Shown here: positions 1-64,000 of the stretch, one piece after another
Numbering within the stretch: position 1 is the first letter of the stretch
Layout: every line of letters begins with the position of its first letter
Origin: Escherichia phage YX22
Direction: 5' to 3' (one strand)
Length of the DNA stretch: 64,000 bases
Sequence record: OR776998
Made by a program: the position numbers and the translations under genes
The notes under the pieces: model-generated
Database searches by the model: none
The model's input: only the letters and a program-made list of their open reading frames with translations
What the model was told of the DNA's origin: nothing

Positions 1-2
1 CA

Positions 3-311
3 GGTCAATTTATCACAGGCACCCCAGTTTATCTGACACAGCTGGCGTCAGACAAGAACTTACCATCGGAGCCGCGATTTGTCCCCCTTGGCTTGATGAC
101 AGGCCTGAAAGTTGGTCTGTATGTTGGCGTTGTGACGTTTGATAACGGCATCGAAGCGAAGGTTCTGCCATTCCAATTGAACAGCGAACAAATGCTGAAG
201 GATACGATCAGTGAACACCTGAACGCACAATGTCTGGCTTCTCTGGACAAATTGTTCGGTGTAGTAACTGATGAAGGCGAGGCCACCCCCGCCTATGTGA
301 ATCAAGATTAA
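3..311 (+). CDS. hypothetical protein, 5' end cut by window edge
   Basis: The frame of ORF 93..311 stays open back to nt 3 with no stop. It converges on the uvsW stop at 308. Confidence 0.4.
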   Translation, partial: GQFITGTPVYLTQLASDKNLPSEPRFVPLGLMTGLKVGLYVGVVTFDNGIEAKVLPFQLNSEQMLKDTISEHLNAQCLASLDKLFGVVTDEGEATPAYVNQD

Positions 312-1816
312 TCGTGATTACCCAGCGCCACCTTCATGAACTCCACAGGGTGGCGCTCTGCCAGGTAAAACTTGTAACGCTCGTGAGAGTGCCTAAGAGC
401 GTGGTTCGTGCTGGCGTTGTACGATGCATCATCCACTAAGTCCCATATCCACGCGACGTCCTTAGAGGAGTGCTGACGCATCAGACGACCCAATGTCTGT
501 ATGACGCGGATATATGACTTGCTCGGGTGTGCCAGTACAAGGTGGTGTAGCTTCTTGATCGACACTCCCTGCTGCATTGTCCCGTATGATGCCAACAGGG
601 TGATGTCCTCTCCATCCTCCATCGCTTTCTGTATGCGGCGGCGGTCTTCGATCTTTACTTCCCCGTTGATGACAAACACGTTGGGCTTGACCGCGCTCAG
701 CATATCATACACGACCATCATGTGACCATCAATACGTTCGAACATGATGGCCACGTTTCCTTTCAGATTCAGTGCCATCTTGGCGATCAGTTCGTTGCGG
801 GACTGGTGTGTGATAAGGTATTCTATTTCCTTGGAATAATCCCCGTCCAGACCAACAGCATCCGCCGGAGTGTGCTTCAGCTGGATCATCTTCACTTTGA
901 TGTCAGTGGCGTACCCGAGATTGATAAGATCGCGAGCCGTGATGATCTTATGGTACGCCCCGAAGTGAGCCACCACCTGAAGCCCGGCAACTTTGGTATT
1001 CGCCAGCGTACCTGTAACCCCCAGGCGCTGGTCGGCATAGATGCAGTTGTTTAGGATGTAAGACAGTTTCTCAGACTTGGAGGTGTGCACTTCATCCACC
1101 ACGATATCACCGAACTGGTGGAACCATTCCTTCGGCTGGTCTTGAATGCCTTGCCATGTACTGATGACGATTGGTTTGCTGATATCCTTTGTCGCGCCCT
1201 CAAAAATCAGCTGGGTGTTAACAACGGGCTTCCAATCACTGCCATGTGCATACTCTTCGAAGTTGTCGTACAGCTGAGTGACTAGGTGGATTGACGGCAC
1301 CACGATAAGCGTCTTCAGAGGACTTTCGAGAGCTTCTCTGCGCCGCCTGTAGTACCGCGCCATGACATACAGAATAAAGGACTTACCGGCACTCGTAGCC
1401 AGTTCACAGACGCATCTGGTTTGACGCATAGCCTTGGCGATGGTGTCGTACTGGTAGTCACGAGTCTCGGCATCGATATATTCGTGATTTTCGGTGCGGA
1501 TCTTTGGATGCAGACTGTCGATGAAGTCACGGATTTCTTCATCTGGGATGTCCTGAATGTACTTCAGTGCCGGATCCAGTTCAATGGTGTATCCGTTGTT
1601 CTTACAGAACTTAAATACCTCAAACAGCAGACCGATATCGATTAGACCAGATGACTTGGTAAATAGGCGGACAACCCCGTCCCATTTAGAAAAGGGGTTG
1701 GGAACGAAGTTCGGGTCTTCGAATTTGAAGTAGTCATTAAGTTCTTCCCTGATAGAAAGATCTGCGATGCAACGCATGCGGACTTCGTTAACCTTAACAA
1801 TCTGAATGTCTGCCAT
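308..1816 (-). CDS. uvsW: UvsW-type SF2 helicase
   Basis: Matches remembered T4 UvsW along its length: WDGvvRL, TSAGKS motif I, TWQ..QPKEWF..DEVH motif II, LHHLVLAH..IQTLGR. The ATG at 1816 (MADIQ) has a GGGAGA SD. The ORF-track TTG start overlaps the upstream gene. Confidence 0.85.
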   Translation of the reverse strand: MADIQIVKVNEVRMRCIADLSIREELNDYFKFEDPNFVPNPFSKWDGVVRLFTKSSGLIDIGLLFEVFKFCKNNGYTIELDPALKYIQDIPDEEIRDFIDSLHPKIRTENHEYIDAETRDYQYDTIAKAMRQTRCVCELATSAGKSFILYVMARYYRRRREALESPLKTLIVVPSIHLVTQLYDNFEEYAHGSDWKPVVNTQLIFEGATKDISKPIVISTWQGIQDQPKEWFHQFGDIVVDEVHTSKSEKLSYILNNCIYADQRLGVTGTLANTKVAGLQVVAHFGAYHKIITARDLINLGYATDIKVKMIQLKHTPADAVGLDGDYSKEIEYLITHQSRNELIAKMALNLKGNVAIMFERIDGHMMVVYDMLSAVKPNVFVINGEVKIEDRRRIQKAMEDGEDITLLASYGTMQQGVSIKKLHHLVLAHPSKSYIRVIQTLGRLMRQHSSKDVAWIWDLVDDASYNASTNHALRHSHERYKFYLAERHPVEFMKVALGNHD

Positions 1817-1841
1817 ACAAAATCTCCCAAGGATTATGGGG

Positions 1842-1848
1842 TATTTAG
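1842..1848 (-). promoter_or_regulatory. late-promoter-like core CTAAATAcccc
   Basis: The minus strand reads CTAAATACCCC about 25 nt upstream of the uvsW ATG. It belongs to an 11-member motif family. Confidence 0.45.
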
Positions 1849-2591
1849 TGATCCGGCCAGACTCCGTTTTGTTCTTTATCCATGCGATGATACAGACGAA
1901 CACGCTCAAACATCTTTGTCAGAATGTCATCACGGTTGAACTCAATGACGGTTGGTAGAGGGGAAGACTCGTTGGCGATCACGTTGATGAGGCGGGTGAT
2001 CTTGACGCCGAACATCTGCTGGAACATGACCGAATATAAGCATAGCTGGATACTGTAATCCTCGATCATGCCCCGCGTCTTCATGGTGTTCGATGTCTTG
2101 AAGTCGATGACAGCAGGTTTACCCTCATAAACCCCGATAAGGTCTACACGACCTGCAAGACCAAGCACCTCGCTATATAATGGGATCTCCTGAGCATAGA
2201 TCTTTGTCATCTTGTTCAGGTAAGGGAACAGCTGCTTGAACATGAACATGTATTCGCCAGCCGCTTCCAACACTTCTTTCATTGGGCGGTTCTTTAGATA
2301 CAGTTCACACGCAAGGTGCAGCTTCTCCCCTCGGTCAGCACAGCGCATGGTCTCAAGGTCAGCGGCCTCTGCGCCCAGCTTCTTCCTCCAAGACTCAAGC
2401 CATTCATGATCTCCAGTGCGTCCCAGCATAGTCGTGACGGATGTCAGTTTTACACCAGACGGTGAAACGTAATGACGACCATTCTCCGTCGTAACACACT
2501 CCAGTTCCTTGTAAGGAAGTTCGTATTGCTGGAATGTGTAATGACGGTTTTCGAAGTCGTTCAGCTTGCGTAGATCTTGGAGGGATGCCAT
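1845..2591 (-). CDS. PD-(D/E)XK (RecB/Cas4-like) nuclease
   Basis: GRVDLIGV...AVIDFKTS fits the D..(D/E)xK catalytic pattern. It sits next to the helicase. Confidence 0.6.
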   Translation of the reverse strand: MASLQDLRKLNDFENRHYTFQQYELPYKELECVTTENGRHYVSPSGVKLTSVTTMLGRTGDHEWLESWRKKLGAEAADLETMRCADRGEKLHLACELYLKNRPMKEVLEAAGEYMFMFKQLFPYLNKMTKIYAQEIPLYSEVLGLAGRVDLIGVYEGKPAVIDFKTSNTMKTRGMIEDYSIQLCLYSVMFQQMFGVKITRLINVIANESSPLPTVIEFNRDDILTKMFERVRLYHRMDKEQNGVWPDH

Positions 2592-2606
2592 TATGTGTGA
2601 TCCTCG

Positions 2607-3059
2607 TTATACACCATCAATATATTTTCTCCACTCAATAGCATTTTTCACTTCGTATCCCAGTTTGTTCAGGCGATCCAAACAAGTCTCTATGAACTTG
2701 ACTTTTGCTTTTTGTTCTTGTAACAGAACAGACAACTCCACATAGTCATCGTCTGCTTTGACCCATGTATCTAGGTCAGACTTCAGGGGGCGAACCTTCA
2801 GGGGGCGCTCTGCGTAGATGTTAGGGGGTAACTCCCCTGCATAGTAGCGGCGCAGATAGAGATCGATCTGGCGGAAGCGCCCGTTGAGAAATTCAAGATA
2901 ACGCCCCTCGCGCAGATAATGCCGCTGTACAGCCATCCAAGAGCGCCCGATTTTCAGTGAGATCTGGTCAAGGTTCATGTCTTCTGGGTCCACTGTGATC
3001 AGCGGCTCCAGTTCGTTCATGATGTCCTCGGTAGCCATTGTCTGTAGTTGTTCTTTCAT
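2607..3059 (-). CDS. hypothetical protein
   Basis: Clean 150-aa ORF in the minus-strand operon. No motif recognised. Confidence 0.6.
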   Translation of the reverse strand: MKEQLQTMATEDIMNELEPLITVDPEDMNLDQISLKIGRSWMAVQRHYLREGRYLEFLNGRFRQIDLYLRRYYAGELPPNIYAERPLKVRPLKSDLDTWVKADDDYVELSVLLQEQKAKVKFIETCLDRLNKLGYEVKNAIEWRKYIDGV

Positions 3060-3089
3060 AAAATATCCCAGCTTGTCAATGTCATAGAA

Positions 3090-3815
3090 TTATACCGCAT
3101 TTCGCGGATTAGAATCAATCGCCTTCCCACCAGATAGTGGAACCAGCTGTTGGAACTTGAAGGTCACTGTCGTCACCAGCTGAGGTACAGCTGCGTCTAC
3201 GTCCACCAGTACGTTGTCCAAAGCAGTCGGGCGGGCTTCCTCCAGCACGAGAGTGAGGCCAATCGGTCGGTTGAGGTTATCCAGCAATTCAATGGTAATG
3301 TCCTTGCTGACAGGCAAATCCTTGCCGACGTTGCTGGTAATCCATTGGTGGATCTGTAACCATGATTTCCAGTCCTCGTCTATAACGAAAGTAAATACGA
3401 CGGGATCATAGGTTAAACGCTCTGAAGGTATAGAAACCAACACGTCACCAGGAGACGGACCATCGATGCCTTCGGAGTACACCCCTGGTATACTGAAGTC
3501 GTGGATGTTACGGGTTAGGAGTACAAGGTCTCCGATAGTCAGACGCCACTTATCGGACGCCGCGAAATTAGGGTTTTCGTTCTTAAATTGTACGTTGGAC
3601 ATAATAGCACCTTTGCTGTGGAGATATTTTGTGACCCTGATGCGCGGGATCAGTAGATTGTTGTTGGCATGCTCGATGCTCTTGTTTACGAGCTGTCGCA
3701 TCTTTGTCACGCCAATAATTTCTGTTTCCGAACTCTGGAACCCAGAAGTGCGCACTGTACCTGTGACGTTGTCGGCCAGCGTTCCCACTTGTAACAAGGG
3801 TATGCTGGACATCAT
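3090..3815 (-). CDS. hypothetical (possibly structural) protein; start uncertain
   Basis: The minus frame looks coding up to about 3815. Alternative starts lie at 3701 and 3602 (MSNVQFKNE). The ORF-track start at 3905 would overlap the plus-strand gene. Confidence 0.5.
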   Translation of the reverse strand: MMSSIPLLQVGTLADNVTGTVRTSGFQSSETEIIGVTKMRQLVNKSIEHANNNLLIPRIRVTKYLHSKGAIMSNVQFKNENPNFAASDKWRLTIGDLVLLTRNIHDFSIPGVYSEGIDGPSPGDVLVSIPSERLTYDPVVFTFVIDEDWKSWLQIHQWITSNVGKDLPVSKDITIELLDNLNRPIGLTLVLEEARPTALDNVLVDVDAAVPQLVTTVTFKFQQLVPLSGGKAIDSNPRNAV

Positions 3816-3873
3816 CGTGCAAGAGTTCCAGCCCTTCCAGAAGCTCGTACCTTTAGGTTGCTTTGATGAGAAC

Positions 3874-4281
3874 ATGAGCACCCTCAAGCCATACTGGAAG
3901 ACCACAATTCCTCTCCTGCGGCATGGCGATGAAGGGAAGATTCCATACCTATCAGCAAGTATTTATTACTCTCAGAATAACAGCATCATTATCACTTTTA
4001 ATCCATCATTCCATGCCAAGCTGAAGCAACACATGGTTGGGCGACTGGATACAACATCAGATATAATCGTGACGTTCAAGATCATGAATGACTCAGATAA
4101 ACCAGTACGAATCGCAACTCAGGGTGTGTTCGTTAACAACGACGCGGTTGGAAATGGGATGAGTATCTTTGAAGTTAACCCAGGGGGAACGATCTTGATC
4201 AGACTGAGTAATGTGGGTGTGAACTCCCTGCTGTTGGATGGCATCGAACCAGTGGGAGTTCTTCCGGCGCGGGAGCACTGA
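3874..4281 (+). CDS. hypothetical protein on the opposite strand
   Basis: Only the C-terminal 135 aa of plus ORF 3466..4281 looks protein-like. No credible minus ORF covers 3906-4281. Its stop abuts the stop of the 4282 gene. Confidence 0.45.
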   Translation: MSTLKPYWKTTIPLLRHGDEGKIPYLSASIYYSQNNSIIITFNPSFHAKLKQHMVGRLDTTSDIIVTFKIMNDSDKPVRIATQGVFVNNDAVGNGMSIFEVNPGGTILIRLSNVGVNSLLLDGIEPVGVLPAREH

Positions 4282-5010
4282 TTACTTCAGCGCGTTCTTC
4301 AGATTATCGGAACCAATGCTGTTGATGACACCTCCGGCGCAGATATCTTTCGCCCACTCTGATATCACGTTGGCAAAAGAGAAGTTAAGACACTTACCAA
4401 CCATGTCTTGGATATGGGCTAACTCTGCTGCAATACCGTTCGTGATGTCTTGAGCAATAGAGGCTACTGATGCGACAGCAGTGTCGATGGCTTGAGTAAC
4501 TTCAGCAGCCAGTGCCCGAATAGCATCAAGACCAGCACTGACACCCTGAGCTACCAACTCAGCCAGCTCATTCATCTTGTTTGTGATAGTTGTGAGAACA
4601 CTTTGCATGGTGTTGATCCACTGTTTGCCGAGGTTCTGAATAACCCCAAATGCATTATTGATCAGATCACAGTTGTTCGGTTCTCGACCTATAGACTTCA
4701 GGGCGGACTTATACGACACAGATGTACCGATGCGGGAATATGCCTCGTTCACTGACTGGTCGCCATAGTTGTTCAAAGTAGTGATGCTGTTGTTGGCTGA
4801 GTTGAACATTGCTGTAGATTCGTTGAGTTTGGCTGTAGTCAACCCACCTGCCGTCAGCGCTTCCTGAATCTGCGCATTTCCGGTGTTAGCCAGTGACGCT
4901 GTAGTCGCCTTACCACTGGTGATTAACCCCTGTGAGGCGCTGCTGAGGGACGGGAGAGGATTGGTAAAGGCGTTGCCCTGTGATAGGGCGTCATAGATCT
5001 GTGCGTTCAT
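4282..5010 (-). CDS. hypothetical late protein
   Basis: The ATG at 5010 (MNAQIY) lies just downstream of a late-promoter motif. The longer ORF-track start runs through that promoter. Confidence 0.6.
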   Translation of the reverse strand: MNAQIYDALSQGNAFTNPLPSLSSASQGLITSGKATTASLANTGNAQIQEALTAGGLTTAKLNESTAMFNSANNSITTLNNYGDQSVNEAYSRIGTSVSYKSALKSIGREPNNCDLINNAFGVIQNLGKQWINTMQSVLTTITNKMNELAELVAQGVSAGLDAIRALAAEVTQAIDTAVASVASIAQDITNGIAAELAHIQDMVGKCLNFSFANVISEWAKDICAGGVINSIGSDNLKNALK

Positions 5011-5038
5011 AAGAAAATACCCCCATGGATGATGGGGG

Positions 5039-5045
5039 TATTTAG
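5039..5045 (-). promoter_or_regulatory. late-promoter-like core CTAAATAccccc
   Basis: The minus strand reads CTAAATACCCCCA. It forms an 11-bp inverted repeat with 5015-5025, next to the start codon. Confidence 0.55.
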
Positions 5046-5048
5046 GGA

Positions 5049-5219
5049 TCATGGTAGTTTGTAAACGAAGTTGGACCAGAACTTACGAACAAACTTCTTG
5101 ACATAAACCATTCGGTTGGCGTATTCCCCATCCTTCAGGTCATTGTAGGTCTCAATCCCTACCGCGCCCAAGAAGTACGCCGTGAAGATGTAACAGAACA
5201 GATTGATGACGACAAACAT
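5049..5219 (-). CDS. small membrane protein (56 aa)
   Basis: Below the ORF-track cutoff. GGAGA SD plus ATG at 5219. Hydrophobic N-terminus MFVVINLFCYIFTAYFLGAV. Confidence 0.45.
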   Translation of the reverse strand: MFVVINLFCYIFTAYFLGAVGIETYNDLKDGEYANRMVYVKKFVRKFWSNFVYKLP

Positions 5220-5260
5220 GATGTATCTCCGCTGTGTATACTCAAATTATTTATGATATG

Positions 5261-5683
5261 TTACAAAAGGCGCTTGGTCTTCGGCTTACCCATTAGAGTG
5301 ATATCCACAGGGAGGCCAGCTTTCTTGCAACGGTTGATCATGTCCAGGGTGCCAGTGGACGAACCATCCCACATCGCAATCGGATACACTTCCAGCTTGG
5401 TCTGCCTGACGAGATCCAATGCCTTGTCTAACATGTCCTGATTGCGTTTGTTGCCCATCCCTTTCCCATACTTTTCATAATAGCTCGGAGGTATTGGCAT
5501 AGGAGTGATATGAACATAATTGATTTCAGCCCAGTCACGGCAAATCTTGTCCACACCAGAGGCTTCACCCTCAATCAGTGTATAGACCTCATGAGGATCG
5601 AGGAGTTCGTCCAGCTTGGCGAATACCTTATCCCGCTCGGTGATTGAGCGGGAACCCGTAATGAGAACGATATACTTCTTCAT
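5261..5683 (-). CDS. DUF2493/SLOG-like Rossmann-fold protein
   Basis: The pattern MKKYIVLITGSRS...EGEASGVDKICRDWA...KRNQDML matches the DUF2493 (DprA/LOG-like) layout as I remember it. Start placed at internal M16. Confidence 0.5.
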   Translation of the reverse strand: MKKYIVLITGSRSITERDKVFAKLDELLDPHEVYTLIEGEASGVDKICRDWAEINYVHITPMPIPPSYYEKYGKGMGNKRNQDMLDKALDLVRQTKLEVYPIAMWDGSSTGTLDMINRCKKAGLPVDITLMGKPKTKRLL

Positions 5684-5688
5684 AGAAC

Positions 5689-6033
5689 TCACAGCGCCCC
5701 AAGATTGCCGATTACGTACAGGGAGCACAGAGGAGTGCCTGACGAACGCGGTTCGATCGTCATCCCGCTCAGGCGGATCAGTTCCAGTAAGCCGTCAGTG
5801 GTCTGATACGCGCGTGTCGAACCGTTCGGTCGATATAGCTCCAGCTCAGTTCGCCCTTCCTTTATTGCATTTCGAATGCGAGTGAACACGCTGTGGTCGC
5901 CGAACTTCTGTTTCAGAAGATCCAGCTTGGTGACCAGGCGGCGCGTTTTGCGTGGCTTGCGCTCACTCGGCTTTTCGAATTTGACGATGTGGGGGATCTC
6001 CACGGATTTGTTCAGTTTGGTGTCTGCTGCCAT
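5689..6033 (-). CDS. hypothetical protein
   Basis: 114-aa ORF with an AGAGGA SD. Confidence 0.6.
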   Translation of the reverse strand: MAADTKLNKSVEIPHIVKFEKPSERKPRKTRRLVTKLDLLKQKFGDHSVFTRIRNAIKEGRTELELYRPNGSTRAYQTTDGLLELIRLSGMTIEPRSSGTPLCSLYVIGNLGAL

Positions 6034-6187
6034 GGTAAAGTCCTCTATTTGTAGGGGATAGGGTATGCGGTTAACATACCCTGTTCAAAGGTTTAGAACA
6101 AATTGCTGCAATGTTACTTTGTAACGAGATTGGTGATAGTCCCTTCATTTCAGAGTCAGTGTTGTGCTGCTTATGGAATGAAGTATA

Positions 6188-6214
6188 CGGGGTTTATTGA
6201 AGAATTAAACCCCG
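6188..6214. terminator. 9-bp stem-loop between genes
   Basis: CGGGGTTTA/TAAACCCCG. The T-rich tail is on the plus side only. Two TTCAAT boxes here have no -10 element. Confidence 0.3.
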
Positions 6215-6235
6215 TTTATTGAATAAATTTAAAAT

Positions 6236-6472
6236 TTATTTGAAGCGATCAGGAAGGGTGTCGTGAACCTCGGCGCTCAGCACCAGAAACTTACCATCCG
6301 TCGTTGGGAAGCAATAGTCTTTCTTGATGTGACGCAAGTGTTCAGCTACAGCTGCCACGCAGTCATCTGTCACGTCGGTCTTCTCACCAACCCACATGCT
6401 GGTTTTGGTGTTCAACCTGCCCTGGAATATAGTACCAGTGAGAGGACTTGCGCCGATCTTTTTGATAATCAT
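6236..6472 (-). CDS. hypothetical protein
   Basis: 78-aa ORF with a GAGG SD. Confidence 0.55.
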   Translation of the reverse strand: MIIKKIGASPLTGTIFQGRLNTKTSMWVGEKTDVTDDCVAAVAEHLRHIKKDYCFPTTDGKFLVLSAEVHDTLPDRFK

Positions 6473-6480
6473 GTTTAACC

Positions 6481-6924
6481 TCAGTTGTTAATGCGGAACA
6501 GTTGTGGATAACCACCTGGATGCCCTTCTCCGGTCACGAAGACCTCGTACCGGGCACCTTTAACCAAACCGGGCAAATTGCCTGAGTCGAGTAGATATCG
6601 GATTTTATCCATAGTGTCCATCCAGGACTTAGCAGGTTCAGCTTCAGCCTCTCCACGATTGAGGACGAGTTCACCTTCAGAATAATACTTCCCGCTGTCC
6701 TTCATGTAGTACAGCTTGATATGGATATACTGAGGGGATGGAACTTCTGTCCAACCCTCATCGTTCAAATCCTGGCGATCATTGTCGAAACTCTGAAAAT
6801 CAACATCACCACATGCCAGGCGATAATCTTTGAATTTACGGAAACCTTCCACCTTGTCCCCAACGGAGCTACGGAAGAACTGTTTCTTGGCGGGACTAAT
6901 GAAAATGAAATTCTTGTTACACAT
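6481..6924 (-). CDS. hypothetical protein
   Basis: ATG at 6924 with an AGGAAGGA SD. The ORF-track start at 6945 is TTG. Confidence 0.6.
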   Translation of the reverse strand: MCNKNFIFISPAKKQFFRSSVGDKVEGFRKFKDYRLACGDVDFQSFDNDRQDLNDEGWTEVPSPQYIHIKLYYMKDSGKYYSEGELVLNRGEAEAEPAKSWMDTMDKIRYLLDSGNLPGLVKGARYEVFVTGEGHPGGYPQLFRINN

Positions 6925-6941
6925 GATATAGATCCTTCCTT

Positions 6942-7166
6942 TCAAAGAATGTTGTGTTCGTCGATATCGGACTGCGTTGCAATCTCCCAGCGGACGACAT
7001 TTTCGGTTGTGACGAAATCACGGTTCAGGTGAGAGGCTGGCACATACACCATCGTGTCGACCATGAAGTAACACTGCTCATTGTTACAAGAATCAACGTA
7101 AACCTCGATGAGGCGCACCTCGGCAACACCGGCTTTCGGCTTCTTCACGATCTTTTTCAAGTACAT
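6942..7166 (-). CDS. hypothetical protein
   Basis: ATG at 7166 (MYLKK) with a GAGGG SD, downstream of the promoter at 7196-7221. Confidence 0.55.
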   Translation of the reverse strand: MYLKKIVKKPKAGVAEVRLIEVYVDSCNNEQCYFMVDTMVYVPASHLNRDFVTTENVVRWEIATQSDIDEHNIL

Positions 7167-7195
7167 GGTACAACCCTCGGATAGTAGACGGGGCA

Positions 7196-7221
7196 ATAAT
7201 ACCTCTCACCCCGTTATTGAA
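7196..7221 (-). promoter_or_regulatory. TTCAAT-N14-TATTAT promoter-like element
   Basis: The minus strand reads TTCAATAACGGGGTGAGAGGTATTAT and points at the 7166 start. Confidence 0.5.
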
Positions 7222-7226
7222 AACTG

Positions 7227-7427
7227 TTATCCTTCTTGTTCTTCCCAACCCCATTCATCTTCCCAAGACTGGCGAGGTGTCTTGCCCGCTTCGTAGTCAT
7301 CACGCCAGGCGTCGGCGTCGGCGGCTGAACCACCCTGGCTTTTCGCGACTTTACATAATACGTCGTGCCACTCACGGAAGGTGGAGTTGGCGACTGTGGT
7401 GTTTACAGAATCTTCTTTCAGGCTCAT
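7227..7427 (-). CDS. hypothetical acidic protein
   Basis: 66-aa ORF with a GAGGA SD. Confidence 0.5.
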   Translation of the reverse strand: MSLKEDSVNTTVANSTFREWHDVLCKVAKSQGGSAADADAWRDDYEAGKTPRQSWEDEWGWEEQEG

Positions 7428-7456
7428 TGCGATTTCCTCGATTAATAGAGAGGGTA

Positions 7457-7482
7457 ATGATACCTTTCGCCCCGTTATTGAA
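7457..7482 (-). promoter_or_regulatory. TTCAAT-N14-TATCAT promoter-like element
   Basis: The minus strand reads TTCAATAACGGGGCGAAAGGTATCAT upstream of the 7427 start. Confidence 0.5.
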
Positions 7483-7490
7483 ATGTTCTT

Positions 7491-8963
7491 TTAGTTCAAG
7501 ACATATTTGATCAGTCCACAATTCCAAATCCTGACCAACCCGGCTTCGGTTGCTAATTGGCTTTCTGTTTTGCCTTCTACGTCATACCCCATGCGAGCAA
7601 ATGAACCTTTTCTGAAACCGAATTTGTGCTCACGCATAAATGTGCCAGGCTTGTGATATTTGTAGTCTGGCTTCTGTACTTCCTCTTCTACGAATCCGTG
7701 GGATAGGTAAATGTTGGACAACCTGCTTACAACACACCTATCCCCAAAGGAATAGATTTTGGTGCCGGTAAATTTTCTTCTGAAGTGTGAAAGAAGTTTA
7801 CTGAATGCCCCGTGGCAATCATTAGAGGCAAATCTGACTAATTCCAGGCCATCTTTCCTTTTAGTGAATAGCATCACGGCTTGTATGGCCCCACTCTTGT
7901 CAATTAACGACAAATGGTGGGTGGAAGAAACGGAACCTTGTATGTGGTGGTTGTCTAAAAACTCCCTCAAGCCGCTTATATTTCCCCAAACGACTTTGTG
8001 TTGGCGAGCATATGACGCAGGCGTTTTAATTCCAAGTTTAGCTTTCAGAAGAGATTTTACCACTTCCTGTTTCTCAACCCATTCATCTTCCCAGATGTGG
8101 ATCAACTGGATACCCTGAGTTTCACATATTTCAGTCTTTTCCAGGTGATAATGTTTCTCTTTAAAAACTTCTGAATGCCAGTACAGGCCATTAAATTCAA
8201 TCGCCAATTTGTGTTCAGGGCAATAGATATCCAGTTGTTTACCGGATAATATACTGTAATCAGAAACAGTGTTTACAACTCCCATTGATGTGAGAAACTC
8301 GGATATTTCCTTTTCATAAGAAGATTTCTTGTTCCTGATAGAACCATTGCTGAACAACGCACGTTTTAGTATGTTCGAATTTTTCATAGGGTTGTCAACA
8401 CCATAACGTTCTTGTAACGTTGCCAACGCCTTCTCCCTCACACCAGGTAATTGTAGTGTGGAGCAGCTTCCGTATTTGGATATATTCGAAGTCTCTATGG
8501 CTTTCCGACCAATCCCACCTTTACACATAGAAACCTGATAACATTCTTCAGAACAATATGTTCTGTAATCTTTATTATTGATGTAAAAGTTGGTTTCCTT
8601 GGAACACACCGGGCATATTTTCACGGTTCTATTGTACAGCCAAGCTGTGACTTTACAAGCCAAATCTTGTAGGGTGTTGTGGGTATTGGCGAACACTAAA
8701 AGGTCTACATTGATGTGCTTCATAAGCAGTTCAGATTTGCATTTTTGGATATCCAATTTGTTGTTCTTGGTAAACATATATTTGTAGAAAAATTGGCGAT
8801 ATGATTCCTCGTCAGACAATTCATTCACTGCTTCAAGGAAACCTTCCGGGAGGTTCTTTAGGGTGTTCGATGCGAAGGTCTTGCAAGCATCTGAACAAAA
8901 TTTCTTATCTTTCCTGGATGCTTTGAACTGTTCATGGCAGACACTACAGATTACCTGATACAT
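7491..8963 (-). CDS. free-standing homing-endonuclease-like protein (zinc ribbons + Vsr/PD-(D/E)XK-like core)
   Basis: Cys-pair ribbons CSVCHEQF..FCSDAC and CPVCSKE..YCSEEC, then LAIEFNGLYWHSE...IQLIHIWEDEW. The gene is A+T-rich and lies after the capsid gene. ATG at 8963 with a GGAGGAG SD. Confidence 0.6.
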   Translation of the reverse strand: MYQVICSVCHEQFKASRKDKKFCSDACKTFASNTLKNLPEGFLEAVNELSDEESYRQFFYKYMFTKNNKLDIQKCKSELLMKHINVDLLVFANTHNTLQDLACKVTAWLYNRTVKICPVCSKETNFYINNKDYRTYCSEECYQVSMCKGGIGRKAIETSNISKYGSCSTLQLPGVREKALATLQERYGVDNPMKNSNILKRALFSNGSIRNKKSSYEKEISEFLTSMGVVNTVSDYSILSGKQLDIYCPEHKLAIEFNGLYWHSEVFKEKHYHLEKTEICETQGIQLIHIWEDEWVEKQEVVKSLLKAKLGIKTPASYARQHKVVWGNISGLREFLDNHHIQGSVSSTHHLSLIDKSGAIQAVMLFTKRKDGLELVRFASNDCHGAFSKLLSHFRRKFTGTKIYSFGDRCVVSRLSNIYLSHGFVEEEVQKPDYKYHKPGTFMREHKFGFRKGSFARMGYDVEGKTESQLATEAGLVRIWNCGLIKYVLN

Positions 8964-8988
8964 AATTATTCTCCTCCATATGGTATCT

Positions 8989-9014
8989 AGTATAACCTGT
9001 TCGATAATATGAAC
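8989..9014 (-). promoter_or_regulatory. variant promoter-like element GTTCAT-N14-TATACT
   Basis: Sits between the capsid terminator and the endonuclease start. Confidence 0.3.
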
Positions 9015-9042
9015 AAATAAAAACCCCGCCGAAGCGGGGTTT
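9014..9042 (-). terminator. rho-independent terminator after the capsid gene
   Basis: AAACCCCGC-cgaa-GCGGGGTTT, followed on the minus strand by TTTTATTT. Confidence 0.7.
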
Positions 9043-9067
9043 GTCAGGGTTAAGGACAACTATTCGA

Positions 9068-10390
9068 TTAGAAAAGTCCTTTAATTAACCCTTTGCGGAA
9101 ATACACGTTGGTGTCCTTGGCGATACCATCCGCAGTCACATAGACCTGTGGATCCTGGTTCGCTGGGATCTGAACGAATGGGTTAGCACAAATCCCGTAG
9201 CGGGTCTTGAACGCCATACGTGGTGCGAAGGTGGTTTCACCCTGGGTGCGGTACATTTCCAGCGGTACATACGGTGCGAAGAAGATACCAGCATCCAGCG
9301 CGGTTGCGCCTTTGTATGCCAGGGTGATGTATTCTGCTACTGCATACGGGTCGATGTAGACACGCATACCGTTAGACAGCACACCAGCGAAGGTCTGGCC
9401 AGTCGGATCAATCGCCAGCTTGGTGTTTTCCTGCAGCGCCGGAGCATAATCCAGCATGCCGGACATCGCCAGAGCGGATGCTACGTTCGGGGAGCACAGA
9501 ACACGGTTGCCTTTACCACGACGGGTGTCAACACCGATGCCGTTCGCTTCGACTTCCAGCATGAAAGTCATGTACTTCCATTTTTCCAGCGCCCAACGAC
9601 CGGAGATGTCAGTGGAGATATCTACGATACCGTTGGTGCCGAATTTTTTGAAGCGTACTGCGCTGAAGTTCATGGTGCGGATAAACTCACGGTTCATCTC
9701 TGCCTGAATTTCAGTTACCATCACGTCGGACAGGATGCTGTCAACGTCTTCGCCGTGGATCGCCATCATGTCCTGGCGCAGTTCGTGGCTGTAGTCAGCG
9801 TACAGGCCGCGAGACTTCGCAGTCACGGTTGCTTTCTGAACGGTGATACCAACACGTGCCCATGGGTTGGTGGTGGTGCCCAGCAGTTCAGCGTCGGAGG
9901 TTGACATGCCTTTACCGATGGTGGTGGTAGCAGCGCCGGAACCTTCGATTTCAGTCTGGGAGAAGCCAGATGGGTCGCCAGCCTGTGCAGTATCGTCACC
10001 GGAGTAACCGGAGTTGGCTTCGTTCATGAACAGCTCAGCGCGGGACTGGGCAGTGTTGGAGCCGTCTGCAACGCCCTGGCGAGCACGCAGTGCGAAGATC
10101 TGACCGTCAGGACCAGACAGCGGCTGAACGCCGAAGAAGTCCATCGCGATGTTGACCGGAGCCAGACGTTTGGCCATGTCGATCAGGACTGGCTGCCATT
10201 TGCCCACAGAGGCGTTCACGGAGCCAGGAGCGTCGGATTCGCCCAGGTTTTTGGCGTTCCACTCAGCCTGGTTTTGCAGCAGACGGACGGCAACGTTTTC
10301 GGCAGAAAGCGGCTGGATGCTTTCAGATTCTTTCTGAAGAACTGGCAGCCACTGCTCGCGCATTTGTTCGGTAACAAGTTTCTTAGCCAT
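9068..10390 (-). CDS. major capsid protein
   Basis: 440 aa. Occupies the T4 gp23 position after protease and scaffold, and has its own promoter-like motif and a strong terminator. ATG at 10390 (MAKKLV). Confidence 0.8.
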   Translation of the reverse strand: MAKKLVTEQMREQWLPVLQKESESIQPLSAENVAVRLLQNQAEWNAKNLGESDAPGSVNASVGKWQPVLIDMAKRLAPVNIAMDFFGVQPLSGPDGQIFALRARQGVADGSNTAQSRAELFMNEANSGYSGDDTAQAGDPSGFSQTEIEGSGAATTTIGKGMSTSDAELLGTTTNPWARVGITVQKATVTAKSRGLYADYSHELRQDMMAIHGEDVDSILSDVMVTEIQAEMNREFIRTMNFSAVRFKKFGTNGIVDISTDISGRWALEKWKYMTFMLEVEANGIGVDTRRGKGNRVLCSPNVASALAMSGMLDYAPALQENTKLAIDPTGQTFAGVLSNGMRVYIDPYAVAEYITLAYKGATALDAGIFFAPYVPLEMYRTQGETTFAPRMAFKTRYGICANPFVQIPANQDPQVYVTADGIAKDTNVYFRKGLIKGLF

Positions 10391-10430
10391 GATGGTCATT
10401 CCTTACATTGATATTCAGTTAAGTTGAAAT

Positions 10431-10437
10431 TACTTAG
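10431..10437 (-). promoter_or_regulatory. late-promoter variant CTAAGTA
   Basis: One mismatch from CTAAATA. It lies between the scaffold terminator and the capsid start. Confidence 0.3.
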
Positions 10438-10440
10438 TAG

Positions 10441-10468
10441 TTCAAAATCAAGCCCCCTTTCGAGGGCT
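10441..10468 (-). terminator. terminator after the scaffold gene
   Basis: Minus-strand RNA forms AGCCCTC-GAAA-GGGGGCT followed by TGATTTTG. Confidence 0.5.
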
Positions 10469-10481
10469 GTGGCTGCTAAAA

Positions 10482-11333
10482 TTAGCCGTTGATGCCGAAG
10501 CGACGATTATAGTCGGCCAACTGACGCTTGATAGATTCTTTCAGCTCTTTGTCTGTTTCATCTTCATCGTCATCTTCATCGCCTTCTTTCTTAGGCTTTT
10601 TGCCTTCGGCTTTAACATCTTTGTTGTCGTCATCGCCGTCTTTTCCGCCGACTTTGTCCTGGAAGTCATCGTCATCGTCATCGCCTTCTTTCTTCACGGA
10701 CTTACCTTCTACCAGGTTGCGGAAGGTGTGTACGCGGGAAGCGAATTCGCTTTCGGTGGTGAACTGCACCGCTTCCAGCAGATTGACAACCGTTGCTTTC
10801 TTGGTATCGACCATACCTTCACAGATACGGGCGATCACAGAGTCACGCAGAGTCGCATTCGCGGCTTCTTTGATTTGACGGTTTTCGCTTTCAGCAGCCG
10901 CAGCGCGTTGTTCTGCTTCGGCCAGGCGGGCAGTCAACGCAGCGATCTGGCCGTTTTCGTCGGTGGCAAAGTTAATACCAGCTTCTTTCAGAACACCAGT
11001 CAGGCCAGTCAGCAGGTTTTCAGCCGCTTCACGTTTGATCTGAGCATCGATTGCAGGAGCGTTCTTGTTAGCCCACTCTTCTACAACAGCATTCAGGAAG
11101 CCATCGACTTTCGTCGCGATTTCCATCAAGTGAGACTCTTTCAGCTGAGCAATCTCAGCCTGATGAGCTTCAACCAGACGCAGGCGCTCAATATTGGCAG
11201 CGTTTTCGGTTTCTTGAATAGCGGTCAGGCGAGCGGCTTCTACTTTAGATTCCAGCAGACCAGACACTTTATCCAAGAAGTCGGTGCTGAGGCCGTTAAC
11301 GCCCTCAAACAGTTTTTGCAATTCAGGTTTCAT
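10482..11333 (-). CDS. prohead scaffold protein
   Basis: Ala/Glu-rich coiled-coil sequence with an acidic DDDDDD / EGDEDDDEDE tail. Occupies the T4 gp22 position. Confidence 0.7.
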   Translation of the reverse strand: MKPELQKLFEGVNGLSTDFLDKVSGLLESKVEAARLTAIQETENAANIERLRLVEAHQAEIAQLKESHLMEIATKVDGFLNAVVEEWANKNAPAIDAQIKREAAENLLTGLTGVLKEAGINFATDENGQIAALTARLAEAEQRAAAAESENRQIKEAANATLRDSVIARICEGMVDTKKATVVNLLEAVQFTTESEFASRVHTFRNLVEGKSVKKEGDDDDDDFQDKVGGKDGDDDNKDVKAEGKKPKKEGDEDDDEDETDKELKESIKRQLADYNRRFGING

Positions 11334-11360
11334 GATTGTTTCCTTCTGAACGATTTTCAG

Positions 11361-11367
11361 TATTTAG
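11361..11367 (-). promoter_or_regulatory. late-promoter-like core CTAAATAct
   Basis: 28 nt upstream of the scaffold ATG. Confidence 0.5.
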
Positions 11368-11378
11368 TGAGGCTGAAT

Positions 11379-12047
11379 TCAGCCCAGATGTTTCAATGCG
11401 ATATCGAGGCGGCGCAGGAAGTCGTCTTCTAACTGAATATTGGTTTTCACCAATGAATCGACCACATGCCCCTTAATGTCCTTAGGAACCCAAATTCCTG
11501 AAGATTCATCAAGCTGCCATTCCACAGATTCGCTCACAGCCTTTACATAACAAACTTGTCCAGAAGGACGGTCGACTGCATCAACAGCAGTGAGCATAAA
11601 GCCGGGTTGAACGTCATCATAGCCGTTCACTGACTTGGTCTCACCAAGGCCACGTGTAGACACGGCCAGGTTGAAGTCTGCTTCAGCCAGAGCACGAATG
11701 ATCTGACCTTTCGGTGTATTCAGGATCCGCGCTCGACCGATAGCGTTGGTGCCTTCCCAGCGCAAAGATTCGGTTTTGAGTGCAGCGTGTTCGATATCGG
11801 GGAAAGGATAATCCGGATGCTTGAGTTCACCGATTGCACGACGATCCTGGATATACTCTTTGTCGTATGCTTCGACAGCAGGGATACCCACCTTTTGGAG
11901 ATCGTAGTTGCGACCATTACGGTTCACCTGGTTACACATCACGAATGGACCTTCGATGTACATGGCCTTGCCGCCAGTAGCCGTGGCCGCTTCACCAATC
12001 TGAAGGTCTTTCCCTATCGCAGTGATCTCACGCAACAGTTTCATCAT
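11379..12047 (-). CDS. prohead core protease (T4 gp21-like)
   Basis: 222 aa. Lies between the core proteins and the scaffold. Contains a GELKHPDY-type segment. Confidence 0.65.
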   Translation of the reverse strand: MMKLLREITAIGKDLQIGEAATATGGKAMYIEGPFVMCNQVNRNGRNYDLQKVGIPAVEAYDKEYIQDRRAIGELKHPDYPFPDIEHAALKTESLRWEGTNAIGRARILNTPKGQIIRALAEADFNLAVSTRGLGETKSVNGYDDVQPGFMLTAVDAVDRPSGQVCYVKAVSESVEWQLDESSGIWVPKDIKGHVVDSLVKTNIQLEDDFLRRLDIALKHLG

Positions 12048-12054
12048 TCGCTCC

Positions 12055-12360
12055 TTAACTCAGCCCCATCATACGACGGAACTTCATTGCTTTTTTCTTA
12101 CGACGCTCGATTTTGCGCTGGTATCCCATACCCATGCGTTTCTTGGCTCGGATCGCCTTGCGGTTGCCCAGCTTGCGAGTACGGCGCTCACTGGCGACCA
12201 TCACTTCACAACGGGAACCATCCGCAGACAGTTTGAAACCAGGAGCACACTGCAGACGGCGACGGCGTTTGCCTTTTGCGTTCACCTTGTCAATGACTTT
12301 CTGCTCATCCATGCGGGAAGCCAGGAAATCAGCGAACGTTGCAACTTCTTCGATTTCCAT
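12055..12360 (-). CDS. very basic prohead core/internal protein (gp68 position)
   Basis: Arg/Lys-rich 101 aa. Called on synteny only. Confidence 0.45.
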   Translation of the reverse strand: MEIEEVATFADFLASRMDEQKVIDKVNAKGKRRRRLQCAPGFKLSADGSRCEVMVASERRTRKLGNRKAIRAKKRMGMGYQRKIERRKKKAMKFRRMMGLS

Positions 12361-12372
12361 GATACATTCCTC

Positions 12373-12549
12373 TTACTGGTCGTCGCCGAAAGGACCCATG
12401 TCTTGGCTCAGGGAGTTCAAGACATATTCAGTACCCTGCTGGACCAGTTCTTGGGCGCGAGCGGATAGCTCCATTTCGCATTCAGCAGCAGCGGCATCAG
12501 TATCACCAGCGATGATTGCTTTTACCAGATCGATAGCGGCCATGTTCAT
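12373..12549 (-). CDS. small acidic prohead core protein (gp67 position)
   Basis: ATG at 12549 with an AGAGGA SD. The ORF-track start overlaps the portal gene. Confidence 0.4.
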   Translation of the reverse strand: MNMAAIDLVKAIIAGDTDAAAAECEMELSARAQELVQQGTEYVLNSLSQDMGPFGDDQ

Positions 12550-12580
12550 ATCCTCTAAATGTTTTCTATACTTAGTCGAA

Positions 12581-14275
12581 TTATTCTTCACCACCAGGAG
12601 GGTTAGTCGCTGGGATGACGTTAGGTCTGAATTTCAGTGGACTGACTTCCCCGCTGCCGAAGCCGCCGGACTCATCTGCCTGTACTTCAGGATATTTGCC
12701 TTCTTTCTTCTCTTTCGCGATCTTCTCTTGCTGGTCTTTGATGTCTTCATCAGACATGCGCAGCAGATTGCGTTGAGCAAAATCGATAGAGAAGAGAGTG
12801 CCGATATATGGTTCGATCTGACCGAGAGCCGCCATACGCTGCGACAAGATTTCGTTCTCTTGTTGTTCACGGATGAAGCTGTCAGAAGTGAATTCGAACT
12901 TGACGAACGGCTTGATCTTCTCATTCCAGTCAGCCTGGTCTGTAATGCCTTTTAATATCAGATGGCGACGCAGAAGTTCCAGGAAGATACCAGAAGAATA
13001 ACGACGGCGCAGGCTCGCACAGAACTTGTTGAAGCGCAATTCTTCCTGCGTAATTTCAGCAAGATTGGAACCACCGATGTTGATGGAACCTTCCTCTTGC
13101 AGGCGGCTCTTAGGGATCATCAGAGCCTCGTAGAGTTTCTCGCGGAAGTATACCACATGATCCATTTGACCCAGTTGGTCGCCACCGCCTACGTTGGAGA
13201 TCTCGGTTGCGTTCTGTCCTTCGCGACGTGGTAGCCAGTAGTCCTCAGCGATACCCATCAAATGAGTGTTACCAGCCACCTTACCAGTGGTGCGATCATA
13301 CGCCAGACGGTTCTTGAATTTGCCCATCATGGCTTGCATGTATTCTTCGGCCGACTTCTTACCCAGCGTACCCACGTCGAGATAGAACGCTCGCTTCTCA
13401 GGAGCACGTGTGATCGCATAGATCACCGTTGCATCTTCAGTTGTAACAAGGTTGTTCAGGGGACGGATAGCTGGGTTCAGCAGGCTTGGTACAACCCCAT
13501 TCGCCAGAGGCTCTTCACCACTGTCCAGATACACTATGCTCTCATCATCAAACACCAGCTCTTGCTGTGACGGTTGGAAGTTCTGAGACGTACCGGACTG
13601 GCCAGTGAATTGGTTGCGGTTGTAGTTCGGGTTGTAGTAGTATTGAAGTTTTACGTCATTGATGACTTCGATACCGTCGCGCATCGCTTTTTGAACGATG
13701 TACACTGGGCGGATACAGCGTGAGTCCATCATGATGAGTTTGGCGATACCCGCTTTCTTGTTCTTCGGGTCCACTACAACGTGGAATGCCTGACGGCCTT
13801 CAATATACCATTTGCGGATCTTCTGATACGCCGTGTTGTCAAAGTCAAGGAGATGCATGATCTCTTTGAATGCGTCAGTGATCTTCTCTTTGACTTCGTC
13901 TGTGATGCCATCTACCTTTTCCAGGTTGATGGTTACAGGAGTCTCTTCCTCTTCACAGGTGACGATGTCGTTGACAATGATATCCACAGCTTTACGAATC
14001 TCAGGCTGCTGAGCCATAGACTGGTACTCTTCGACCAGCTGTTTGACGTTGAGCAACTCATTCTCAACACCAACGAAATTGAATGTGTTCGCGCCGCCCT
14101 GGAGGATGATCGAGCCATCCTGAGAATCGTCCAGCGCAACAACAGTCGCTTTTGAAAGCAACTTCTCTTCTTGGTTCGTGACCATCTTGTCGGTATCAAT
14201 CGGCGCTTCTACTTTGCCGCCTCTACCGAACAGGCCGAAGAACCCATTTCCGAATGCACCATTTCCGAATGCCAT
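12581..14275 (-). CDS. portal protein (T4 gp20-like)
   Basis: 564 aa. Lies between the tube gene and the prohead core genes. GAGGA SD. Confidence 0.8.
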   Translation of the reverse strand: MAFGNGAFGNGFFGLFGRGGKVEAPIDTDKMVTNQEEKLLSKATVVALDDSQDGSIILQGGANTFNFVGVENELLNVKQLVEEYQSMAQQPEIRKAVDIIVNDIVTCEEEETPVTINLEKVDGITDEVKEKITDAFKEIMHLLDFDNTAYQKIRKWYIEGRQAFHVVVDPKNKKAGIAKLIMMDSRCIRPVYIVQKAMRDGIEVINDVKLQYYYNPNYNRNQFTGQSGTSQNFQPSQQELVFDDESIVYLDSGEEPLANGVVPSLLNPAIRPLNNLVTTEDATVIYAITRAPEKRAFYLDVGTLGKKSAEEYMQAMMGKFKNRLAYDRTTGKVAGNTHLMGIAEDYWLPRREGQNATEISNVGGGDQLGQMDHVVYFREKLYEALMIPKSRLQEEGSINIGGSNLAEITQEELRFNKFCASLRRRYSSGIFLELLRRHLILKGITDQADWNEKIKPFVKFEFTSDSFIREQQENEILSQRMAALGQIEPYIGTLFSIDFAQRNLLRMSDEDIKDQQEKIAKEKKEGKYPEVQADESGGFGSGEVSPLKFRPNVIPATNPPGGEE

Positions 14276-14309
14276 GATTAAGTCCTCAACATTTTCTTGT
14301 AATTAGTGA

Positions 14310-14327
14310 GGGGGAATAAGATCCCCC
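14310..14327 (-). terminator. stem-loop between tube and portal genes (attenuator?)
   Basis: GGGGGA-ataaga-TCCCCC with no clear U-tract. Confidence 0.3.
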
Positions 14328-14340
14328 AGCACTGAGGACA

Positions 14341-14874
14341 TTAGAGAGACTTGTCTGAGATGGCCTGGAAGTAACGCAGGTCAACAGTGAACTGAGTATA
14401 AGAGTCCATTGCAGACATGTCCAGTTCCAGCTGACCGAGGTTCTGAGGCCAGGTGCCCTGAAGGGTCCAGGTCTTGGTGACGTTGTCATTCGCATCCAGC
14501 AGTTCCATGATTACATCACGGAAATAATCATCTGGGTTAGCAGACGCACGGTTGTTGTTGCTGCCGTTGATGTACTGCTGCCAGACTTCGAATGCGTTGT
14601 ACGGGGCGTTGTCCACGACGTTGATGAACGTCACAGGCAGCGCCTCGAAACGACGGTCACCTGGGAATGGAAGTTCACGACCACCCCATGGGACGAGTAT
14701 TTCTCCGAGCTGGCCTGTTGGGGTATTTGTGGTCACCGCCAACAGCGAAACATCACGGATAGTATCGCTTCCAGCCACGAAGGAAGGGAAGTTAACAGTC
14801 ACACGCCAACGGTGTTGGCGCTGAACGCCACCCCCGCGTGACATAGCTGCTCTGAATTCATTAACTGTAGCCAT
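14341..14874 (-). CDS. tail tube protein (T4 gp19-like)
   Basis: 177 aa, downstream of the sheath gene. Its size and pattern are typical of tube proteins. Confidence 0.75.
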   Translation of the reverse strand: MATVNEFRAAMSRGGGVQRQHRWRVTVNFPSFVAGSDTIRDVSLLAVTTNTPTGQLGEILVPWGGRELPFPGDRRFEALPVTFINVVDNAPYNAFEVWQQYINGSNNNRASANPDDYFRDVIMELLDANDNVTKTWTLQGTWPQNLGQLELDMSAMDSYTQFTVDLRYFQAISDKSL

Positions 14875-14894
14875 TATAGATTCTCCAGAAAGAG

Positions 14895-15608
14895 TTACAC
14901 AATTCTAATTAGCTGCCAACCCGTCGTGTTCAAACGCTCTGCGGTCGCAGTTTTCCTATGATACACAGACGGTGGTGGAACTGGAATACCCTTGTCGATG
15001 TAATCATAGAGTGCTGAATATTTAAGTCCCAACCTCTCCACATATTCACGACAGTTCCCGTGGATTTCGTGTTCTTCACCGGAAGGAGATACCAATTTGA
15101 ATCGCTTTGCATGACCGTTGTTCTTGCCCTTTCTGATTCCAGTTTCAATGCATTTTCGACTAAATGATAATTTACCTTCTTCTTTCCATTCAACCCCGAT
15201 CCGACAGCTAATGATTTCTCCTGTTTTCCACCGTGGATCATCGCAATCAACTAAACCGAGATGTTCACCAGTAGAAGTCAAAACTGCTCCGTGTTTATTG
15301 GAAAATGTGGACCCGTCTCCACCCCAGGTCTTGTTGTACCCTTTCTGAGTTGACATGTGGGTTCCGTGTTGCTTTATAAGAATGATTTCCAATTCTTTTA
15401 GATCTTCCAGGGATTTGGTCTGGGCTAACACTTGAACAGAAAAGGACTCTTCTCCGTACTTTCTTATTGCTTGGTGAATAAAGTAATCAGATCCCTTCTG
15501 AGCACTATTGCAGTGCTCCCACCACCTTTGCATAGGGTCTCTCGTCGTTATCCCAATATAGGCTTTCTGATTTACTAGATTTGTAATTTTGTAAACACTT
15601 CCGATCAT
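14895..15608 (-). CDS. GIY-YIG homing endonuclease (Seg-like)
   Basis: VYKITNLVNQKAYIGIT..R..EH motif. A+T-rich insert between the sheath and tube genes, with its own promoter-like element. Confidence 0.8.
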   Translation of the reverse strand: MIGSVYKITNLVNQKAYIGITTRDPMQRWWEHCNSAQKGSDYFIHQAIRKYGEESFSVQVLAQTKSLEDLKELEIILIKQHGTHMSTQKGYNKTWGGDGSTFSNKHGAVLTSTGEHLGLVDCDDPRWKTGEIISCRIGVEWKEEGKLSFSRKCIETGIRKGKNNGHAKRFKLVSPSGEEHEIHGNCREYVERLGLKYSALYDYIDKGIPVPPPSVYHRKTATAERLNTTGWQLIRIV

Positions 15609-15636
15609 TTCGATGCTCTCTCAGTAAAATCGTTCC

Positions 15637-15662
15637 ATTTTAACCCGCGAGAGACCATTGAA
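15637..15662 (-). promoter_or_regulatory. TTCAAT-N14-TAAAAT promoter-like element
   Basis: The minus strand reads TTCAATGGTCTCTCGCGGGTTAAAAT upstream of the endonuclease gene. Confidence 0.5.
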
Positions 15663-15682
15663 ATGCCCTCCGAAGAGGGCAT
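15663..15682 (-). terminator. stem-loop after the sheath gene
   Basis: ATGCCCTC-cgaa-GAGGGCAT with a weak U-tract. Confidence 0.45.
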
Positions 15683-15690
15683 GGGGTAAA

Positions 15691-17586
15691 TTAAGAAGCG
15701 GCTACGATACCACCACCGGATTCGATCTCACTGAATTCCATGTCTGGACGCACGGAAGCAAAATCAAGATACACCCAATTTATACTGTATTCTGGTTTCA
15801 GCCAGATACCCGCGACCATGGTGTTGGCTGCGATAACATCAGCGGTGTTGTTGTCCTCGTCACACTTCACCATCCCGTCATAGATCGCGCCCATGTTGGC
15901 CAACTGGCGGATATATGGGCGGACAGCGTTGCTGAACAACCCACGAGTGAATGCATCGTTGTTCTCACCAAGGTAGTATTTGGCGATGGCTGCGATGTTC
16001 TGCTCTGCCATAATGAACAGACCACGAACGTTGATGCGGTCGAACGCAGATGGGCGGGTCAGACCAGTCTTGTCGCCGTACAACACGATGCCTTCGTTGG
16101 AGAAGGTGACGATGCTGTTTATCTGGTTGCGATACAGCACAGCACGCTCATCAGAAGACGCAGACCACGCCATTCGATTATAGTTGTTGTATTTACCACG
16201 GTTGTGGAACGCCGGAGATTTGTAGATACCCGCGATTTCAATGCTTCGCGCCCAAACACCTGCGGTGCCACCACAAGCCGGAATCCAACGCATTTTGTCG
16301 TTGTACTTGTCGTACACATACGCCCAGTTGTCATCCATGAAGAAGTAGGAGGAGTCGCGAACAAGGCTTTCACGCCAGGCCACAACATCATCCATCTCAC
16401 GGCCACGGTTTCCGACGACCGTATCGCGAAGAGGAGACACGAAGGACACTGTGTCTTTACGCTCAGTGGACAGGTCGATCAGTGCCTGCTGCTCAATCAG
16501 TTCTTCACAGAAACCGAACACTGGCTTGGCATCATACGCTTCGGCGTTGTTCAGTGCCTGGATAGCCGCAACACGGTTCCCAGTGTAATCGTCTACACCA
16601 CCTTCGAGTTCAATCACACCAGCAGCCAGGGTAGTGGCGAAGGTGTACACCCAATTTGAGTTGCCGTTGATCACGTCTTTGAAGTACGCATTGGATCCAT
16701 CAGATTTCTTAGAACCCTGAGCGGTCTGCACCAGTTCATACTTCTCGATGATCGTACCGGAAGCACCAACAGTGGTGACGGCAGCGGTAGCAGTCAGACC
16801 ATTCGCGTCTGGAACAATCGCAGTCGCAGCCTGAGGACCGATTGCTTTGTGAGTGACGGTGACGGTGTTGGACTTCACGACAACAGAAGAATACACGTCA
16901 GTCAGAGCCGTCAACGCAGTGCCGATTTTGGTCGCCAGGGTGGCCGGGGTGTCAGTGTCAGTGTACGCCACGTCTTCGCCAGCAACAGAGATTGAGCCTG
17001 CACCAGTAGCCGTACCGGATACAGAGATACGATCAACCTGACCAACAGCACCGGAAGAATCTGTGATGCGACCTACTTTGTCAACGATGGCGATATGGTA
17101 CTCGCCATCCTGCGGAGCATATGCGAAGTTGTTACGGAATTCCCAGGTCGGGAACAGCGCAGCGTCACAGATGTTCACAGCAATGTCGTTACCCAGAGAG
17201 CCAGCATAGCGGCCTGTCCAGGTAATAGACGCAGATGGGGACGCAGTTTCGAAGTCTAGTTTGTTGCGGATAAGGATTGCAGTCTGACCTTTGGTTACAG
17301 CGTTGCGTGCCGCCGGACCGACCACACGGGTCACCCATGCAACAGAGCTGTAAGACAGGAAGTCAGCAATCACCAAGAAGTCGGTGGCAGTTGCATCGTT
17401 TGGCTTGAAGAATTTCTTCACCAGACCAGTTTCGCCACCAGTGACCAACACAGGGAGTTCTGCTTCACCCCATTGGAATTTGCCGACAGTCGCACCCTGA
17501 ACAACAACGGATGGAGACGTCTGAAGCGTGGCATCACGCTCAGTCCACTGTACGGACGGCGCAACGCTGAAGCTTTGAGTTGCCAT
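15691..17586 (-). CDS. tail sheath protein (T4 gp18-like)
   Basis: 631 aa, between the terminase and tube genes. ATG at 17586 (MATQSF) with an AAGGA SD and a late motif upstream. Confidence 0.8.
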   Translation of the reverse strand: MATQSFSVAPSVQWTERDATLQTSPSVVVQGATVGKFQWGEAELPVLVTGGETGLVKKFFKPNDATATDFLVIADFLSYSSVAWVTRVVGPAARNAVTKGQTAILIRNKLDFETASPSASITWTGRYAGSLGNDIAVNICDAALFPTWEFRNNFAYAPQDGEYHIAIVDKVGRITDSSGAVGQVDRISVSGTATGAGSISVAGEDVAYTDTDTPATLATKIGTALTALTDVYSSVVVKSNTVTVTHKAIGPQAATAIVPDANGLTATAAVTTVGASGTIIEKYELVQTAQGSKKSDGSNAYFKDVINGNSNWVYTFATTLAAGVIELEGGVDDYTGNRVAAIQALNNAEAYDAKPVFGFCEELIEQQALIDLSTERKDTVSFVSPLRDTVVGNRGREMDDVVAWRESLVRDSSYFFMDDNWAYVYDKYNDKMRWIPACGGTAGVWARSIEIAGIYKSPAFHNRGKYNNYNRMAWSASSDERAVLYRNQINSIVTFSNEGIVLYGDKTGLTRPSAFDRINVRGLFIMAEQNIAAIAKYYLGENNDAFTRGLFSNAVRPYIRQLANMGAIYDGMVKCDEDNNTADVIAANTMVAGIWLKPEYSINWVYLDFASVRPDMEFSEIESGGGIVAAS

Positions 17587-17628
17587 AATCTTATTCCTTC
17601 TCTGTAGAGTTTCGCTCAATTTGAAAGA

Positions 17629-17635
17629 TATTTAG
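17629..17635 (-). promoter_or_regulatory. late-promoter-like core CTAAATAtc
   Basis: 43 nt upstream of the sheath ATG. Confidence 0.5.
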
Positions 17636-17638
17636 TGA

Positions 17639-19849
17639 TCACCGTCTCAGCCATTCTTCCATAGACATACCAGAGCGTTCATCATAAACCTGAATTCCAC
17701 CGAACCCTGAGATGTTCTCCACAGAGTGAGGATCTGGCGTCGACATCATACCCCCAAATGGTAGCATCTGAGATTCTTCCATCGCAGACAACCGTCCTCT
17801 CATGTCCACAGAGATATTTGAATTGGTGAGATCACTAAACCATTCTTGTTTCACCGCCCATGCATACAACACGAGGGGCATTACACAGTCATCATGACAA
17901 CCATCATCGGCTTCATACCTTGTTCCAGTCCATACGAATGTACTGAGTTCATCTATCGTGTCCTGGTCATCTATCACCAGCATTTCACGTTCAATCAGGG
18001 CTTTCAGGTTGGCACAGCCGTTTGTGCGCACCTTCTTGTTGGTATTGATACCAGGTTCAGGGCGGCGACCACCGATTCTCTTGCCTGTACCCTTGGTATC
18101 TGTTGTGGTGAAGATGATCTCTGGATATTCAATTTCTTGGTATAGAATTGTGATTACCTGACCACCCACGTCGTTGTTGGTCTCGACTAGCATCGGGCAC
18201 GTTCCATACTTCTCACCCATATCGGCGATTGTGTACGCATACATCATTGGAGGTATCGTGTTATTTCGATACTTGGCTGCGATCTTGTGAGGATAGTCTG
18301 TGATGTCGATAATGGTCAGCACAGAATAATCCCCTTCGACACCCTTGCCTGTATCTGCGATACCCATATAGATGCGCTTAGGATCGTAGTCGTGATAAAT
18401 CTTGGTGAACTCGTTCGGCTCCTGATACAGCTTCGAGGTCATCTTGTCCAGACACTTGGCAGGTATCAGTGATCCCACAGAACCACGGAACTTAATGCCA
18501 AATTCTTGATCGAAACGTGCATCACCCAGCTTCGCCCTTTGTTTGGATTCCCAGTCTGGATCTTTGGTGTACGTTGGAACACGATACCATGGGACCTCGG
18601 TGAGTTTGAAGTCGTTGTATTGTGGGTGTTCTGGGTTCGCCTTGGTGACGATGTCGTAGAACAACCCGCGCTGACCTTTCGGCGTACTGGTCAGAATACA
18701 ACGTGAAGTCTCTGCAGATGCAATCGCCGGGAATGTAGACTCCCAGAATTCAAAGTCGTTTTCAATGAACGCCACTTCGTCCACATACAGGAGCGATACA
18801 GATCGACCACGGATGGAGTCGGAAGATGTCGCATAGGCGTAGATCTTTGATCCGTTTTCGAACTCTATCAGCGTGGAACCGAACTTCTCACAACCCTGTT
18901 GGAGGAAGAATGGCAAATCTTGATATGCTTTGCGAATACGATCTAGGATTTCAATCGCCTGCTTCTCTTTGTTCGCCAGTACTGCGATCTCTTTGTCGGA
19001 GTGGAACATCGCATACCAGAGCAGGAACGCTGCCACGACAGTCGTGTTGTGGCTGAGGAAGCCGTTGGTGTAGTAGCGCTGATCACTAGATTTCACCTGT
19101 AGGTCATACATGTGATGCGTCTCACCAGTCTGCCAAACCTCACGGATTTCTTCTGGACCTTCTGACGTCATGATGTATGACCCAGCATTCAGGTCTTTGG
19201 CAAATATCTCCTTCATTTCCGGAGTGAAGAATATATGTTCGTCGGCCACGTTAATTCGCCGCCCAGTAACAGTCACAATAACGAATTCCGCATATTTCTT
19301 CGTCTTATGCGCTGCGATAACCGGAACCCAGCCACTATCGGATTGCACAAAGTAACGTTTGCCGAAGCGGCTGTCCACGAACTTGTCATGGTTGCCAATG
19401 GTATTCAGCGGCACAGCGTGGTTGACGTCCTCGAAGCGGCTGTGAAGCTCCCCTATGGTCAGGAGCAACTGCTCTTGGCTGAGAGTATCGTAAACTGTGA
19501 CAAGCGTGTCACCTTTTACACATTTCCCAGACTGACGAGCCTGGACGACCGCATTGAATCGATAGTCCTGGAAGTCATGGAACAACTGCTTCTGGTAATC
19601 GTGCATGTCAAAGAGGATGAAGCCTTTATCGATGGTCGTGATCTTGTAGTAGTTGGCGGCGAAGTAATGGGCGTCCATCGCACACTCGACGAACTCCGAT
19701 TCTTGTTCGTCGGTTAGCATCAACTCCACACGAGGTGCACGCACAGACGGCTTGCGCATGAACGTTTGGTCCATACGCAGTCTGACGTCTTCTGTCTTAA
19801 ACCCCGTCTTGAGCGGGGCGTATTCTACATCACGCTTCTGATACGCCAT
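17639..19849 (-). CDS. terminase large subunit (T4 gp17-like), intein-containing
   Basis: Once residues 113-271 are removed the Walker A reads QARQSGK|TTVVAAFLL, as in T4 gp17 SRQLGKTTVVAIF. Walker B is LLYVDEVAF. Confidence 0.9.
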   Translation of the reverse strand: MAYQKRDVEYAPLKTGFKTEDVRLRMDQTFMRKPSVRAPRVELMLTDEQESEFVECAMDAHYFAANYYKITTIDKGFILFDMHDYQKQLFHDFQDYRFNAVVQARQSGKCVKGDTLVTVYDTLSQEQLLLTIGELHSRFEDVNHAVPLNTIGNHDKFVDSRFGKRYFVQSDSGWVPVIAAHKTKKYAEFVIVTVTGRRINVADEHIFFTPEMKEIFAKDLNAGSYIMTSEGPEEIREVWQTGETHHMYDLQVKSSDQRYYTNGFLSHNTTVVAAFLLWYAMFHSDKEIAVLANKEKQAIEILDRIRKAYQDLPFFLQQGCEKFGSTLIEFENGSKIYAYATSSDSIRGRSVSLLYVDEVAFIENDFEFWESTFPAIASAETSRCILTSTPKGQRGLFYDIVTKANPEHPQYNDFKLTEVPWYRVPTYTKDPDWESKQRAKLGDARFDQEFGIKFRGSVGSLIPAKCLDKMTSKLYQEPNEFTKIYHDYDPKRIYMGIADTGKGVEGDYSVLTIIDITDYPHKIAAKYRNNTIPPMMYAYTIADMGEKYGTCPMLVETNNDVGGQVITILYQEIEYPEIIFTTTDTKGTGKRIGGRRPEPGINTNKKVRTNGCANLKALIEREMLVIDDQDTIDELSTFVWTGTRYEADDGCHDDCVMPLVLYAWAVKQEWFSDLTNSNISVDMRGRLSAMEESQMLPFGGMMSTPDPHSVENISGFGGIQVYDERSGMSMEEWLRR
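19046..19522 (-). mobile_element. mini-intein (159 aa, no endonuclease domain) in the terminase P-loop
   Basis: Starts with CVKGDTLV and ends with YDLQV...NGFLSHN followed by Thr. Both junction codons were checked in the DNA. Confidence 0.8.
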
Positions 19850-20537
19850 TGTCTTCACCTTCTTCCTTCGGCTGCGGCTCGGCCTGAACGTCGATTACAT
19901 CTTCTTCGGGTTCAGGTCCTTTGGACGCAGCTTTCGCTGCAGCACGTTCTTCAGCACGTTTACGGGCGTCTTCGATGGTCTTCAGTAGATCACGGGAAGA
20001 CCTGGCCTGTTTACCGACGTTGACCGTGGTTGTGCCATCAGGGGACGTGGTGACCTCGACGGTTGTTTCATCTCCAGGAGGTGGCTCTCTGTCGCCCGTG
20101 ACCGCCTTGATAGTTTTCTGGTTCTCCATCAGGTCTTTGTTCAGGCCGCGCATGAGTTCACCCAACTCTTTGAAGACTGTAAAGGCACGGGGTGCTTCAG
20201 TCGTCGTCGCAAGTTTGGCTGCCTGTCCCATCATGAACATCGTGGCTTCCTGCATGGCATAAGTCGTGTCACGGATGCGTTTGTAGTCGGTGGTGGCATC
20301 AGTGTCTTCGAAGTCTGGAACCTTAGACTCCTTGGGCTTCAGCTCTTCTGGGTCCAATGAAGGAGGAAACACCACAGGCTCATACCCCGCAGGCTTTTCA
20401 CCCAACCATTCGCCTGTATCCGGATCGTAATCTTTTCCGGCCATAGGCGAGGTCTTCTCCATGACTTCTTGAGCGACCTCATCCCGCGCTTGGATAGCAC
20501 TGAGGGTGGATAATAGGCGTTCTGACATAGCACTCAT
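19830..20537 (-). CDS. terminase small subunit (gp16 position)
   Basis: Sits just upstream of, and overlapping, the large terminase gene. ATG at 20537 with a GGAGAT SD. Called on synteny only. Confidence 0.5.
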   Translation of the reverse strand: MSAMSERLLSTLSAIQARDEVAQEVMEKTSPMAGKDYDPDTGEWLGEKPAGYEPVVFPPSLDPEELKPKESKVPDFEDTDATTDYKRIRDTTYAMQEATMFMMGQAAKLATTTEAPRAFTVFKELGELMRGLNKDLMENQKTIKAVTGDREPPPGDETTVEVTTSPDGTTTVNVGKQARSSRDLLKTIEDARKRAEERAAAKAASKGPEPEEDVIDVQAEPQPKEEGEDNGVSEA

Positions 20538-20539
20538 AA

Positions 20540-21235
20540 TCAATCTCCAGGATGATGTACACCGTCTTTGTCAACACGGAACCACTCCGGCAGTTCCGTC
20601 CACGGTGTTTTCAAATCATTAGACATTTCGATAATTATCTCTTTGATCCCGTTAGGATCCCCGCCTCCCTCGTTGTCCACCCAATAGTCATACCCGTAGA
20701 TGAAGCCGCTCAGCTGGAACATGAAGGAGCAGTCGACGTGTGGTGAATCAGAAGCATCCCCTTCCCAGTTATCGGACATCTGGTGGCTGACCAGTTGGAT
20801 CTTGATCTTCTGGTCTTGCTGTAGTGTATCGTTGTCCTTGATACCACAGTCTAGAGAGGGAGTGAATACCGAATAAACCTGCTCTAGCACCTGTAACATC
20901 TCAACTAATTTCTTGGTTCGGATATTGTACTCAAAATCGATAATCAGGGGGATTCGCTGCTTCGCCCCTGCTGTTGGTGTCGATTGTCGATTGTGGTACG
21001 TCTTCGTCACCTGTTTGTTGATCTCAAACTGACCAAAAGAGAAGGTCGCAAATGGAAGCATGTTGGACGGCACGTTCCTGTTGAGGTCATTGCGTCTCCC
21101 GATGGCCATGTGTAATGGGACTTCCATAAGACCACGCTCTGTGTTCACCTTCAGATCAGACATAATGGTGGCAAACAGATTGATGTATTTCATCAATGAA
21201 TCATGGTAGAAGTAATTTTCAAATGGTCTGGCCAT
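20540..21235 (-). CDS. tail completion/sheath stabiliser (gp15 position)
   Basis: Called on synteny with T4 genes 13-14-15-16-17. Confidence 0.45.
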   Translation of the reverse strand: MARPFENYFYHDSLMKYINLFATIMSDLKVNTERGLMEVPLHMAIGRRNDLNRNVPSNMLPFATFSFGQFEINKQVTKTYHNRQSTPTAGAKQRIPLIIDFEYNIRTKKLVEMLQVLEQVYSVFTPSLDCGIKDNDTLQQDQKIKIQLVSHQMSDNWEGDASDSPHVDCSFMFQLSGFIYGYDYWVDNEGGGDPNGIKEIIIEMSNDLKTPWTELPEWFRVDKDGVHHPGD

Positions 21236-21237
21236 GA

Positions 21238-21888
21238 TTATTCTCCAAAGTCGATCTTCATATCGTCTGTTGCAAGCCCCTTCTCAAGATCATCTGCTAA
21301 AGCATTGTCAGTCTGTAGAGAAGAATCCTTGTACACGTCCGGTTCGTTCTCTTCGTCCAAGATGGACAGACGTTTGTCGATATCGTCGATCTCCGGAACG
21401 CCCGTATCGAAGTTTTCGTTGCCGTACTGGAACAACGTGCACGGCAGAGAGAACGTATACCATTTGCCAAATTGCATGAAGTCTTCATCGTTGTTCGGGT
21501 TGTTGACCTTGAAGATCTTGTTCGCCAGTGGTAGATAGATCAGGTCACCTTCCTGAGGTTGTTGTTCAATCCCAACACCGTTGCCTATCACCTCGGCAAA
21601 TCGGCGGCGCGAGATAGAGAACGTCACTTCGTCTTGCAATTGGATACCCCCAAACTTCTCCCACATCTGGGTGTTGAAGCCCTGATAATCCTGCATGTAC
21701 GCTTCGATGTCGAACGCCTGGTCGAATCTGTGGTTAGCATCGTTGGTGATAGGAAATTTTTCAACGATGGAACGGGGTATATACTTGATGTCTATCCCGC
21801 GCAACTCAATCATTTCCTGTACCAAATCTTCAATCAGCTTCTGTGTGCCTTGGTGATTGGTGGCGTTGAAATATTTAGAAGTGGCCAT
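21238..21888 (-). CDS. neck protein (gp14 position)
   Basis: Called on synteny. A late motif lies upstream. Confidence 0.45.
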   Translation of the reverse strand: MATSKYFNATNHQGTQKLIEDLVQEMIELRGIDIKYIPRSIVEKFPITNDANHRFDQAFDIEAYMQDYQGFNTQMWEKFGGIQLQDEVTFSISRRRFAEVIGNGVGIEQQPQEGDLIYLPLANKIFKVNNPNNDEDFMQFGKWYTFSLPCTLFQYGNENFDTGVPEIDDIDKRLSILDEENEPDVYKDSSLQTDNALADDLEKGLATDDMKIDFGE

Positions 21889-21911
21889 ATCGATACCCTC
21901 AATTTTGAAGG

Positions 21912-21918
21912 TATTTAG
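21912..21918 (-). promoter_or_regulatory. late-promoter-like core CTAAATAcc
   Basis: 24 nt upstream of the 21888 ATG. Confidence 0.5.
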
Positions 21919-21947
21919 TCGAAGTTTATTCTTTTGAGGAATAGCTC

Positions 21948-22160
21948 ATGCAAGTGGAAGACATCAAAGAAGTTCGCAGCGGTCGTCGCGTCCGAATCAT
22001 CTGTGTGGACGCCAAGATTGGAGGTGGTGATTACGACATCGTCGGTCTGGTGAAAGAAGTAGATGGCACAGACTTCATTGAGTGGTGGAACTCCAAAGAT
22101 AAGACAGAAGACGGTCTGCTGCGTGGTAGTGGCGACGGAAACCTGGATTTGAAAATCTAA
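21948..22160 (+). CDS. hypothetical protein, opposite strand inside the neck module
   Basis: GAGGA SD and a terminator directly after the stop. Confidence 0.5.
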   Translation: MQVEDIKEVRSGRRVRIICVDAKIGGGDYDIVGLVKEVDGTDFIEWWNSKDKTEDGLLRGSGDGNLDLKI

Positions 22161-22163
22161 AAG

Positions 22164-22185
22164 AAGGGCGGGTAATCCCGCCTTT
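22164..22185. terminator. bidirectional terminator
   Basis: AAGGGCGGG-taat-CCCGCCTTT between convergent genes. Confidence 0.65.
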
Positions 22186-22187
22186 CC

Positions 22188-22946
22188 TTATCCCATGTAG
22201 AAGTCGATAGGGTACTGCTGACCAGTACGCAATTCTTCCTCTAAACGCTCGATCTCCGCTTCAGCCTCACTGAACATACTATCGCCATCCAGCTCGATAC
22301 CGCCAGGGAGACGGATGCCTCTTGCCTTCTTGAGCACTTCTGCCCAGCGGCGCTTGACCAACGCAGTTGCATATGCCTTCAGCCACATATCATTCCATGC
22401 TTCTTCATTACCCTCAACCTCTGGGTCGATGTTCTGGAAGCATTTGAACGCCAACACCTCGTCCTTTGTCAGGGCGAATTGTGGGTAGAGTTTGCGCTGG
22501 AATTTCTTGTAAACGAAGGTGCGCTTCACGTTCAGCACACTGGTGATGTCAGACAAACGCTGTTGCATTGAAACATAGTCGACCAAGCGGATGGAAACGA
22601 GGGCGGCCTTTGGTACCAACATGGCTTGGGCCATCTGCCATTGAGGGGTTGCCCAGTTACCGATCGATTCAATCGGAGGGCCAACGATGACTTCAACCAC
22701 GTCGTCGATGTCTTTGGGGAATTCGATGTAACCGTTGGTGATAGTTTCTTCAGTCACCTGGTGAACAAAGAATGCGTCCTGACTGCCATCACGATGATAC
22801 TCCCAAAACTTCTGTAGAGCATCGTCTACAGCATCCGAAACTTGCGTTGGGTCAAGGTTGATCTGAATTACAGGTGCCCCCAATTTCTTGAGAATGTAAT
22901 TCATAAATCCTTTACGATCAACAATAGAATTAACGGCCATTGCCAT
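22188..22946 (-). CDS. neck/head-completion protein (gp13 position)
   Basis: Called on synteny only. Confidence 0.45.
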   Translation of the reverse strand: MAMAVNSIVDRKGFMNYILKKLGAPVIQINLDPTQVSDAVDDALQKFWEYHRDGSQDAFFVHQVTEETITNGYIEFPKDIDDVVEVIVGPPIESIGNWATPQWQMAQAMLVPKAALVSIRLVDYVSMQQRLSDITSVLNVKRTFVYKKFQRKLYPQFALTKDEVLAFKCFQNIDPEVEGNEEAWNDMWLKAYATALVKRRWAEVLKKARGIRLPGGIELDGDSMFSEAEAEIERLEEELRTGQQYPIDFYMG

Positions 22947-23268
22947 TCCCCTTGTTGCTCTGGATATCAGCGACGGTGATACGTAAAGTGCGAACGTCGT
23001 CGGATAGACTGTTGCTATTGAGTTTCAACTCAGCAACGTTCTGCTTGACGTAGTTAACGTCTGTGTTTAACACAGCAATCTTCTCATTCATATCGTTCAC
23101 CTTGGTGAGGATTAGGTCGACCTTGTTGGAGTCACGCTCAACCACATCAAGGCGATTCTCAAATTTACCCATCATCCAAACAACCGAGCCAACAGAGACT
23201 ATCGTCGCCGTCAGCACCCCGGTGAGGATCGCTTTCACATCGATCATAGTGTCAGTTTGGGTTGCCAT
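22930..23268 (-). CDS. membrane-anchored coiled-coil protein
   Basis: Start at MATQTD. One TM segment (ILTGVLTATIVSVGSVVWMM) followed by heptad-like sequence. An i-spanin-like layout is possible but unproven. Confidence 0.45.
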   Translation of the reverse strand: MATQTDTMIDVKAILTGVLTATIVSVGSVVWMMGKFENRLDVVERDSNKVDLILTKVNDMNEKIAVLNTDVNYVKQNVAELKLNSNSLSDDVRTLRITVADIQSNKGNGNGR

Positions 23269-23500
23269 CTTGGCCTCCTGACGGGAGTTCAATCCCGAGG
23301 TGTTCCGCCATGAGTTGTACCATCGCTGTTAGTTGATCTATTTGCGCTGCCTGCGCTGCAATAGTTCTGTCCTTTTCTTCCTGATTTCGACGAGCGTTCA
23401 GTGCTGCCAAACCGGCAGCATTGTCTGTGCAGATGATAGCCCCAGGGCAAGAGCTACTTCTCATCATCGATGCATGCCCTTGTACTTTTACACCACGCAT
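23252..23500 (-). CDS. hypothetical protein
   Basis: 82-aa ORF with an AGAGGA SD. Confidence 0.5.
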   Translation of the reverse strand: MRGVKVQGHASMMRSSSCPGAIICTDNAAGLAALNARRNQEEKDRTIAAQAAQIDQLTAMVQLMAEHLGIELPSGGQDGNPN

Positions 23501-23519
23501 GATAATATCCTCTGTTAAT

Positions 23520-23536
23520 GGCGGGGTTGCCCCGCC
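23520..23536 (-). terminator. stem-loop after the 1612-aa gene
   Basis: GGCGGGG-ttg-CCCCGCC. Confidence 0.4.
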
Positions 23537-23549
23537 TTGTTAATACTAC

Positions 23550-26500
23550 TTATGCCAGAGCAATCAAACGGAAATCTTTGAATGACGGCGGTGCTATACG
23601 GTTGCCTCTGACCAGCAGGCGGATCTTCAGGCCAACGAAAGGATTGGTGCTGTCTACAGTCTTGTCATACTCATATTCGAAGAATGCAGAACCGTCATTG
23701 ACCAGAGGGGATGTCGGTGTCACAGTTTCCCATGCCACATTATCCATCTCCTGACCTGCGCGCAGCAGTTTAACCTGCACAGTCATTGAAGACTGAGAAG
23801 GTAGCATCGCGCCGAAGTATTGCTTCAGAGTGGTGCAAGGGTTATCGAATCCGATATCCTTGGTCACATAGCTGAACACATCTTCAAACGGATCCACACC
23901 GTAGGTGTTGAAGATGATAGTGAAATCATCACCGTCGATCATTGGAGCCGTGTAGACATTACTCTCGTTGCGAGTCATGGTTGCACGAACCTGGAAGTCG
24001 CCCACCTGACGATAGATACCTTCCGTCGGCAGAGACACGTCCGTATCGGATTCGAACTCAACCCAATCAGAGAATGAGTTGGAGGTCGCATCGCGATAGC
24101 GGTATTCCAGTTTCAACACAGATCCTTCCAGGGCTGAATTGGTGACGCTTGCGTAGAACATGTCTACCAAGTAGTTGCCTAGGAAAGAAGCCGCTTCACC
24201 ACCAATCTGACCGTCGGAGTCGGCGTTGGAACTCAGAACGAATTTGAACGTCGTGAACGTCGCATCAGTCACAGTGTGTTGAGCGTTCAGTTGCTCAGGA
24301 GTGAAACCGCAACCACCCGTCAGACCAGACAGAGTAACACTTTCGCCCGCAGTCAGGCCATGCCCCGGAGCGTACACAGTAACAGTTGAAGAACCATTGA
24401 CACATTTCACGGTGTTCAGACCCAGAGGGCGGATCTTCGGACCGACTTTAGCATCGAAGGTCACGATGTTTGAACCAGCGGAGAAGTTACAGCGATACAC
24501 ACGGAACTTCATATCGGCAGTCTGGTTTGGAGTCCAGGTCGTACCATTTGAAGATGTGAAGAACACGCCAGTGTACGGCTGTTTGGCAATGAACTCGTTG
24601 GTCAGCAAGTTCTTCTTGCCCATCTCTGCGATGTATGCGTTGTAGTCCTGAGTGTTGGCCAAGAGAACAATCGCGAACTCAGTCTGCGCCTGCAGATACA
24701 CAGGATAATCAAACTTGAACATCGTCGGCACAGAAGAGTCTGTGGAGACGGAAACTTCTGATGGATTCAAAGTCTTACGAGTGACGACAGTCGTCGCTGG
24801 CAGACCATTGCTCATCTCACGGATTTCCAAAGTGATTGGAATATCGCGAGACTTGGTAGAGAAGAACACTTCGATGCCTTCGATGTATTCGCCGCCGATA
24901 TTGGTGGCAACCATAAAGGACTGGGCGATAGGATCTTTCCACTTCGCGACTTCAACCGTCTCTGTTTTGTTTTCCGTAGACTTGGTCGCAGTGTATCCCA
25001 GGACGCGGGTGTTGACATAAGTCTTCTGGATGCCCTGTTTCTTACCGAAGGACTTATGAACAGCCTCAGCATTGGTCAGGGTATCATCAGCAGACTTGCT
25101 GTCCACAGGACTGTCAGTCAGACGGAAGACATTGTCACCCGTGTTAAACTTGATAGTCTCGTTCTGAGGAACCGCAAACACGCCTTTGATGTTGCCGTTG
25201 GCGTCAGTATTCAACGCACCACCCAGAGCGCCACCGTTTGGGGTACAGTACGCGCTCACATCACGCCCAGAGAAGAACGGATACACACGAGTGAACGGAC
25301 GCAGGCCTGTGGCTTCGAAGTTGATGTTCGTTTTGCGCATGTATGGGATTACCTGCGTTTCAACGATCTGCTCGCCAGTCAGGGTAGTGGTCGTCTTGTC
25401 GGTGTACGTGTACGTGGTGACGTCACGGGTAGACACAGTCGTGCGGTAGCGATAGCCCCACCATACACCACCTGCACCATGCGGTTCCCACACACGCTCA
25501 GACACGGACACAGTACGCCATGTGCCATACACAGAACCTTCTTTGATCGCACCACGGGTGTTGATCGTTTCGTTGATCACACGTGGAGTAACATAGTAGT
25601 TCTCAAACCAGTAATCAGTAGTTGGGTTCAGTTTCAGGAATCCTTCCCAGTTGAACACCGCATACGGGTTCACGTTGATGGTCGTGGTTGCATAGTCCTG
25701 GCGGACAGAGATCTCACGGGTGTAGTTGCATACAACCATGCCATCCTGAACGTTGTTCCAACCGACTGGCGTCAGGTCAATCGCGTTCTGCTGAACAAAC
25801 GGACGCAGACGACCATTATCAGTGTCGATTGAACCCACCCAGTCTGCAGACAAATCGTCGATCAGGCGGAAGTCTTTGAACGGGTCTGCTGCGATACCGT
25901 TCTTGAAGCGCGGGTTGCCAGTAATTGGATCGAACACCTGTTGTGACATCGCCGAGGATTCCAGCTGAGACAGTGAGGTGTAATATTCGACATTGGAGAT
26001 ACGGGTCTCCAGTTTACCGATATCGCGCATCGTGTAGCGGCGGTTGTCGATAGTACGAATCTGGATGTCGTCAATGTTGGCCGTGTAAGGCGGGATCATC
26101 AATTCATACAGGCGCATGCCGTTGTCTGGGATCGCAGGGGAAGCCAGGTTGTTGGAACTCACACCACGAGCAACGTTGAACACACCGTTGTCTGCCAGAT
26201 ACACAGCATCAATACGAGGCAGATAGTACTCTGCATCTAGGATGATCGCGGTGTTCGGGCGAACCATGTCCGTGTCAGACGCTCCGCTGGTGATCTTGGG
26301 ACGGAAGTCCAGACTGTCGGCCAACCCATACACAGTACCAGAACTGGATGAAACATAGTTCGGGATGTCTGGATAGTTGATGGACGAATAGGAGTCCGCT
26401 GTGAAGAAATCACCAGAGCTGTGAGCGAAATACTGATACACCACCGTGAACGTCCCTGAAATGGCTCCAGTGGACGATATGAGGTTAGAAAGGTAGTATG

Positions 26501-28388
26501 CCGCATCGCGTTGACCACCGTCCAGAGTGAAGTTAGAGGTGACGTCAGCGCCATTTGCGTTCTTCACGCTGATCAGCTTGTAACCATCATGGTTCCCAAG
26601 TTGTGCGCTGGCTGTCGCAGTAAACGTCACAGTCTCGGTGGCTTCGGTAACAGTCTTGGTCTTGATCGTCGCTGTGGTGCGGACCATCAATGCCAACAGG
26701 TTGATAGACTGGTTGGCGTACCCCGCGCCCAGGGAAATCTGCAGTGCTGAACCAACCGGAGTACCAGCCAGAGACAGTCCCGAAGAGATATCAAACTGAG
26801 CTGCAGTGCCATCTGCTTTCGCTGCGGAGTACAGTGAAAACTCAGGGCTGAAGCTGTAACCCAGAGGAGCAGAAATTGAGCCTGCACCAGCAGCGTTCAA
26901 CGTGATCTTGTTTGACCGCAGGACAGTGTAGTTGATGTCGATGGTGCCTGTAGGTGCTAGAGTCTTCACACCAAATACAGGCAGAGGGAAGATCAGGTCA
27001 ATTGCTGAACTCTGACTGAACTGATTGGACTCCAGTTCGCAGGAGAACATCGTTGTACCGCTTTCTTCATAAGCGACTTTGGTAACAGTACCCATGTCCC
27101 CAGTCACAACCAGGTCGCGCATATACAGACGGAATTCAGTACCAGAGCGCTCTGCCGAAATCAGCAGGGCGGTGGCCTGCACATCGCTGGATGCGTTCAG
27201 GAACTTGTAGCGGATTGTGCGGGAGACAACCGGAACCCCTTTGGAGTTCTTGGACACCAGATAGTTGCCAGTCGAAACAGCCACAGGGTTGTTGTTCAGG
27301 ATATCAGTGTCACGGGCTTTGTCAATTATGACCAGCTCTTCGCCGAGGTTTTCGATACGACGACCACGAACGTAGGAAATGCCTGGCTTCATAACCGCCA
27401 CGAATTTGCTTTCATCACCACCTTCAGCCGGAGTGTAAACGCCGCCGTTGTTGTTCTGTTTCAGATGTTCGCGCAGGTCGATCTGGTGAGTAGAGACGTT
27501 GTAGTCACCATTGGTCTCATAGGTACGCTGAGCCATGGCGTCTTCGAGGATGTTGTACGTTGACTGGGTGACCATGGACTGAACACGACCGTCTTTCACC
27601 TTCGCCAGTTCAACGAAGTCGGCCACTTCTTCATCATAACCGTAGCGAGACAACACGAGGTCGACGCGCAGGCGATGCGCACCAGGGGCTTTAGAGTTCG
27701 GAGTACCCTGAGCATTGGAGAACAGACTTTCATCTTCTGCTTCGGTCACGATTGTTTCTGTAACTTTGAAGCCAATGCGGTGAGATGTAGAGTTCGATGC
27801 GTTGTCTACGATCAGAGTGGCTGGTTCAACATCCAGGAACATACCACGAACGAAATAAACACCCTTTGTCATGCGAGCGACAATCGAACCGCCAACAGTA
27901 TCGGCCACACCATAGCCGACACGGATGAAGTTATCGTTCACGTCATAGGTGTTGAAATATAGATTGTCGCCAGCTTCGAAACCGTCTGAACTACCACTCT
28001 CAGTCATCTCTAAGATGGCATACATTGTATCTGGCTCAGCCGGATAACGTTCCAAGGACAGGACGCGTGCTTTCGCATTGTTGTCCTTGCCCAGAACATA
28101 GAGTTCGGAGATACCTTCCAGATCAGTGAACTCACTACCACCAGCCAGAGTGAACTTCATGGACACAGCAGTGTTGGTGATCGTTAGGCCGCCGGGGATA
28201 ACCATTGAACCGTCTTTGAACAGATGGTTGCCAAGTTTCTCCAGTTGATCCTGGAAGATGGTCTGCATCTGGTTCAGTTCACGCGTCTGAACTTTGATAG
28301 GTGCCGGACGGAATAGGATGCGCGAAAAACGCTTCTCTGGATTCCAGTCATCCCAATATGGGCGGCGGTTGAGGTTCATTTCTTGCAT
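23550..28388 (-). CDS. very large virion structural protein (baseplate/fibre-associated)
   Basis: 1612 aa from the ATG at 28388 (MQEMNLNRRPYW). The N-terminus RILFRPAPIKVQTRELNQMQTIFQDQLEKLG recalls DUF4815-type phage structural proteins, from memory. Confidence 0.6.
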   Translation of the reverse strand: MQEMNLNRRPYWDDWNPEKRFSRILFRPAPIKVQTRELNQMQTIFQDQLEKLGNHLFKDGSMVIPGGLTITNTAVSMKFTLAGGSEFTDLEGISELYVLGKDNNAKARVLSLERYPAEPDTMYAILEMTESGSSDGFEAGDNLYFNTYDVNDNFIRVGYGVADTVGGSIVARMTKGVYFVRGMFLDVEPATLIVDNASNSTSHRIGFKVTETIVTEAEDESLFSNAQGTPNSKAPGAHRLRVDLVLSRYGYDEEVADFVELAKVKDGRVQSMVTQSTYNILEDAMAQRTYETNGDYNVSTHQIDLREHLKQNNNGGVYTPAEGGDESKFVAVMKPGISYVRGRRIENLGEELVIIDKARDTDILNNNPVAVSTGNYLVSKNSKGVPVVSRTIRYKFLNASSDVQATALLISAERSGTEFRLYMRDLVVTGDMGTVTKVAYEESGTTMFSCELESNQFSQSSAIDLIFPLPVFGVKTLAPTGTIDINYTVLRSNKITLNAAGAGSISAPLGYSFSPEFSLYSAAKADGTAAQFDISSGLSLAGTPVGSALQISLGAGYANQSINLLALMVRTTATIKTKTVTEATETVTFTATASAQLGNHDGYKLISVKNANGADVTSNFTLDGGQRDAAYYLSNLISSTGAISGTFTVVYQYFAHSSGDFFTADSYSSINYPDIPNYVSSSSGTVYGLADSLDFRPKITSGASDTDMVRPNTAIILDAEYYLPRIDAVYLADNGVFNVARGVSSNNLASPAIPDNGMRLYELMIPPYTANIDDIQIRTIDNRRYTMRDIGKLETRISNVEYYTSLSQLESSAMSQQVFDPITGNPRFKNGIAADPFKDFRLIDDLSADWVGSIDTDNGRLRPFVQQNAIDLTPVGWNNVQDGMVVCNYTREISVRQDYATTTINVNPYAVFNWEGFLKLNPTTDYWFENYYVTPRVINETINTRGAIKEGSVYGTWRTVSVSERVWEPHGAGGVWWGYRYRTTVSTRDVTTYTYTDKTTTTLTGEQIVETQVIPYMRKTNINFEATGLRPFTRVYPFFSGRDVSAYCTPNGGALGGALNTDANGNIKGVFAVPQNETIKFNTGDNVFRLTDSPVDSKSADDTLTNAEAVHKSFGKKQGIQKTYVNTRVLGYTATKSTENKTETVEVAKWKDPIAQSFMVATNIGGEYIEGIEVFFSTKSRDIPITLEIREMSNGLPATTVVTRKTLNPSEVSVSTDSSVPTMFKFDYPVYLQAQTEFAIVLLANTQDYNAYIAEMGKKNLLTNEFIAKQPYTGVFFTSSNGTTWTPNQTADMKFRVYRCNFSAGSNIVTFDAKVGPKIRPLGLNTVKCVNGSSTVTVYAPGHGLTAGESVTLSGLTGGCGFTPEQLNAQHTVTDATFTTFKFVLSSNADSDGQIGGEAASFLGNYLVDMFYASVTNSALEGSVLKLEYRYRDATSNSFSDWVEFESDTDVSLPTEGIYRQVGDFQVRATMTRNESNVYTAPMIDGDDFTIIFNTYGVDPFEDVFSYVTKDIGFDNPCTTLKQYFGAMLPSQSSMTVQVKLLRAGQEMDNVAWETVTPTSPLVNDGSAFFEYEYDKTVDSTNPFVGLKIRLLVRGNRIAPPSFKDFRLIALA

Positions 28389-28422
28389 TTTGATGCTCCA
28401 TCGATAGGTGCCATTATAGAGA

Positions 28423-28429
28423 TATTTAG
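28423..28429 (-). promoter_or_regulatory. late-promoter-like core CTAAATAtc
   Basis: 35 nt upstream of the 28388 ATG. Confidence 0.5.
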
Positions 28430-28445
28430 TATACAACCAACCGAG

Positions 28446-28475
28446 GAATAGAAAGAAATAAGCCCGAAGGGGCTT
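28446..28475 (-). terminator. terminator upstream of the late promoter
   Basis: The minus strand forms AAGCCC-cttc-GGGCTT followed by ATTTCTTTCT. Confidence 0.5.
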
Positions 28476-28494
28476 TGATTATCTTTCTGTGGTT

Positions 28495-28626
28495 ATGGTC
28501 ATGGATTCGAGACCTCTGCCATTCATGGTAGATGGTATTCAATTAGGTATGTTTAATATATCAGGTCAGACTATTACCTTAACTGCTGTATCGATTAGGG
28601 TAATGCAAACAGTAAACTCTATATAA
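28495..28626 (+). pseudogene. truncated paralogue of small ORF 33385..33624
   Basis: 43 codons. The last 35 align codon for codon with the 33385 ORF. Confidence 0.4.
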
Positions 28627-28650
28627 AAAGTATTATTAATAAGTAAAAAC
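28522..28650. repeat. 129-bp intergenic repeat, copy A
   Basis: Near-identical to 33520-33648. Confidence 0.85.
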
Positions 28651-28677
28651 AACCCCATAGAAGTGGGGTTGTTTTTA
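28644..28677. terminator. bidirectional terminator
   Basis: AAAAAC-AACCCCA-tagaag-TGGGGTT-GTTTTT. Confidence 0.7.
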
Positions 28678-28689
28678 AGTGATTATTAC

Positions 28690-30603
28690 TTACATAACAA
28701 CTGCGGCAGATATGTATCCTGAATCTTGATACGATCCAGAAAGGTCAAAAACTTCTAAGTTAAAAGAGTCAGGGGATGTACTTACGGCATTAATTACTAA
28801 TTTCCCTCCGCTAGTGGTATTGCCAACACTGCATAAAACAGCATAAGCAGAGGAGGGCATAGTATTAGATAGGTTGACGGTATATTTACCGGTCCCGGTT
28901 TTAGTTACAGTTGCTCCATCCGCATACACTAACGACCCCGAAATTCCATTAAAATTGATCATTGCCCGTGTACATGCACTCGACCTTTTTGCGACGGTAG
29001 ACCCAATAAATGCGTATTCTTGGGCCTTGTTAATATAAATCTTATTAACAGAAGTGTCAGGTACTTGTAAGACGTTGTCTATAACAACATTACAGGCTGT
29101 TGCTCCAGATACGGTAGAGCATCTATCTATCTCATAATTGTCGATATTAATAGCCCTTACAAAACCTATACCCCCAAATGCTGACCAGTTTTGTTTAACA
29201 AGAACACCGGAAATACCGGACAGGAAAATAAGATCGCCTGTCGTATCTTTGCTAAACGTGTTGTTGGTTATTGAAACAGAAGAAGAACGCGGTGAGTGAC
29301 TATCATCTGCAACATATACCCTGGCTAAAGAAGAAGCAGTATTCTCTTCAAAGTAGTTACCATCTACCAGTAACTGCTGTGCACCCCCGGCGACAACACC
29401 TACGTCATAGCCCGTGTTTGCTTCAAATAGAGAGTCTCTGACTATGAAATTTCGTACACTACTTGCAGTACCTGAGTCTCCGATAAGAACACCGTTAACA
29501 CCATCAAAGAAAGTACAATTATCAACTTTAACTACGTTGATATCTACCTTTGACGTTTTTACACCATTTGCACATTTAGCGAAATAGCATGAAGTTAGTT
29601 CAGCTACTCCGGAAAAATAGTCTGGGCTATCGTAATGTAAATAGACCCCATATCGAGCGTTTCTGACAACGCAATCTTGAAGTTTTAAATACCAAGCCCC
29701 ACCGAAATCAAAGCCATCAGATGATGAATCCTGGATATCCAGAAAAAGTCCAGAAATCTTAGCTCCTATCGCACCACCTTGAACCCGAATGGCGGGTGAC
29801 GCTAACCCGGTAAACTTAATTACTGAACCTGTTGTTTGGTCATTAACATGTCCAAAACTATTACCAACAATACATAGACTATCAGTGGCAGTTATGATTA
29901 AAGTAGAGCTTATAAGATAAATACCATCCGGTATGTATAAACTCTTTTTCGAATCTATTGCTGCCTGAAACGCGGCGGTATCATCGGTCACACCGTCGCC
30001 AACAGCCCCGAAGTCCTTGACTGACACCAGGTCTTTATTTTTATCATATAGTGTTCGCTTAATGGAGTTGGCCAGAGGTGACTTAAATCCGACCAGACCA
30101 GCGCCATCATCAGATGCAAGATTGATTCTCAAGGCTGCATCACCAACACTAACCCATTTGCCTAACCCAGTACCACCAGCACTTTCAGGAGTTGAGCCAG
30201 AAGAAACGGTTTTAGGTAACTCGCCATCCCAGCGATACTTACCTGTTGTATGGGTAAGCAATTCATTTTTAACATTAAGTGTAGCACCAGTGTCAAACGA
30301 CCCAGGCAATGTAACGTATTCTTCACGGGATACGGCTAATTCCCCAAGATCTATGGAACCAGCTGAATGTACAAGTACAGCATTAGTACCAAGACTTACA
30401 GCAGTAGTTCCTGCCGGAAGTACAGGTAATGAGTAAGCTCGTTGAGTAGTCTTATCGTAAATGACCTTGTAACCACCTAAGTCTACACCTACAGCAAAGT
30501 AGACTACTTCATTCTGCTTAACACCAAACTTACGGGCAATGGCTTGCTTATTGGTAAGAATACCAGTGGAGCCTTTACCACCTTGGGAGAACATCTCGTT
30601 CAT
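28690..30603 (-). CDS. tailspike, pectate-lyase-type beta-helix depolymerase
   Basis: Shared N-terminal module, then DFGAVGDGVTDDTAAFQAAIDS, the typical start of a pectate_lyase_3 tailspike. A+T-rich. Confidence 0.75.
   Translation of the reverse strand: MNEMFSQGGKGSTGILTNKQAIARKFGVKQNEVVYFAVGVDLGGYKVIYDKTTQRAYSLPVLPAGTTAVSLGTNAVLVHSAGSIDLGELAVSREEYVTLPGSFDTGATLNVKNELLTHTTGKYRWDGELPKTVSSGSTPESAGGTGLGKWVSVGDAALRINLASDDGAGLVGFKSPLANSIKRTLYDKNKDLVSVKDFGAVGDGVTDDTAAFQAAIDSKKSLYIPDGIYLISSTLIITATDSLCIVGNSFGHVNDQTTGSVIKFTGLASPAIRVQGGAIGAKISGLFLDIQDSSSDGFDFGGAWYLKLQDCVVRNARYGVYLHYDSPDYFSGVAELTSCYFAKCANGVKTSKVDINVVKVDNCTFFDGVNGVLIGDSGTASSVRNFIVRDSLFEANTGYDVGVVAGGAQQLLVDGNYFEENTASSLARVYVADDSHSPRSSSVSITNNTFSKDTTGDLIFLSGISGVLVKQNWSAFGGIGFVRAINIDNYEIDRCSTVSGATACNVVIDNVLQVPDTSVNKIYINKAQEYAFIGSTVAKRSSACTRAMINFNGISGSLVYADGATVTKTGTGKYTVNLSNTMPSSAYAVLCSVGNTTSGGKLVINAVSTSPDSFNLEVFDLSGSYQDSGYISAAVVM
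30124..30603. repeat. ~480-bp shared RBP N-module, copy 1
   Basis: Encodes ..YKVIYDKTTQRAYSLP..VSREEYVTLPGSFDTGATLNVKNELLTH..KYRWDGELPKTV... Also similar at DNA level to the other copies. Confidence 0.8.
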
Positions 30604-30660
30604 AACAACCTCTTTGTTTTTCTAGTAAACCACCCCTTATGGGGGTGGGGGAGTAGTTGA

Positions 30661-33324
30661 TTAGCTTAATGGTTTTACTTCCCATCGCTTGTCATAGTAA
30701 TGTGCAAAACCACAGTAGGATACAGACAGATGAACGATTGCATTTACTAGGCTTGCTGTAGGTAATGCAATTCTGACAAATGTTTTACCGTCACGTACCA
30801 GTTTAGTTACTGTTACCCCGGAAAGAGATTTATCACCAGCAATCATATTAGACCAGACTGCACCAGAGGCTACATTTTCCTGTGTGCTACCGGATAGCCC
30901 AAACAGAATACTGCCCCCTGATTCAGTACCAGCCAAACCATTTTTGTTAACTGGAATGATATCTGCACGCCCAGCAACGAAGCAACCATCTGGGATTTTA
31001 GTCTCTTCCCCTACAGCACAGAGAAATATATCCAAAGCCCTGTTCCATGGAACCAGTACAGTAGCTTCCTTGTGGTCAACACTCCGGAAGAACGAACTGC
31101 TATTAGAGTGAATTGCCGACAAAGTAGTGCCTGTATATGAGTTACGACCCTGTACAATATCTTCTCCATATACCCTGCCCCGGTAAAGGTTACCACGGTT
31201 ATATGTAGATATTGTGTAGGAACCATCGCTAACTTTTAAAAATTCAAAATTACTATTTAATGTAACACTACGCCCAATATACTGGTTACTTGGAGAAGTG
31301 GTATTCTCCATCAATTTGATAGCATAGTCAGAGTTAACGTAACCACTGTCAAAGATAATCCTACCAGCCTGGTACTCATTAGTAGGTAACTCAATAAAAT
31401 GAGTTACACCAGTATTCATTTTAGACTGAATCCAACAAGAAACATCTCTGAATACGATTGTTGTTTGTGCAGCAGGGGAAGCTAACTGTGAGAAGTCTAA
31501 TGCCACTGGCCCATTTATCCCTTCAATACCGAAGCCAGAGAATGAGAGGCTACGAATATCTCCATAAAATTTATGAGGTAAAATGCAACCATCTGCTGCA
31601 ATGTTGCTAGTAGCAACATACATGACAGGCAATCCATTACTGACTGGCTCATATGTAGTACGGTTAATGGCAGCTCCCCATAAAAAACCAATGTCACAAT
31701 GGTGTGCCCAAATAGATGACATATCCGTACTAGTGCTTCCATTGATACCAAAACCATAGGTACAGTCATATGCATACAAATTGGTCATAACACTAACAAA
31801 GCAAGCCATAGGCAAAGCGAACTTATAGTGGTAAAAGTCCACATCATGCACATTAAATGTCTTACCGCCACCACCTATGCCATTGCTTAAATCGAATGAA
31901 CTAATAACAAGAGGACTACCTACGTAATCAGAATCAGCATTTCGGAAAGAGAGGCGACCAATAGTAATATTGTGTCCCCATCTGGTAGAGATGAATCCAC
32001 CCTTACCTGATGTATAAATAATACTTTGTCTCTGACCAAGACCCGTAATGGATAGAGATCTGCCAGTCCAACGCTGATTGCTAATATCAATCTGTGTATC
32101 ACCAATATACATTGGTTGGGTAATTTTGATATTCAACCCATTAGCTACAGCATATGAATAGGTTGCTAACAAAGCATCCCCATCATTGTGCACACCAGTC
32201 AGGTCAGCAGCCCCCATACTTGGTGCTTTAGGATACGGACCGCCCTGAATGGTGCTGCCGTCGATATATGGGGCGTCCATCCACGCACCAAACATAGATG
32301 GGGTAACTTCGGTGCTACCACGTAAATCACGTACCCAACGTTTGCCGGATGCAGTAACAATAGTCATACCATTATCATCTGCTGATGTAACAGATGGTTT
32401 ATATACAAAATACCCGCCACCTAAATCACCGGCATTGGTTGCAATCATACCGTCAGTATGGGCTTCTACGTAAATACGTTGTTCAGCATAGGTAGGCTCA
32501 ATTGTTCGCAGTACTGCAATATTGGGGCATGTACCAATCAGCTTACTACCATCAGGCTTGCTCAGGTCTTCTCTGAGACTAGCACCAGAATTTGGGACTT
32601 CCATCAAATCTACGGTAATGTTACCTGGACTGTAGGTTAACTGACCATTAGACACAGAACTAATATAGACATTGGTCGGTAATGAAGGCAGGCCATAAAT
32701 TTTCTGAGCAGCTGCATCGAAGATAACTTTCTTGTTATCGAGTACTTGAGATGTATCCGTATTAAGAATTACCTCAGAATCTTTTACATTAGCTGAACGA
32801 GCGATTTCTTGAATACTTCGGTCAAACAACGGACTGATATTCGGTTGTTTAACAGACATTTCAGCGACTACCCAAACGCCTGCAGTCAGCGCAGTTTGTA
32901 AAGACACTTTCCCTGTCGTGCTGTCATAGGAATATTCAATTTCTGGTGTTTTGTACTCACCACCGATATAAAGAGATTGGACTCCATAAGATGTGTAATC
33001 AGGAGTGAACTCGGTTTCACCTCCTATAGCCTGAAACTTATAGATTCGAATCCCGGTTTTATAATCTTCTGGAGACAGAATCTTATCAAACAGACAGAAC
33101 ACAACGTCACCTTTGGATAATGCACACCCGAGATTCAACGTATTTCCATCGATTTCAAAGTTGTCTAACGGAACTTGCATACCACCGTTGATTGTGACTA
33201 TACCCGTGACAGGGTAGAAAGGGAGGGAGATAAACTTCTCTCCGCCCGTTGCTGTGTAAGTGTATGGAATCTGGTGCGGAGCTGTTACGACCGCTCCAAA
33301 GATGCTCTCGACGTTTCTGGTCAT
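30661..33324 (-). CDS. tailspike/receptor-binding protein with N-terminal docking domains
   Basis: 887 aa from the ATG at 33324 (MTRNVESIF). Ig-like N-terminal repeats, a weak copy of the shared module, and a large C-terminal domain. A+T-rich. Confidence 0.6.
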   Translation of the reverse strand: MTRNVESIFGAVVTAPHQIPYTYTATGGEKFISLPFYPVTGIVTINGGMQVPLDNFEIDGNTLNLGCALSKGDVVFCLFDKILSPEDYKTGIRIYKFQAIGGETEFTPDYTSYGVQSLYIGGEYKTPEIEYSYDSTTGKVSLQTALTAGVWVVAEMSVKQPNISPLFDRSIQEIARSANVKDSEVILNTDTSQVLDNKKVIFDAAAQKIYGLPSLPTNVYISSVSNGQLTYSPGNITVDLMEVPNSGASLREDLSKPDGSKLIGTCPNIAVLRTIEPTYAEQRIYVEAHTDGMIATNAGDLGGGYFVYKPSVTSADDNGMTIVTASGKRWVRDLRGSTEVTPSMFGAWMDAPYIDGSTIQGGPYPKAPSMGAADLTGVHNDGDALLATYSYAVANGLNIKITQPMYIGDTQIDISNQRWTGRSLSITGLGQRQSIIYTSGKGGFISTRWGHNITIGRLSFRNADSDYVGSPLVISSFDLSNGIGGGGKTFNVHDVDFYHYKFALPMACFVSVMTNLYAYDCTYGFGINGSTSTDMSSIWAHHCDIGFLWGAAINRTTYEPVSNGLPVMYVATSNIAADGCILPHKFYGDIRSLSFSGFGIEGINGPVALDFSQLASPAAQTTIVFRDVSCWIQSKMNTGVTHFIELPTNEYQAGRIIFDSGYVNSDYAIKLMENTTSPSNQYIGRSVTLNSNFEFLKVSDGSYTISTYNRGNLYRGRVYGEDIVQGRNSYTGTTLSAIHSNSSSFFRSVDHKEATVLVPWNRALDIFLCAVGEETKIPDGCFVAGRADIIPVNKNGLAGTESGGSILFGLSGSTQENVASGAVWSNMIAGDKSLSGVTVTKLVRDGKTFVRIALPTASLVNAIVHLSVSYCGFAHYYDKRWEVKPLS

Positions 33325-33330
33325 TTGAAG

Positions 33331-33404
33331 ATACCCCATAGAGGATTTGCCAATATGGGGTATTTAGTCTGAACTAATAAATTTATGAACAAAGGTATAA
33401 CAAG
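33331..33404. repeat. ~74-bp promoter/leader repeat, copy A
   Basis: Matches 36708-36780 with a 1-nt indel. It includes the late motif and the first 20 nt of the small plus-strand ORF. Confidence 0.8.
33361..33367 (-). promoter_or_regulatory. late-promoter-like core CTAAATAcccc
   Basis: Forms a 10-bp inverted repeat (33331-40 with 33354-63) that spans the promoter and the RBS. Confidence 0.55.
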
Positions 33405-33624
33405 GAGAACCAATGGAACTACAATAGTAGGTTCAGATGCCAGTACCAAAGTTCAGGGTGTAGATATAGCCAACAGGGATAACGTTTTAGCTACTTACAC
33501 ACTAGGTTCAGCAGACCCTTTCATGGTGGATGGTATACAGTTAGGTATGTTCAACATATCAGGTCAGACTATTACCTTAACTGCTGTATCAGTAAGGGTA
33601 ATGCAAACAGTAAACTCTATATAA
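33385..33624 (+). CDS. small conserved protein antisense to the tailspike operon
   Basis: 79 aa. Against the partial copy at 28522-28626, 7 codons differ and 6 of those are synonymous third-position changes in this frame. Confidence 0.6.
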   Translation: MNKGITRRTNGTTIVGSDASTKVQGVDIANRDNVLATYTLGSADPFMVDGIQLGMFNISGQTITLTAVSVRVMQTVNSI

Positions 33625-33648
33625 AAAGTATTATTAATAAGTAAAAAC
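33520..33648. repeat. 129-bp intergenic repeat, copy B
   Basis: Near-identical to 28522-28650. Confidence 0.85.
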
Positions 33649-33676
33649 TAACCCCGCCGAAGCGGGGTTTTGTTTA
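33643..33676. terminator. bidirectional terminator
   Basis: AACCCCGC-cgaa-GCGGGGTT with A- and T-tracts on either side. Confidence 0.7.
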
Positions 33677-36600
33677 TTACTTCTGTTCAAGAGCAGAAAG
33701 TCTGGCTTCGATTCTTTCCAGTTTTCTTCGCTGATAAGCAGCTTCAGCAAAGAAAATTCCGTCAGGCCGCACGCCCCACTCCTCACCCTCTTCGTGAATA
33801 ACCACCTCAGTGAATACAGGCTCTTCCGTGGTGGTGACATTACCCTCCTCGTCAGTGTGTTCAACGATTTCATTGTGCGAAAATACCATATCGGTCATCC
33901 GTGGATACTTGTCATAGCACAGAACGGCATAACGACAATCCGTACTGTTTTCGTCCATCAGACCATGTGCAATGAATACATCACGAATTTGCTGAGCAAT
34001 AACCCCGAAGTGAATACGAGCTTCATTGCCTTTCAGTTGAACAGCATCTAACCACTGGTACATGATGTAGTGAACGTCACCCCAGGCATCCAGGAAAGCA
34101 TCATCAAAAACTACCGGCTCCGTTTTCTTCTCTCCGTTAGAAGTAACAATAGGGTTGCTTCCGAGGTATGCAGTGGTGAAACGGTTGCTGGGCCCACCAA
34201 GAGCAATAGCGTTATCGTTATAAGGCTTAACATCAGCAGTCTGGAACAGGTGCTCAGCTCCGTTGTAAACTATCCTGCGAGAAGCTGTGTTATTCGCACC
34301 GTAAAGCGTAATCTGTGCACCAGTAGAAGAACTGGTTCCTTCTCCACCGCAAAATATGGTGCGCTGTCCTGCTGGGTTATTAGTAGGTACAGATTTCCCA
34401 ATAAACCCATACTCGCCTTCCAGTAGCATTTCAGAGCGAATGTTATTACTGGTGCTGGCCCTAAGGGTCACATGACCTAAACCCAAATCTCCTGTAAATT
34501 CCATTGGCGCAGGGACAGTGCGAACCCCATTCGTATCAAAAAACACGGGAACAGCTCTGTCAGGTACAGCACCATATCTGAAATCCCTGGAAACACGATT
34601 GTCTGGGCCAATCTTCATTTTGTAGCAATACAAATCTGAGGGATGACCATCTGATTTGAATGGGTCTTTCGCTGAGTTATCTCCATATGTCCAGGGGTTC
34701 AGATGGTCTTCCCCACCGAACATGTAATAGATATAACTATCCTTAACAACCACTGAGCCAACACCGACTCCAGAGTTGACAATACCGCCCTGATAAATCT
34801 GGTCAGTGATATTCACCCACTGAGTATTATCCAGGTTCCAGGTGTCTAGGTTCACTCGCGTGTAGAACGTTCGTGGATAAGAAGTAAAGTATCGTTGATC
34901 AGGTACATTGGCTTCCCATTCGTTATCAGCACGCTCTGTGGCGAAAATGATTAGTTCATTACCGACTTTAGCGAACGGCAACGTAGAGTGGTGAACATTA
35001 TTAGGAAATCTGAGTGATTCCCAAGTCATGCCCAAATCATGACTACGATGCAACGAACTCCCCAAACGATCTGAACGAGTACCACGAGTTAAGACATAAA
35101 GAACGCCATCAAAATATTTAACGCAAGGCTCTGCCGCATCAGGTTCATAATCAGCAGGAATACGACGTTTTTGGTATAAACCCGGGTTATTAAACGCATC
35201 CGGGAAATACAACATGCCAACTTCACGAGGAGCAACATCACCTTGGTGATACCCCATCATGAATGAATCATTATTGATGGCGGTAAAACTATGAACTTCA
35301 GTCACCATTGGGATTAACCCAAGGCTGGTTTTACGCCACGGCGACTCATGGAACGATGTACCCATATGCCAACGGCTGGTAGAATTATTTTGGTCAAACG
35401 CCTGTTGATTTGGCGTGGTAACTGTGAAAGTGTTGCGGTCAATAACTGAAGTTACAGTCATATTCCCTGAAACTCCAGTCACCCCAGAGTTTGAGAAGTT
35501 AACAAAATCCCCAGCAAAAAGACCGTGTTCAGGGATAGTAATTACAGCCACAGGCTGGTTGGCGGCTTTAGTGATACCGCCTGTCGGATGGTAGTTACGG
35601 GACATGGGGCGATCCCACAACTCACAGGTTACCAGTGCGTTAGATGCCAATGTACGGGTCTCAATCATCGCAAAGAGACGATTACGCATCACCCCCATAC
35701 TCATGCAGTGGTAGTTAACTGTCGGATAGTCAGGATGTAGGTCGGTTAACCACTCCGGGGTTGTCCAGGTCTGTCCGTCATCCCCTGAACGAACCCAGGA
35801 TACATGCAGCCTGCTAACCCCATGTCTATCACTAGCCATGAACGGACAGTAAATAACATCGTCGTAAACGAACGCTTTATCTTGTGGCCACGCATTGTAA
35901 TAAGGGGTGTCCGTTATTTTGAACAGCTCGCCCTGAACAAATTCTTCAGAGGCATAATAAAGCGGCTGACCAGGAATACGCTCATAAACAAAACGAGTGT
36001 TGACGAATCGACTAATGTCAGGCAAGGATGTGACCTTATATGTCTTCCCATTGCCATTAATTTTCTGACCAACTGGTGCGGCGTTTAATACGCCATTAAG
36101 CGCTGAGGTGTCATCGGTGACCCCATCACCTTTTGCATTCCACCCGCGCGGGTCGAATGTGTCTCTCCATCTTGCGATCTGCAAATCTGGATATTTTGTT
36201 GCGCCATCAGGGTCAGAAAGCTGGCTTCTTAATGAAGCATCACCAACACTAACCCATGCACCAGTTCCAGTGCCACCAGTACTCCCAGGAGTTGAACCAG
36301 CTGGAACTGTTTTAGGGAATTCACCCTCCCAACGATACTTACCCGCTACATGAGTAAGGAGTTCATTTTTAACATTAAGTGTAGCACCAGTATCAAACGA
36401 CCCAGGTAAAGTCACATATTCTTCGCGACTTACGGCTAACTCCCCAAGGTCTACAGAACCAGCCGAATGAGCGAGGATTGCCTGTTCGTTCAGACTAACA
36501 GCAGTCGTTCCTGAAACAATACCTGAAGGAAGAGAATAAGCCCGTTGGGTAGACTCATCATAAATTACTTTAAATCCACTGAGATCAATACCAGCAGTGA

Positions 36601-36703
36601 AATAAACGACTTCGTCTTCTTTGACACCGAAATTTCGAGCGATAGATTGTTTGTTAACTTCTATGGAAGTGGAGCCGCGTGGTTGATTGAATTGAGAAAT
36701 CAT
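33677..36703 (-). CDS. endosialidase tailspike (endo-N-acylneuraminidase) with C-terminal intramolecular chaperone
   Basis: Long stretches match K1F endoNF as I remember it: HGVSRLHVSW..SGDDGQTW, GTRSDRLGSSLHRS, YLGSNPIVTSNGEKKTEPVVFDDAFLDAWGDVHYIMYQWLDAVQLKG, ..RKLERIEARLSALEQK. Confidence 0.9.
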   Translation of the reverse strand: MISQFNQPRGSTSIEVNKQSIARNFGVKEDEVVYFTAGIDLSGFKVIYDESTQRAYSLPSGIVSGTTAVSLNEQAILAHSAGSVDLGELAVSREEYVTLPGSFDTGATLNVKNELLTHVAGKYRWEGEFPKTVPAGSTPGSTGGTGTGAWVSVGDASLRSQLSDPDGATKYPDLQIARWRDTFDPRGWNAKGDGVTDDTSALNGVLNAAPVGQKINGNGKTYKVTSLPDISRFVNTRFVYERIPGQPLYYASEEFVQGELFKITDTPYYNAWPQDKAFVYDDVIYCPFMASDRHGVSRLHVSWVRSGDDGQTWTTPEWLTDLHPDYPTVNYHCMSMGVMRNRLFAMIETRTLASNALVTCELWDRPMSRNYHPTGGITKAANQPVAVITIPEHGLFAGDFVNFSNSGVTGVSGNMTVTSVIDRNTFTVTTPNQQAFDQNNSTSRWHMGTSFHESPWRKTSLGLIPMVTEVHSFTAINNDSFMMGYHQGDVAPREVGMLYFPDAFNNPGLYQKRRIPADYEPDAAEPCVKYFDGVLYVLTRGTRSDRLGSSLHRSHDLGMTWESLRFPNNVHHSTLPFAKVGNELIIFATERADNEWEANVPDQRYFTSYPRTFYTRVNLDTWNLDNTQWVNITDQIYQGGIVNSGVGVGSVVVKDSYIYYMFGGEDHLNPWTYGDNSAKDPFKSDGHPSDLYCYKMKIGPDNRVSRDFRYGAVPDRAVPVFFDTNGVRTVPAPMEFTGDLGLGHVTLRASTSNNIRSEMLLEGEYGFIGKSVPTNNPAGQRTIFCGGEGTSSSTGAQITLYGANNTASRRIVYNGAEHLFQTADVKPYNDNAIALGGPSNRFTTAYLGSNPIVTSNGEKKTEPVVFDDAFLDAWGDVHYIMYQWLDAVQLKGNEARIHFGVIAQQIRDVFIAHGLMDENSTDCRYAVLCYDKYPRMTDMVFSHNEIVEHTDEEGNVTTTEEPVFTEVVIHEEGEEWGVRPDGIFFAEAAYQRRKLERIEARLSALEQK
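36224..36703. repeat. shared RBP N-module, copy 2
   Basis: Same module as 30124-30603. Confidence 0.8.
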
Positions 36704-36707
36704 GATA

Positions 36708-36780
36708 ATACCCCATAAAGGATGACCAATATGGGGTATTTAGGCTGAACTAATAAATTTATGAACAAAGGTATAACAAG
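36708..36780. repeat. promoter/leader repeat, copy B
   Basis: Matches 33331-33404. Only the first 20 nt of the small plus-strand ORF survive here. Confidence 0.8.
36737..36743 (-). promoter_or_regulatory. late-promoter-like core CTAAATAcccc
   Basis: Forms an 11-bp inverted repeat (36707-17 with 36730-40). Confidence 0.55.
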
Positions 36781-36801
36781 AACCCTGCCGAAGAGGGGGT
36801 T
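36781..36801 (-). terminator. degenerate stem-loop after the 993-aa gene
   Basis: AACCC...GGGTT, at the position where the other cassettes have terminators. Confidence 0.35.
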
Positions 36802-36805
36802 AGTT

Positions 36806-39787
36806 TTACGGGTAAGCACTCTCGAACTTACAGAACCAAGTCGTTCCTCCATCAGTTGTTGACAACCTAAAAACTTGTGTTCCAGCTGCTGTCAAAGATG
36901 GGGTACTACTTGCTAATATAACATTTGCACCAAATGTTATTGTTTTAGATGTTGTTGAATAGACAGCCAAAAGAACCTCAACATAACCAATTAGTGTATT
37001 TGTTAATACTGCTGGAGTTATTGTTACATCTCCTGTAACTGTAGCTGCGATGTAAGATGCGTCTGAAAAGTCAGGCGCATAACTTGCTGTTGGCGTCTCG
37101 AACTTTGGATTTCTTACCAATACAGGAACTCCAACATTTTTCCTGAAAATTGTACTATTGCAAACCATATCATACTCTATACCAACAAAATTCTTAGCTG
37201 CGAGTATGTTAGTAAATGTCTGGTCCGCAGAGTAAATATGAGTTATCAGCCTTGCCACCCATGCTGGTGAGTTTGAGTTTTCACACTCAATGAATGAGCA
37301 GTTGGTACTACCAACAGCGAATGGCATTAATGATGCCGTATATGAAGATAGCCCTGCGTCATTGAATGCATTCATATTCACAAAAGTCTGGCATTGAGAG
37401 AACGTATTACCGGTGGCTCCACCATCAATAAAAAAGCCAATCCCGCCGTTAATATAACCATCTACAGGATCTAAATTAGCTTTCGTGTAGTCCCATTTTG
37501 ATGGAGAATCTGCAAAACATTGATTGAAGGAATTGTTTATTGAGTTCTGTACAACAAAGCAGCATTTCATCCTTGAGTTCTGGTCAGTGACTGTATCGTC
37601 ATACATGCCCCAGTTGTGCACCTTACCAATTCTGTTATTACCACCACCACGAACCCAGGTACCAAATCGGAAATAACGACCTTCACCCATGCTAACCTGA
37701 TGATCGCTACCTTCAACAATGTGGGCTGTGCTGAGCGGATTAGTTGGTTTTAATACACCAACAGCATAAAACTTCAATAGGTGCACACCCATACCGCCAG
37801 CAATATGGATGCCATGACCATCAACGTTGGCTACGTAAATGCCTTCTAACTTGTTAGCATAGCCATCGGATATCTTAAACCCATTAACAGTTTTTGCACG
37901 GGCATCAATTAATAAGTTGCTGATATGCCCAGCGTATTGATTACCCGTCCCTTTATCGCATTTAACAGCATAGCCAGAGGAGTCTGCAACGAAGTCATCG
38001 GTGAGGTACACCCCACCGAAACCAGCATCAATGCTAACATCTCCGTGAATGTGTAGTGTCGTACTGATAGGATATTTCTTCCCATTCAGCCTGATAACTT
38101 TGCTTACAGTGTTAGGTTGTAGCCAGTCAGGATGGTTAGCAGCACTACTTGGTGCATGTTCTAAACCTGTTAAAGCTGCCGCAGCATCAATCGCATCCTG
38201 TAATGATGGATACATATCCGGGTTGACATTTATAATTTTCTTAAGCGCATTGCCAACAGTACCAGTTTCGTAATCAATTGACTTATCAAAACCTGAAAAA
38301 CCTGCTCCTGTAGGTTTAGCCAATTCTGACTTCAATGAAGCATCACCAACACTAATCCATGCGCCAACACCAACGCCGCCTGTTGTCATAAGAGTTGAGC
38401 CAGGAGCAACGGTTTTAGGAAGTGTACCATCCCAACGATACTTTCCATCAGTATGGGTGAGTAATTCATTTTTAACATTGATGACAGCACCAGAATCAAA
38501 TGTCCCAGACAATGTAACATATTCTTCACGAGATACAGCCAATTCCCCGAGATCTACAGAACCCGCTGAATGCACAAGTACAGCGGAAGAACTAAGACTG
38601 ACAGCAGTAGTACCAGGGACAATATCAGCAGGCAAGGGATAAGCCCTTTGCGTCTCCTTGTCATAAATAACTTTATACCCACTTAACGCAGCACCAACAC
38701 TAAAATAAACGACCTCTGTATCTTTAACATTGGTTACACGAGCAACTTCCCGCAAAGTATAATCAATTTGATTATAGATGTTTGGTGTTCCATTGATAAT
38801 TACAACAACTTCATCCTCTGGTTCCAGTTCTTGCGCAAGAGTGATTTTACTGGTTAATGGATCGAATGTGAATCCCAGATTTTTATACTGGCGACTTCCG
38901 TTTATATCAATGGCCGGAACATCATCAACAACGACGTCCAACGTGATTTCGGTTTCACCGCCAATCGCTGAACCCCCATTATAGACCCAGGTAATCGTAG
39001 AAGAACTAGAACCACCGCCATTACCCAATTGAATAGGAGTATATTCAATCACCTGAAGTTCTGTGTTGGCTGGCAAAGAAGGGCTGAAAGTGATTACATT
39101 CCCATCTAGTGAATATTTGGATTCCGCAAGACGTTTTCCGTCAGCATACACGTCCACGATTGTTGGTGGGGTATTGAGAGCGACAGTACTTGTTTCAGAC
39201 GCCAAAATTTTTGTAAAGATTTCACGACTGTAGACGCGACCTTGGCCAAGACCGACGCCGGATGTAATAATCCAACCTTGTTCAGGTCCAGACCAAGTGA
39301 ACGTTGCTGATACGTTATCAGTTGTTATAGCCATGTCTTCAGTGGAGCCATACAAATTATTTCCAGAAGGAGACACAGTCAATGGGTAAGTGGCAAATTT
39401 CCCATAAGCATCACAAATAGTAACGGAATCCCCAATACGCGTAGGGGAAGGGAGAACCACTGTAGATGCCCCTGTGGTATTATTAATGAGATAGCCTCGC
39501 CCTTCAGTGAGCGTTGCCGTAGAGGCATGCGGAAGGACTTCCCAGCGGATACCACCGCCACCCAGCGGCAACCATCCACCATTTTCATAGAAGCCCTCAA
39601 ATTCGTCGGAGTCGGCATTGTAGCGAACGGAAGACGGGAGTCCTGCGCTGGCATTACCCTCGGGTAAAGTCAGGACAGCATCTGGTCCATGCTCAATCGT
39701 ACCCGTGTTGAGGAGACCAGCCAAAGTAGACTGCTCTTCAGCCGCCAGACCGAGAGGGAAAACAGGCTGTGTTGGTTTATTAGCCAT
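36806..39787 (-). CDS. tailspike/branching receptor-binding protein
   Basis: 993 aa from the ATG at 39787 (MANKPTQP). Fibre-type N-terminus (VRYNADSDEFEGFYENGGW), Ig-like repeats, an internal copy of the shared module, and a C-terminal enzyme-like domain. Confidence 0.7.
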   Translation of the reverse strand: MANKPTQPVFPLGLAAEEQSTLAGLLNTGTIEHGPDAVLTLPEGNASAGLPSSVRYNADSDEFEGFYENGGWLPLGGGGIRWEVLPHASTATLTEGRGYLINNTTGASTVVLPSPTRIGDSVTICDAYGKFATYPLTVSPSGNNLYGSTEDMAITTDNVSATFTWSGPEQGWIITSGVGLGQGRVYSREIFTKILASETSTVALNTPPTIVDVYADGKRLAESKYSLDGNVITFSPSLPANTELQVIEYTPIQLGNGGGSSSSTITWVYNGGSAIGGETEITLDVVVDDVPAIDINGSRQYKNLGFTFDPLTSKITLAQELEPEDEVVVIINGTPNIYNQIDYTLREVARVTNVKDTEVVYFSVGAALSGYKVIYDKETQRAYPLPADIVPGTTAVSLSSSAVLVHSAGSVDLGELAVSREEYVTLSGTFDSGAVINVKNELLTHTDGKYRWDGTLPKTVAPGSTLMTTGGVGVGAWISVGDASLKSELAKPTGAGFSGFDKSIDYETGTVGNALKKIINVNPDMYPSLQDAIDAAAALTGLEHAPSSAANHPDWLQPNTVSKVIRLNGKKYPISTTLHIHGDVSIDAGFGGVYLTDDFVADSSGYAVKCDKGTGNQYAGHISNLLIDARAKTVNGFKISDGYANKLEGIYVANVDGHGIHIAGGMGVHLLKFYAVGVLKPTNPLSTAHIVEGSDHQVSMGEGRYFRFGTWVRGGGNNRIGKVHNWGMYDDTVTDQNSRMKCCFVVQNSINNSFNQCFADSPSKWDYTKANLDPVDGYINGGIGFFIDGGATGNTFSQCQTFVNMNAFNDAGLSSYTASLMPFAVGSTNCSFIECENSNSPAWVARLITHIYSADQTFTNILAAKNFVGIEYDMVCNSTIFRKNVGVPVLVRNPKFETPTASYAPDFSDASYIAATVTGDVTITPAVLTNTLIGYVEVLLAVYSTTSKTITFGANVILASSTPSLTAAGTQVFRLSTTDGGTTWFCKFESAYP
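38327..38755. repeat. shared RBP module, copy 3 (internal)
   Basis: Residues ~355-497 of the ORF: ..YKVIYDKETQRAYPLP..VSREEYVTLSGTFDSGAVINVKNELLTH..KYRWDGTLPKTV.. Confidence 0.8.
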
Positions 39788-39824
39788 TTCAAATACCCCT
39801 AAATGTGTTCGTTTCATCTAGGGG

Positions 39825-39831
39825 TATTTAG
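39825..39831 (-). promoter_or_regulatory. late-promoter-like core CTAAATAcccc
   Basis: Forms an 11-bp perfect inverted repeat (39791-801 with 39819-29). Confidence 0.55.
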
Positions 39832-39839
39832 TTTTCACT

Positions 39840-41030
39840 TTAGAAAGAAGCTACAATAGAATAATCGACCGAACAAGCAGTTGTTGTATTCGCATTAACA
39901 ACGGAAATTCTCAATTTACCGCCCACCACAGCCCCTGTGAACGTCACTGTACCGCTCGTACTTTTCTGAACCAACAACTCCGATTTGATCGTTCCGTCGC
40001 GAGTTATAGTTACTCGATATGTATCAACAACGTCACCTGTTCCCCATTGCGCGGTCACCAGTATTTGACAAAGGTTCACCAAATCAAAATCTGGAAGAGC
40101 CGTCGTCCCAGAAGCCGAAACCGTGTAAGAAGACAAATTCGTTTTGGTACGATAAACGGCGTTCCCTAAACTATTGTCGACAGAGGTCATCTTGGCATTA
40201 TACGTTGATACATTAACTTTATCACTGGAAAGAGAACTGATGCTGTTATCCAGAGATGTCATCTTCGTGTTGTACGTGCTGACCTCGACTTTATTACCCA
40301 GAGACGTATTGATATTGGAGATACTCAAATCCAACGATGCCATCTTAGTGTTGTAAGTCGATGTGTTGACTTTCCCGTTCAACGACGTGTTGATGCCATT
40401 AATCTGGGACTCTAGACTCAGCATATCTGCGTCATACGCTGTCGTTGTCACATATCCACCAAATCGGTTATCTGCAAACAACGCATCAAAAAATGCAGTC
40501 ATTGTCCAATAACGCGCTCCAGAATCTGTTTGTACTGGAATTGAAGTCGGCAGTGTTGATCCGGTATACGCAGACAATCTGGTGAAGTCCAAATTGAATT
40601 TGTAATATCCGGATGCCAACAACTCCCCAGCCAAACCAGAACCAGGTGGGGTAGTGTCTTCACTGACACCATGCTTTCTCAGCATGCTCAGGTTAACACC
40701 ATCTGTCGCTACCACAGGCTCATCCACGATAGACAGTTTCTTTCCAGCCGGAACAGTCAGGCCGCCGTTGGCTGTCAACAACGCAGCAAAAGTCTTGTTC
40801 CCGTTGATCGTTTGTTCACCACCGTCGGTGCGGATCACTTTGTTTTCCAGTGTGTCGTAGATATTATCCACAGAACGCTTCAGCTCGTATGTCAAATGAG
40901 CTGAAGGAGGGAACAACGGATCATCAACAGCGAAATCGTTGACAACATCAGTCTTGCTTATTTTATCGTCAACAGAAGAAAGGATTGCATCAATCTGCTG
41001 ACCTGTGTATCGACTCAGAAAATCGGCCAT
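39840..41030 (-). CDS. tail fibre protein
   Basis: Fibre-like N-terminus (..EQTINGNKTF..LTANGGLTVPAGKKLSI..) and VSTYNxKMxSLDxS repeats. Confidence 0.7.
   Translation of the reverse strand: MADFLSRYTGQQIDAILSSVDDKISKTDVVNDFAVDDPLFPPSAHLTYELKRSVDNIYDTLENKVIRTDGGEQTINGNKTFAALLTANGGLTVPAGKKLSIVDEPVVATDGVNLSMLRKHGVSEDTTPPGSGLAGELLASGYYKFNLDFTRLSAYTGSTLPTSIPVQTDSGARYWTMTAFFDALFADNRFGGYVTTTAYDADMLSLESQINGINTSLNGKVNTSTYNTKMASLDLSISNINTSLGNKVEVSTYNTKMTSLDNSISSLSSDKVNVSTYNAKMTSVDNSLGNAVYRTKTNLSSYTVSASGTTALPDFDLVNLCQILVTAQWGTGDVVDTYRVTITRDGTIKSELLVQKSTSGTVTFTGAVVGGKLRISVVNANTTTACSVDYSIVASF
40170..40400. repeat. three degenerate tandem repeats (~72-81 bp) inside the fibre gene
   Basis: Units begin near 40188, 40260 and 40341 (catcttNgNgttgtaNgt...). 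They encode V(N/E)xSTYN(T/A)KM(A/T)S(L/V)D. Confidence 0.6.
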
Positions 41031-41032
41031 TT

Positions 41033-41887
41033 TTAACTCCTTGAACTTTCTAGGAATACAGTAAACCCAGCAGGATGGAAATGCTGACGGAAGACGCGGT
41101 CAAACACACCTTCAAAATCAGATACGTTGCCAGGAACTCTTATCACATACGTGAATTCATCATAGTAGTAATCGTCACGCATTCCTGTCGCGCCGTCACA
41201 TTCAAAGTTGTCATCCAGGCCACCAATTGCTTCCTTGGGATAATACACACTCACTGGGCAACCAAAGTAAATCCAGAAGAACAATTCAATCGCTTTCTTC
41301 GTCCCGCGAATGCGATAAATGTGTTTAAGTAACTTCAACCAGCGTACATGGTCCAGTGTCCGGCGTTCAGTTCCCTCGACATACACAGAGAGTGTGTCTC
41401 CGTCTGAAGTCACCAAACTGTCCGAACCAACTGGCACAAACTTCCCGAACTCCAGGAAGGACTTATCAACCGTTCTCTGGAATCCAAAATCAGCATACCA
41501 ATCGTCGATGCGTTCGTTCTTGTCTTCCATTGAGATTAATGGTCGACCGTCCACGTCCAGCAAATCTTCGAAGTCTAGCGCCATCATGTTCTCAAACGTG
41601 CGCGTCAGGAACTTGTCTTCCAAGAAGTCTTTGGCCTCAGTACCTGGCGTCTTGCGCTTCTTGATGTCAATCAACTGCTCAATAGGAGACTGATCCGTAT
41701 TTGGGTTCACCCAACCACCAGTGTCTGCCAGATACGCCAAGATCTCCTCTTCGGTGAATCCCTGCTGGCGATACAACCAGTTGAAGAACGTATCCATAAA
41801 CTCGATGAATACTGGGAATTCATTCTGGTAAAACAATGGGGTTTCATATTTCACCCCATTGTGTCCGTTATTAAGATCTTTGGACAT
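41033..41887 (-). CDS. baseplate wedge protein (P2 gpI-like)
   Basis: Lies between the gpJ-like gene and the fibre gene. Contains an IYRIRGTKKAIELFFWIYFG-type motif. Confidence 0.55.
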   Translation of the reverse strand: MSKDLNNGHNGVKYETPLFYQNEFPVFIEFMDTFFNWLYRQQGFTEEEILAYLADTGGWVNPNTDQSPIEQLIDIKKRKTPGTEAKDFLEDKFLTRTFENMMALDFEDLLDVDGRPLISMEDKNERIDDWYADFGFQRTVDKSFLEFGKFVPVGSDSLVTSDGDTLSVYVEGTERRTLDHVRWLKLLKHIYRIRGTKKAIELFFWIYFGCPVSVYYPKEAIGGLDDNFECDGATGMRDDYYYDEFTYVIRVPGNVSDFEGVFDRVFRQHFHPAGFTVFLESSRS

Positions 41888-43649
41888 AACGCACCTCCGG
41901 CTCCACAGTTACAGCACCGATGCGGAGCACCTGATTCTGTGTGGCCTGAATGTTCTGGTCAAGACCGTCTGGAGACACAATTATTGTCACACCCTCAGTG
42001 TTGTAGTTGGATACTATGATACGCTGGAGTTCAACAACGCCAGTCGCATAATCAACCTTTCCAACAGCTTGTACCAGATATTCCTTGGTCGTGTCTGTTG
42101 TACTCACCTTGTACATATTCAGGACACCACTGACGTCGCGTATGTAGTAAGTGAATTCGACCTCGGCCGGAAGCGGCTTAAACCCACTGATACGCACAGA
42201 ACCAGACGCAATCGAGCGCCCATAATCGAACGTGAAGCTGTCCAGTACCCCATAGTCTGGCTTGAAATGGCGCTTATACTTCACAGAAGTGATGTTTGAC
42301 ACTATCGATCTGTCCATGTCGGTGATTGCCGACTGTAACTGCTCTTTATCGAACAGTTCGTCGAATCCTTCTAGATTCCCCAAGCCCCAGTTGACAACAC
42401 CGTTCTTCACGACTGTCTTCAACTGCTCTTCGGTATAGGACGTGGAAGTCGGATCCCAGAACACGCGGGTGATGACATCAACATAAGTCAGTTCAGCGTC
42501 GACAATCTTGGGTGTGATCGTGCCCACATTGTACTTGTCTAACGTCGCCACGATATCTGCCTTCTCAGCGTCCGAGAGCGCCTCACCAACAGAAGGTATC
42601 ACAGCAATGTAAACGTATCCGGAGTCGGGCGGAGAGAGCGTGTCGCCGCCATATGCTTTGGCGCGGGAGACGTTAGAGAACAGACGCTCGGTCAACACAG
42701 CATAATCGACTTCGGCCACTGCCGCACCCTCAGCCTGATAAGCCAGCGGAGCAAGACGCTTGATGTCCTCAATGCTCTCTGGGTCCTTACCACCGGAAGA
42801 ACGTTCTGACACCAGCTCAACATCTACAAGGTTGAATCCCCCGATGGAAGACGCGGAGGACAAGGCAGTGATGTCATTGCCGTCTGCACCAGCTGTCTCC
42901 AGATACTGGAGGTACACGATGTTCCCGTCTTCTACTCGCTTACAGATATACCCATCACCGAATTCGAACGTGTACATCCCGTCCAACCCCAGCTCAACGA
43001 AGTAGAGTTGCGCATACTGGCTCAAATCGAACGGGCTGACATATCGTGAGAAGGTAGACCGCACGTCAGATGTCTCAGATTCCTGCACCTGCACCACCAT
43101 ATGGTCGATGTCCACGGAAGAAGATGGGATCACATAGGTAGAGATCGCGCTGCCTTCCACATCATAGGACTTGTACAGCCAGTTACCCTGTATGAGTTTG
43201 ATGTTCTCGAACTTGTAAGAGCCGTCTACAAGAGAGGCACTCACAGGTTGGTCAACCGTGAAGTTATAGGATTTTCCATCCTTCACCCCAATGAACATCG
43301 CGCGGCGATCCATCACAATCGTGTCTGGAGCCGTGCTGGCGTCATATGGAGTGACTGTGACGTTTGCGTACAGGTACGCTGCCTGGTAGTTGTGAGGGGT
43401 GTAAGATAAGAACCCCGCCGCCAGACCGACATTAGAACGCTGTTGAGCAGAGTGAAGATGGCTTTCGCCATTCAACATGTTCTGCATGAACCCGATAGAG
43501 TTGGCATCCGAGGCCAAGATACGCACGATTGCACTGAGACCAGAACCTTCAAAGTCATAATCCTTGAAAGTTGGATCAGCTTTCATGCGCTTCTTGATAA
43601 GATACTCGAAAGCCCTGACATCGAGTGAAGGGACTGTTTGCGTGGCCAT
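41871..43649 (-). CDS. baseplate wedge protein (gpJ / T4 gp6-like)
   Basis: 593 aa from the ATG at 43649 (MATQTV) with a GGAGAT SD. It is the first gene behind a late motif. Confidence 0.55.
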   Translation of the reverse strand: MATQTVPSLDVRAFEYLIKKRMKADPTFKDYDFEGSGLSAIVRILASDANSIGFMQNMLNGESHLHSAQQRSNVGLAAGFLSYTPHNYQAAYLYANVTVTPYDASTAPDTIVMDRRAMFIGVKDGKSYNFTVDQPVSASLVDGSYKFENIKLIQGNWLYKSYDVEGSAISTYVIPSSSVDIDHMVVQVQESETSDVRSTFSRYVSPFDLSQYAQLYFVELGLDGMYTFEFGDGYICKRVEDGNIVYLQYLETAGADGNDITALSSASSIGGFNLVDVELVSERSSGGKDPESIEDIKRLAPLAYQAEGAAVAEVDYAVLTERLFSNVSRAKAYGGDTLSPPDSGYVYIAVIPSVGEALSDAEKADIVATLDKYNVGTITPKIVDAELTYVDVITRVFWDPTSTSYTEEQLKTVVKNGVVNWGLGNLEGFDELFDKEQLQSAITDMDRSIVSNITSVKYKRHFKPDYGVLDSFTFDYGRSIASGSVRISGFKPLPAEVEFTYYIRDVSGVLNMYKVSTTDTTKEYLVQAVGKVDYATGVVELQRIIVSNYNTEGVTIIVSPDGLDQNIQATQNQVLRIGAVTVEPEVRYVQRS

Positions 43650-43688
43650 GATAATCTCCATCACCTGAGTTTGAATATGGTGTTGAAG

Positions 43689-43695
43689 ATATTTA
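43689..43695 (-). promoter_or_regulatory. late-promoter-like core CTAAATAtc
   Basis: 40 nt upstream of the 43649 ATG. Confidence 0.5.
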
Positions 43696-43708
43696 GCCAA
43701 CGGGAATC

Positions 43709-43726
43709 AAAACGCTCGCGCGCGTT
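43709..43726. terminator. stem-loop at the divergence point
   Basis: AAACGC-tcgcgc-GCGTTT. A TTTTG run follows on the minus strand. Confidence 0.3.
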
Positions 43727-43951
43727 TAATTTATTCGAATATAACTCGCAAGGGGGCTGACGCCCTCGCTCGTAACACCGCCCTATGCGGGCAGCACCAT
43801 TCCACAGCCATGGAGGCTGCTTCTCGTTGTTCGTTAACACTCACAACTCGAAGGGCACTGCGTTAGGATACAGTTTCTTGATGTTGTAGAAAAGTAGTTT
43901 TTGCCTATTAATAATCACTGTCATTGTTTTATTGGCCATTCCTGTGTTTAT

Positions 43952-43977
43952 ATTCAATAAACATACTCCCAATATAA
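43952..43977 (+). promoter_or_regulatory. TTCAAT-N14-TATAAT promoter-like element
   Basis: TTCAATAAACATACTCCCAATATAAT, 38 nt before the 44015 ATG. Confidence 0.6.
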
Positions 43978-44014
43978 TAACGGAGACATTTAATCAATCC
44001 AGTGAGGCTCCGGA

Positions 44015-44584
44015 ATGCACATTAACACAGCAATCATGAAACACATTATTCCTTTGTTAGCAAAATACGAAGGGGAACGCGCCACGAAAATCCCTTTTGG
44101 AACAATCACCGATGAAGTGAAACGCCTGACAGGTAAAAGTATCAATTTCCGTCGCGTTATTGAATCTGCGTTAGAGTTGGCCCGTTCTGATTTACGAAAT
44201 CCAACATTTTCATTTAATATTGACATAACTTCTTCACTTCGACAAGAAATGGAAGAATCATCACAAGCGCGGCGCAATCGTTTCCGTCATTTATATGTTC
44301 GTAACGAATTCTCTGAAGGTCGTGTTGGTATGAAACTGGAGTCTATTCGTTCTGACATTTGCTTCACTGTCAACTATGTTTTAGAGCCAGAAAGCGGGCG
44401 CATTTATTTTGGTGCGATTATCGGTTTCTATGGGAACTCTATTAATGGTTGGGCAGAACGTGTTGGATTAAAAGAAACCCAGAACACTCATTCCACACCT
44501 TCTACCCATTATATGACGCATGAAGCTGCTGGCGAATATGTTTACCTTCTGCGTCGTATTGTGAAGTTAGAAGTGTTAAAATAA
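44015..44584 (+). CDS. hypothetical protein, first gene of the RNA/tRNA unit
   Basis: 189-aa ORF. No motif recognised. Confidence 0.6.
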   Translation: MHINTAIMKHIIPLLAKYEGERATKIPFGTITDEVKRLTGKSINFRRVIESALELARSDLRNPTFSFNIDITSSLRQEMEESSQARRNRFRHLYVRNEFSEGRVGMKLESIRSDICFTVNYVLEPESGRIYFGAIIGFYGNSINGWAERVGLKETQNTHSTPSTHYMTHEAAGEYVYLLRRIVKLEVLK

Positions 44585-44591
44585 CGCTTTA

Positions 44592-44615
44592 TTCAATAAA
44601 GAATTGCAGTAAAGT
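44592..44615 (+). promoter_or_regulatory. weak TTCAAT-N12-TAAAGT element
   Basis: The box is perfect, but the spacing and the -10 element are off-consensus. Confidence 0.25.
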
Positions 44616-44641
44616 TAGTTGCATGGAAGGGAGGGAACACT

Positions 44642-44788
44642 ATGTTTTACATGATGTTACTCCTCATCCTCCTGATCGGGATTACCTTTACTCTCCTGGG
44701 TCTACCCGATCAGTCTGGTAAACAGACGCCCACTTCGGCGCATCCGGTTTTGAGTGAAGGTTCGTCCGCACTGCTGTGGGCAGTGTAG
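44642..44788 (+). CDS. small membrane peptide (48 aa)
   Basis: Below the ORF-track cutoff. Strong GGGAGGG SD. MFYMMLLLILLIGITFTLLGL is a TM helix. Confidence 0.5.
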   Translation: MFYMMLLLILLIGITFTLLGLPDQSGKQTPTSAHPVLSEGSSALLWAV

Positions 44789-44989
44789 CTCAAAGAGGAG
44801 AGGATTTTTCAAATTAGCTGGGCTGTAGTAAAGTATTAAACACGAGGCGAATAGCGCGGTGGTAGTAGGGCTGGAACCCGAAACCAGGAAAGCCCAGTCT
44901 CAGGGCACCGTGACGAATAGAGGCGTAATATCAACCTCGCTGGTGTCGGTGGACGCACTGACCGTCGGAGAACGAAACCCCCTGTTGTA

Positions 44990-45079
44990 GCGTGATTAGC
45001 TCAGATGCTTGAGAGCGCCCCGTTGGCGAGTCGACACCAACATATAGGGGAGGACGGATCTGCCAGGTTCCATCACGCC
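44990..45079 (+). ncRNA. tRNA-like module (aberrant anticodon and T arms)
   Basis: Perfect 7-bp acceptor GCGTGAT/ATCACGC and a D arm TA-GCTC..GAGC. The anticodon arm is replaced by a 9-bp arm with a 10-nt loop. Confidence 0.35.
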
Positions 45080-45765
45080 GACAACATTATGAGTCTTCGT
45101 AGAGGGTTCATAATGTTGCGTCAAAGGGCAACACAGGCTCCTGTTGGTAGAATTAACTTGATTCATAGTTCCTGCTGATCTTCCCGGATTCGAAGGAGCA
45201 CCAACAGGCGAGGCCGGATGCGTAAGTTCCGGCAAAACGATGGTGGCACCCTCGCCAACAAAATAAAAGGTTTTATCAATAACGGGTTACAAAGTATAGT
45301 TAACCCACTGAACGGCAAGCTGTTTGAGTCCTGGTCACTCATAGCGTTGTGAACTAAGACAGGTACGTTTAGGACTCAAACAGGTTTTCGTTGTGCGTGA
45401 CTTTGCGGGTTTTTAGAAACTGACCAAGCAAATAAATGCTAATGATTCCGAAGTTCTGATGGCGGCGTAATAGCCTATAAGTCAGCGGGGTATTCCAGTT
45501 CCCTGTAACAGAATCTGGCGCATCGCGGCCCTGAGATGTGATTAATAAGTCAGGGCATACAATGACAATTCATTCACATGATAACTTGTCAGCAATCTGT
45601 GAAATTGTTTGTAGGCATACGAACAAGAGGTAATTCGAGGGAGAATCGGCTCCTACCGTGTAACAGACCAAGTGACGTACCACTAAACCGTCCCGGGCGG
45701 TCGAAATGTGGGGAGATGAGAGTGGTCCCCTGAAGTTATCAGTTGAATGAATTGTTAAATAAAAT

Positions 45766-45891
45766 GCCGTTACATCTGACTGTCCAAAGGGGATAATCTC
45801 CTGAGTAAGCAGAGGTGGGTTGCCTAAGTCAGATGGGATGTAAGGTCAACGCTGGCCGAACATTTGGGTTCGACTCCCTAAAACGGCACCA
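45766..45891 (+). ncRNA. 126-nt tRNA-like RNA ending in ACCA
   Basis: GCCGTT/AACGGC acceptor, GGGTTCGACTCCC T arm, and an encoded A-CCA. The core is expanded by a 9-bp helix (45773-81 with 45827-35). Confidence 0.4.
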
Positions 45892-46804
45892 CATCTTTGA
45901 GGATATTCTCACGAGTATCTTGAAAGATGTGAGCGAAGTCTTGCCATCAGCCCTGATCCCTGGCAGGTGAAGGGCACACAAATCGAAGTGCCTTGACAAT
46001 TTATCTTAAACCCAAAGGTTGATCTACAAATTGGGCGGCCAATCCGGTGGACGATAACAGCATATTGGGCCATACTGTTGAGTCAGGGCACTTCGATTTG
46101 TGAACTTGAGAGAGCATTGGGTGAAATAGACCATGCCTTGCAGATTGCGATGCCTACACATTCCGGACACTGGTGGGCACCAAGAAGAACTCAGTAGCAG
46201 ACGAGCCATCAGGGTTAGCTACCCGGCGCGGCGAGGACTGGGAGGCCGAACTAAGGGGAAACCCGAGACAGGCGTAGTATTCTCAAGTTCACAAAATGAA
46301 GAGCATTTAAAGAGTTCGATTCTCTTTCAGGCCATTCGTGGTGTGATGTGAGTCATGAATGTTCTTCATCTTTGGGTGATTTTATGTTGCCGGGCTATCA
46401 ACCCATGCTTGCTGGAGCAACCAGCGGCTCTGAATCAACCAGCCAGCCTCGTTTGGTCCGAGCGTTAGAGGACAAGTTGCTTCTACATAGAAGCTGCGAG
46501 TTTTAACATTTGGTTGCAACTTTGATGGCTCTGGATTTTATAAACCATGTCTATGGGTGACGCGGGATCTTTAGTACCAGAGCTATCAAAGTTGTGTCCA
46601 ACCCGATCTTGCAAGCCCGTATCCCTGTATGGTTAAGACTTGCAAGTGGAAAGCCCTGGAAAAATAAACGCCTGTGGCGAGGCTATGGTGCAAGCCAAAG
46701 ACCCACAGAAGCGCATGCCGTGAGGCGCACAAACAGGCATGCATGAACTGATCATGCACAAACGGGATAAAGGGTTGACAGTCCTTGGTTGGTCACAATA
46801 ATTT

Positions 46805-46881
46805 GGTCCTGTAGCTCAGTCGGTTAGAGCAGTGAACTCATAATTCATTGGTCGTTGGTTCAAATCCAACCAGGATCACCA
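46805..46881 (+). tRNA. tRNA with CAU anticodon (Met by anticodon; ileX-like, so possibly Ile2 reading AUA)
   Basis: Full cloverleaf: GGTCCTG/CAGGATC acceptor, GCTC..GAGC D arm, GTGAA-CTCATAA-TTCAT, GTTGG-TTCAAAT-CCAAC, encoded CCA. The variable loop TTGGTCG matches E. coli ileX. Confidence 0.9.
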
Positions 46882-47134
46882 TGTTAAGGGGTGTGAAACA
46901 TAACACTCCGACAAACACAGTAAGCGTTGCAGCCAGCTGTGTATAAAATGGGGATGACTCCGCATCGGAAACGATGCCCCAACTTCCAGAAATGGTCGGG
47001 CGCAAAGCCTGTAAAGTTCCAGGAGATCGAACCAGAAGGCACTGGTCGCCAGTTAACCAATCGGCGCTGAGAAGCGCGGGGAGTTGGGCTACGGCAGATC
47101 AAATGCTCAATCGGGTGTGAAGCCCGTCCAAATT

Positions 47135-47223
47135 GGAAGGTTGCCCGAGAGGTTTAAGGGACTCGACTGCTAATCGAGTGGGGCTTTTAGCCCCCGAAGG
47201 TTCGAATCCTTCACCTTCCGCCA
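47135..47223 (+). tRNA. tRNA-Ser (GCU)
   Basis: Class II cloverleaf: GGAAGGT/ACCTTCC, CTCGA-CTGCTAA-TCGAG, long variable arm GGGGC-tttta-GCCCC, GAAGG-TTCGAAT-CCTTC, G-CCA. Confidence 0.9.
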
Positions 47224-47442
47224 AATTACGGGCGTGACTTCCTGAAGAGTTAGAAGATGTGCATGTCGACTCTCTCTCGTAATCGGGGTGTTTAGGAAGT
47301 TAAGAAAATCGCGGCGAGGATAGTGAAATGCAAATAGCTTTCTCTACGTCGACGACTTCAGGTTCGACTCCTGACGCGCTCTCCCATAGGGTAGTACCAG
47401 TGCAAGCGTGTAGTCTTTCAACCCATCCCATCGATGTGGTGT

Positions 47443-47471
47443 AGCCGGATATCCTATCCGGCTTTCTTTTT
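47443..47471 (+). terminator. rho-independent terminator ending the RNA/tRNA unit
   Basis: AGCCGGATA-tcc-TATCCGGCT followed by TTCTTTTT. Confidence 0.75.
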
Positions 47472-47528
47472 ATCCCTGTCTTATTATCTTCTTATCGACC
47501 CAAGCATGTTCTCCTTTATCGTAGTTTG

Positions 47529-47555
47529 TTCAATGATACAAAGGGGGTTTAAAAT
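47529..47555 (+). promoter_or_regulatory. TTCAAT-N15-TAAAAT promoter-like element
   Basis: Upstream of the 47597 gene. It overlaps the GGGGGTT/AACCCCC hairpin. Confidence 0.4.
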
Positions 47556-47596
47556 TTAACCGTTAACCCCCCTATCATAGATTTGAGGATACACTA

Positions 47597-48259
47597 ATGC
47601 GTAATGTTTCTATCTGGGAATTGAACGAAGTGATTTCCCATGACACCCCTCCAATTGTCAGACTCTTCCAATACAAGGGTGTCAAGCGCACTCTGAATGA
47701 GTTCCTGTCGCCTGTTTACGTCTACCGTGATGGCGGGTTCTTCCGCCGCGATAAAAACATCCCGAACCTTGGTATGACGTTTGATTTGAGTATCAAAGGC
47801 CAGGTTGTATTGATGGGTTATGGTAGCCTAGAACAATCTGAGAAAGGCCAGGGCGCTCCACTTATGGTCTTCGGTTCGTTTGAACAAGCCGTGCACTGGC
47901 TGATCAGAAACGGATATGATTTCTATGGCGAAGAAAGCGCCAATTGGCGTCGTCGCAAGGTCAAGTCTGTTAATCTGGTGGATTTGAATCTGATGTACCA
48001 GGCCATGGCTCGCGAGTACGAAAAGAATCTCGTCAAGCCTGTCGCCCAGGAGAACAATAACAATGTTGTTAACGACGCAACTGAGTCTTCTCATCATGAC
48101 GTGAACATCGTTCCAGCCTGTGAAACGAAAGCGCCGACACCGCCCACTCCTCCGGCCAGTCGTGTTCTGAATGATCAGGGCGCTCCGGTAAAACAAAAGG
48201 TCAAGAAGCCGACTTTCATGGAAAACATGATGAAGTTCCTTCGTCTGTTCAAGAAATAA
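47597..48259 (+). CDS. hypothetical protein
   Basis: 220-aa ORF with a GAGGA SD. Confidence 0.65.
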   Translation: MRNVSIWELNEVISHDTPPIVRLFQYKGVKRTLNEFLSPVYVYRDGGFFRRDKNIPNLGMTFDLSIKGQVVLMGYGSLEQSEKGQGAPLMVFGSFEQAVHWLIRNGYDFYGEESANWRRRKVKSVNLVDLNLMYQAMAREYEKNLVKPVAQENNNNVVNDATESSHHDVNIVPACETKAPTPPTPPASRVLNDQGAPVKQKVKKPTFMENMMKFLRLFKK

Positions 48260-48283
48260 GCCGAGATTCTCCTTTTCTATATT

Positions 48284-48319
48284 CCTGTAGATACGCTATG
48301 ATAAGCCAATGTCTACAGG
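48284..48319 (+). promoter_or_regulatory. hairpin overlapping the SD of the PLP-enzyme gene
   Basis: CCTGTAGA/TCTACAGG (8 bp). The 3' arm runs into the AGGAG SD, 10 nt before the ATG. Confidence 0.35.
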
Positions 48320-48328
48320 AGAAATAGA

Positions 48329-49522
48329 ATGAACAAGACCATCTTCGATATCCTTTCCCTCGACCGCAACCTGGTCCATTGGGAAGATTATCTCTACAAG
48401 CACACCCCGTGCGAACTTGTCGTCAACCCAGAAACCAACCAGCAGGTCTGGTTCAAGCGTGAAGATTATTTTGCGCCGCTGTCTAACTATGCCAACGCCA
48501 AGCAGGGCATCAATGGCAGCAAACTCCGCCAGGCCATCTGGTTGATGGTTGAGCACCTCAAGGCCGGAGGCTCCCCTGACATCATCCATGGTACTGTCGT
48601 TGGTAGTCCGCAGTCCCCTATGGCGACGGCAGTCTCTCGGCACTTCGGCGGCAAGACAACCACTGTACTCGGAGCGACCAAACCCACCACCTGTATGAAC
48701 CACGACATGGTGGCAATGTCAGCCTGGTTTGGTAGTGAGTTCAACTTCGTCGGCTCGGGTTACAACAGCACGATCCAGCCGCGCTGTAAGAAGTTGATCG
48801 AACAACAGAATCCAAAGGCGTATTATCTGGAATATGGTATCACCCTCGACCATACAGCGCATTCTCCTGAGCGCATCGCTGGCTTCCATATGCTGGGTGG
48901 CGAGCAGGTTGCCAACATCCCTGACCATATTACCGATCTGATTATCCCAGCCGGATCGTGCAACTCTTGCACAAGTATCCTGACCGGGCTGGCAATGCAT
49001 CCGAAGCCTAATCTGAAGCGTGTGTATCTGATTGGCATCGGTCCGAACCGCCTGGACTTTATCGAGAGCCGTCTGCGCATCATCGGCAAACATGCCAATC
49101 TGCCGCACATTGTCGACTTCACCCGTCGCTATCACGACAACCCAGACTATGTACACGGCAAGAAGGAGCTTCAGCATGCCTCTAAGAGCGTTTCGCTGGC
49201 TGGCCTCCTGAGTGGTATCAGACATAAGGAAGAGCCAGAGGTCGTGCTTCCTCGCTTTGAGGTACACCATTGGGATCTTCATACCACTAATTGGGTTCGT
49301 TACAATGACCTGATGGAATATCAGTGGGGTGATATTGAGTTGCACCCTCGCTATGAAGGCAAGGTCATGACCTGGATCCAGCAGAACAAGCCAGAGGTGC
49401 TCAATGAGAACACTCTGTTCTGGATTGTGGGTAGCAAGCCATACATCGATCCGATGAAGGCAGCATGCCCTGAGCTGGCTATCCCTGAAACAGTTCCTGT
49501 AAACGAATTCACCCCTTCCTGA
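48329..49522 (+). CDS. PLP-dependent enzyme, ACC deaminase / D-cysteine desulfhydrase family (fold type II)
   Basis: FKREDY...NGSKLRQ (PLP lysine), IPAGSCNSCTSILTG (phosphate loop) and HPRYEGKVM, compared with the family motifs KRED..GGNKxRKL, GSxxG and DPVYEGK. Confidence 0.7.
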   Translation: MNKTIFDILSLDRNLVHWEDYLYKHTPCELVVNPETNQQVWFKREDYFAPLSNYANAKQGINGSKLRQAIWLMVEHLKAGGSPDIIHGTVVGSPQSPMATAVSRHFGGKTTTVLGATKPTTCMNHDMVAMSAWFGSEFNFVGSGYNSTIQPRCKKLIEQQNPKAYYLEYGITLDHTAHSPERIAGFHMLGGEQVANIPDHITDLIIPAGSCNSCTSILTGLAMHPKPNLKRVYLIGIGPNRLDFIESRLRIIGKHANLPHIVDFTRRYHDNPDYVHGKKELQHASKSVSLAGLLSGIRHKEEPEVVLPRFEVHHWDLHTTNWVRYNDLMEYQWGDIELHPRYEGKVMTWIQQNKPEVLNENTLFWIVGSKPYIDPMKAACPELAIPETVPVNEFTPS

Positions 49523-49617
49523 CCCTCCTGAACACCCCATACAATCCGTGTGGGGTATCTATGAAAACCTTCCTCCAATATTTCCGAGAGGCGTCCTGTA
49601 CAAACCAGACCTGGCAC

Positions 49618-49624
49618 CTAAATA
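49618..49624 (+). promoter_or_regulatory. late-promoter-like core CTAAATAccccc (plus strand)
   Basis: 34 nt upstream of the 49658 ATG. It is the only plus-strand member. Confidence 0.5.
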
Positions 49625-49657
49625 CCCCCATATGGCTAACCCACTGAGGAACCCAAC

Positions 49658-50116
49658 ATGCCAACCTCCAAATTGTTTGAATCAGAATACACCAATGACA
49701 TCCCTGTATGGACTGGTGTTCAAGACGGTATCACGATTGAGCTGTTTGATCGTGAAGAGACAGGCGCGGAAGAGATCTATGCAGGCGTTGAAGGCACTGA
49801 TGTTGTCCGCGCCGCCGTAGCACTTGCCACCTTCCTGGAAGATGCACCGATTGATGGCGTGCCGTTCGAGGCGCACGTAGATCCTAAGGATCCGACCTCT
49901 ATCATCATTACAGTGAATGGGGTGCCATACACTTCGTACAGCATCGAGACGGACGAAGAGGGCAGCGGAGCGCTGTATATTGCCACCGACCTGCAGCTGG
50001 AAGACGATGAGATGGATTATCTGATTCAGAACGGGGTGCTGCCACCGTTTACCGATGAAGAACTGGACACGGAACTGGCTGCTGTCGGGGACGACGAAGA
50101 CTTCTGGGAAGAATAA
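49658..50116 (+). CDS. acidic hypothetical protein
   Basis: 152-aa ORF with a GAGGA SD. Confidence 0.6.
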   Translation: MPTSKLFESEYTNDIPVWTGVQDGITIELFDREETGAEEIYAGVEGTDVVRAAVALATFLEDAPIDGVPFEAHVDPKDPTSIIITVNGVPYTSYSIETDEEGSGALYIATDLQLEDDEMDYLIQNGVLPPFTDEELDTELAAVGDDEDFWEE

Positions 50117-50118
50117 GA

Positions 50119-50139
50119 AAAGGGGCGTTAAGCCCCTTT
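50119..50139. terminator. bidirectional terminator
   Basis: AAAGGGGC-gttaa-GCCCCTTT between convergent genes. Confidence 0.65.
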
Positions 50140-50141
50140 CT

Positions 50142-50693
50142 TCATTTCACCTTGCGAGTTGGATATTGGTTAAAGAGTTTGCCCAGCTTAGACACGTTGA
50201 TGATCGTCTGGGTCTTCCAGCGCTGGATCCCTTCCGGGGTAGTCACGGTCAGGATTGAATGCCCCCAAATGTGAGAACCGTCCAGCACAGCCGCGCTGTG
50301 GCTACCAATCTTGTCTTCCAGTTTGCAAATGAAAGATTCATACTGATGGGCAGCGTTGCAACGGGCTTCTTTGATGAACAGACGCTGGCGCTCTGGATCA
50401 GACTTGACGATGTTAGGCGCACCCACTTGATAAGAGCGGTTCGGCGGGTTATTGTCGGCGGTCAGGCTCATATACAAAGACTGCTTTGCCTTCATGTGTT
50501 GGTAATCGTGGTGATCCATTCTGATGCCAACAGTTGATGGCCAAGGAGCGCACTTCTGAATATCCCAGCCGTTGGCGGCTAGATCGTCCATCACGTTCTT
50601 GATGATTTTGTTCGCGTACTGCTCGGCAGCTTCTTCGGCTTGCGACAACAGAGGCTCAACAGCGATACGGACAGCAGTTTTTGGTATTGTCAT
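50142..50693 (-). CDS. hypothetical protein
   Basis: ATG at 50693 (MTIPKT) with a GAAGGG SD. Confidence 0.6.
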   Translation of the reverse strand: MTIPKTAVRIAVEPLLSQAEEAAEQYANKIIKNVMDDLAANGWDIQKCAPWPSTVGIRMDHHDYQHMKAKQSLYMSLTADNNPPNRSYQVGAPNIVKSDPERQRLFIKEARCNAAHQYESFICKLEDKIGSHSAAVLDGSHIWGHSILTVTTPEGIQRWKTQTIINVSKLGKLFNQYPTRKVK

Positions 50694-50739
50694 GATATAG
50701 CCCTTCAGTTCAAAGTAAGCCCCCGGAGGGGCTTTGTAA

Positions 50740-51048
50740 TTAGACAAAGATGAATTTAGAATCTTTGAATGTCAAGCGGGAGCAAACTTCTTCAACCGCG
50801 TCAACCACCATAAAATCGTTGAATGCTTTGTGTAGGGCTTTCAGGAAGGAAGCCGGAACCAGCCCACACGCTGGGTTGTCAAACAAAGCCGAAGAGACGA
50901 CAGAGTTGAAAGTTGAGTCTGGAGTACAAGACTGGGCAATCATAAGCGCTTCTGCGTTTCTCACTGCGTGGAACTTAAAGGTAGCAACAACGGTTTCTTT
51001 GTTATATTTAGCCAGTTGTGCTTCAAATTGTTCTTTTGTGATTGCCAT
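50740..51048 (-). CDS. hypothetical protein
   Basis: ATG at 51048 (MAITKEQ) with an AAGGA SD. Confidence 0.55.
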   Translation of the reverse strand: MAITKEQFEAQLAKYNKETVVATFKFHAVRNAEALMIAQSCTPDSTFNSVVSSALFDNPACGLVPASFLKALHKAFNDFMVVDAVEEVCSRLTFKDSKFIFV

Positions 51049-51091
51049 GATGTATTTCCTTCTCTTCAGATTGTTGTTTGTTCGTACTACA

Positions 51092-51117
51092 ATTAGAAGT
51101 ATACGCCAGTTATTGAA
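51092..51117 (-). promoter_or_regulatory. TTCAAT-N14-TCTAAT promoter-like element
   Basis: The minus strand reads TTCAATAACTGGCGTATACTTCTAAT upstream of the 51048 start. Confidence 0.4.
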
Positions 51118-51143
51118 GAAGTAAACTTTATTCAATAAATATT

Positions 51144-51356
51144 TTAATAAATTTTGAACTCTGCTCCTTTATACACAGCCGACCCTCGTTCTATGAGACC
51201 GTCAGGGACAATTACCTTTGTTGGCCAACCACCATCTGGAGCCTTAACAGTCAGGCGCGTCTTATGATCGCCCAGCTGTGTTTGTTCATATATCCTTCCG
51301 CGCACTATCGTCGCCCCGCCTTGGGTGACGAGCAATCTCTTGTTTACCACATTCAT
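51144..51356 (-). CDS. hypothetical protein
   Basis: 70-aa ORF. Confidence 0.5.
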   Translation of the reverse strand: MNVVNKRLLVTQGGATIVRGRIYEQTQLGDHKTRLTVKAPDGGWPTKVIVPDGLIERGSAVYKGAEFKIY

Positions 51357-51375
51357 TCCCTAAACACCAAAAGAA

Positions 51376-51393
51376 AGGGGAGTTTCCTCCCCT
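51376..51393 (-). terminator. terminator
   Basis: AGGGGAG-tttc-CTCCCCT. TTTCTTTTGG follows on the minus strand. Confidence 0.6.
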
Positions 51394-51398
51394 TGAAC

Positions 51399-51971
51399 TT
51401 ATTTCTTCAGATCAGGCCACGCACCAGAGGTCGCAGTAGACCCAGCTGGGGGAGCAGACTCAAGATCGGGAGAACCCGACTGAGTAACAACAGTGGGATC
51501 TTTCTGTACGACCCGAACCCCAAATTGCTTGAGAGCATCCATAGCTTGGGCTTTTCGCCTGTTGCTTTTGTAGTGGTTGTAGCCTTTGATACCGAATGAT
51601 GCACTAATTGCTGTCAATAACGAATAGGTATACCATTCAGGTGCGGTATCTAGTGCCTGAAGGCCACCGATTACTGCTTTGATGAAATCCCCTTTATGAT
51701 ACTCACCAGGGAACAGAATCAGTTCCACAACCGGAGCAGTCATGACGAGGATGGCGGGTATGGCCAACACGATAGTCCAGAATTCGTCTTTCCAAGACCC
51801 GCCGACTTCGGTAATCTTAGACAGCTCCCAATCTGAGGAGGACTTGATGGCCTCCAGCTTGACGTCGTGTTTGGCCTGTACAACTTCCCGCTTATATTGG
51901 ATCAAATCAGTCCCGAGGTTCCAGAGTTGCTTGAGCACCCCTGGGATCATACCAACGAGGGGGATTGCCAT
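51399..51971 (-). CDS. membrane protein (possible holin-like)
   Basis: ATG at 51971 with an AAGGAG SD. TM segments FWTIVLAIPAILVMTAPVVELILF and YSLLTAISASFGI. The holin idea is speculative. Confidence 0.5.
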   Translation of the reverse strand: MAIPLVGMIPGVLKQLWNLGTDLIQYKREVVQAKHDVKLEAIKSSSDWELSKITEVGGSWKDEFWTIVLAIPAILVMTAPVVELILFPGEYHKGDFIKAVIGGLQALDTAPEWYTYSLLTAISASFGIKGYNHYKSNRRKAQAMDALKQFGVRVVQKDPTVVTQSGSPDLESAPPAGSTATSGAWPDLKK

Positions 51972-52050
51972 AATAAACTCCTTGGTCAATGAATGGCTCT
52001 ATGGTTAAATATGCCCACGTGCTAACGGCACGGATAACCTGGAGAATTAC

Positions 52051-55050
52051 ATGACCGTTTTCTATACGAACGTTGCCCGCAGGGGCAATGACCTGTTGAT
52101 TCGAATTGCAGATGACATGGGTAATCGCCGTCTGTTGAAAAAGAAATTCGAACCCACTCTCTATTTACCCACGGCTGACTATTCAAATGTTGAAAAGGTC
52201 GGCCTTCTCAATGAACCCCTGGTAGCCAAGCAGTTCCCTTCCATGCGTGACGCTGATAACTATCTTGAAGAGTACAAGGAAGTCCAGGGTGCTGCCATTT
52301 ACGGGCAGACCGATTATGCATACCAGTTCATTGCCCATAGCTTTCCTGGAAAGATTGAGCCGGATTATTCCAACATCCATATTGCTAACCTCGATATCGA
52401 AGTGTTCTCCGCCGGGTGGAAAGATGGAAAGATGACCAAAGGTCCATTCCCTCACCCAACCATTGAGCAGCAGACGTTCAAAGGAAATGAGGCGCGCATT
52501 CGCCGCTTCCATAAACAAGTGCTGGCCAACCATGACTTCATCCGTGAGCACTTCCCTGGTTCTTTCATCAGCAACAACGTCACTGATCAGTTCCCTATCA
52601 TTGACAGCAACGGCAAGATCACCCAAGACATGAATGCGGCGTTCCCTATCACGCTTATCCAGCTTCAGGACATGGCGACCAATAAGTTCATGGTGTGGGG
52701 TATGCCGTGCGCGAAGGATCGTGCGAAGTTCAGATACGATCCAGAAGACGCGGAGATCGGTGGACTTGAGGTTGTCTATCAGGAGTTCACTACTGAACAA
52801 GATCTGCTGCGCTCTTTCCTGGACTTCTGGTCGGAGCGTCAGTTTGATGGCTGGACAGGCTGGAACATTGAAACGTTCGATAGCCCGTATCTTGTTGAGC
52901 GCATGAATCAGGTTCTGGGTGAGGCTGAAACGTCGCGCCTCAGTCCTTGGGGTATCATTAAGAAGCGTATCATTCGCGATAAGAAGGGCGATATCACGAC
53001 GTATCAGTTCGTGGGTTGCCCTATGCTCGATTATATGCAGATCTACAAGAAACACACGTACACCACCCGTGAACGCTACTCTCTTGACTGGATTGCGTAT
53101 TGTGAGCTGGGTGAGAAGAAGATGGACTACAGTGAGAGCAAGTCACTCTTTGATCTGTACTTCAACGACTACTGCAAACACACCCGATATGGTATCAAAG
53201 ACGTTAAGCTGGTATGGCGACTTGAACAGAAGCTGCGCCTGCTCCAGCTGATGTTCGTCCTGGCCTACCGCACCAAGTCCAACTATGAAGACGGTCTGGG
53301 CACTGTGGCTCCGTGGCTGGCCATGTGCTACTATCGTCTGTATGAGAAGGGGATAGTGCCTAAGATCCAGCGTGTATACGATGGTCCGACCGACTTTGAG
53401 GGTGCATACGTCATGGATGTGACACCAGGAATCTACTTCTGGGTCTTCTCGGAAGATTTGAACTCCCTGTATCCTCACATCATTCAGCAGTACAACCTCG
53501 GTCCAGAGACTATCGTTGGCGACAAACACCAGCGCCGTGAGATTATTGAGGCTATGTGTGAAGAGCTGGCTGCTCAGATGAATAACATGGCAACGCCGAT
53601 GCACAAACGTCGGTTGATGAAAGCCCTTCACGACAAGCTGTTGCGTGCGGTTGACGAACGCCTGCAGGTTGTTGATGAGTTGGTTGCCCTGGGTGAGTTC
53701 CACTTTGAAACCCTGCGCCGTTACAACGTGTCGTTCACGCCGAACGTTCAATTCTTCAGCAACGAGAAGATGTCGTTCCTGTCTGAAATCATGCGCGGTA
53801 TCTACAGCGACCGTAAAGTAGAGAAGGCCAAGGGTCTGAAGTATGAGCAGTGGGCTGGCTGGTGTAAAGAGATGTCGAAGGGTGACTTCCATCTTGAGTC
53901 TGCCATGAAGTCTCGCTACTATGACCCAGAGTGGTATGAAGAGCACAAGAACATTGATCTTGATGCCCTGACCGAAGTGATGAAGAAGTGGGAAGACCTG
54001 GGCGTCGCTCAAGATACCCTACAGCAAGGTCTGAAGATCTTGATGAACGCAGGTTATGGCGCTATCTCGAACGTCTGGTTCAAAGAGTACTTCAACCTCA
54101 ACATTGCCGAAGCCATCACCACATCCGGTCAGCTGATCAACAAGTGGAATAAGCGTTACACTGATGACTATCTGAACAAGCTGTGTGGTACAACAGGCCA
54201 GGACTTCGTCATCGCAGGGGATACCGACTCCAACTACATCTGCATTGAGCGTCTTGTCAAGCAGTTGTGGCCTGATGTTACTGACCATCATGCTATGGTT
54301 GATAATATCGACCAATGGATCAAAGACAACTACCAGCCGAAGACCAATGAGTGGGCACAGCTTCTGTGTAACACCATGAACGGATTTGAACAGCGCATGG
54401 TGTGGGAGCGTGAGGTCATTGCGTCAGCCGCTGTCTGGCGAGCCAAGAAGATGTATGCCATGGCCGTGTACGACAGTGAGGGTATCAAGTACGAGAAGCC
54501 GAAGATCAAGTTCAAAGGTCTGGAAGCCCGCAAGTCCACCACGCCGGAATGGTGTCGTGAACGCCTTGTCAAGTGCTATGAGAAGATCCTACTCGGCACC
54601 GAAGAGGAAGTACAGACGCTCATCTCCCAGTACAAAGAGGAGTACATGAAACTCTCTGTAGACGATATCGCCAAGGCTTCCGGCGTGTCCGACATAGAGA
54701 AGTGTGTGGCTGCTGACGGATCGTTCATCTCTGGTGCTCATTTTGCTGCAAAGGCTTGTGTGGGTTACAACCGTCTGGTTGAGAAGAACGAAGATCTGGG
54801 TCTACCGATGATCGAGTCGGGTGATAAGGTACAGATGGTGTTGTTGAAGCCAGGCAACCCATTCGGCCAGAATTACTTTGCATATCCTGAGTTCTTCCCC
54901 GAGGAGCTTGGTCTGGGTAAATGGGTGGATTATCAGGCGGCCTTTGAGAAGTCCTTCATTGATCCGATTCAGTCTATCCTCGACGTGGTCGGCTGGTCAC
55001 ACAAGCGCCGTGTGAACCTTCTTGCCATGATGCAAAAGAAGAAAGGTTGA
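52051..55050 (+). CDS. family B DNA polymerase (T4 gp43-like)
   Basis: ExoI LDIEVF, motif A DLNSLYPHII, motif B KILMNAGYG, motif C IAGDTDSNY. Confidence 0.95.
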   Translation: MTVFYTNVARRGNDLLIRIADDMGNRRLLKKKFEPTLYLPTADYSNVEKVGLLNEPLVAKQFPSMRDADNYLEEYKEVQGAAIYGQTDYAYQFIAHSFPGKIEPDYSNIHIANLDIEVFSAGWKDGKMTKGPFPHPTIEQQTFKGNEARIRRFHKQVLANHDFIREHFPGSFISNNVTDQFPIIDSNGKITQDMNAAFPITLIQLQDMATNKFMVWGMPCAKDRAKFRYDPEDAEIGGLEVVYQEFTTEQDLLRSFLDFWSERQFDGWTGWNIETFDSPYLVERMNQVLGEAETSRLSPWGIIKKRIIRDKKGDITTYQFVGCPMLDYMQIYKKHTYTTRERYSLDWIAYCELGEKKMDYSESKSLFDLYFNDYCKHTRYGIKDVKLVWRLEQKLRLLQLMFVLAYRTKSNYEDGLGTVAPWLAMCYYRLYEKGIVPKIQRVYDGPTDFEGAYVMDVTPGIYFWVFSEDLNSLYPHIIQQYNLGPETIVGDKHQRREIIEAMCEELAAQMNNMATPMHKRRLMKALHDKLLRAVDERLQVVDELVALGEFHFETLRRYNVSFTPNVQFFSNEKMSFLSEIMRGIYSDRKVEKAKGLKYEQWAGWCKEMSKGDFHLESAMKSRYYDPEWYEEHKNIDLDALTEVMKKWEDLGVAQDTLQQGLKILMNAGYGAISNVWFKEYFNLNIAEAITTSGQLINKWNKRYTDDYLNKLCGTTGQDFVIAGDTDSNYICIERLVKQLWPDVTDHHAMVDNIDQWIKDNYQPKTNEWAQLLCNTMNGFEQRMVWEREVIASAAVWRAKKMYAMAVYDSEGIKYEKPKIKFKGLEARKSTTPEWCRERLVKCYEKILLGTEEEVQTLISQYKEEYMKLSVDDIAKASGVSDIEKCVAADGSFISGAHFAAKACVGYNRLVEKNEDLGLPMIESGDKVQMVLLKPGNPFGQNYFAYPEFFPEELGLGKWVDYQAAFEKSFIDPIQSILDVVGWSHKRRVNLLAMMQKKKG

Positions 55051-55076
55051 TTCAATAAACCAAAGGGGGATATAAT
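55051..55076 (+). promoter_or_regulatory. TTCAAT-N14-TATAAT promoter-like element
   Basis: TTCAATAAACCAAAGGGGGATATAAT directly after the polymerase stop. Confidence 0.55.
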
Positions 55077-55112
55077 TCCCCCTGTTAACCCTTTGACAAA
55101 CAGGTGATTGAA

Positions 55113-55454
55113 ATGAAACTCAATAAGATTCTTCTGGTGTGCGCTCTGGCTTTCTCTACCACTGCGTGCTCCACCCTTCTGGACGTTGCGTCTACTGTAG
55201 ACCTTGACGCGCCGACGTTCACCAATGAGCAGGCTGTGTCCAAGATGGAAGACACCATCAAGGCGCATGCGGCGTTGGATAACGCCACCCCAGGTCCGCT
55301 CCAAACTGTCTGCAACTATGACGATTCCATCCAGGAAGACGAAACTTACCACTGCATCACCTACGTGAAGCAGGCCTCCGTCGTTCTGTATGCAGATTGT
55401 ACCGAAGAACAGTGTGTTGCTACAGGCTACGATAAAGTTGAGGAAGACAAATGA
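55113..55454 (+). CDS. putative lipoprotein
   Basis: MKLNKILLVCALAFSTTAC is a signal peptide with a lipobox-like TTAC. AGGTGA SD. Confidence 0.55.
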   Translation: MKLNKILLVCALAFSTTACSTLLDVASTVDLDAPTFTNEQAVSKMEDTIKAHAALDNATPGPLQTVCNYDDSIQEDETYHCITYVKQASVVLYADCTEEQCVATGYDKVEEDK

Positions 55455-56230
55455 ACAACCTGGTTTGTATCTATGATATGAAATCAAAGGTCGGTGGTCT
55501 GTATCGCGTCCTCGTGGATGTTGACCTGACGTTGGTCGACAGCCTCTCCCCTTGGGTGCAGTGGTTCAATGAAGAGAACATCGCCGCCGCTGCTATCGCT
55601 ACGGGGGAACATAAGTCATACCAGTTCCAGCCGATTACTAAAGAGTGTTATATGTCCCATGCTGGCGACCTGGCTATTCTGATGCGTGAACGTGCGCATC
55701 CGGCGTGGCTATACCATGAAGTCCAATTGGGGATGCACAAACAACGTGTGCCAAGCGGTAACGATCCTATGGACTGGTGGCGTCGCCCTGACTTGTACGC
55801 CAAGATGAACCCGCTCCCCGGCGCTTACGAGTTCCTGGTAAATCTGAAGGATATCTTGCTTGAAGATTTCGACAATGTTGAATTCATCGCGGTGTCGAAG
55901 TGCGAGCCGGAACACGAGCGCAGCAAGCGCCAGTTTGTCTATGACAAGTTCCCTGGTATCTTCAACGGGTTTGTCAGCACCGACGAAAAGCATCTGCTGG
56001 CTGGCGATGTCCTGATTGATGACAATCCGAAGTATGTCGAGCCATGCGGCCTGAACAACATCTTTGTCATCTTTGTTCCTCAGGGCAATTATGAAAAACT
56101 GGATCTTTCGAACTCGGAAGATATGCTTTATATTAAACCAGTAGAAGGCCAGAACCACTTCGACTTCCTGAATCACAATATTATTGAAGTGGTCAATCGC
56201 CTGATTAGTCATTATCAATACGTCCGATAG
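55451..56230 (+). CDS. HAD-superfamily 5'(3')-deoxyribonucleotidase-like protein
   Basis: DVDLTLVD (DxDxT motif I) and a late VLIDDNP (DD motif). Confidence 0.55.
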   Translation: MNNLVCIYDMKSKVGGLYRVLVDVDLTLVDSLSPWVQWFNEENIAAAAIATGEHKSYQFQPITKECYMSHAGDLAILMRERAHPAWLYHEVQLGMHKQRVPSGNDPMDWWRRPDLYAKMNPLPGAYEFLVNLKDILLEDFDNVEFIAVSKCEPEHERSKRQFVYDKFPGIFNGFVSTDEKHLLAGDVLIDDNPKYVEPCGLNNIFVIFVPQGNYEKLDLSNSEDMLYIKPVEGQNHFDFLNHNIIEVVNRLISHYQYVR

Positions 56231-56239
56231 GAGGACATC

Positions 56240-56545
56240 GTGCAAGAACAATCCAAGTTTGGGGAAACCCCAGACAAGCGTTCCGGTGATAGCGACATGG
56301 ATAGCGTGATTAACCATGTGAACAACTTCATTCGTCAGCAGGAGACTCCAACTCCTATCGGTGCAGCCAAGGCTCTTCATGATGTACTGGTGAAGATCGG
56401 CCAGCGCTCTGAAGCGGATGAAATCTTCTATAACTTTGAAGACCAGTATAAAGTGAAGTTTGAAGAAAACGGTCGTCCGCAGGTTGCTGTGTTCTGGGCA
56501 CCTTGGCTGGGCGGCGTGAGCTGGCGTATTGAGGATGCTGTGTGA
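56240..56545 (+). CDS. hypothetical protein (GTG start)
   Basis: AGGAGG SD 6 nt before the GTG. Confidence 0.5.
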   Translation: MQEQSKFGETPDKRSGDSDMDSVINHVNNFIRQQETPTPIGAAKALHDVLVKIGQRSEADEIFYNFEDQYKVKFEENGRPQVAVFWAPWLGGVSWRIEDAV

Positions 56546-58143
56546 TGTCTCGCTACCATTACACATATAGGATAACCCATGTCCCAACTGGTAGATTCTA
56601 CGTCGGGATTCGGTCTTGTTCATGCACCCCCGAACAAGATCCCTATATGGGTTCTGGTGTGATCATCAAAAGGTTGTTGGAATCTCACCCCGCTTCTGAA
56701 TTCTTAAAGACGATAATAGAAAAGTTTGAAACCAGGTTGGAAGCATCCGACCTGGAGTCTATTATTGTTACGGAAGAGTTACTGTTGGACCCATTATGCC
56801 TGAACCTGAAATTGGGAGGAGACAATTCTATCATCCCAAACCAATTTAAGGCGGCGTTGGCTAGGACTGGCAAGAAATACAAATCTGGTATAAATCCTTG
56901 GGATGATCCAGAATACCGGGAACGTGTAATAAAATCAATAAAGGAGAACAGGGGTAATTCTCCCTACCCATTCATGGTTTCAAATGGTTATTGGTGGGTT
57001 TGGAAGGACGCCTGTAGGATCTATGATAGATGGGTGAACAACGGTGGTACTGTGAATCCTACCTGTATGCCAAAACGAGGATGTGGTTACAAATCTATCG
57101 GATTGTGGTATTCTAAACTACTGGACACAGAGTATCGTAATCTAAAGGGCGATGAGAGCGTCTTTCGTAATATGATCGCCATGTTTAAAGATGGTTGGAT
57201 TCCCAAAGAGGACAAACGTTTTATGACTATGATAAATTCTAGCGTGACGCCGGGTATTGTCGTTATTCGCGGGACAAGTGGAACGGGAAAGGGGACTCGT
57301 GTCGTTCAATTCCTTGAGTGGTTGAGAACCAAATATGAGCCAGAACTCATAGAATACGAATTCGACAAGAAGATGATCCAGGTTGGGTTTTGGTTCAAGG
57401 AAATCAATCTGGTGTTCATCGGCAAGTATACAGTGTCCAACAAATCAGGTCTAGCATCATGGACTTCCATGGATTTCATACACTCCACTCTCAAGTCTTC
57501 TGAGATGGCCAATTCGTTGTTGAAGTATCTCAAAATAAAGTTCAAAGATGCAACTATCATCTTGGAGGGGGAACCTATGATGCAGAGCCATCGTTGGCGT
57601 CCCGAGTTCGTACACCAGGACTTGGGGTTCAACAACATGGCATTCATCTCCTTTATTTACCAAGCGCGGGAAGATTACGACAAACGTATCATCGGTCGTT
57701 CTGGTAAGGCGGCGAAGGACACTGGCTGGGGAAGAAATGAACAATACACCAAGGATCACGTCAAGATCATGGGTGAGTACGCTTCCATCGGATACGAACT
57801 TGAACCAGACTCTCAGAATGAGTTGTTCATTGCAAAGGCAGCGAATGAAAATGGTGTAAAGGCAGTTGGTTGGAATATACTGAAATTCTTCGATGCCCCT
57901 CTCCACTTTATTGGTAGTTTTATTATAGATTTTGTTGGATTGAGAGGGTTGTCCAAAGAAGAGTTTCAAAAATATTGCGACACCACACCAATGTTGCGCA
58001 AGATTAAGGGTAGCAACCCTTTGGCGCACAGAGTCCCTGAGAAGCCGCAGAAGGCATCCAAAACTAAAACCAAGGCGAGCGCCCAGCCAGAAGCAACGAA
58101 GGCAGCGTCGCGCTCTCTCCTTGACCTGATGAAGAAGGGGTGA
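56545..58143 (+). CDS. GIY-YIG nuclease domain fused to a P-loop NTPase/kinase-like domain
   Basis: The N-terminus YTYRITHVPTGRFYVGIRS..DPYMGSG is GIY-YIG. From about residue 240, VVIRGTSGTGKGT is a Walker A and TIILEGEP is Walker-B-like. It is one uninterrupted frame and is A+T-rich. Confidence 0.65.
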   Translation: MSRYHYTYRITHVPTGRFYVGIRSCSCTPEQDPYMGSGVIIKRLLESHPASEFLKTIIEKFETRLEASDLESIIVTEELLLDPLCLNLKLGGDNSIIPNQFKAALARTGKKYKSGINPWDDPEYRERVIKSIKENRGNSPYPFMVSNGYWWVWKDACRIYDRWVNNGGTVNPTCMPKRGCGYKSIGLWYSKLLDTEYRNLKGDESVFRNMIAMFKDGWIPKEDKRFMTMINSSVTPGIVVIRGTSGTGKGTRVVQFLEWLRTKYEPELIEYEFDKKMIQVGFWFKEINLVFIGKYTVSNKSGLASWTSMDFIHSTLKSSEMANSLLKYLKIKFKDATIILEGEPMMQSHRWRPEFVHQDLGFNNMAFISFIYQAREDYDKRIIGRSGKAAKDTGWGRNEQYTKDHVKIMGEYASIGYELEPDSQNELFIAKAANENGVKAVGWNILKFFDAPLHFIGSFIIDFVGLRGLSKEEFQKYCDTTPMLRKIKGSNPLAHRVPEKPQKASKTKTKASAQPEATKAASRSLLDLMKKG

Positions 58144-58145
58144 TC

Positions 58146-58343
58146 ATGAAACGGTTGTCTAATTATCTGTTGTTCATTGGTCTGGTTATGGCAGCCGTTT
58201 CAATGTGTACTGCCCTAGCCTATCATTTCACCCCTCTGGACTTAACAACCTCAGAGAAGTTGAACGTGACTGTGATGTACTGTATTGGCGCGGTGATGTC
58301 TATCGGCGCTGCTGGTTACAAAATATTCAAGGAACCAAAATGA
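58146..58343 (+). CDS. small membrane protein (2 TM)
   Basis: LLFIGLVMAAVSMCTALAY and VMYCIGAVMSIGAAGY. Confidence 0.5.
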   Translation: MKRLSNYLLFIGLVMAAVSMCTALAYHFTPLDLTTSEKLNVTVMYCIGAVMSIGAAGYKIFKEPK

Positions 58344-58717
58344 AAATTCAAATCCCTCGCGATGCTGTGGCTGTTGCGATTGACTACACCGGAAACGCCA
58401 AGCACATTACTGCCGTGCGCCTGATTCCTGAAAAGAACTGCGTCATCCCTCAGTTCCAGCTGAATGCTAATCCGTCGTCCAAAGACTTCGGCAAGTGGTT
58501 GCAGGCTGCTCCGTTCCGTACCCAGACGAATGCTCAGATGTTCATCTCGGGTAAGACCCAAACTGCAGCCCGTCTGTGGTTCGTGACCGCTGACCGTCGC
58601 TTTGTCGATATGTGGGAACGTCCGATGGGGTTCGTGAAGCCGGAAGATATTCAGCTGGATCCTGAGCCTGAAGCTGTGGCTCCTGAAGAGGAAGCGAAAG
58701 ATGCATCATTTATCTAA
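58340..58717 (+). CDS. hypothetical protein
   Basis: The ATG at 58340 overlaps the previous stop (ATGA). The earlier part of the ORF-track frame is discounted. Confidence 0.5.
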   Translation: MKIQIPRDAVAVAIDYTGNAKHITAVRLIPEKNCVIPQFQLNANPSSKDFGKWLQAAPFRTQTNAQMFISGKTQTAARLWFVTADRRFVDMWERPMGFVKPEDIQLDPEPEAVAPEEEAKDASFI

Positions 58718-59936
58718 AATGCCGACGGGCTATACGCCTCCGGCTGAATGGAAGTACCCGATTGACCTGGCTGTTGATTATCGCAAGCCTGAGAATCGCA
58801 TGTACCTGCTCAAGGCTTGGGTGGAGGCGCTGTCCTACACAGAAGAGCACAACCAGCAGATGCGTCTGATGGACTATGCGATCGAAGTCACTGAAGGCAT
58901 CAGCCTCGAACAGAAAGTCGAGCGCAAGATCTGGATGGCATTCCTGTGGGGTTGTTGCTATAACGCTGTCGGACCGTGGACAATCTACAGTGAGTTCCCT
59001 GTACCACCCCAGTCCAAAGAAGAGATGCAGCGCTTCTCAGACTGGTACAACCTGAACTTTGAACGCATGCGATTCGATACCGACTGTCGCTACCGCAAGT
59101 CCAAGATGATTCCGTGTGTTCAGTCCTATATTGACTGGCTGGCTGGCCGTACTCAATATGACGCTTTCCGTGGGATGTTGGTGTGCATCGATAAGACAGA
59201 ACAATTCACCCAGCTGTGGGACACGGCGATGTCCTGGAAATACTTCGGTCGCCTGAGCGCCTGGAACTTCCTGGAAGCCCTGAACATGGTCTTCGGGAAC
59301 GAATACACCATTGACGTCCCTGGGTTCATGTTGCGTGACCGTGATGGAAGCGAGTCCAACCGTAATGGCGCGGCGTTCTTGTCCAACCGTGACGATTGGG
59401 TGACTAAACACGGGAAGAAAAAGATCAACGGTTGTCCTATCACGGATGAAGAGTGTGACATCCTTGAGGCCGACCTTGAGCAGGCGTTCCAGGATTGTGT
59501 GGCTGAGTTCGGGCACCTGACGTTCATCAACCGCCTGAACTTTGAAACCTCCGGTGCTTGTTGGCTGAAGAAATTCTTCCGACTGAAGAATACCCGTTAC
59601 ATCGGGTGGGACGCAGAGCGTACCTGGGATGAGATAGACTACATGGAACGCGTCTGGCCTGAATACTCCTGCGCAGCGCTCTGGGAAGCCCGTTCTCTCT
59701 GGCTGCCAGATACCCTGTTGTGTGAAAAGGCTCCTGCAGGGCACGTTCCAGGCGTCCAGAAGTGGAAGATGCCTGTGTTCTTTGAGACTGGTGTTCCTCT
59801 GCATATCTGGCACCTGCAAAGGGGTACGCGCTGGGAACCGTCCGAGGTATGTACGAACCTGAAGATGCCTGTGCGCAAGGTTGAGGACAAGCCGAAGTCC
59901 AGCAGCGTCAACCTCATGACACTCTTGAAACGCTGA
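58701..59936 (+). CDS. hypothetical 411-aa protein, Trp/Cys-rich
   Basis: GAGGA SD. No motif that I can name with confidence. Confidence 0.6.
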   Translation: MHHLSKMPTGYTPPAEWKYPIDLAVDYRKPENRMYLLKAWVEALSYTEEHNQQMRLMDYAIEVTEGISLEQKVERKIWMAFLWGCCYNAVGPWTIYSEFPVPPQSKEEMQRFSDWYNLNFERMRFDTDCRYRKSKMIPCVQSYIDWLAGRTQYDAFRGMLVCIDKTEQFTQLWDTAMSWKYFGRLSAWNFLEALNMVFGNEYTIDVPGFMLRDRDGSESNRNGAAFLSNRDDWVTKHGKKKINGCPITDEECDILEADLEQAFQDCVAEFGHLTFINRLNFETSGACWLKKFFRLKNTRYIGWDAERTWDEIDYMERVWPEYSCAALWEARSLWLPDTLLCEKAPAGHVPGVQKWKMPVFFETGVPLHIWHLQRGTRWEPSEVCTNLKMPVRKVEDKPKSSSVNLMTLLKR

Positions 59937-59941
59937 TATAA

Positions 59942-59968
59942 ATATCCTCGCCTATAAAGCGAGGATAT
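59942..59968 (+). promoter_or_regulatory. 10-bp hairpin sequestering the SD of the next ORF
   Basis: ATATCCTCGC-cctataaa... pairs with GCGAGGATAT. The GAGGA SD of the 59973 ORF lies in the 3' arm. Confidence 0.35.
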
Positions 59969-59972
59969 TATC

Positions 59973-60140
59973 ATGTTACAAGATCTGCTGGTTTATGCGC
60001 TTCCTGGCGCGGTTGTCGGCTTCATCGCTGGTGCTCTGGTCTTCCGTAAACACGCGCAAGATGGTGAAGTGATTGTTCAGAAAGGCAAAGAGATTCTGGA
60101 CCAGATCGAAGCCAAACTGGAAGAGCTGAAGAAAAAGTAA
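59973..60140 (+). CDS. small membrane protein (55 aa)
   Basis: Below the ORF-track cutoff. TM segment LLVYALPGAVVGFIAGALVF, then a charged helix. Confidence 0.45.
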   Translation: MLQDLLVYALPGAVVGFIAGALVFRKHAQDGEVIVQKGKEILDQIEAKLEELKKK

Positions 60141-60159
60141 TCTGACTGGGGTTGCTTCC

Positions 60160-60185
60160 TTCAATAAAGGGGAATGGGTTATTAT
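60160..60185 (+). promoter_or_regulatory. TTCAAT-N14-TATTAT promoter-like element
   Basis: The -10 element sits in the loop of the terminator hairpin. Confidence 0.4.
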
Positions 60186-60207
60186 TAGCCCGTTCCCCTT
60201 TCTTTTT
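60169..60207 (+). terminator. rho-independent terminator
   Basis: GGGGAATGGG/CCCGTTCCCC (10 bp, one G.U) followed by TTTCTTTTT. Confidence 0.7.
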
Positions 60208-60308
60208 GCAAGAATATACATCATGGCAATGCAACGAATTGAAGATATGTCTCTACTCAACATGGAAGCGACTTTTGGCGCTTCCGTTATCGTCATGGGA
60301 GAATCCAA

Positions 60309-60527
60309 ATGATCAAGAATACCCGAACAATGAAGCGCGCAATCGCTCACTGTGTCCATTCAGTGGCAACTATTATGTTCCGCCACCACATCACATTTGA
60401 TGAAGCACTGGACCCACAGTACCATGAAGAGCGTTGGGATTTGTTGTTAAAGAACGGTGCCAATCCTGAGCATAAAGATCAACTCCTTGGGATGACCAAG
60501 GCGCAGCTCGTCGGTGAATCCAAATGA
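60309..60527 (+). CDS. hypothetical protein
   Basis: 72-aa ORF with a GGGAGA SD. Confidence 0.5.
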   Translation: MIKNTRTMKRAIAHCVHSVATIMFRHHITFDEALDPQYHEERWDLLLKNGANPEHKDQLLGMTKAQLVGESK

Positions 60528-61636
60528 TCTACCTCCTGTTTGGTGTGCCATTGGTACTGGCTATCCTGTTTGTGATCTACCACCGCAAGACCCATGAGCC
60601 GAAAGAGACTCTGATAGCGACCGCGATTGTAGTGGTGCTATCCTGTCTGATTCAGGCGGGGACTTATGCTGCGTTCTCCCTTGGCAGTTCAGGGGATGTT
60701 GAGATCCTGAACGGGTACGTCACTGCAAAGGAGCGGAATGAGGTGAGCTGTGAGCATTCATATGAATGCAACTGTTACTACACCACATCGTGCTCCGGCT
60801 CCGGCAGCAGCAAGTCCTGTACCCGCACTCGCCATTGCAGTACATGTTATGAGCATTCATATGACGTGGACTGGGATGTGTTGACGACTGTCGGTAATCT
60901 GACGATTGACCGCATTGATCGTCGCGGCCTTGGTCAGCCCCCGCGCTGGGCGCAGGTTCAGATCGGCGAACCCGCAGCCCGTGAGCATTCCTACATGAAC
61001 TATGTGCTGGGTAACAAGGACTCTCTGTTCTCTCGTTCAGACCAGCAGTTTGCTGAGCGCTTCAAAGACAAGATTCCGAAGTATCCCGAAGTCTATGACT
61101 ACTATCGCGTCACTCGTGTACTGAATGTGTCTGGTCTGGCGTTACCGACCACATACTGGAACGATTATCTGAACAATACTCTGAAAACATTAGGTGCTTC
61201 ACGTCAGGTCAATATCGTCTGGGTTGTGACATCCGGTCAGCCAGTTGAATACTTCCAGGGCTTGGTCTATGCTTGGGATGGTGGTAAAAAGAACGACGTT
61301 ATCGTCGTGACCGACATCAGCAAAGATCTGAAGATCAACTGGGGTAAGAGCACTTCGTTCGCTGATGGTATGCATAACCGTGAACTCCATTCTCGTAATG
61401 GCATGGCTCTCACAGGTCACGACATGGGCGTCGGTGTCATGGCTGATGTTGTCGCTAACATCACCAAAGGCTACAACCGCGTTGAGATGAAGGAAATGGA
61501 GTACCTGAAGTGGCGGGAACTCAAGACCTGGGAAGTTGTGGTTGTTGTTCTGCTGGGCTGCTTACCATTCACCGCAATTTTCATATTGCAGCGAATGGAG
61601 TACAATGGTGGTCGTCGTTATCCGTTTAATTTTTAA
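60524..61636 (+). CDS. Cys-rich membrane protein
   Basis: Two N-terminal TM segments and one C-terminal TM. CEHSYECNCYYTTSC..CTRTRHCSTCYEHSY cluster, with the EHSY motif occurring three times. Confidence 0.6.
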   Translation: MIYLLFGVPLVLAILFVIYHRKTHEPKETLIATAIVVVLSCLIQAGTYAAFSLGSSGDVEILNGYVTAKERNEVSCEHSYECNCYYTTSCSGSGSSKSCTRTRHCSTCYEHSYDVDWDVLTTVGNLTIDRIDRRGLGQPPRWAQVQIGEPAAREHSYMNYVLGNKDSLFSRSDQQFAERFKDKIPKYPEVYDYYRVTRVLNVSGLALPTTYWNDYLNNTLKTLGASRQVNIVWVVTSGQPVEYFQGLVYAWDGGKKNDVIVVTDISKDLKINWGKSTSFADGMHNRELHSRNGMALTGHDMGVGVMADVVANITKGYNRVEMKEMEYLKWRELKTWEVVVVVLLGCLPFTAIFILQRMEYNGGRRYPFNF

Positions 61637-61654
61637 TCAAAAGAGGAAGTAAGA

Positions 61655-62224
61655 ATGTCTCAATCTAAGGGTATTGCAACAGGTTGGATAGTTGGTTTGG
61701 CTTTGCTGGGTGTAGTGATTCTCGGCATCGGTACAGTCATCAGCTACTTCAACGACTTCAACCGCACTGAGCAGCAGGTCAAGAAGTTCAACAAAGACTC
61801 CGAGAACTACCTGAGCAACTACACGCTCAAAGTTCAAGAGACGGCGCAGATTCCTGACATGTATAAAGACGGCCTGAAGGAAGTGATCAAAGGCACGTTC
61901 GAAGGACGTTATGGCGCTGATGGTTCCAAGGCCGTCATGCAGTGGATCCAAGAGCAGAATATTCAGTTCGATTCCAGCCTGTACAAAGAGATCCAGGTGG
62001 TGATCAGTTCTGGGCGTGATGAATTCCGCATCAGCCAGACCAAGAAGCTGGATATCTGCACAATATACGAAACCAAGCTGGCTCAGTTCCCTGGTTCGTT
62101 GATTGCTGGCATGTTCGGCTACCCGCGTATCGACCTTGACAAGACCTGTCAGGTGGTGAGTGATACCCGTACCCAGGCCGCGTTCGACGCTGGTATTCAG
62201 AAACCGATTAACTTCAAAGGCTGA
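61655..62224 (+). CDS. LemA-like membrane protein
   Basis: N-terminal TM, then a C-terminal ..IYETKLAQFPGSLIAGMFGY.. that matches the LemA ending YN..I..FPxNLxAxxFGF. Confidence 0.6.
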   Translation: MSQSKGIATGWIVGLALLGVVILGIGTVISYFNDFNRTEQQVKKFNKDSENYLSNYTLKVQETAQIPDMYKDGLKEVIKGTFEGRYGADGSKAVMQWIQEQNIQFDSSLYKEIQVVISSGRDEFRISQTKKLDICTIYETKLAQFPGSLIAGMFGYPRIDLDKTCQVVSDTRTQAAFDAGIQKPINFKG

Positions 62225-62228
62225 TGTC

Positions 62229-62642
62229 ATGAGCGTGAAACTCACTGAATCCCTGACACTGGACCAACAGCAGGCTCTGTTGGATGAAGTAGTGATCTCT
62301 GCTATCAAGCAAGGGATTATCAAAGACGACTTGTTGATTGACCGCCCCGAGATGATCCATCATCTGGTGGTGTGCCTGGGTGAGGCCAGCAACCCTCGCA
62401 AGAAGATCGTGCTGTTTACTGATGGTGTGATCCTTCCGAGCGGGAAATGTGCGTTCTTGGATGTGGTTGAACATCCGAACACGAAAGGCAAAGAGGTCAA
62501 GACTTCTGTTCCGGTGACTCCATACACCGAGGGTGTTGACCAGCTGTCTTGGTTTGAGACAATCAACACCATTTATGTGATGACACCGGACGGTAAACCA
62601 GTTCGGGATCTACGAGGCGGCAAAGTAGAATCTGAAGACTAA
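62229..62642 (+). CDS. hypothetical protein
   Basis: The ATG at 62229 (MSVKLTE) follows the LemA stop. Confidence 0.5.
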   Translation: MSVKLTESLTLDQQQALLDEVVISAIKQGIIKDDLLIDRPEMIHHLVVCLGEASNPRKKIVLFTDGVILPSGKCAFLDVVEHPNTKGKEVKTSVPVTPYTEGVDQLSWFETINTIYVMTPDGKPVRDLRGGKVESED

Positions 62643-62648
62643 TCGTTC

Positions 62649-62674
62649 TTCAATAAAAGGGGATAGGGTATTAT
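62649..62674 (+). promoter_or_regulatory. TTCAAT-N14-TATTAT promoter-like element
   Basis: TTCAATAAAAGGGGATAGGGTATTAT. Confidence 0.4.
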
Positions 62675-62690
62675 TGCTCTATCCCCTTTT
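62659..62690 (+). terminator. rho-independent terminator
   Basis: GGGGATAG...CTATCCCC followed by TTTT. Confidence 0.6.
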
Positions 62691-62753
62691 CATGGACAGG
62701 AACATGACAGACAAGCCAAGAAAGATGAAGAACAAACGCCGGAGCAAACGCTG

Positions 62754-63209
62754 ATGACTACCAAACCAACTTATGAAGAACTGGCACAGACCGTTCTGAC
62801 CTTTGACAGCACCCTGAAGAATCTTTACAAGGTGCTGGGAAATAACCCGACTTCAGAGTCAGGAGAAACAGTTAATCTTCTGTTACTGATGAACCCTCTG
62901 TGGGATATTGATGCCACTGTTGCTGCCCTGAAAGATCCTGAGGCACAGGAGCCGGAGCCAACCCCTGTATCCACTGGGATTCAGAAATACCTGGAGAACT
63001 TTGACGAGTACTCCTTCACCGATCTGCTCCTGCGTGATATGATCAACGCAGAACGCCGTCGCCAGGGGAAGAACTGTCCTGTGGTCCAGTCTGATGAAGA
63101 AATCGAGCAGAGTGTTCGAGAAGATCTGAACAACACCTACTCGCCGATCGATCTGGCTGTAATGATTGTTCAGGCGCTGTCCTATGCTGCCAAGGGGGAA
63201 ACGAAATGA
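62754..63209 (+). CDS. hypothetical protein
   Basis: 151-aa ORF with a GGAG SD. Confidence 0.55.
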   Translation: MTTKPTYEELAQTVLTFDSTLKNLYKVLGNNPTSESGETVNLLLLMNPLWDIDATVAALKDPEAQEPEPTPVSTGIQKYLENFDEYSFTDLLLRDMINAERRRQGKNCPVVQSDEEIEQSVREDLNNTYSPIDLAVMIVQALSYAAKGETK

Positions 63210-63406
63210 AGAAATCATCTGCGGCTGTTGCTGCTATGCTAGCGCTGTCAGAAATGGAAATCGTCGCCGCGCATCGTGGTGATGACATGTGGGGGCGTCG
63301 TTACACTCAGGGTGGCACACCCGGCGAACCGGGACATGGTCGCCCGTCTGTAACCCGCAAGAAGAAGGCGAAGACCAATGGAAAGAACAAGCGCAAACGT
63401 AAGTGA
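63206..63406 (+). CDS. small basic protein
   Basis: ATGA overlap with the previous gene. Lys/Arg-rich tail. Confidence 0.45.
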   Translation: MKKSSAAVAAMLALSEMEIVAAHRGDDMWGRRYTQGGTPGEPGHGRPSVTRKKKAKTNGKNKRKRK

Positions 63407-63468
63407 GGAGTGCCTGAAGGATCTTTCTGCAGGCACTCCAAAGTTGGCCAGATCATGGGTGATGTTTG

Positions 63469-63894
63469 ATGACCGACGAGATAATCTTCCTTCGAGCAGA
63501 GGTCGCTCGATTAAGTAAAACCGAACCCAAAAGTAGAGGATATGTTATGAGTTCTATTGAACAGCTGATCACCCCACAGTATGTGTACTCCAACATTGTT
63601 GAGCACCTGCGCTCACAGTTGAACGTGGGAACCCTGAGCAGCACTGACCTGAAAGATCTACAAATCGTTGAAGTCGAAGTGGCGGCCTTTGGTTCTCGCT
63701 ATCACTTCAATGTGGAATACACGCGTGTAGAAGAGCAGCAGTCCTCTATCATCGCGCTGGCTACTCCAGTCAACCCACGCAAAGAGCCTGTGTCGGTCAC
63801 TCGCACCATCATCGGCTATCTGGAAGAGAAGTTGGAACCTGGTGCCCAGCGCCCAACATTCGACTTCCAGGCGCGATTTGCCACCGAAGATTGA
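63469..63894 (+). CDS. hypothetical protein
   Basis: ATG at 63469. A terminator follows. Confidence 0.55.
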   Translation: MTDEIIFLRAEVARLSKTEPKSRGYVMSSIEQLITPQYVYSNIVEHLRSQLNVGTLSSTDLKDLQIVEVEVAAFGSRYHFNVEYTRVEEQQSSIIALATPVNPRKEPVSVTRTIIGYLEEKLEPGAQRPTFDFQARFATED

Positions 63895-63902
63895 TCTGAA
63901 CA

Positions 63903-63925
63903 AAGCCCTCAGTCGAGGGCTTTTT
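63903..63925 (+). terminator. rho-independent terminator
   Basis: AAGCCCTC-agtc-GAGGGCTT followed by TTT. Confidence 0.7.
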
Positions 63926-63950
63926 CAATTGAAGACACCCACCGTATTAT
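63924..63950 (+). promoter_or_regulatory. TTCAAT-N15-TATTAT promoter-like element
   Basis: Directly after the terminator, pointing out of the window. Confidence 0.35.
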
Positions 63951-64000
63951 ACCCACTCAACCAATATGTTTCCCTTTGACATTGATAGGATTTCTATACT

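Follow-up and report, generated by a model that had tools for sequence, protein, structure and literature searches.

A homing-endonuclease module joined in frame to a divergent 5-hmdU DNA kinase 2 in Ackermannviridae phages

Introduction

Why would a phage gene for a DNA-modifying kinase begin with a homing endonuclease? The question is raised by one gene in a 64,000-nucleotide stretch of Escherichia phage YX22 (record OR776998; hereafter, the window). The source phage is an Agtrevirus (Ackermannviridae). A sequence-only reading of this DNA had seen a single 532-aa frame that joins a GIY-YIG N-terminus to a P-loop kinase/NTPase-like domain. It offered 2 explanations: a homing endonuclease had inserted at the 5′ end of a kinase gene, or the product was a new two-domain enzyme.

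56545..58143, plus strand: whole fused gene, homing-endonuclease module plus 5-hmdU DNA kinase 2 (single 532-aa open reading frame plus stop)

The frame runs from an ATG at 56545 to a stop codon at 58141-58143; a GTG lies in frame at 56542, one codon 5′ of the ATG. The joined frame is borne out by the open reading frame itself, by its motifs, and by a 519-bit match to the HMUD2 family, and the motifs sit where they had been placed: MTMINSS at residues 227-233, GTSGTGKGT at 243-251, and ILEGEP at 339-344. Since the frame is uninterrupted in 28 phage records and in a 52-member cluster at 90% identity, a sequencing or assembly artefact is ruled out.

The gene is already deposited, half-annotated. 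Its exact protein match is WPH64586.1 of Escherichia phage YX22, and residues 35-532 align to PHROG 15209 with 1117 bits. Deposited labels for the family include F-LimXI, "endonuclease", "P-loop nucleotide kinase2", and PHROG 15209; others in current use are "guanylate kinase" and "hypothetical protein". Our literature search found no paper on the fusion; Iyer et al. 2013, in which the kinase family was reportedly defined, lies outside its coverage. A PDB sequence search with the whole protein gave no match, and Foldseek with the full-length model returned generic P-loop kinases only. There are no intein/Hint Pfam matches in the protein and no Rfam intron families in the window, and the frame runs on into the kinase. 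A promoter and terminator scan inside the gene found nothing above shuffled expectation, which leaves an internal promoter unsupported.

The endonuclease module

Residues 1 to about 228 are predicted, from motifs, profiles, and structural models, to form a complete Seg-like GIY-YIG homing endonuclease composed of a nuclease domain, a linker, and a helical C-terminal region.

56545..56829, plus strand: GIY-YIG nuclease domain, residues 1-95 (motifs YHYTY, FYVG, YMGSG, E71, N87)
56830..56985, plus strand: flexible linker, residues 96-147 (pLDDT <50 at 94-120 and 131-148)
56986..57228, plus strand: helical C-terminal region, residues 148-228 (GYWWVWKD...MFKDGW; predicted helices, PHROG profiles)

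Residues Y8, Y19, G21, D32, Y34, G36, S37, E71, N87, G91, and G92, invariant in 39 free-standing Seg-like relatives, are retained in the fused protein. The AF2 model of the nuclease domain reaches a pLDDT of 93, and its top 3 Foldseek matches in the PDB are the I-TevI catalytic domain (probability 0.87-0.96, TM about 0.6), with E-values of only 0.2-0.45 and a likeness that is visible only when the N-terminal domain is modeled separately. A PDB search with the nuclease-domain profile gave no match, and no equivalent of I-TevI Arg27 was identified in the domain. Pfam GIY-YIG models fall below threshold on the window protein (E=0.005 and 0.48); on the fused homologue P0007, SegE_GIY-YIG scores above the cut-off. 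Among 1.84 billion representatives, the N-terminus draws 6263 GIY-YIG-type matches, and the nuclease domain is at most 57% identical to free-standing relatives.

The linker is the most variable, indel-rich stretch of the fused-family alignment. The helices that follow it are modeled with pLDDT 65-87. Four PHROG "homing endonuclease" profiles match this C-terminal region weakly (E=5.6e-5 to 5.4e-3), and 3 of these matches end 1-5 positions from the profile C-terminus, at residues ~200-230; Pfam gave no match over about residues 148-232. Within the 1.84 billion representatives, the helical region is found at whole length only in fused proteins, and full matches to residues 1-232 are absent among free-standing endonucleases. 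We presume that the helical region, about residues 148-228, is the DNA-binding part. The sequence-only reading had implied that the kinase had supplanted the C-terminal region typical of Seg enzymes; a region of this type appears still to be in place, and the kinase is added after it.

The kinase and its tail

Residues 229-532 belong to the 5-hmdU DNA kinase 2 family and are the positional orthologue of ViI gp243. The domain had been taken for a P-loop kinase or NTPase of unstated family. It is a kinase, but one of a known (ViI gp243-like) family, and residues 229-532 match HMUD2 rather than a known DNA-binding domain of Seg-like nucleases.

57229..58017, plus strand: kinase core, divergent 5-hmdU DNA kinase 2 allele, residues 229-491 (Pfam HMUD2)
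57271..57297, plus strand: Walker A / P-loop GTSGTGKGT, residues 243-251 (almost wholly invariant in 36 kinases)
57559..57576, plus strand: ILEGEP, residues 339-344, with invariant E341-G342-E343, Walker-B-like (kinase alignment)
58018..58143, plus strand: C-terminal tail, residues 492-532 (PLAHRV...LMKKG), of the resident backbone type

Pfam PF18747 (HMUD2) aligns residues 236-531 to profile positions 2-298 of 298 with 519.2 bits (E=3.8e-156), against a cut-off of 25 bits. Across 36 kinases, G243, S245, G248, K249, G250, and R252 of the P-loop are invariant and T251 nearly so; all 50 invariant columns of this alignment are retained in the fused protein, including GxSGxGKGTR, EGE, and GRSGK. 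The predicted fold is that of a P-loop kinase. Core plus tail (residues 238-532) are 47% identical to ViI gp243. Phosphorylation of 5-hmdU DNA has been demonstrated for ViI gp243 and gp67, M6 gp54, and others (PMC8989533). The fused kinase is presumably active.

The tails track the phage backbone and not the fused or unfused state of the gene; by this measure the tail does not belong to the imported part. The kinase-domain tree does not resolve all fused kinases as a single clade (15 of 100 bootstraps), and a single origin is therefore argued from the common endonuclease module and junction.

These phages are described as carrying 2 kinases (PMC5889632; PMC6336734). Because a Walker-A scan of the 64-kb window found no second one, kinase 1 in phages with the fused gene rests on the PP35 paper (PMC6336734). 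An "HMUDK_hel" protein used as a probe for the second kinase proved to be an aGPT-Pplase1-type protein.

The domain junction carries a candidate signal for translation.

57208..57231, plus strand: possible internal start, with GAGGA at 57208-57212, ATG (M227) at 57223-57225, and ATG (invariant M229) at 57229-57231 (SD-like motif)

In 8 of 8 fused genes, a GAGG stands 9-11 nt 5′ of an in-frame ATG at the junction. The anti-SD duplex there reaches -5.8 to -6.5 kcal/mol; true starts in the window have a median of -6.0, and a value of -5 kcal/mol is attained at only 4.7% of the remaining internal ATGs. Translation may accordingly begin anew at M227/M229. Evidence of this kind is tempered by the strongest internal SD-like site of the gene, GGAGGGGG ahead of M345/M346, which plainly results from the EGEP codons.

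One site, three states

NT5C and DUF7254 lie upstream of kinase 2 in the window and ADDT/aGPT-Pplase2 lies three genes downstream, which is the layout of ViI gp243-gp247.

56240..56545, plus strand: DUF7254 gene, proposed left homology arm (Pfam PF23912, E=1.4e-51)
56551..58017, plus strand: tract replaced relative to near-identical ordinary-kinase phages (homology breaks against SKML-39 and Ag3)
58701..59936, plus strand: amino-acid:DNA transferase, aGPT-Pplase2, ViI gp247 homologue (Pfam PF18724 ADDT, E=4.5e-60)

The DUF7254 stop and the fused-gene start overlap (TGATG), which suggests translational coupling. DUF7254 precedes kinase 2 in every Ackermannviridae locus examined; for 2 distant contigs (L004 and L005) no DUF7254 gene is recorded. 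The ADDT gene adjoins kinase 2 or lies 2-3 genes downstream in all loci, and the amino-acid:DNA transferase consumes the kinase 2 product.

The same site exists in 3 states: the kinase alone (SKML-39), a SegD-like endonuclease gene followed by the kinase (Ag3), and the fusion (the window). These states are seen in Agtrevirus, Limestonevirus, and Taipeivirus. Among the window, SKML-39, and Ag3, flanking proteins share 92-98% identity; the fused kinase core is only 41-44% identical to the resident kinases of the latter two. Nucleotide homology to both phages ends at 56550/56554 and returns at 58018 with 95% identity. Like boundaries recur in 2 more backbones, in KpS110 compared with 0507-KN2-1 and in the P0004 contig compared with the P0050 contig; KpS110 is the sole fused Taipeivirus, and its flanks are 98.3% identical to those of 0507-KN2-1. 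In all 3 backbones, the exchanged cassette extends from the start codon as far as the DPLAHRV motif, which is conserved. Since the core is so unlike the resident one, nuclease and kinase core must have arrived together and replaced the resident core. The proposal of an endonuclease at the 5′ end of a kinase gene thus stands insofar as a homing-endonuclease module has been joined there, but the event was no simple insertion. The proposed check, whether relatives encode the P-loop protein alone, comes out positive for the ordinary kinase, as in SKML-39, and negative for the fused clade: no stand-alone kinase of that clade was found in 5.8 billion proteins, where the best match is ~50% identical.

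The Ag3 gene (orf00242) shares the insertion point, directly after the DUF7254 stop, and also encodes a GIY-YIG protein (Pfam E=4e-8); it is found at this site in 40 phage records from several genera. Unlike the fused module, it is a separate 228-aa open reading frame with an 8-nt overlap with the kinase start, and a clean insertion beside an ordinary kinase that is 96% identical to the endonuclease-free SKML-39 kinase. As a precursor of the fusion it is ruled out, because its sequence shows no relationship to that of the fused module (24% identity over 86 aa).

A probable mobile cassette

The reading we favor, and consider reasonably probable, is that of a mobile cassette made of a Seg-like homing endonuclease and a divergent kinase 2 core resistant to its cleavage. 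In a mixed infection, the endonuclease would cut the kinase 2 locus of a relative with the ordinary allele, and double-strand-break repair would copy the nuclease and the cleavage-resistant kinase core into the cut locus. The left junction would form in the conserved end of DUF7254 and the right junction in the conserved stretch that encodes DPLAHRV; with junctions at these positions, the recipient would be left with a functional kinase and the C-terminal tail it had before. Fusion would lend the nuclease the transcription and translational coupling of the kinase gene, and would bind it permanently to an allele spared from its cleavage. The products would be a 60-kDa fusion and possibly also a ~34-kDa protein from M227/M229.

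Sequence divergence demonstrates recent lateral spread of the cassette across genera. PMBT18 and LIMEstone1 differ by 0.3-1.7% in the gene and by 15-30% in most flanking 300-nt windows. Relative to the window, pSal-SNUABM-02 differs by 2-3% in the cassette and 9.5-13% in the flanks, and CECAV050 has 1 mismatch in 1455 nt of cassette with flanks at ~2.3%. Base composition is also distinct. G+C is 44.7% in the gene, ~50% in the 5-kb flanks, and 48.1% in the window. The description of the whole gene as A+T-rich is therefore apt in relative terms, but not for the last 126 nt, the tail, at 57.9%. The kinase core has 44.4% G+C vs 54.4% for the standard core, and the cassette lies below its backbone by 5-8 points in 4 of 5 Ackermannviridae backbones and by 3 points in the fifth. 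Transfer of a 1.5-kb tract could stem from general phage recombination without the nuclease; under the favored reading, the nuclease itself would drive the spread, and its cut would fall in the ordinary kinase 2 locus.

Distribution, selection, and rival explanations

The fused gene is carried by ~28 of ~360 Ackermannviridae-type records, and the ordinary kinase 2 allele is far commoner. Fusions of 523-537 aa recur at identities as low as 38%, with the ADDT gene adjacent or at most three genes away, and their domains diverge in step. The dN/dS ratios, 0.09-0.19 for the nuclease (with saturated dS), 0.07-0.42 for the middle region, and 0.04-0.07 for the kinase, place all domains under purifying selection. 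No truncated, frame-shifted, or nuclease-deleted derivative occurs in the 52 cluster members or the 28 phage records. Divergence and substitution patterns together establish a fusion that is old and selectively maintained. The gene does encode 2 domains in one protein, as the second of the original explanations had it, but with 38% identity between its extremes and earlier deposits it is not newly formed.

These observations tell against the idea of an inert accident, in which loss of a stop codon joined a free-standing endonuclease gene to the downstream kinase, the nuclease is inactive, the gene moves only by ordinary homologous recombination between co-infecting phages, and the fusion or an internal start supplies all working kinase. 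The 8-nt overlap in Ag3 would make a one-step fusion mechanistically easy, an SD-like motif plus ATG still stands at the junction, and Pfam nuclease models score weakly on the window protein. Such an accident should decay, yet the nuclease has the low, dS-saturated ratio given above, its motif residues are invariant across lineages, and broken or nuclease-free forms are absent from the cluster and the phage records. Moreover, the Ag3 endonuclease is unrelated, and the sharply lower divergence restricted to the cassette argues for drive on that tract. We regard an accident as very improbable indeed.

A stronger rival is a domesticated bifunctional enzyme, in which the nuclease-derived module works with the kinase and no longer for its own spread. 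Candidate roles include bringing the kinase to particular DNA sequences, nicking newly made 5-hmdU DNA, excluding co-infecting phages, and degrading unmodified host or competitor DNA, for which T4 EndoII, a GIY-YIG enzyme, provides a model. Maintenance of the fusion to 38% identity with purifying selection on every domain fits this explanation, as does the absence of either half alone from 5.8 billion or 1.84 billion proteins; a purely selfish element explains such constant pairing no better than a selected two-domain function does. Distant fusions resemble one another most in residues 151-230, next to the junction (51-55% identity). In P0006/P0007, a distant lineage, the G+C of the fused gene equals that of its own genome, and no unfused neighbor allele was found. 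Finally, ICP1 offers a precedent, Odn, reportedly a homing-endonuclease scaffold domesticated by a phage (Barth et al. 2021). Against domestication, the module is dispensable, being absent from phages with 98% identical flanks and present in so few of the records; the architecture of a mobile endonuclease appears to be kept in full; transfer between genera is recent and the composition foreign. In addition, a second, unrelated endonuclease gene occupies the same insertion point, which marks the site as a homing hot spot and not as a place that requires a nuclease. On balance, domestication is a possible but doubtful explanation.

Alternatively, the kinase may be the cargo that matters and the nuclease a mere vehicle: a divergent core could alter which or how many thymines are hypermodified, and so change restriction evasion. 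Without exception, the fused kinase core is of the divergent type and moves together with the nuclease. Thymines are only partly modified in ViI-type phages, ~40% (PMC11721090), conversion of 5-hmdU is sequence-specific in ΦW-14 and SP10 (PMC5889632), and 2 kinases per phage (PMC5889632; PMC6336734) leave room for specialization. However, catalytic and family-invariant residues are all common to both alleles, and the ordinary allele predominates by far. We consider this reading quite unlikely.

A further, integrated function combines these elements. The kinase domain would recognize 5-hmdU in fresh, unhypermodified phage DNA and bring the endonuclease to cleavable DNA; the cassette kinase would have another modification specificity; and internal starts at M227/M229 would determine how much free kinase is made relative to nuclease-kinase. 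This seems unlikely, if a little less so than the cargo explanation; if it were true, homing would spread a new variant of "epigenetic armor" between phage genera.

Relation to known systems

The mobile-cassette reading places the gene close to the Seg endonucleases of T4, whose cassettes lack promoters and bring about co-conversion and localized marker exclusion (PMC2988022). SegB, SegD, SegF, and SegG share with the fused module an N-terminal GIY-YIG domain, a flexible linker, and a C-terminal region that is, in the fused module, predicted to be helical. Also shared are promoter-less insertion directly 5′ of a conserved gene, presence/absence polymorphism in close relatives, and replacement of the neighboring allele along with the endonuclease gene. 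The fused module differs in that it lacks a stop and forms one polypeptide with the product of its neighbor instead of standing free; its co-transferred core is deeply divergent and paralogue-like (41-44%) and not a close variant; and its halves are never found apart. More broadly, endonuclease genes lie at boundaries of genetic exchange between phages (PMC10448857).

On the kinase side, the fused protein belongs to the same family as ViI gp243 and lies, as gp243 does, after DUF7254 and before the amino-acid:DNA transferase. ViI gp243 and 5-hmdU DNA kinase 2 are reportedly the subject of Lee et al. 2018 and 2021. In contrast to the fused kinase, which bears a 228-aa endonuclease module and sits on a separate deep branch, gp243 and nearly all relatives are stand-alone proteins of ~300 aa. 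Published 5-HMUDK fusions are with aGPT-Pplase (SP10 gp186) and PLP enzymes, none with a nuclease (PMC8989533).

Like inteins and intron endonucleases, the fused endonuclease lies within or in frame with an important host gene, uses its signals, and would spread by homing. Unlike them, the gene has no splicing elements by Pfam and Rfam, and the mature host protein retains the endonuclease, except where internal initiation skips it. ICP1 Odn and the shuffled chimeras reportedly described by Barth et al. (2021, 2023) also join a homing-endonuclease scaffold to a domain of another gene. There, DNA-binding domains are swapped and the nuclease is retargeted, whereas the fused gene keeps its original putative DNA-binding region and appends a whole DNA-modification enzyme.

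Significance

Phage homing endonucleases are known as free-standing genes, intron passengers, and inteins. An endonuclease stably fused in frame to a divergent copy of a host enzyme, and mobile together with it, would add a fourth mode of persistence. An apt annotation is "homing endonuclease / 5-hmdU DNA kinase fusion". Kinase 2 exists as 2 deeply divergent alleles, which raises the matters of differences in specificity and of nuclease action on DNA that contains 5-hmdU or is hypermodified. Biocontrol and therapy are widely proposed uses of these phages. If the mobile-cassette reading is true, the locus would be a clean natural case of a selfish nuclease that swaps alleles of a functional gene between phage genera, and the first post-replicative step of thymidine hypermodification would be encoded by a horizontally mobile gene in the Ackermannviridae.

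Architecture of the fused gene

The endonuclease and the kinase lie in one frame, as the sequence-only reading had claimed, and the ATG overlaps the stop codon of the upstream gene (TGATG). The three motifs named in that reading are likewise all present:

Window 56545-58143, + strand: fused gene, a single uninterrupted ORF of 532 codons
Residues 227-233: MTMINSS
Residues 243-251: P-loop GTSGTGKGT
Residues 339-344: ILEGEP

The gene had also been called A+T-rich; its G+C is 44.7% against about 50% in the flanks, so the description holds in relative but not in absolute terms. The same ORF is present in 28 phage records, and the 90%-identity cluster of the protein has 52 members, including the identical WPH64586.1 (Escherichia phage YX22); an assembly artefact is therefore ruled out.

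The full-length structural model has four parts:

First part: nuclease domain, confident
Residues 94-148: linker, disordered
Residues 150-232: helical region
Residues 237-490: kinase, confident

Residues 1-95 align to thousands of free-standing GIY-YIG endonucleases (identity at most 57%) and retain every family-invariant residue (Y8, Y19, G21, D32, Y34, G36, S37, E71, and N87). Modelled on its own with AlphaFold, this domain reaches pLDDT 93, and its three best PDB matches are all the I-TevI catalytic domain. Several PHROG "homing endonuclease" families align with the helical region, in most cases to within a few positions of the profile's end. The endonuclease module thus appears complete, with the kinase added after it; the earlier idea that the kinase took the place of the usual DNA-binding part does not hold, since the helical region remains.

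The domain identity of the gene is answered by a Pfam scan. Residues 236-531 match the whole PF18747 profile (5-hmdU DNA kinase 2; E=3.8e-156), and all columns invariant in the 36-member family alignment are retained, including G243, S245, G248-K249-G250, E341-G342-E343, and R385-S386-G387-K388. The kinase half is 47% identical to ViI gp243 and occupies its position, with the DUF7254 gene upstream and the amino-acid:DNA transferase gene (gp247) three genes downstream. ViI gp243 moves one phosphate from ATP onto 5-hmdU in DNA, the entry step to 5-NeOmdU (PMC8989533). The fused kinase is presumably active.

A polymorphic locus and its replacement boundaries

Within Agtrevirus the locus exists in three states: a 305-aa kinase alone (SKML-39); the same kinase behind an unrelated SegD-like endonuclease gene of 228 aa (Ag3 and RPN242); and the fusion (window). 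Between these phages, flanking proteins are 92-98% identical and kinase cores 41-44%. Nucleotide homology ends at 56550, at the start codon, and picks up again where the PLAHRV codons begin, at 58018, 126 nt ahead of the stop. The cassette thus replaces the resident kinase core. KpS110, the sole fused Taipeivirus, has flanks 98.3% identical to those of 0507-KN2-1, and the right junction between the two again lies 126 nt ahead of the stop; the metagenomic contigs P0004 and P0050 repeat the replacement pattern. The replacement ends before the Lys-rich C-terminal tails, which accordingly track the phage backbone, whether the kinase is fused or not.

The tail after DPLAHRV (window 58018-58143, residues 492-532) is near-identical in the fused and ordinary kinases of one lineage and differs from lineage to lineage. 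One possibility is a lineage-specific peptide that docks to another phage protein; another is that the tail simply falls beyond the conversion tract.

The SegD-like gene has its own distribution:

L002 (Ag3 locus) 3546-4232: Ag3 orf00242, SegD-like GIY-YIG endonuclease gene, in every case directly upstream of kinase 2

It sits at the fusion's insertion point in 40 phage records (62-100% identity) from Agtrevirus, Limestonevirus (XF4, Coodle), Kuttervirus, Taipeivirus, and Vibrio phages. Two rival endonuclease families thus share the 5' edge of kinase 2 as a standing target.

Recent movement of the cassette

Among fusion-bearing phages, the cassette is much less diverged than its flanks, revealing recent lateral transfer.

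Divergence of cassette and flanks between fusion-bearing phages
Window vs pSal-SNUABM-02: cassette 2.2-3.2%; flanks 9.5-13%
Window vs PMBT18: cassette 6-8%; flanks 13-22%
Window vs CECAV050: cassette 1 mismatch in 1455 nt; flanks about 2.3%
PMBT18 (Salmonella) vs LIMEstone1 (Dickeya): cassette 0.3-1.7%; flanks 15-30%

PMBT18 (L020 3301-4800) and LIMEstone1 (L001) infect different hosts; their low-divergence tract covers some 1.5 kb of the fused gene, with 98.3-99.7% identity. Within Ackermannviridae, the cassette, kinase core included, lies 3-8 points below backbone G+C, and the ordinary kinase core lies at or above it. Between pSal-SNUABM-02 (L018) and CAU_YEP3 (L019), whose fused genes both span 3043-4641, the kinase cores show no difference over 783 nt, against 27.7% divergence in the nuclease domains and 10.9% in the linker/DNA-binding region. 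This pattern indicates recombination inside the cassette near domain borders, with nuclease domains being swapped.

Age and maintenance of the fusion

The fusion is old and under purifying selection. A search of 5.8 billion proteins recovered fusions 523-537 aa long, with identities of 80, 78, 64, 64, 38, and 38%; the form called as 495 aa merely begins at M35, its N-terminus being intact behind a GTG start. All these genes lie in phage contigs, adjoining the amino-acid:DNA transferase gene or at most 3 genes from it, and most contigs keep the full synteny of polB, DUF7292, NT5C, DUF7254, and the fusion. Nuclease, middle region, and kinase diverge in parallel, with dN/dS of 0.09-0.19, 0.07-0.42, and 0.04-0.07, respectively. 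That the fusion is an inert accident is very improbable, given selection on the nuclease and the lack of decayed copies.

A domesticated two-domain enzyme would explain why the halves are never found apart: full-length matches to residues 1-232 among 1.84 billion representatives are limited to fused proteins, and the 5.8 billion proteins hold no stand-alone kinase of the fused branch, the best being about 50% identical, a figure inflated by the common tail. We nonetheless think domestication rather unlikely, since the module is dispensable in 98%-identical relatives, retains the architecture of a mobile element, and carries a transfer signal. The kinase tree neither supports nor rejects a single clade for all fused kinases.

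The most distant fused genes (P0007 and P0006; 38% identity) lie on the metagenomic phage contigs L004 and L005, of 55-59% G+C. There the transferase gene directly follows the fused gene, whose G+C equals that of its genome, and one neighbouring gene has its closest cultured relative in Pseudomonas phage Cygsa01. Such phages may be the "native" home of the fusion.

A possible internal start

In all 8 fused genes the domain junction carries an invariant Met (M229 in the window), and GAGG stands 9-11 nt ahead of an in-frame ATG, which is that of M227 in the window group and of M229 in the others; the amino acids encoded across GAGG vary between lineages. Anti-SD pairing there, at -5.8 to -6.5 kcal/mol, equals the median of the window's true starts and is attained by <5% of other internal ATGs, so that a stand-alone kinase of ~34 kDa could be co-produced. 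These signals are only suggestive, because the strongest internal SD-like sequence, GGAGGGGG (window 57565-57585, -11.2 kcal/mol, before ATGATG at M345/M346), is encoded by the invariant EGEP motif and is almost certainly a coding by-product, which urges caution with SD-based arguments. No internal promoter stands out in the fused gene.

Other features of the window

The family-B DNA polymerase gene (window 52051-55050) is uninterrupted, at 999 aa; its LIMEstone1 orthologue is in three pieces, with two endonuclease-containing insertions, I-LimII and I-LimIII. Window 60000-61000 shows 168-245 mismatched columns per 250 nt against the otherwise 98% identical vB_CECAV_050. The stretch, past a terminator-like hairpin (60166-60201), is a site of local replacement or indels lying downstream of the transferase operon. 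An Rfam scan of the window brought only two tRNAs to threshold, both in one ORF-poor stretch:

Window 46805-46881: tRNA-Met (CAT)
Window 47135-47223: tRNA-Ser (GCT)

Proposed mechanism and significance

We consider it probable that the fused gene is a mobile cassette, an active Seg-like endonuclease joined to a kinase core that escapes its cutting. The cassette would enter loci with the ordinary allele by double-strand-break repair, with the conserved DUF7254 end and the conserved DPLAHRV stretch as homology arms; fusion would supply the nuclease with the kinase gene's expression signals and render loss of the nuclease alone unlikely. We infer both the nuclease's causal role in transfer and the location of its cut. 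Marker exclusion and co-conversion are documented for T4 SegF and SegG (PMC2988022), and the same mechanism is proposed here, taken one step further in that the boundary between element and host gene has been deleted.

Each domain is from a known family, and the gene has been deposited many times. The region is matched at 98-99% identity by Agtrevirus-type Ackermannviridae (vB_CECAV_050 of Salmonella; PC3 and ZQ1 of Escherichia) and at 92% by Dickeya phage LIMEstone1, whose ORF186, named F-LimXI, figures in a 2012 paper as a SegB-like free-standing GIY-YIG homing endonuclease (PMC3296691). Elsewhere the same gene is annotated "P-loop nucleotide kinase2" or "putative phosphotransferase," and the PP35 paper counts it as one of the modification pathway's two kinases (PMC6336734). 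No paper found in the literature comments on the fusion, Iyer et al. 2013 lying outside that coverage.

What appears undescribed is the architecture, in which a homing endonuclease and a DNA-hypermodification enzyme are translationally fused, together with its behavior: the fusion is kept down to 38% identity, moves between phage genera with its own kinase core, and has a second endonuclease gene as competitor for its site. There is an outside chance that the kinase is cargo with altered specificity, which, if true, would be the most interesting outcome.
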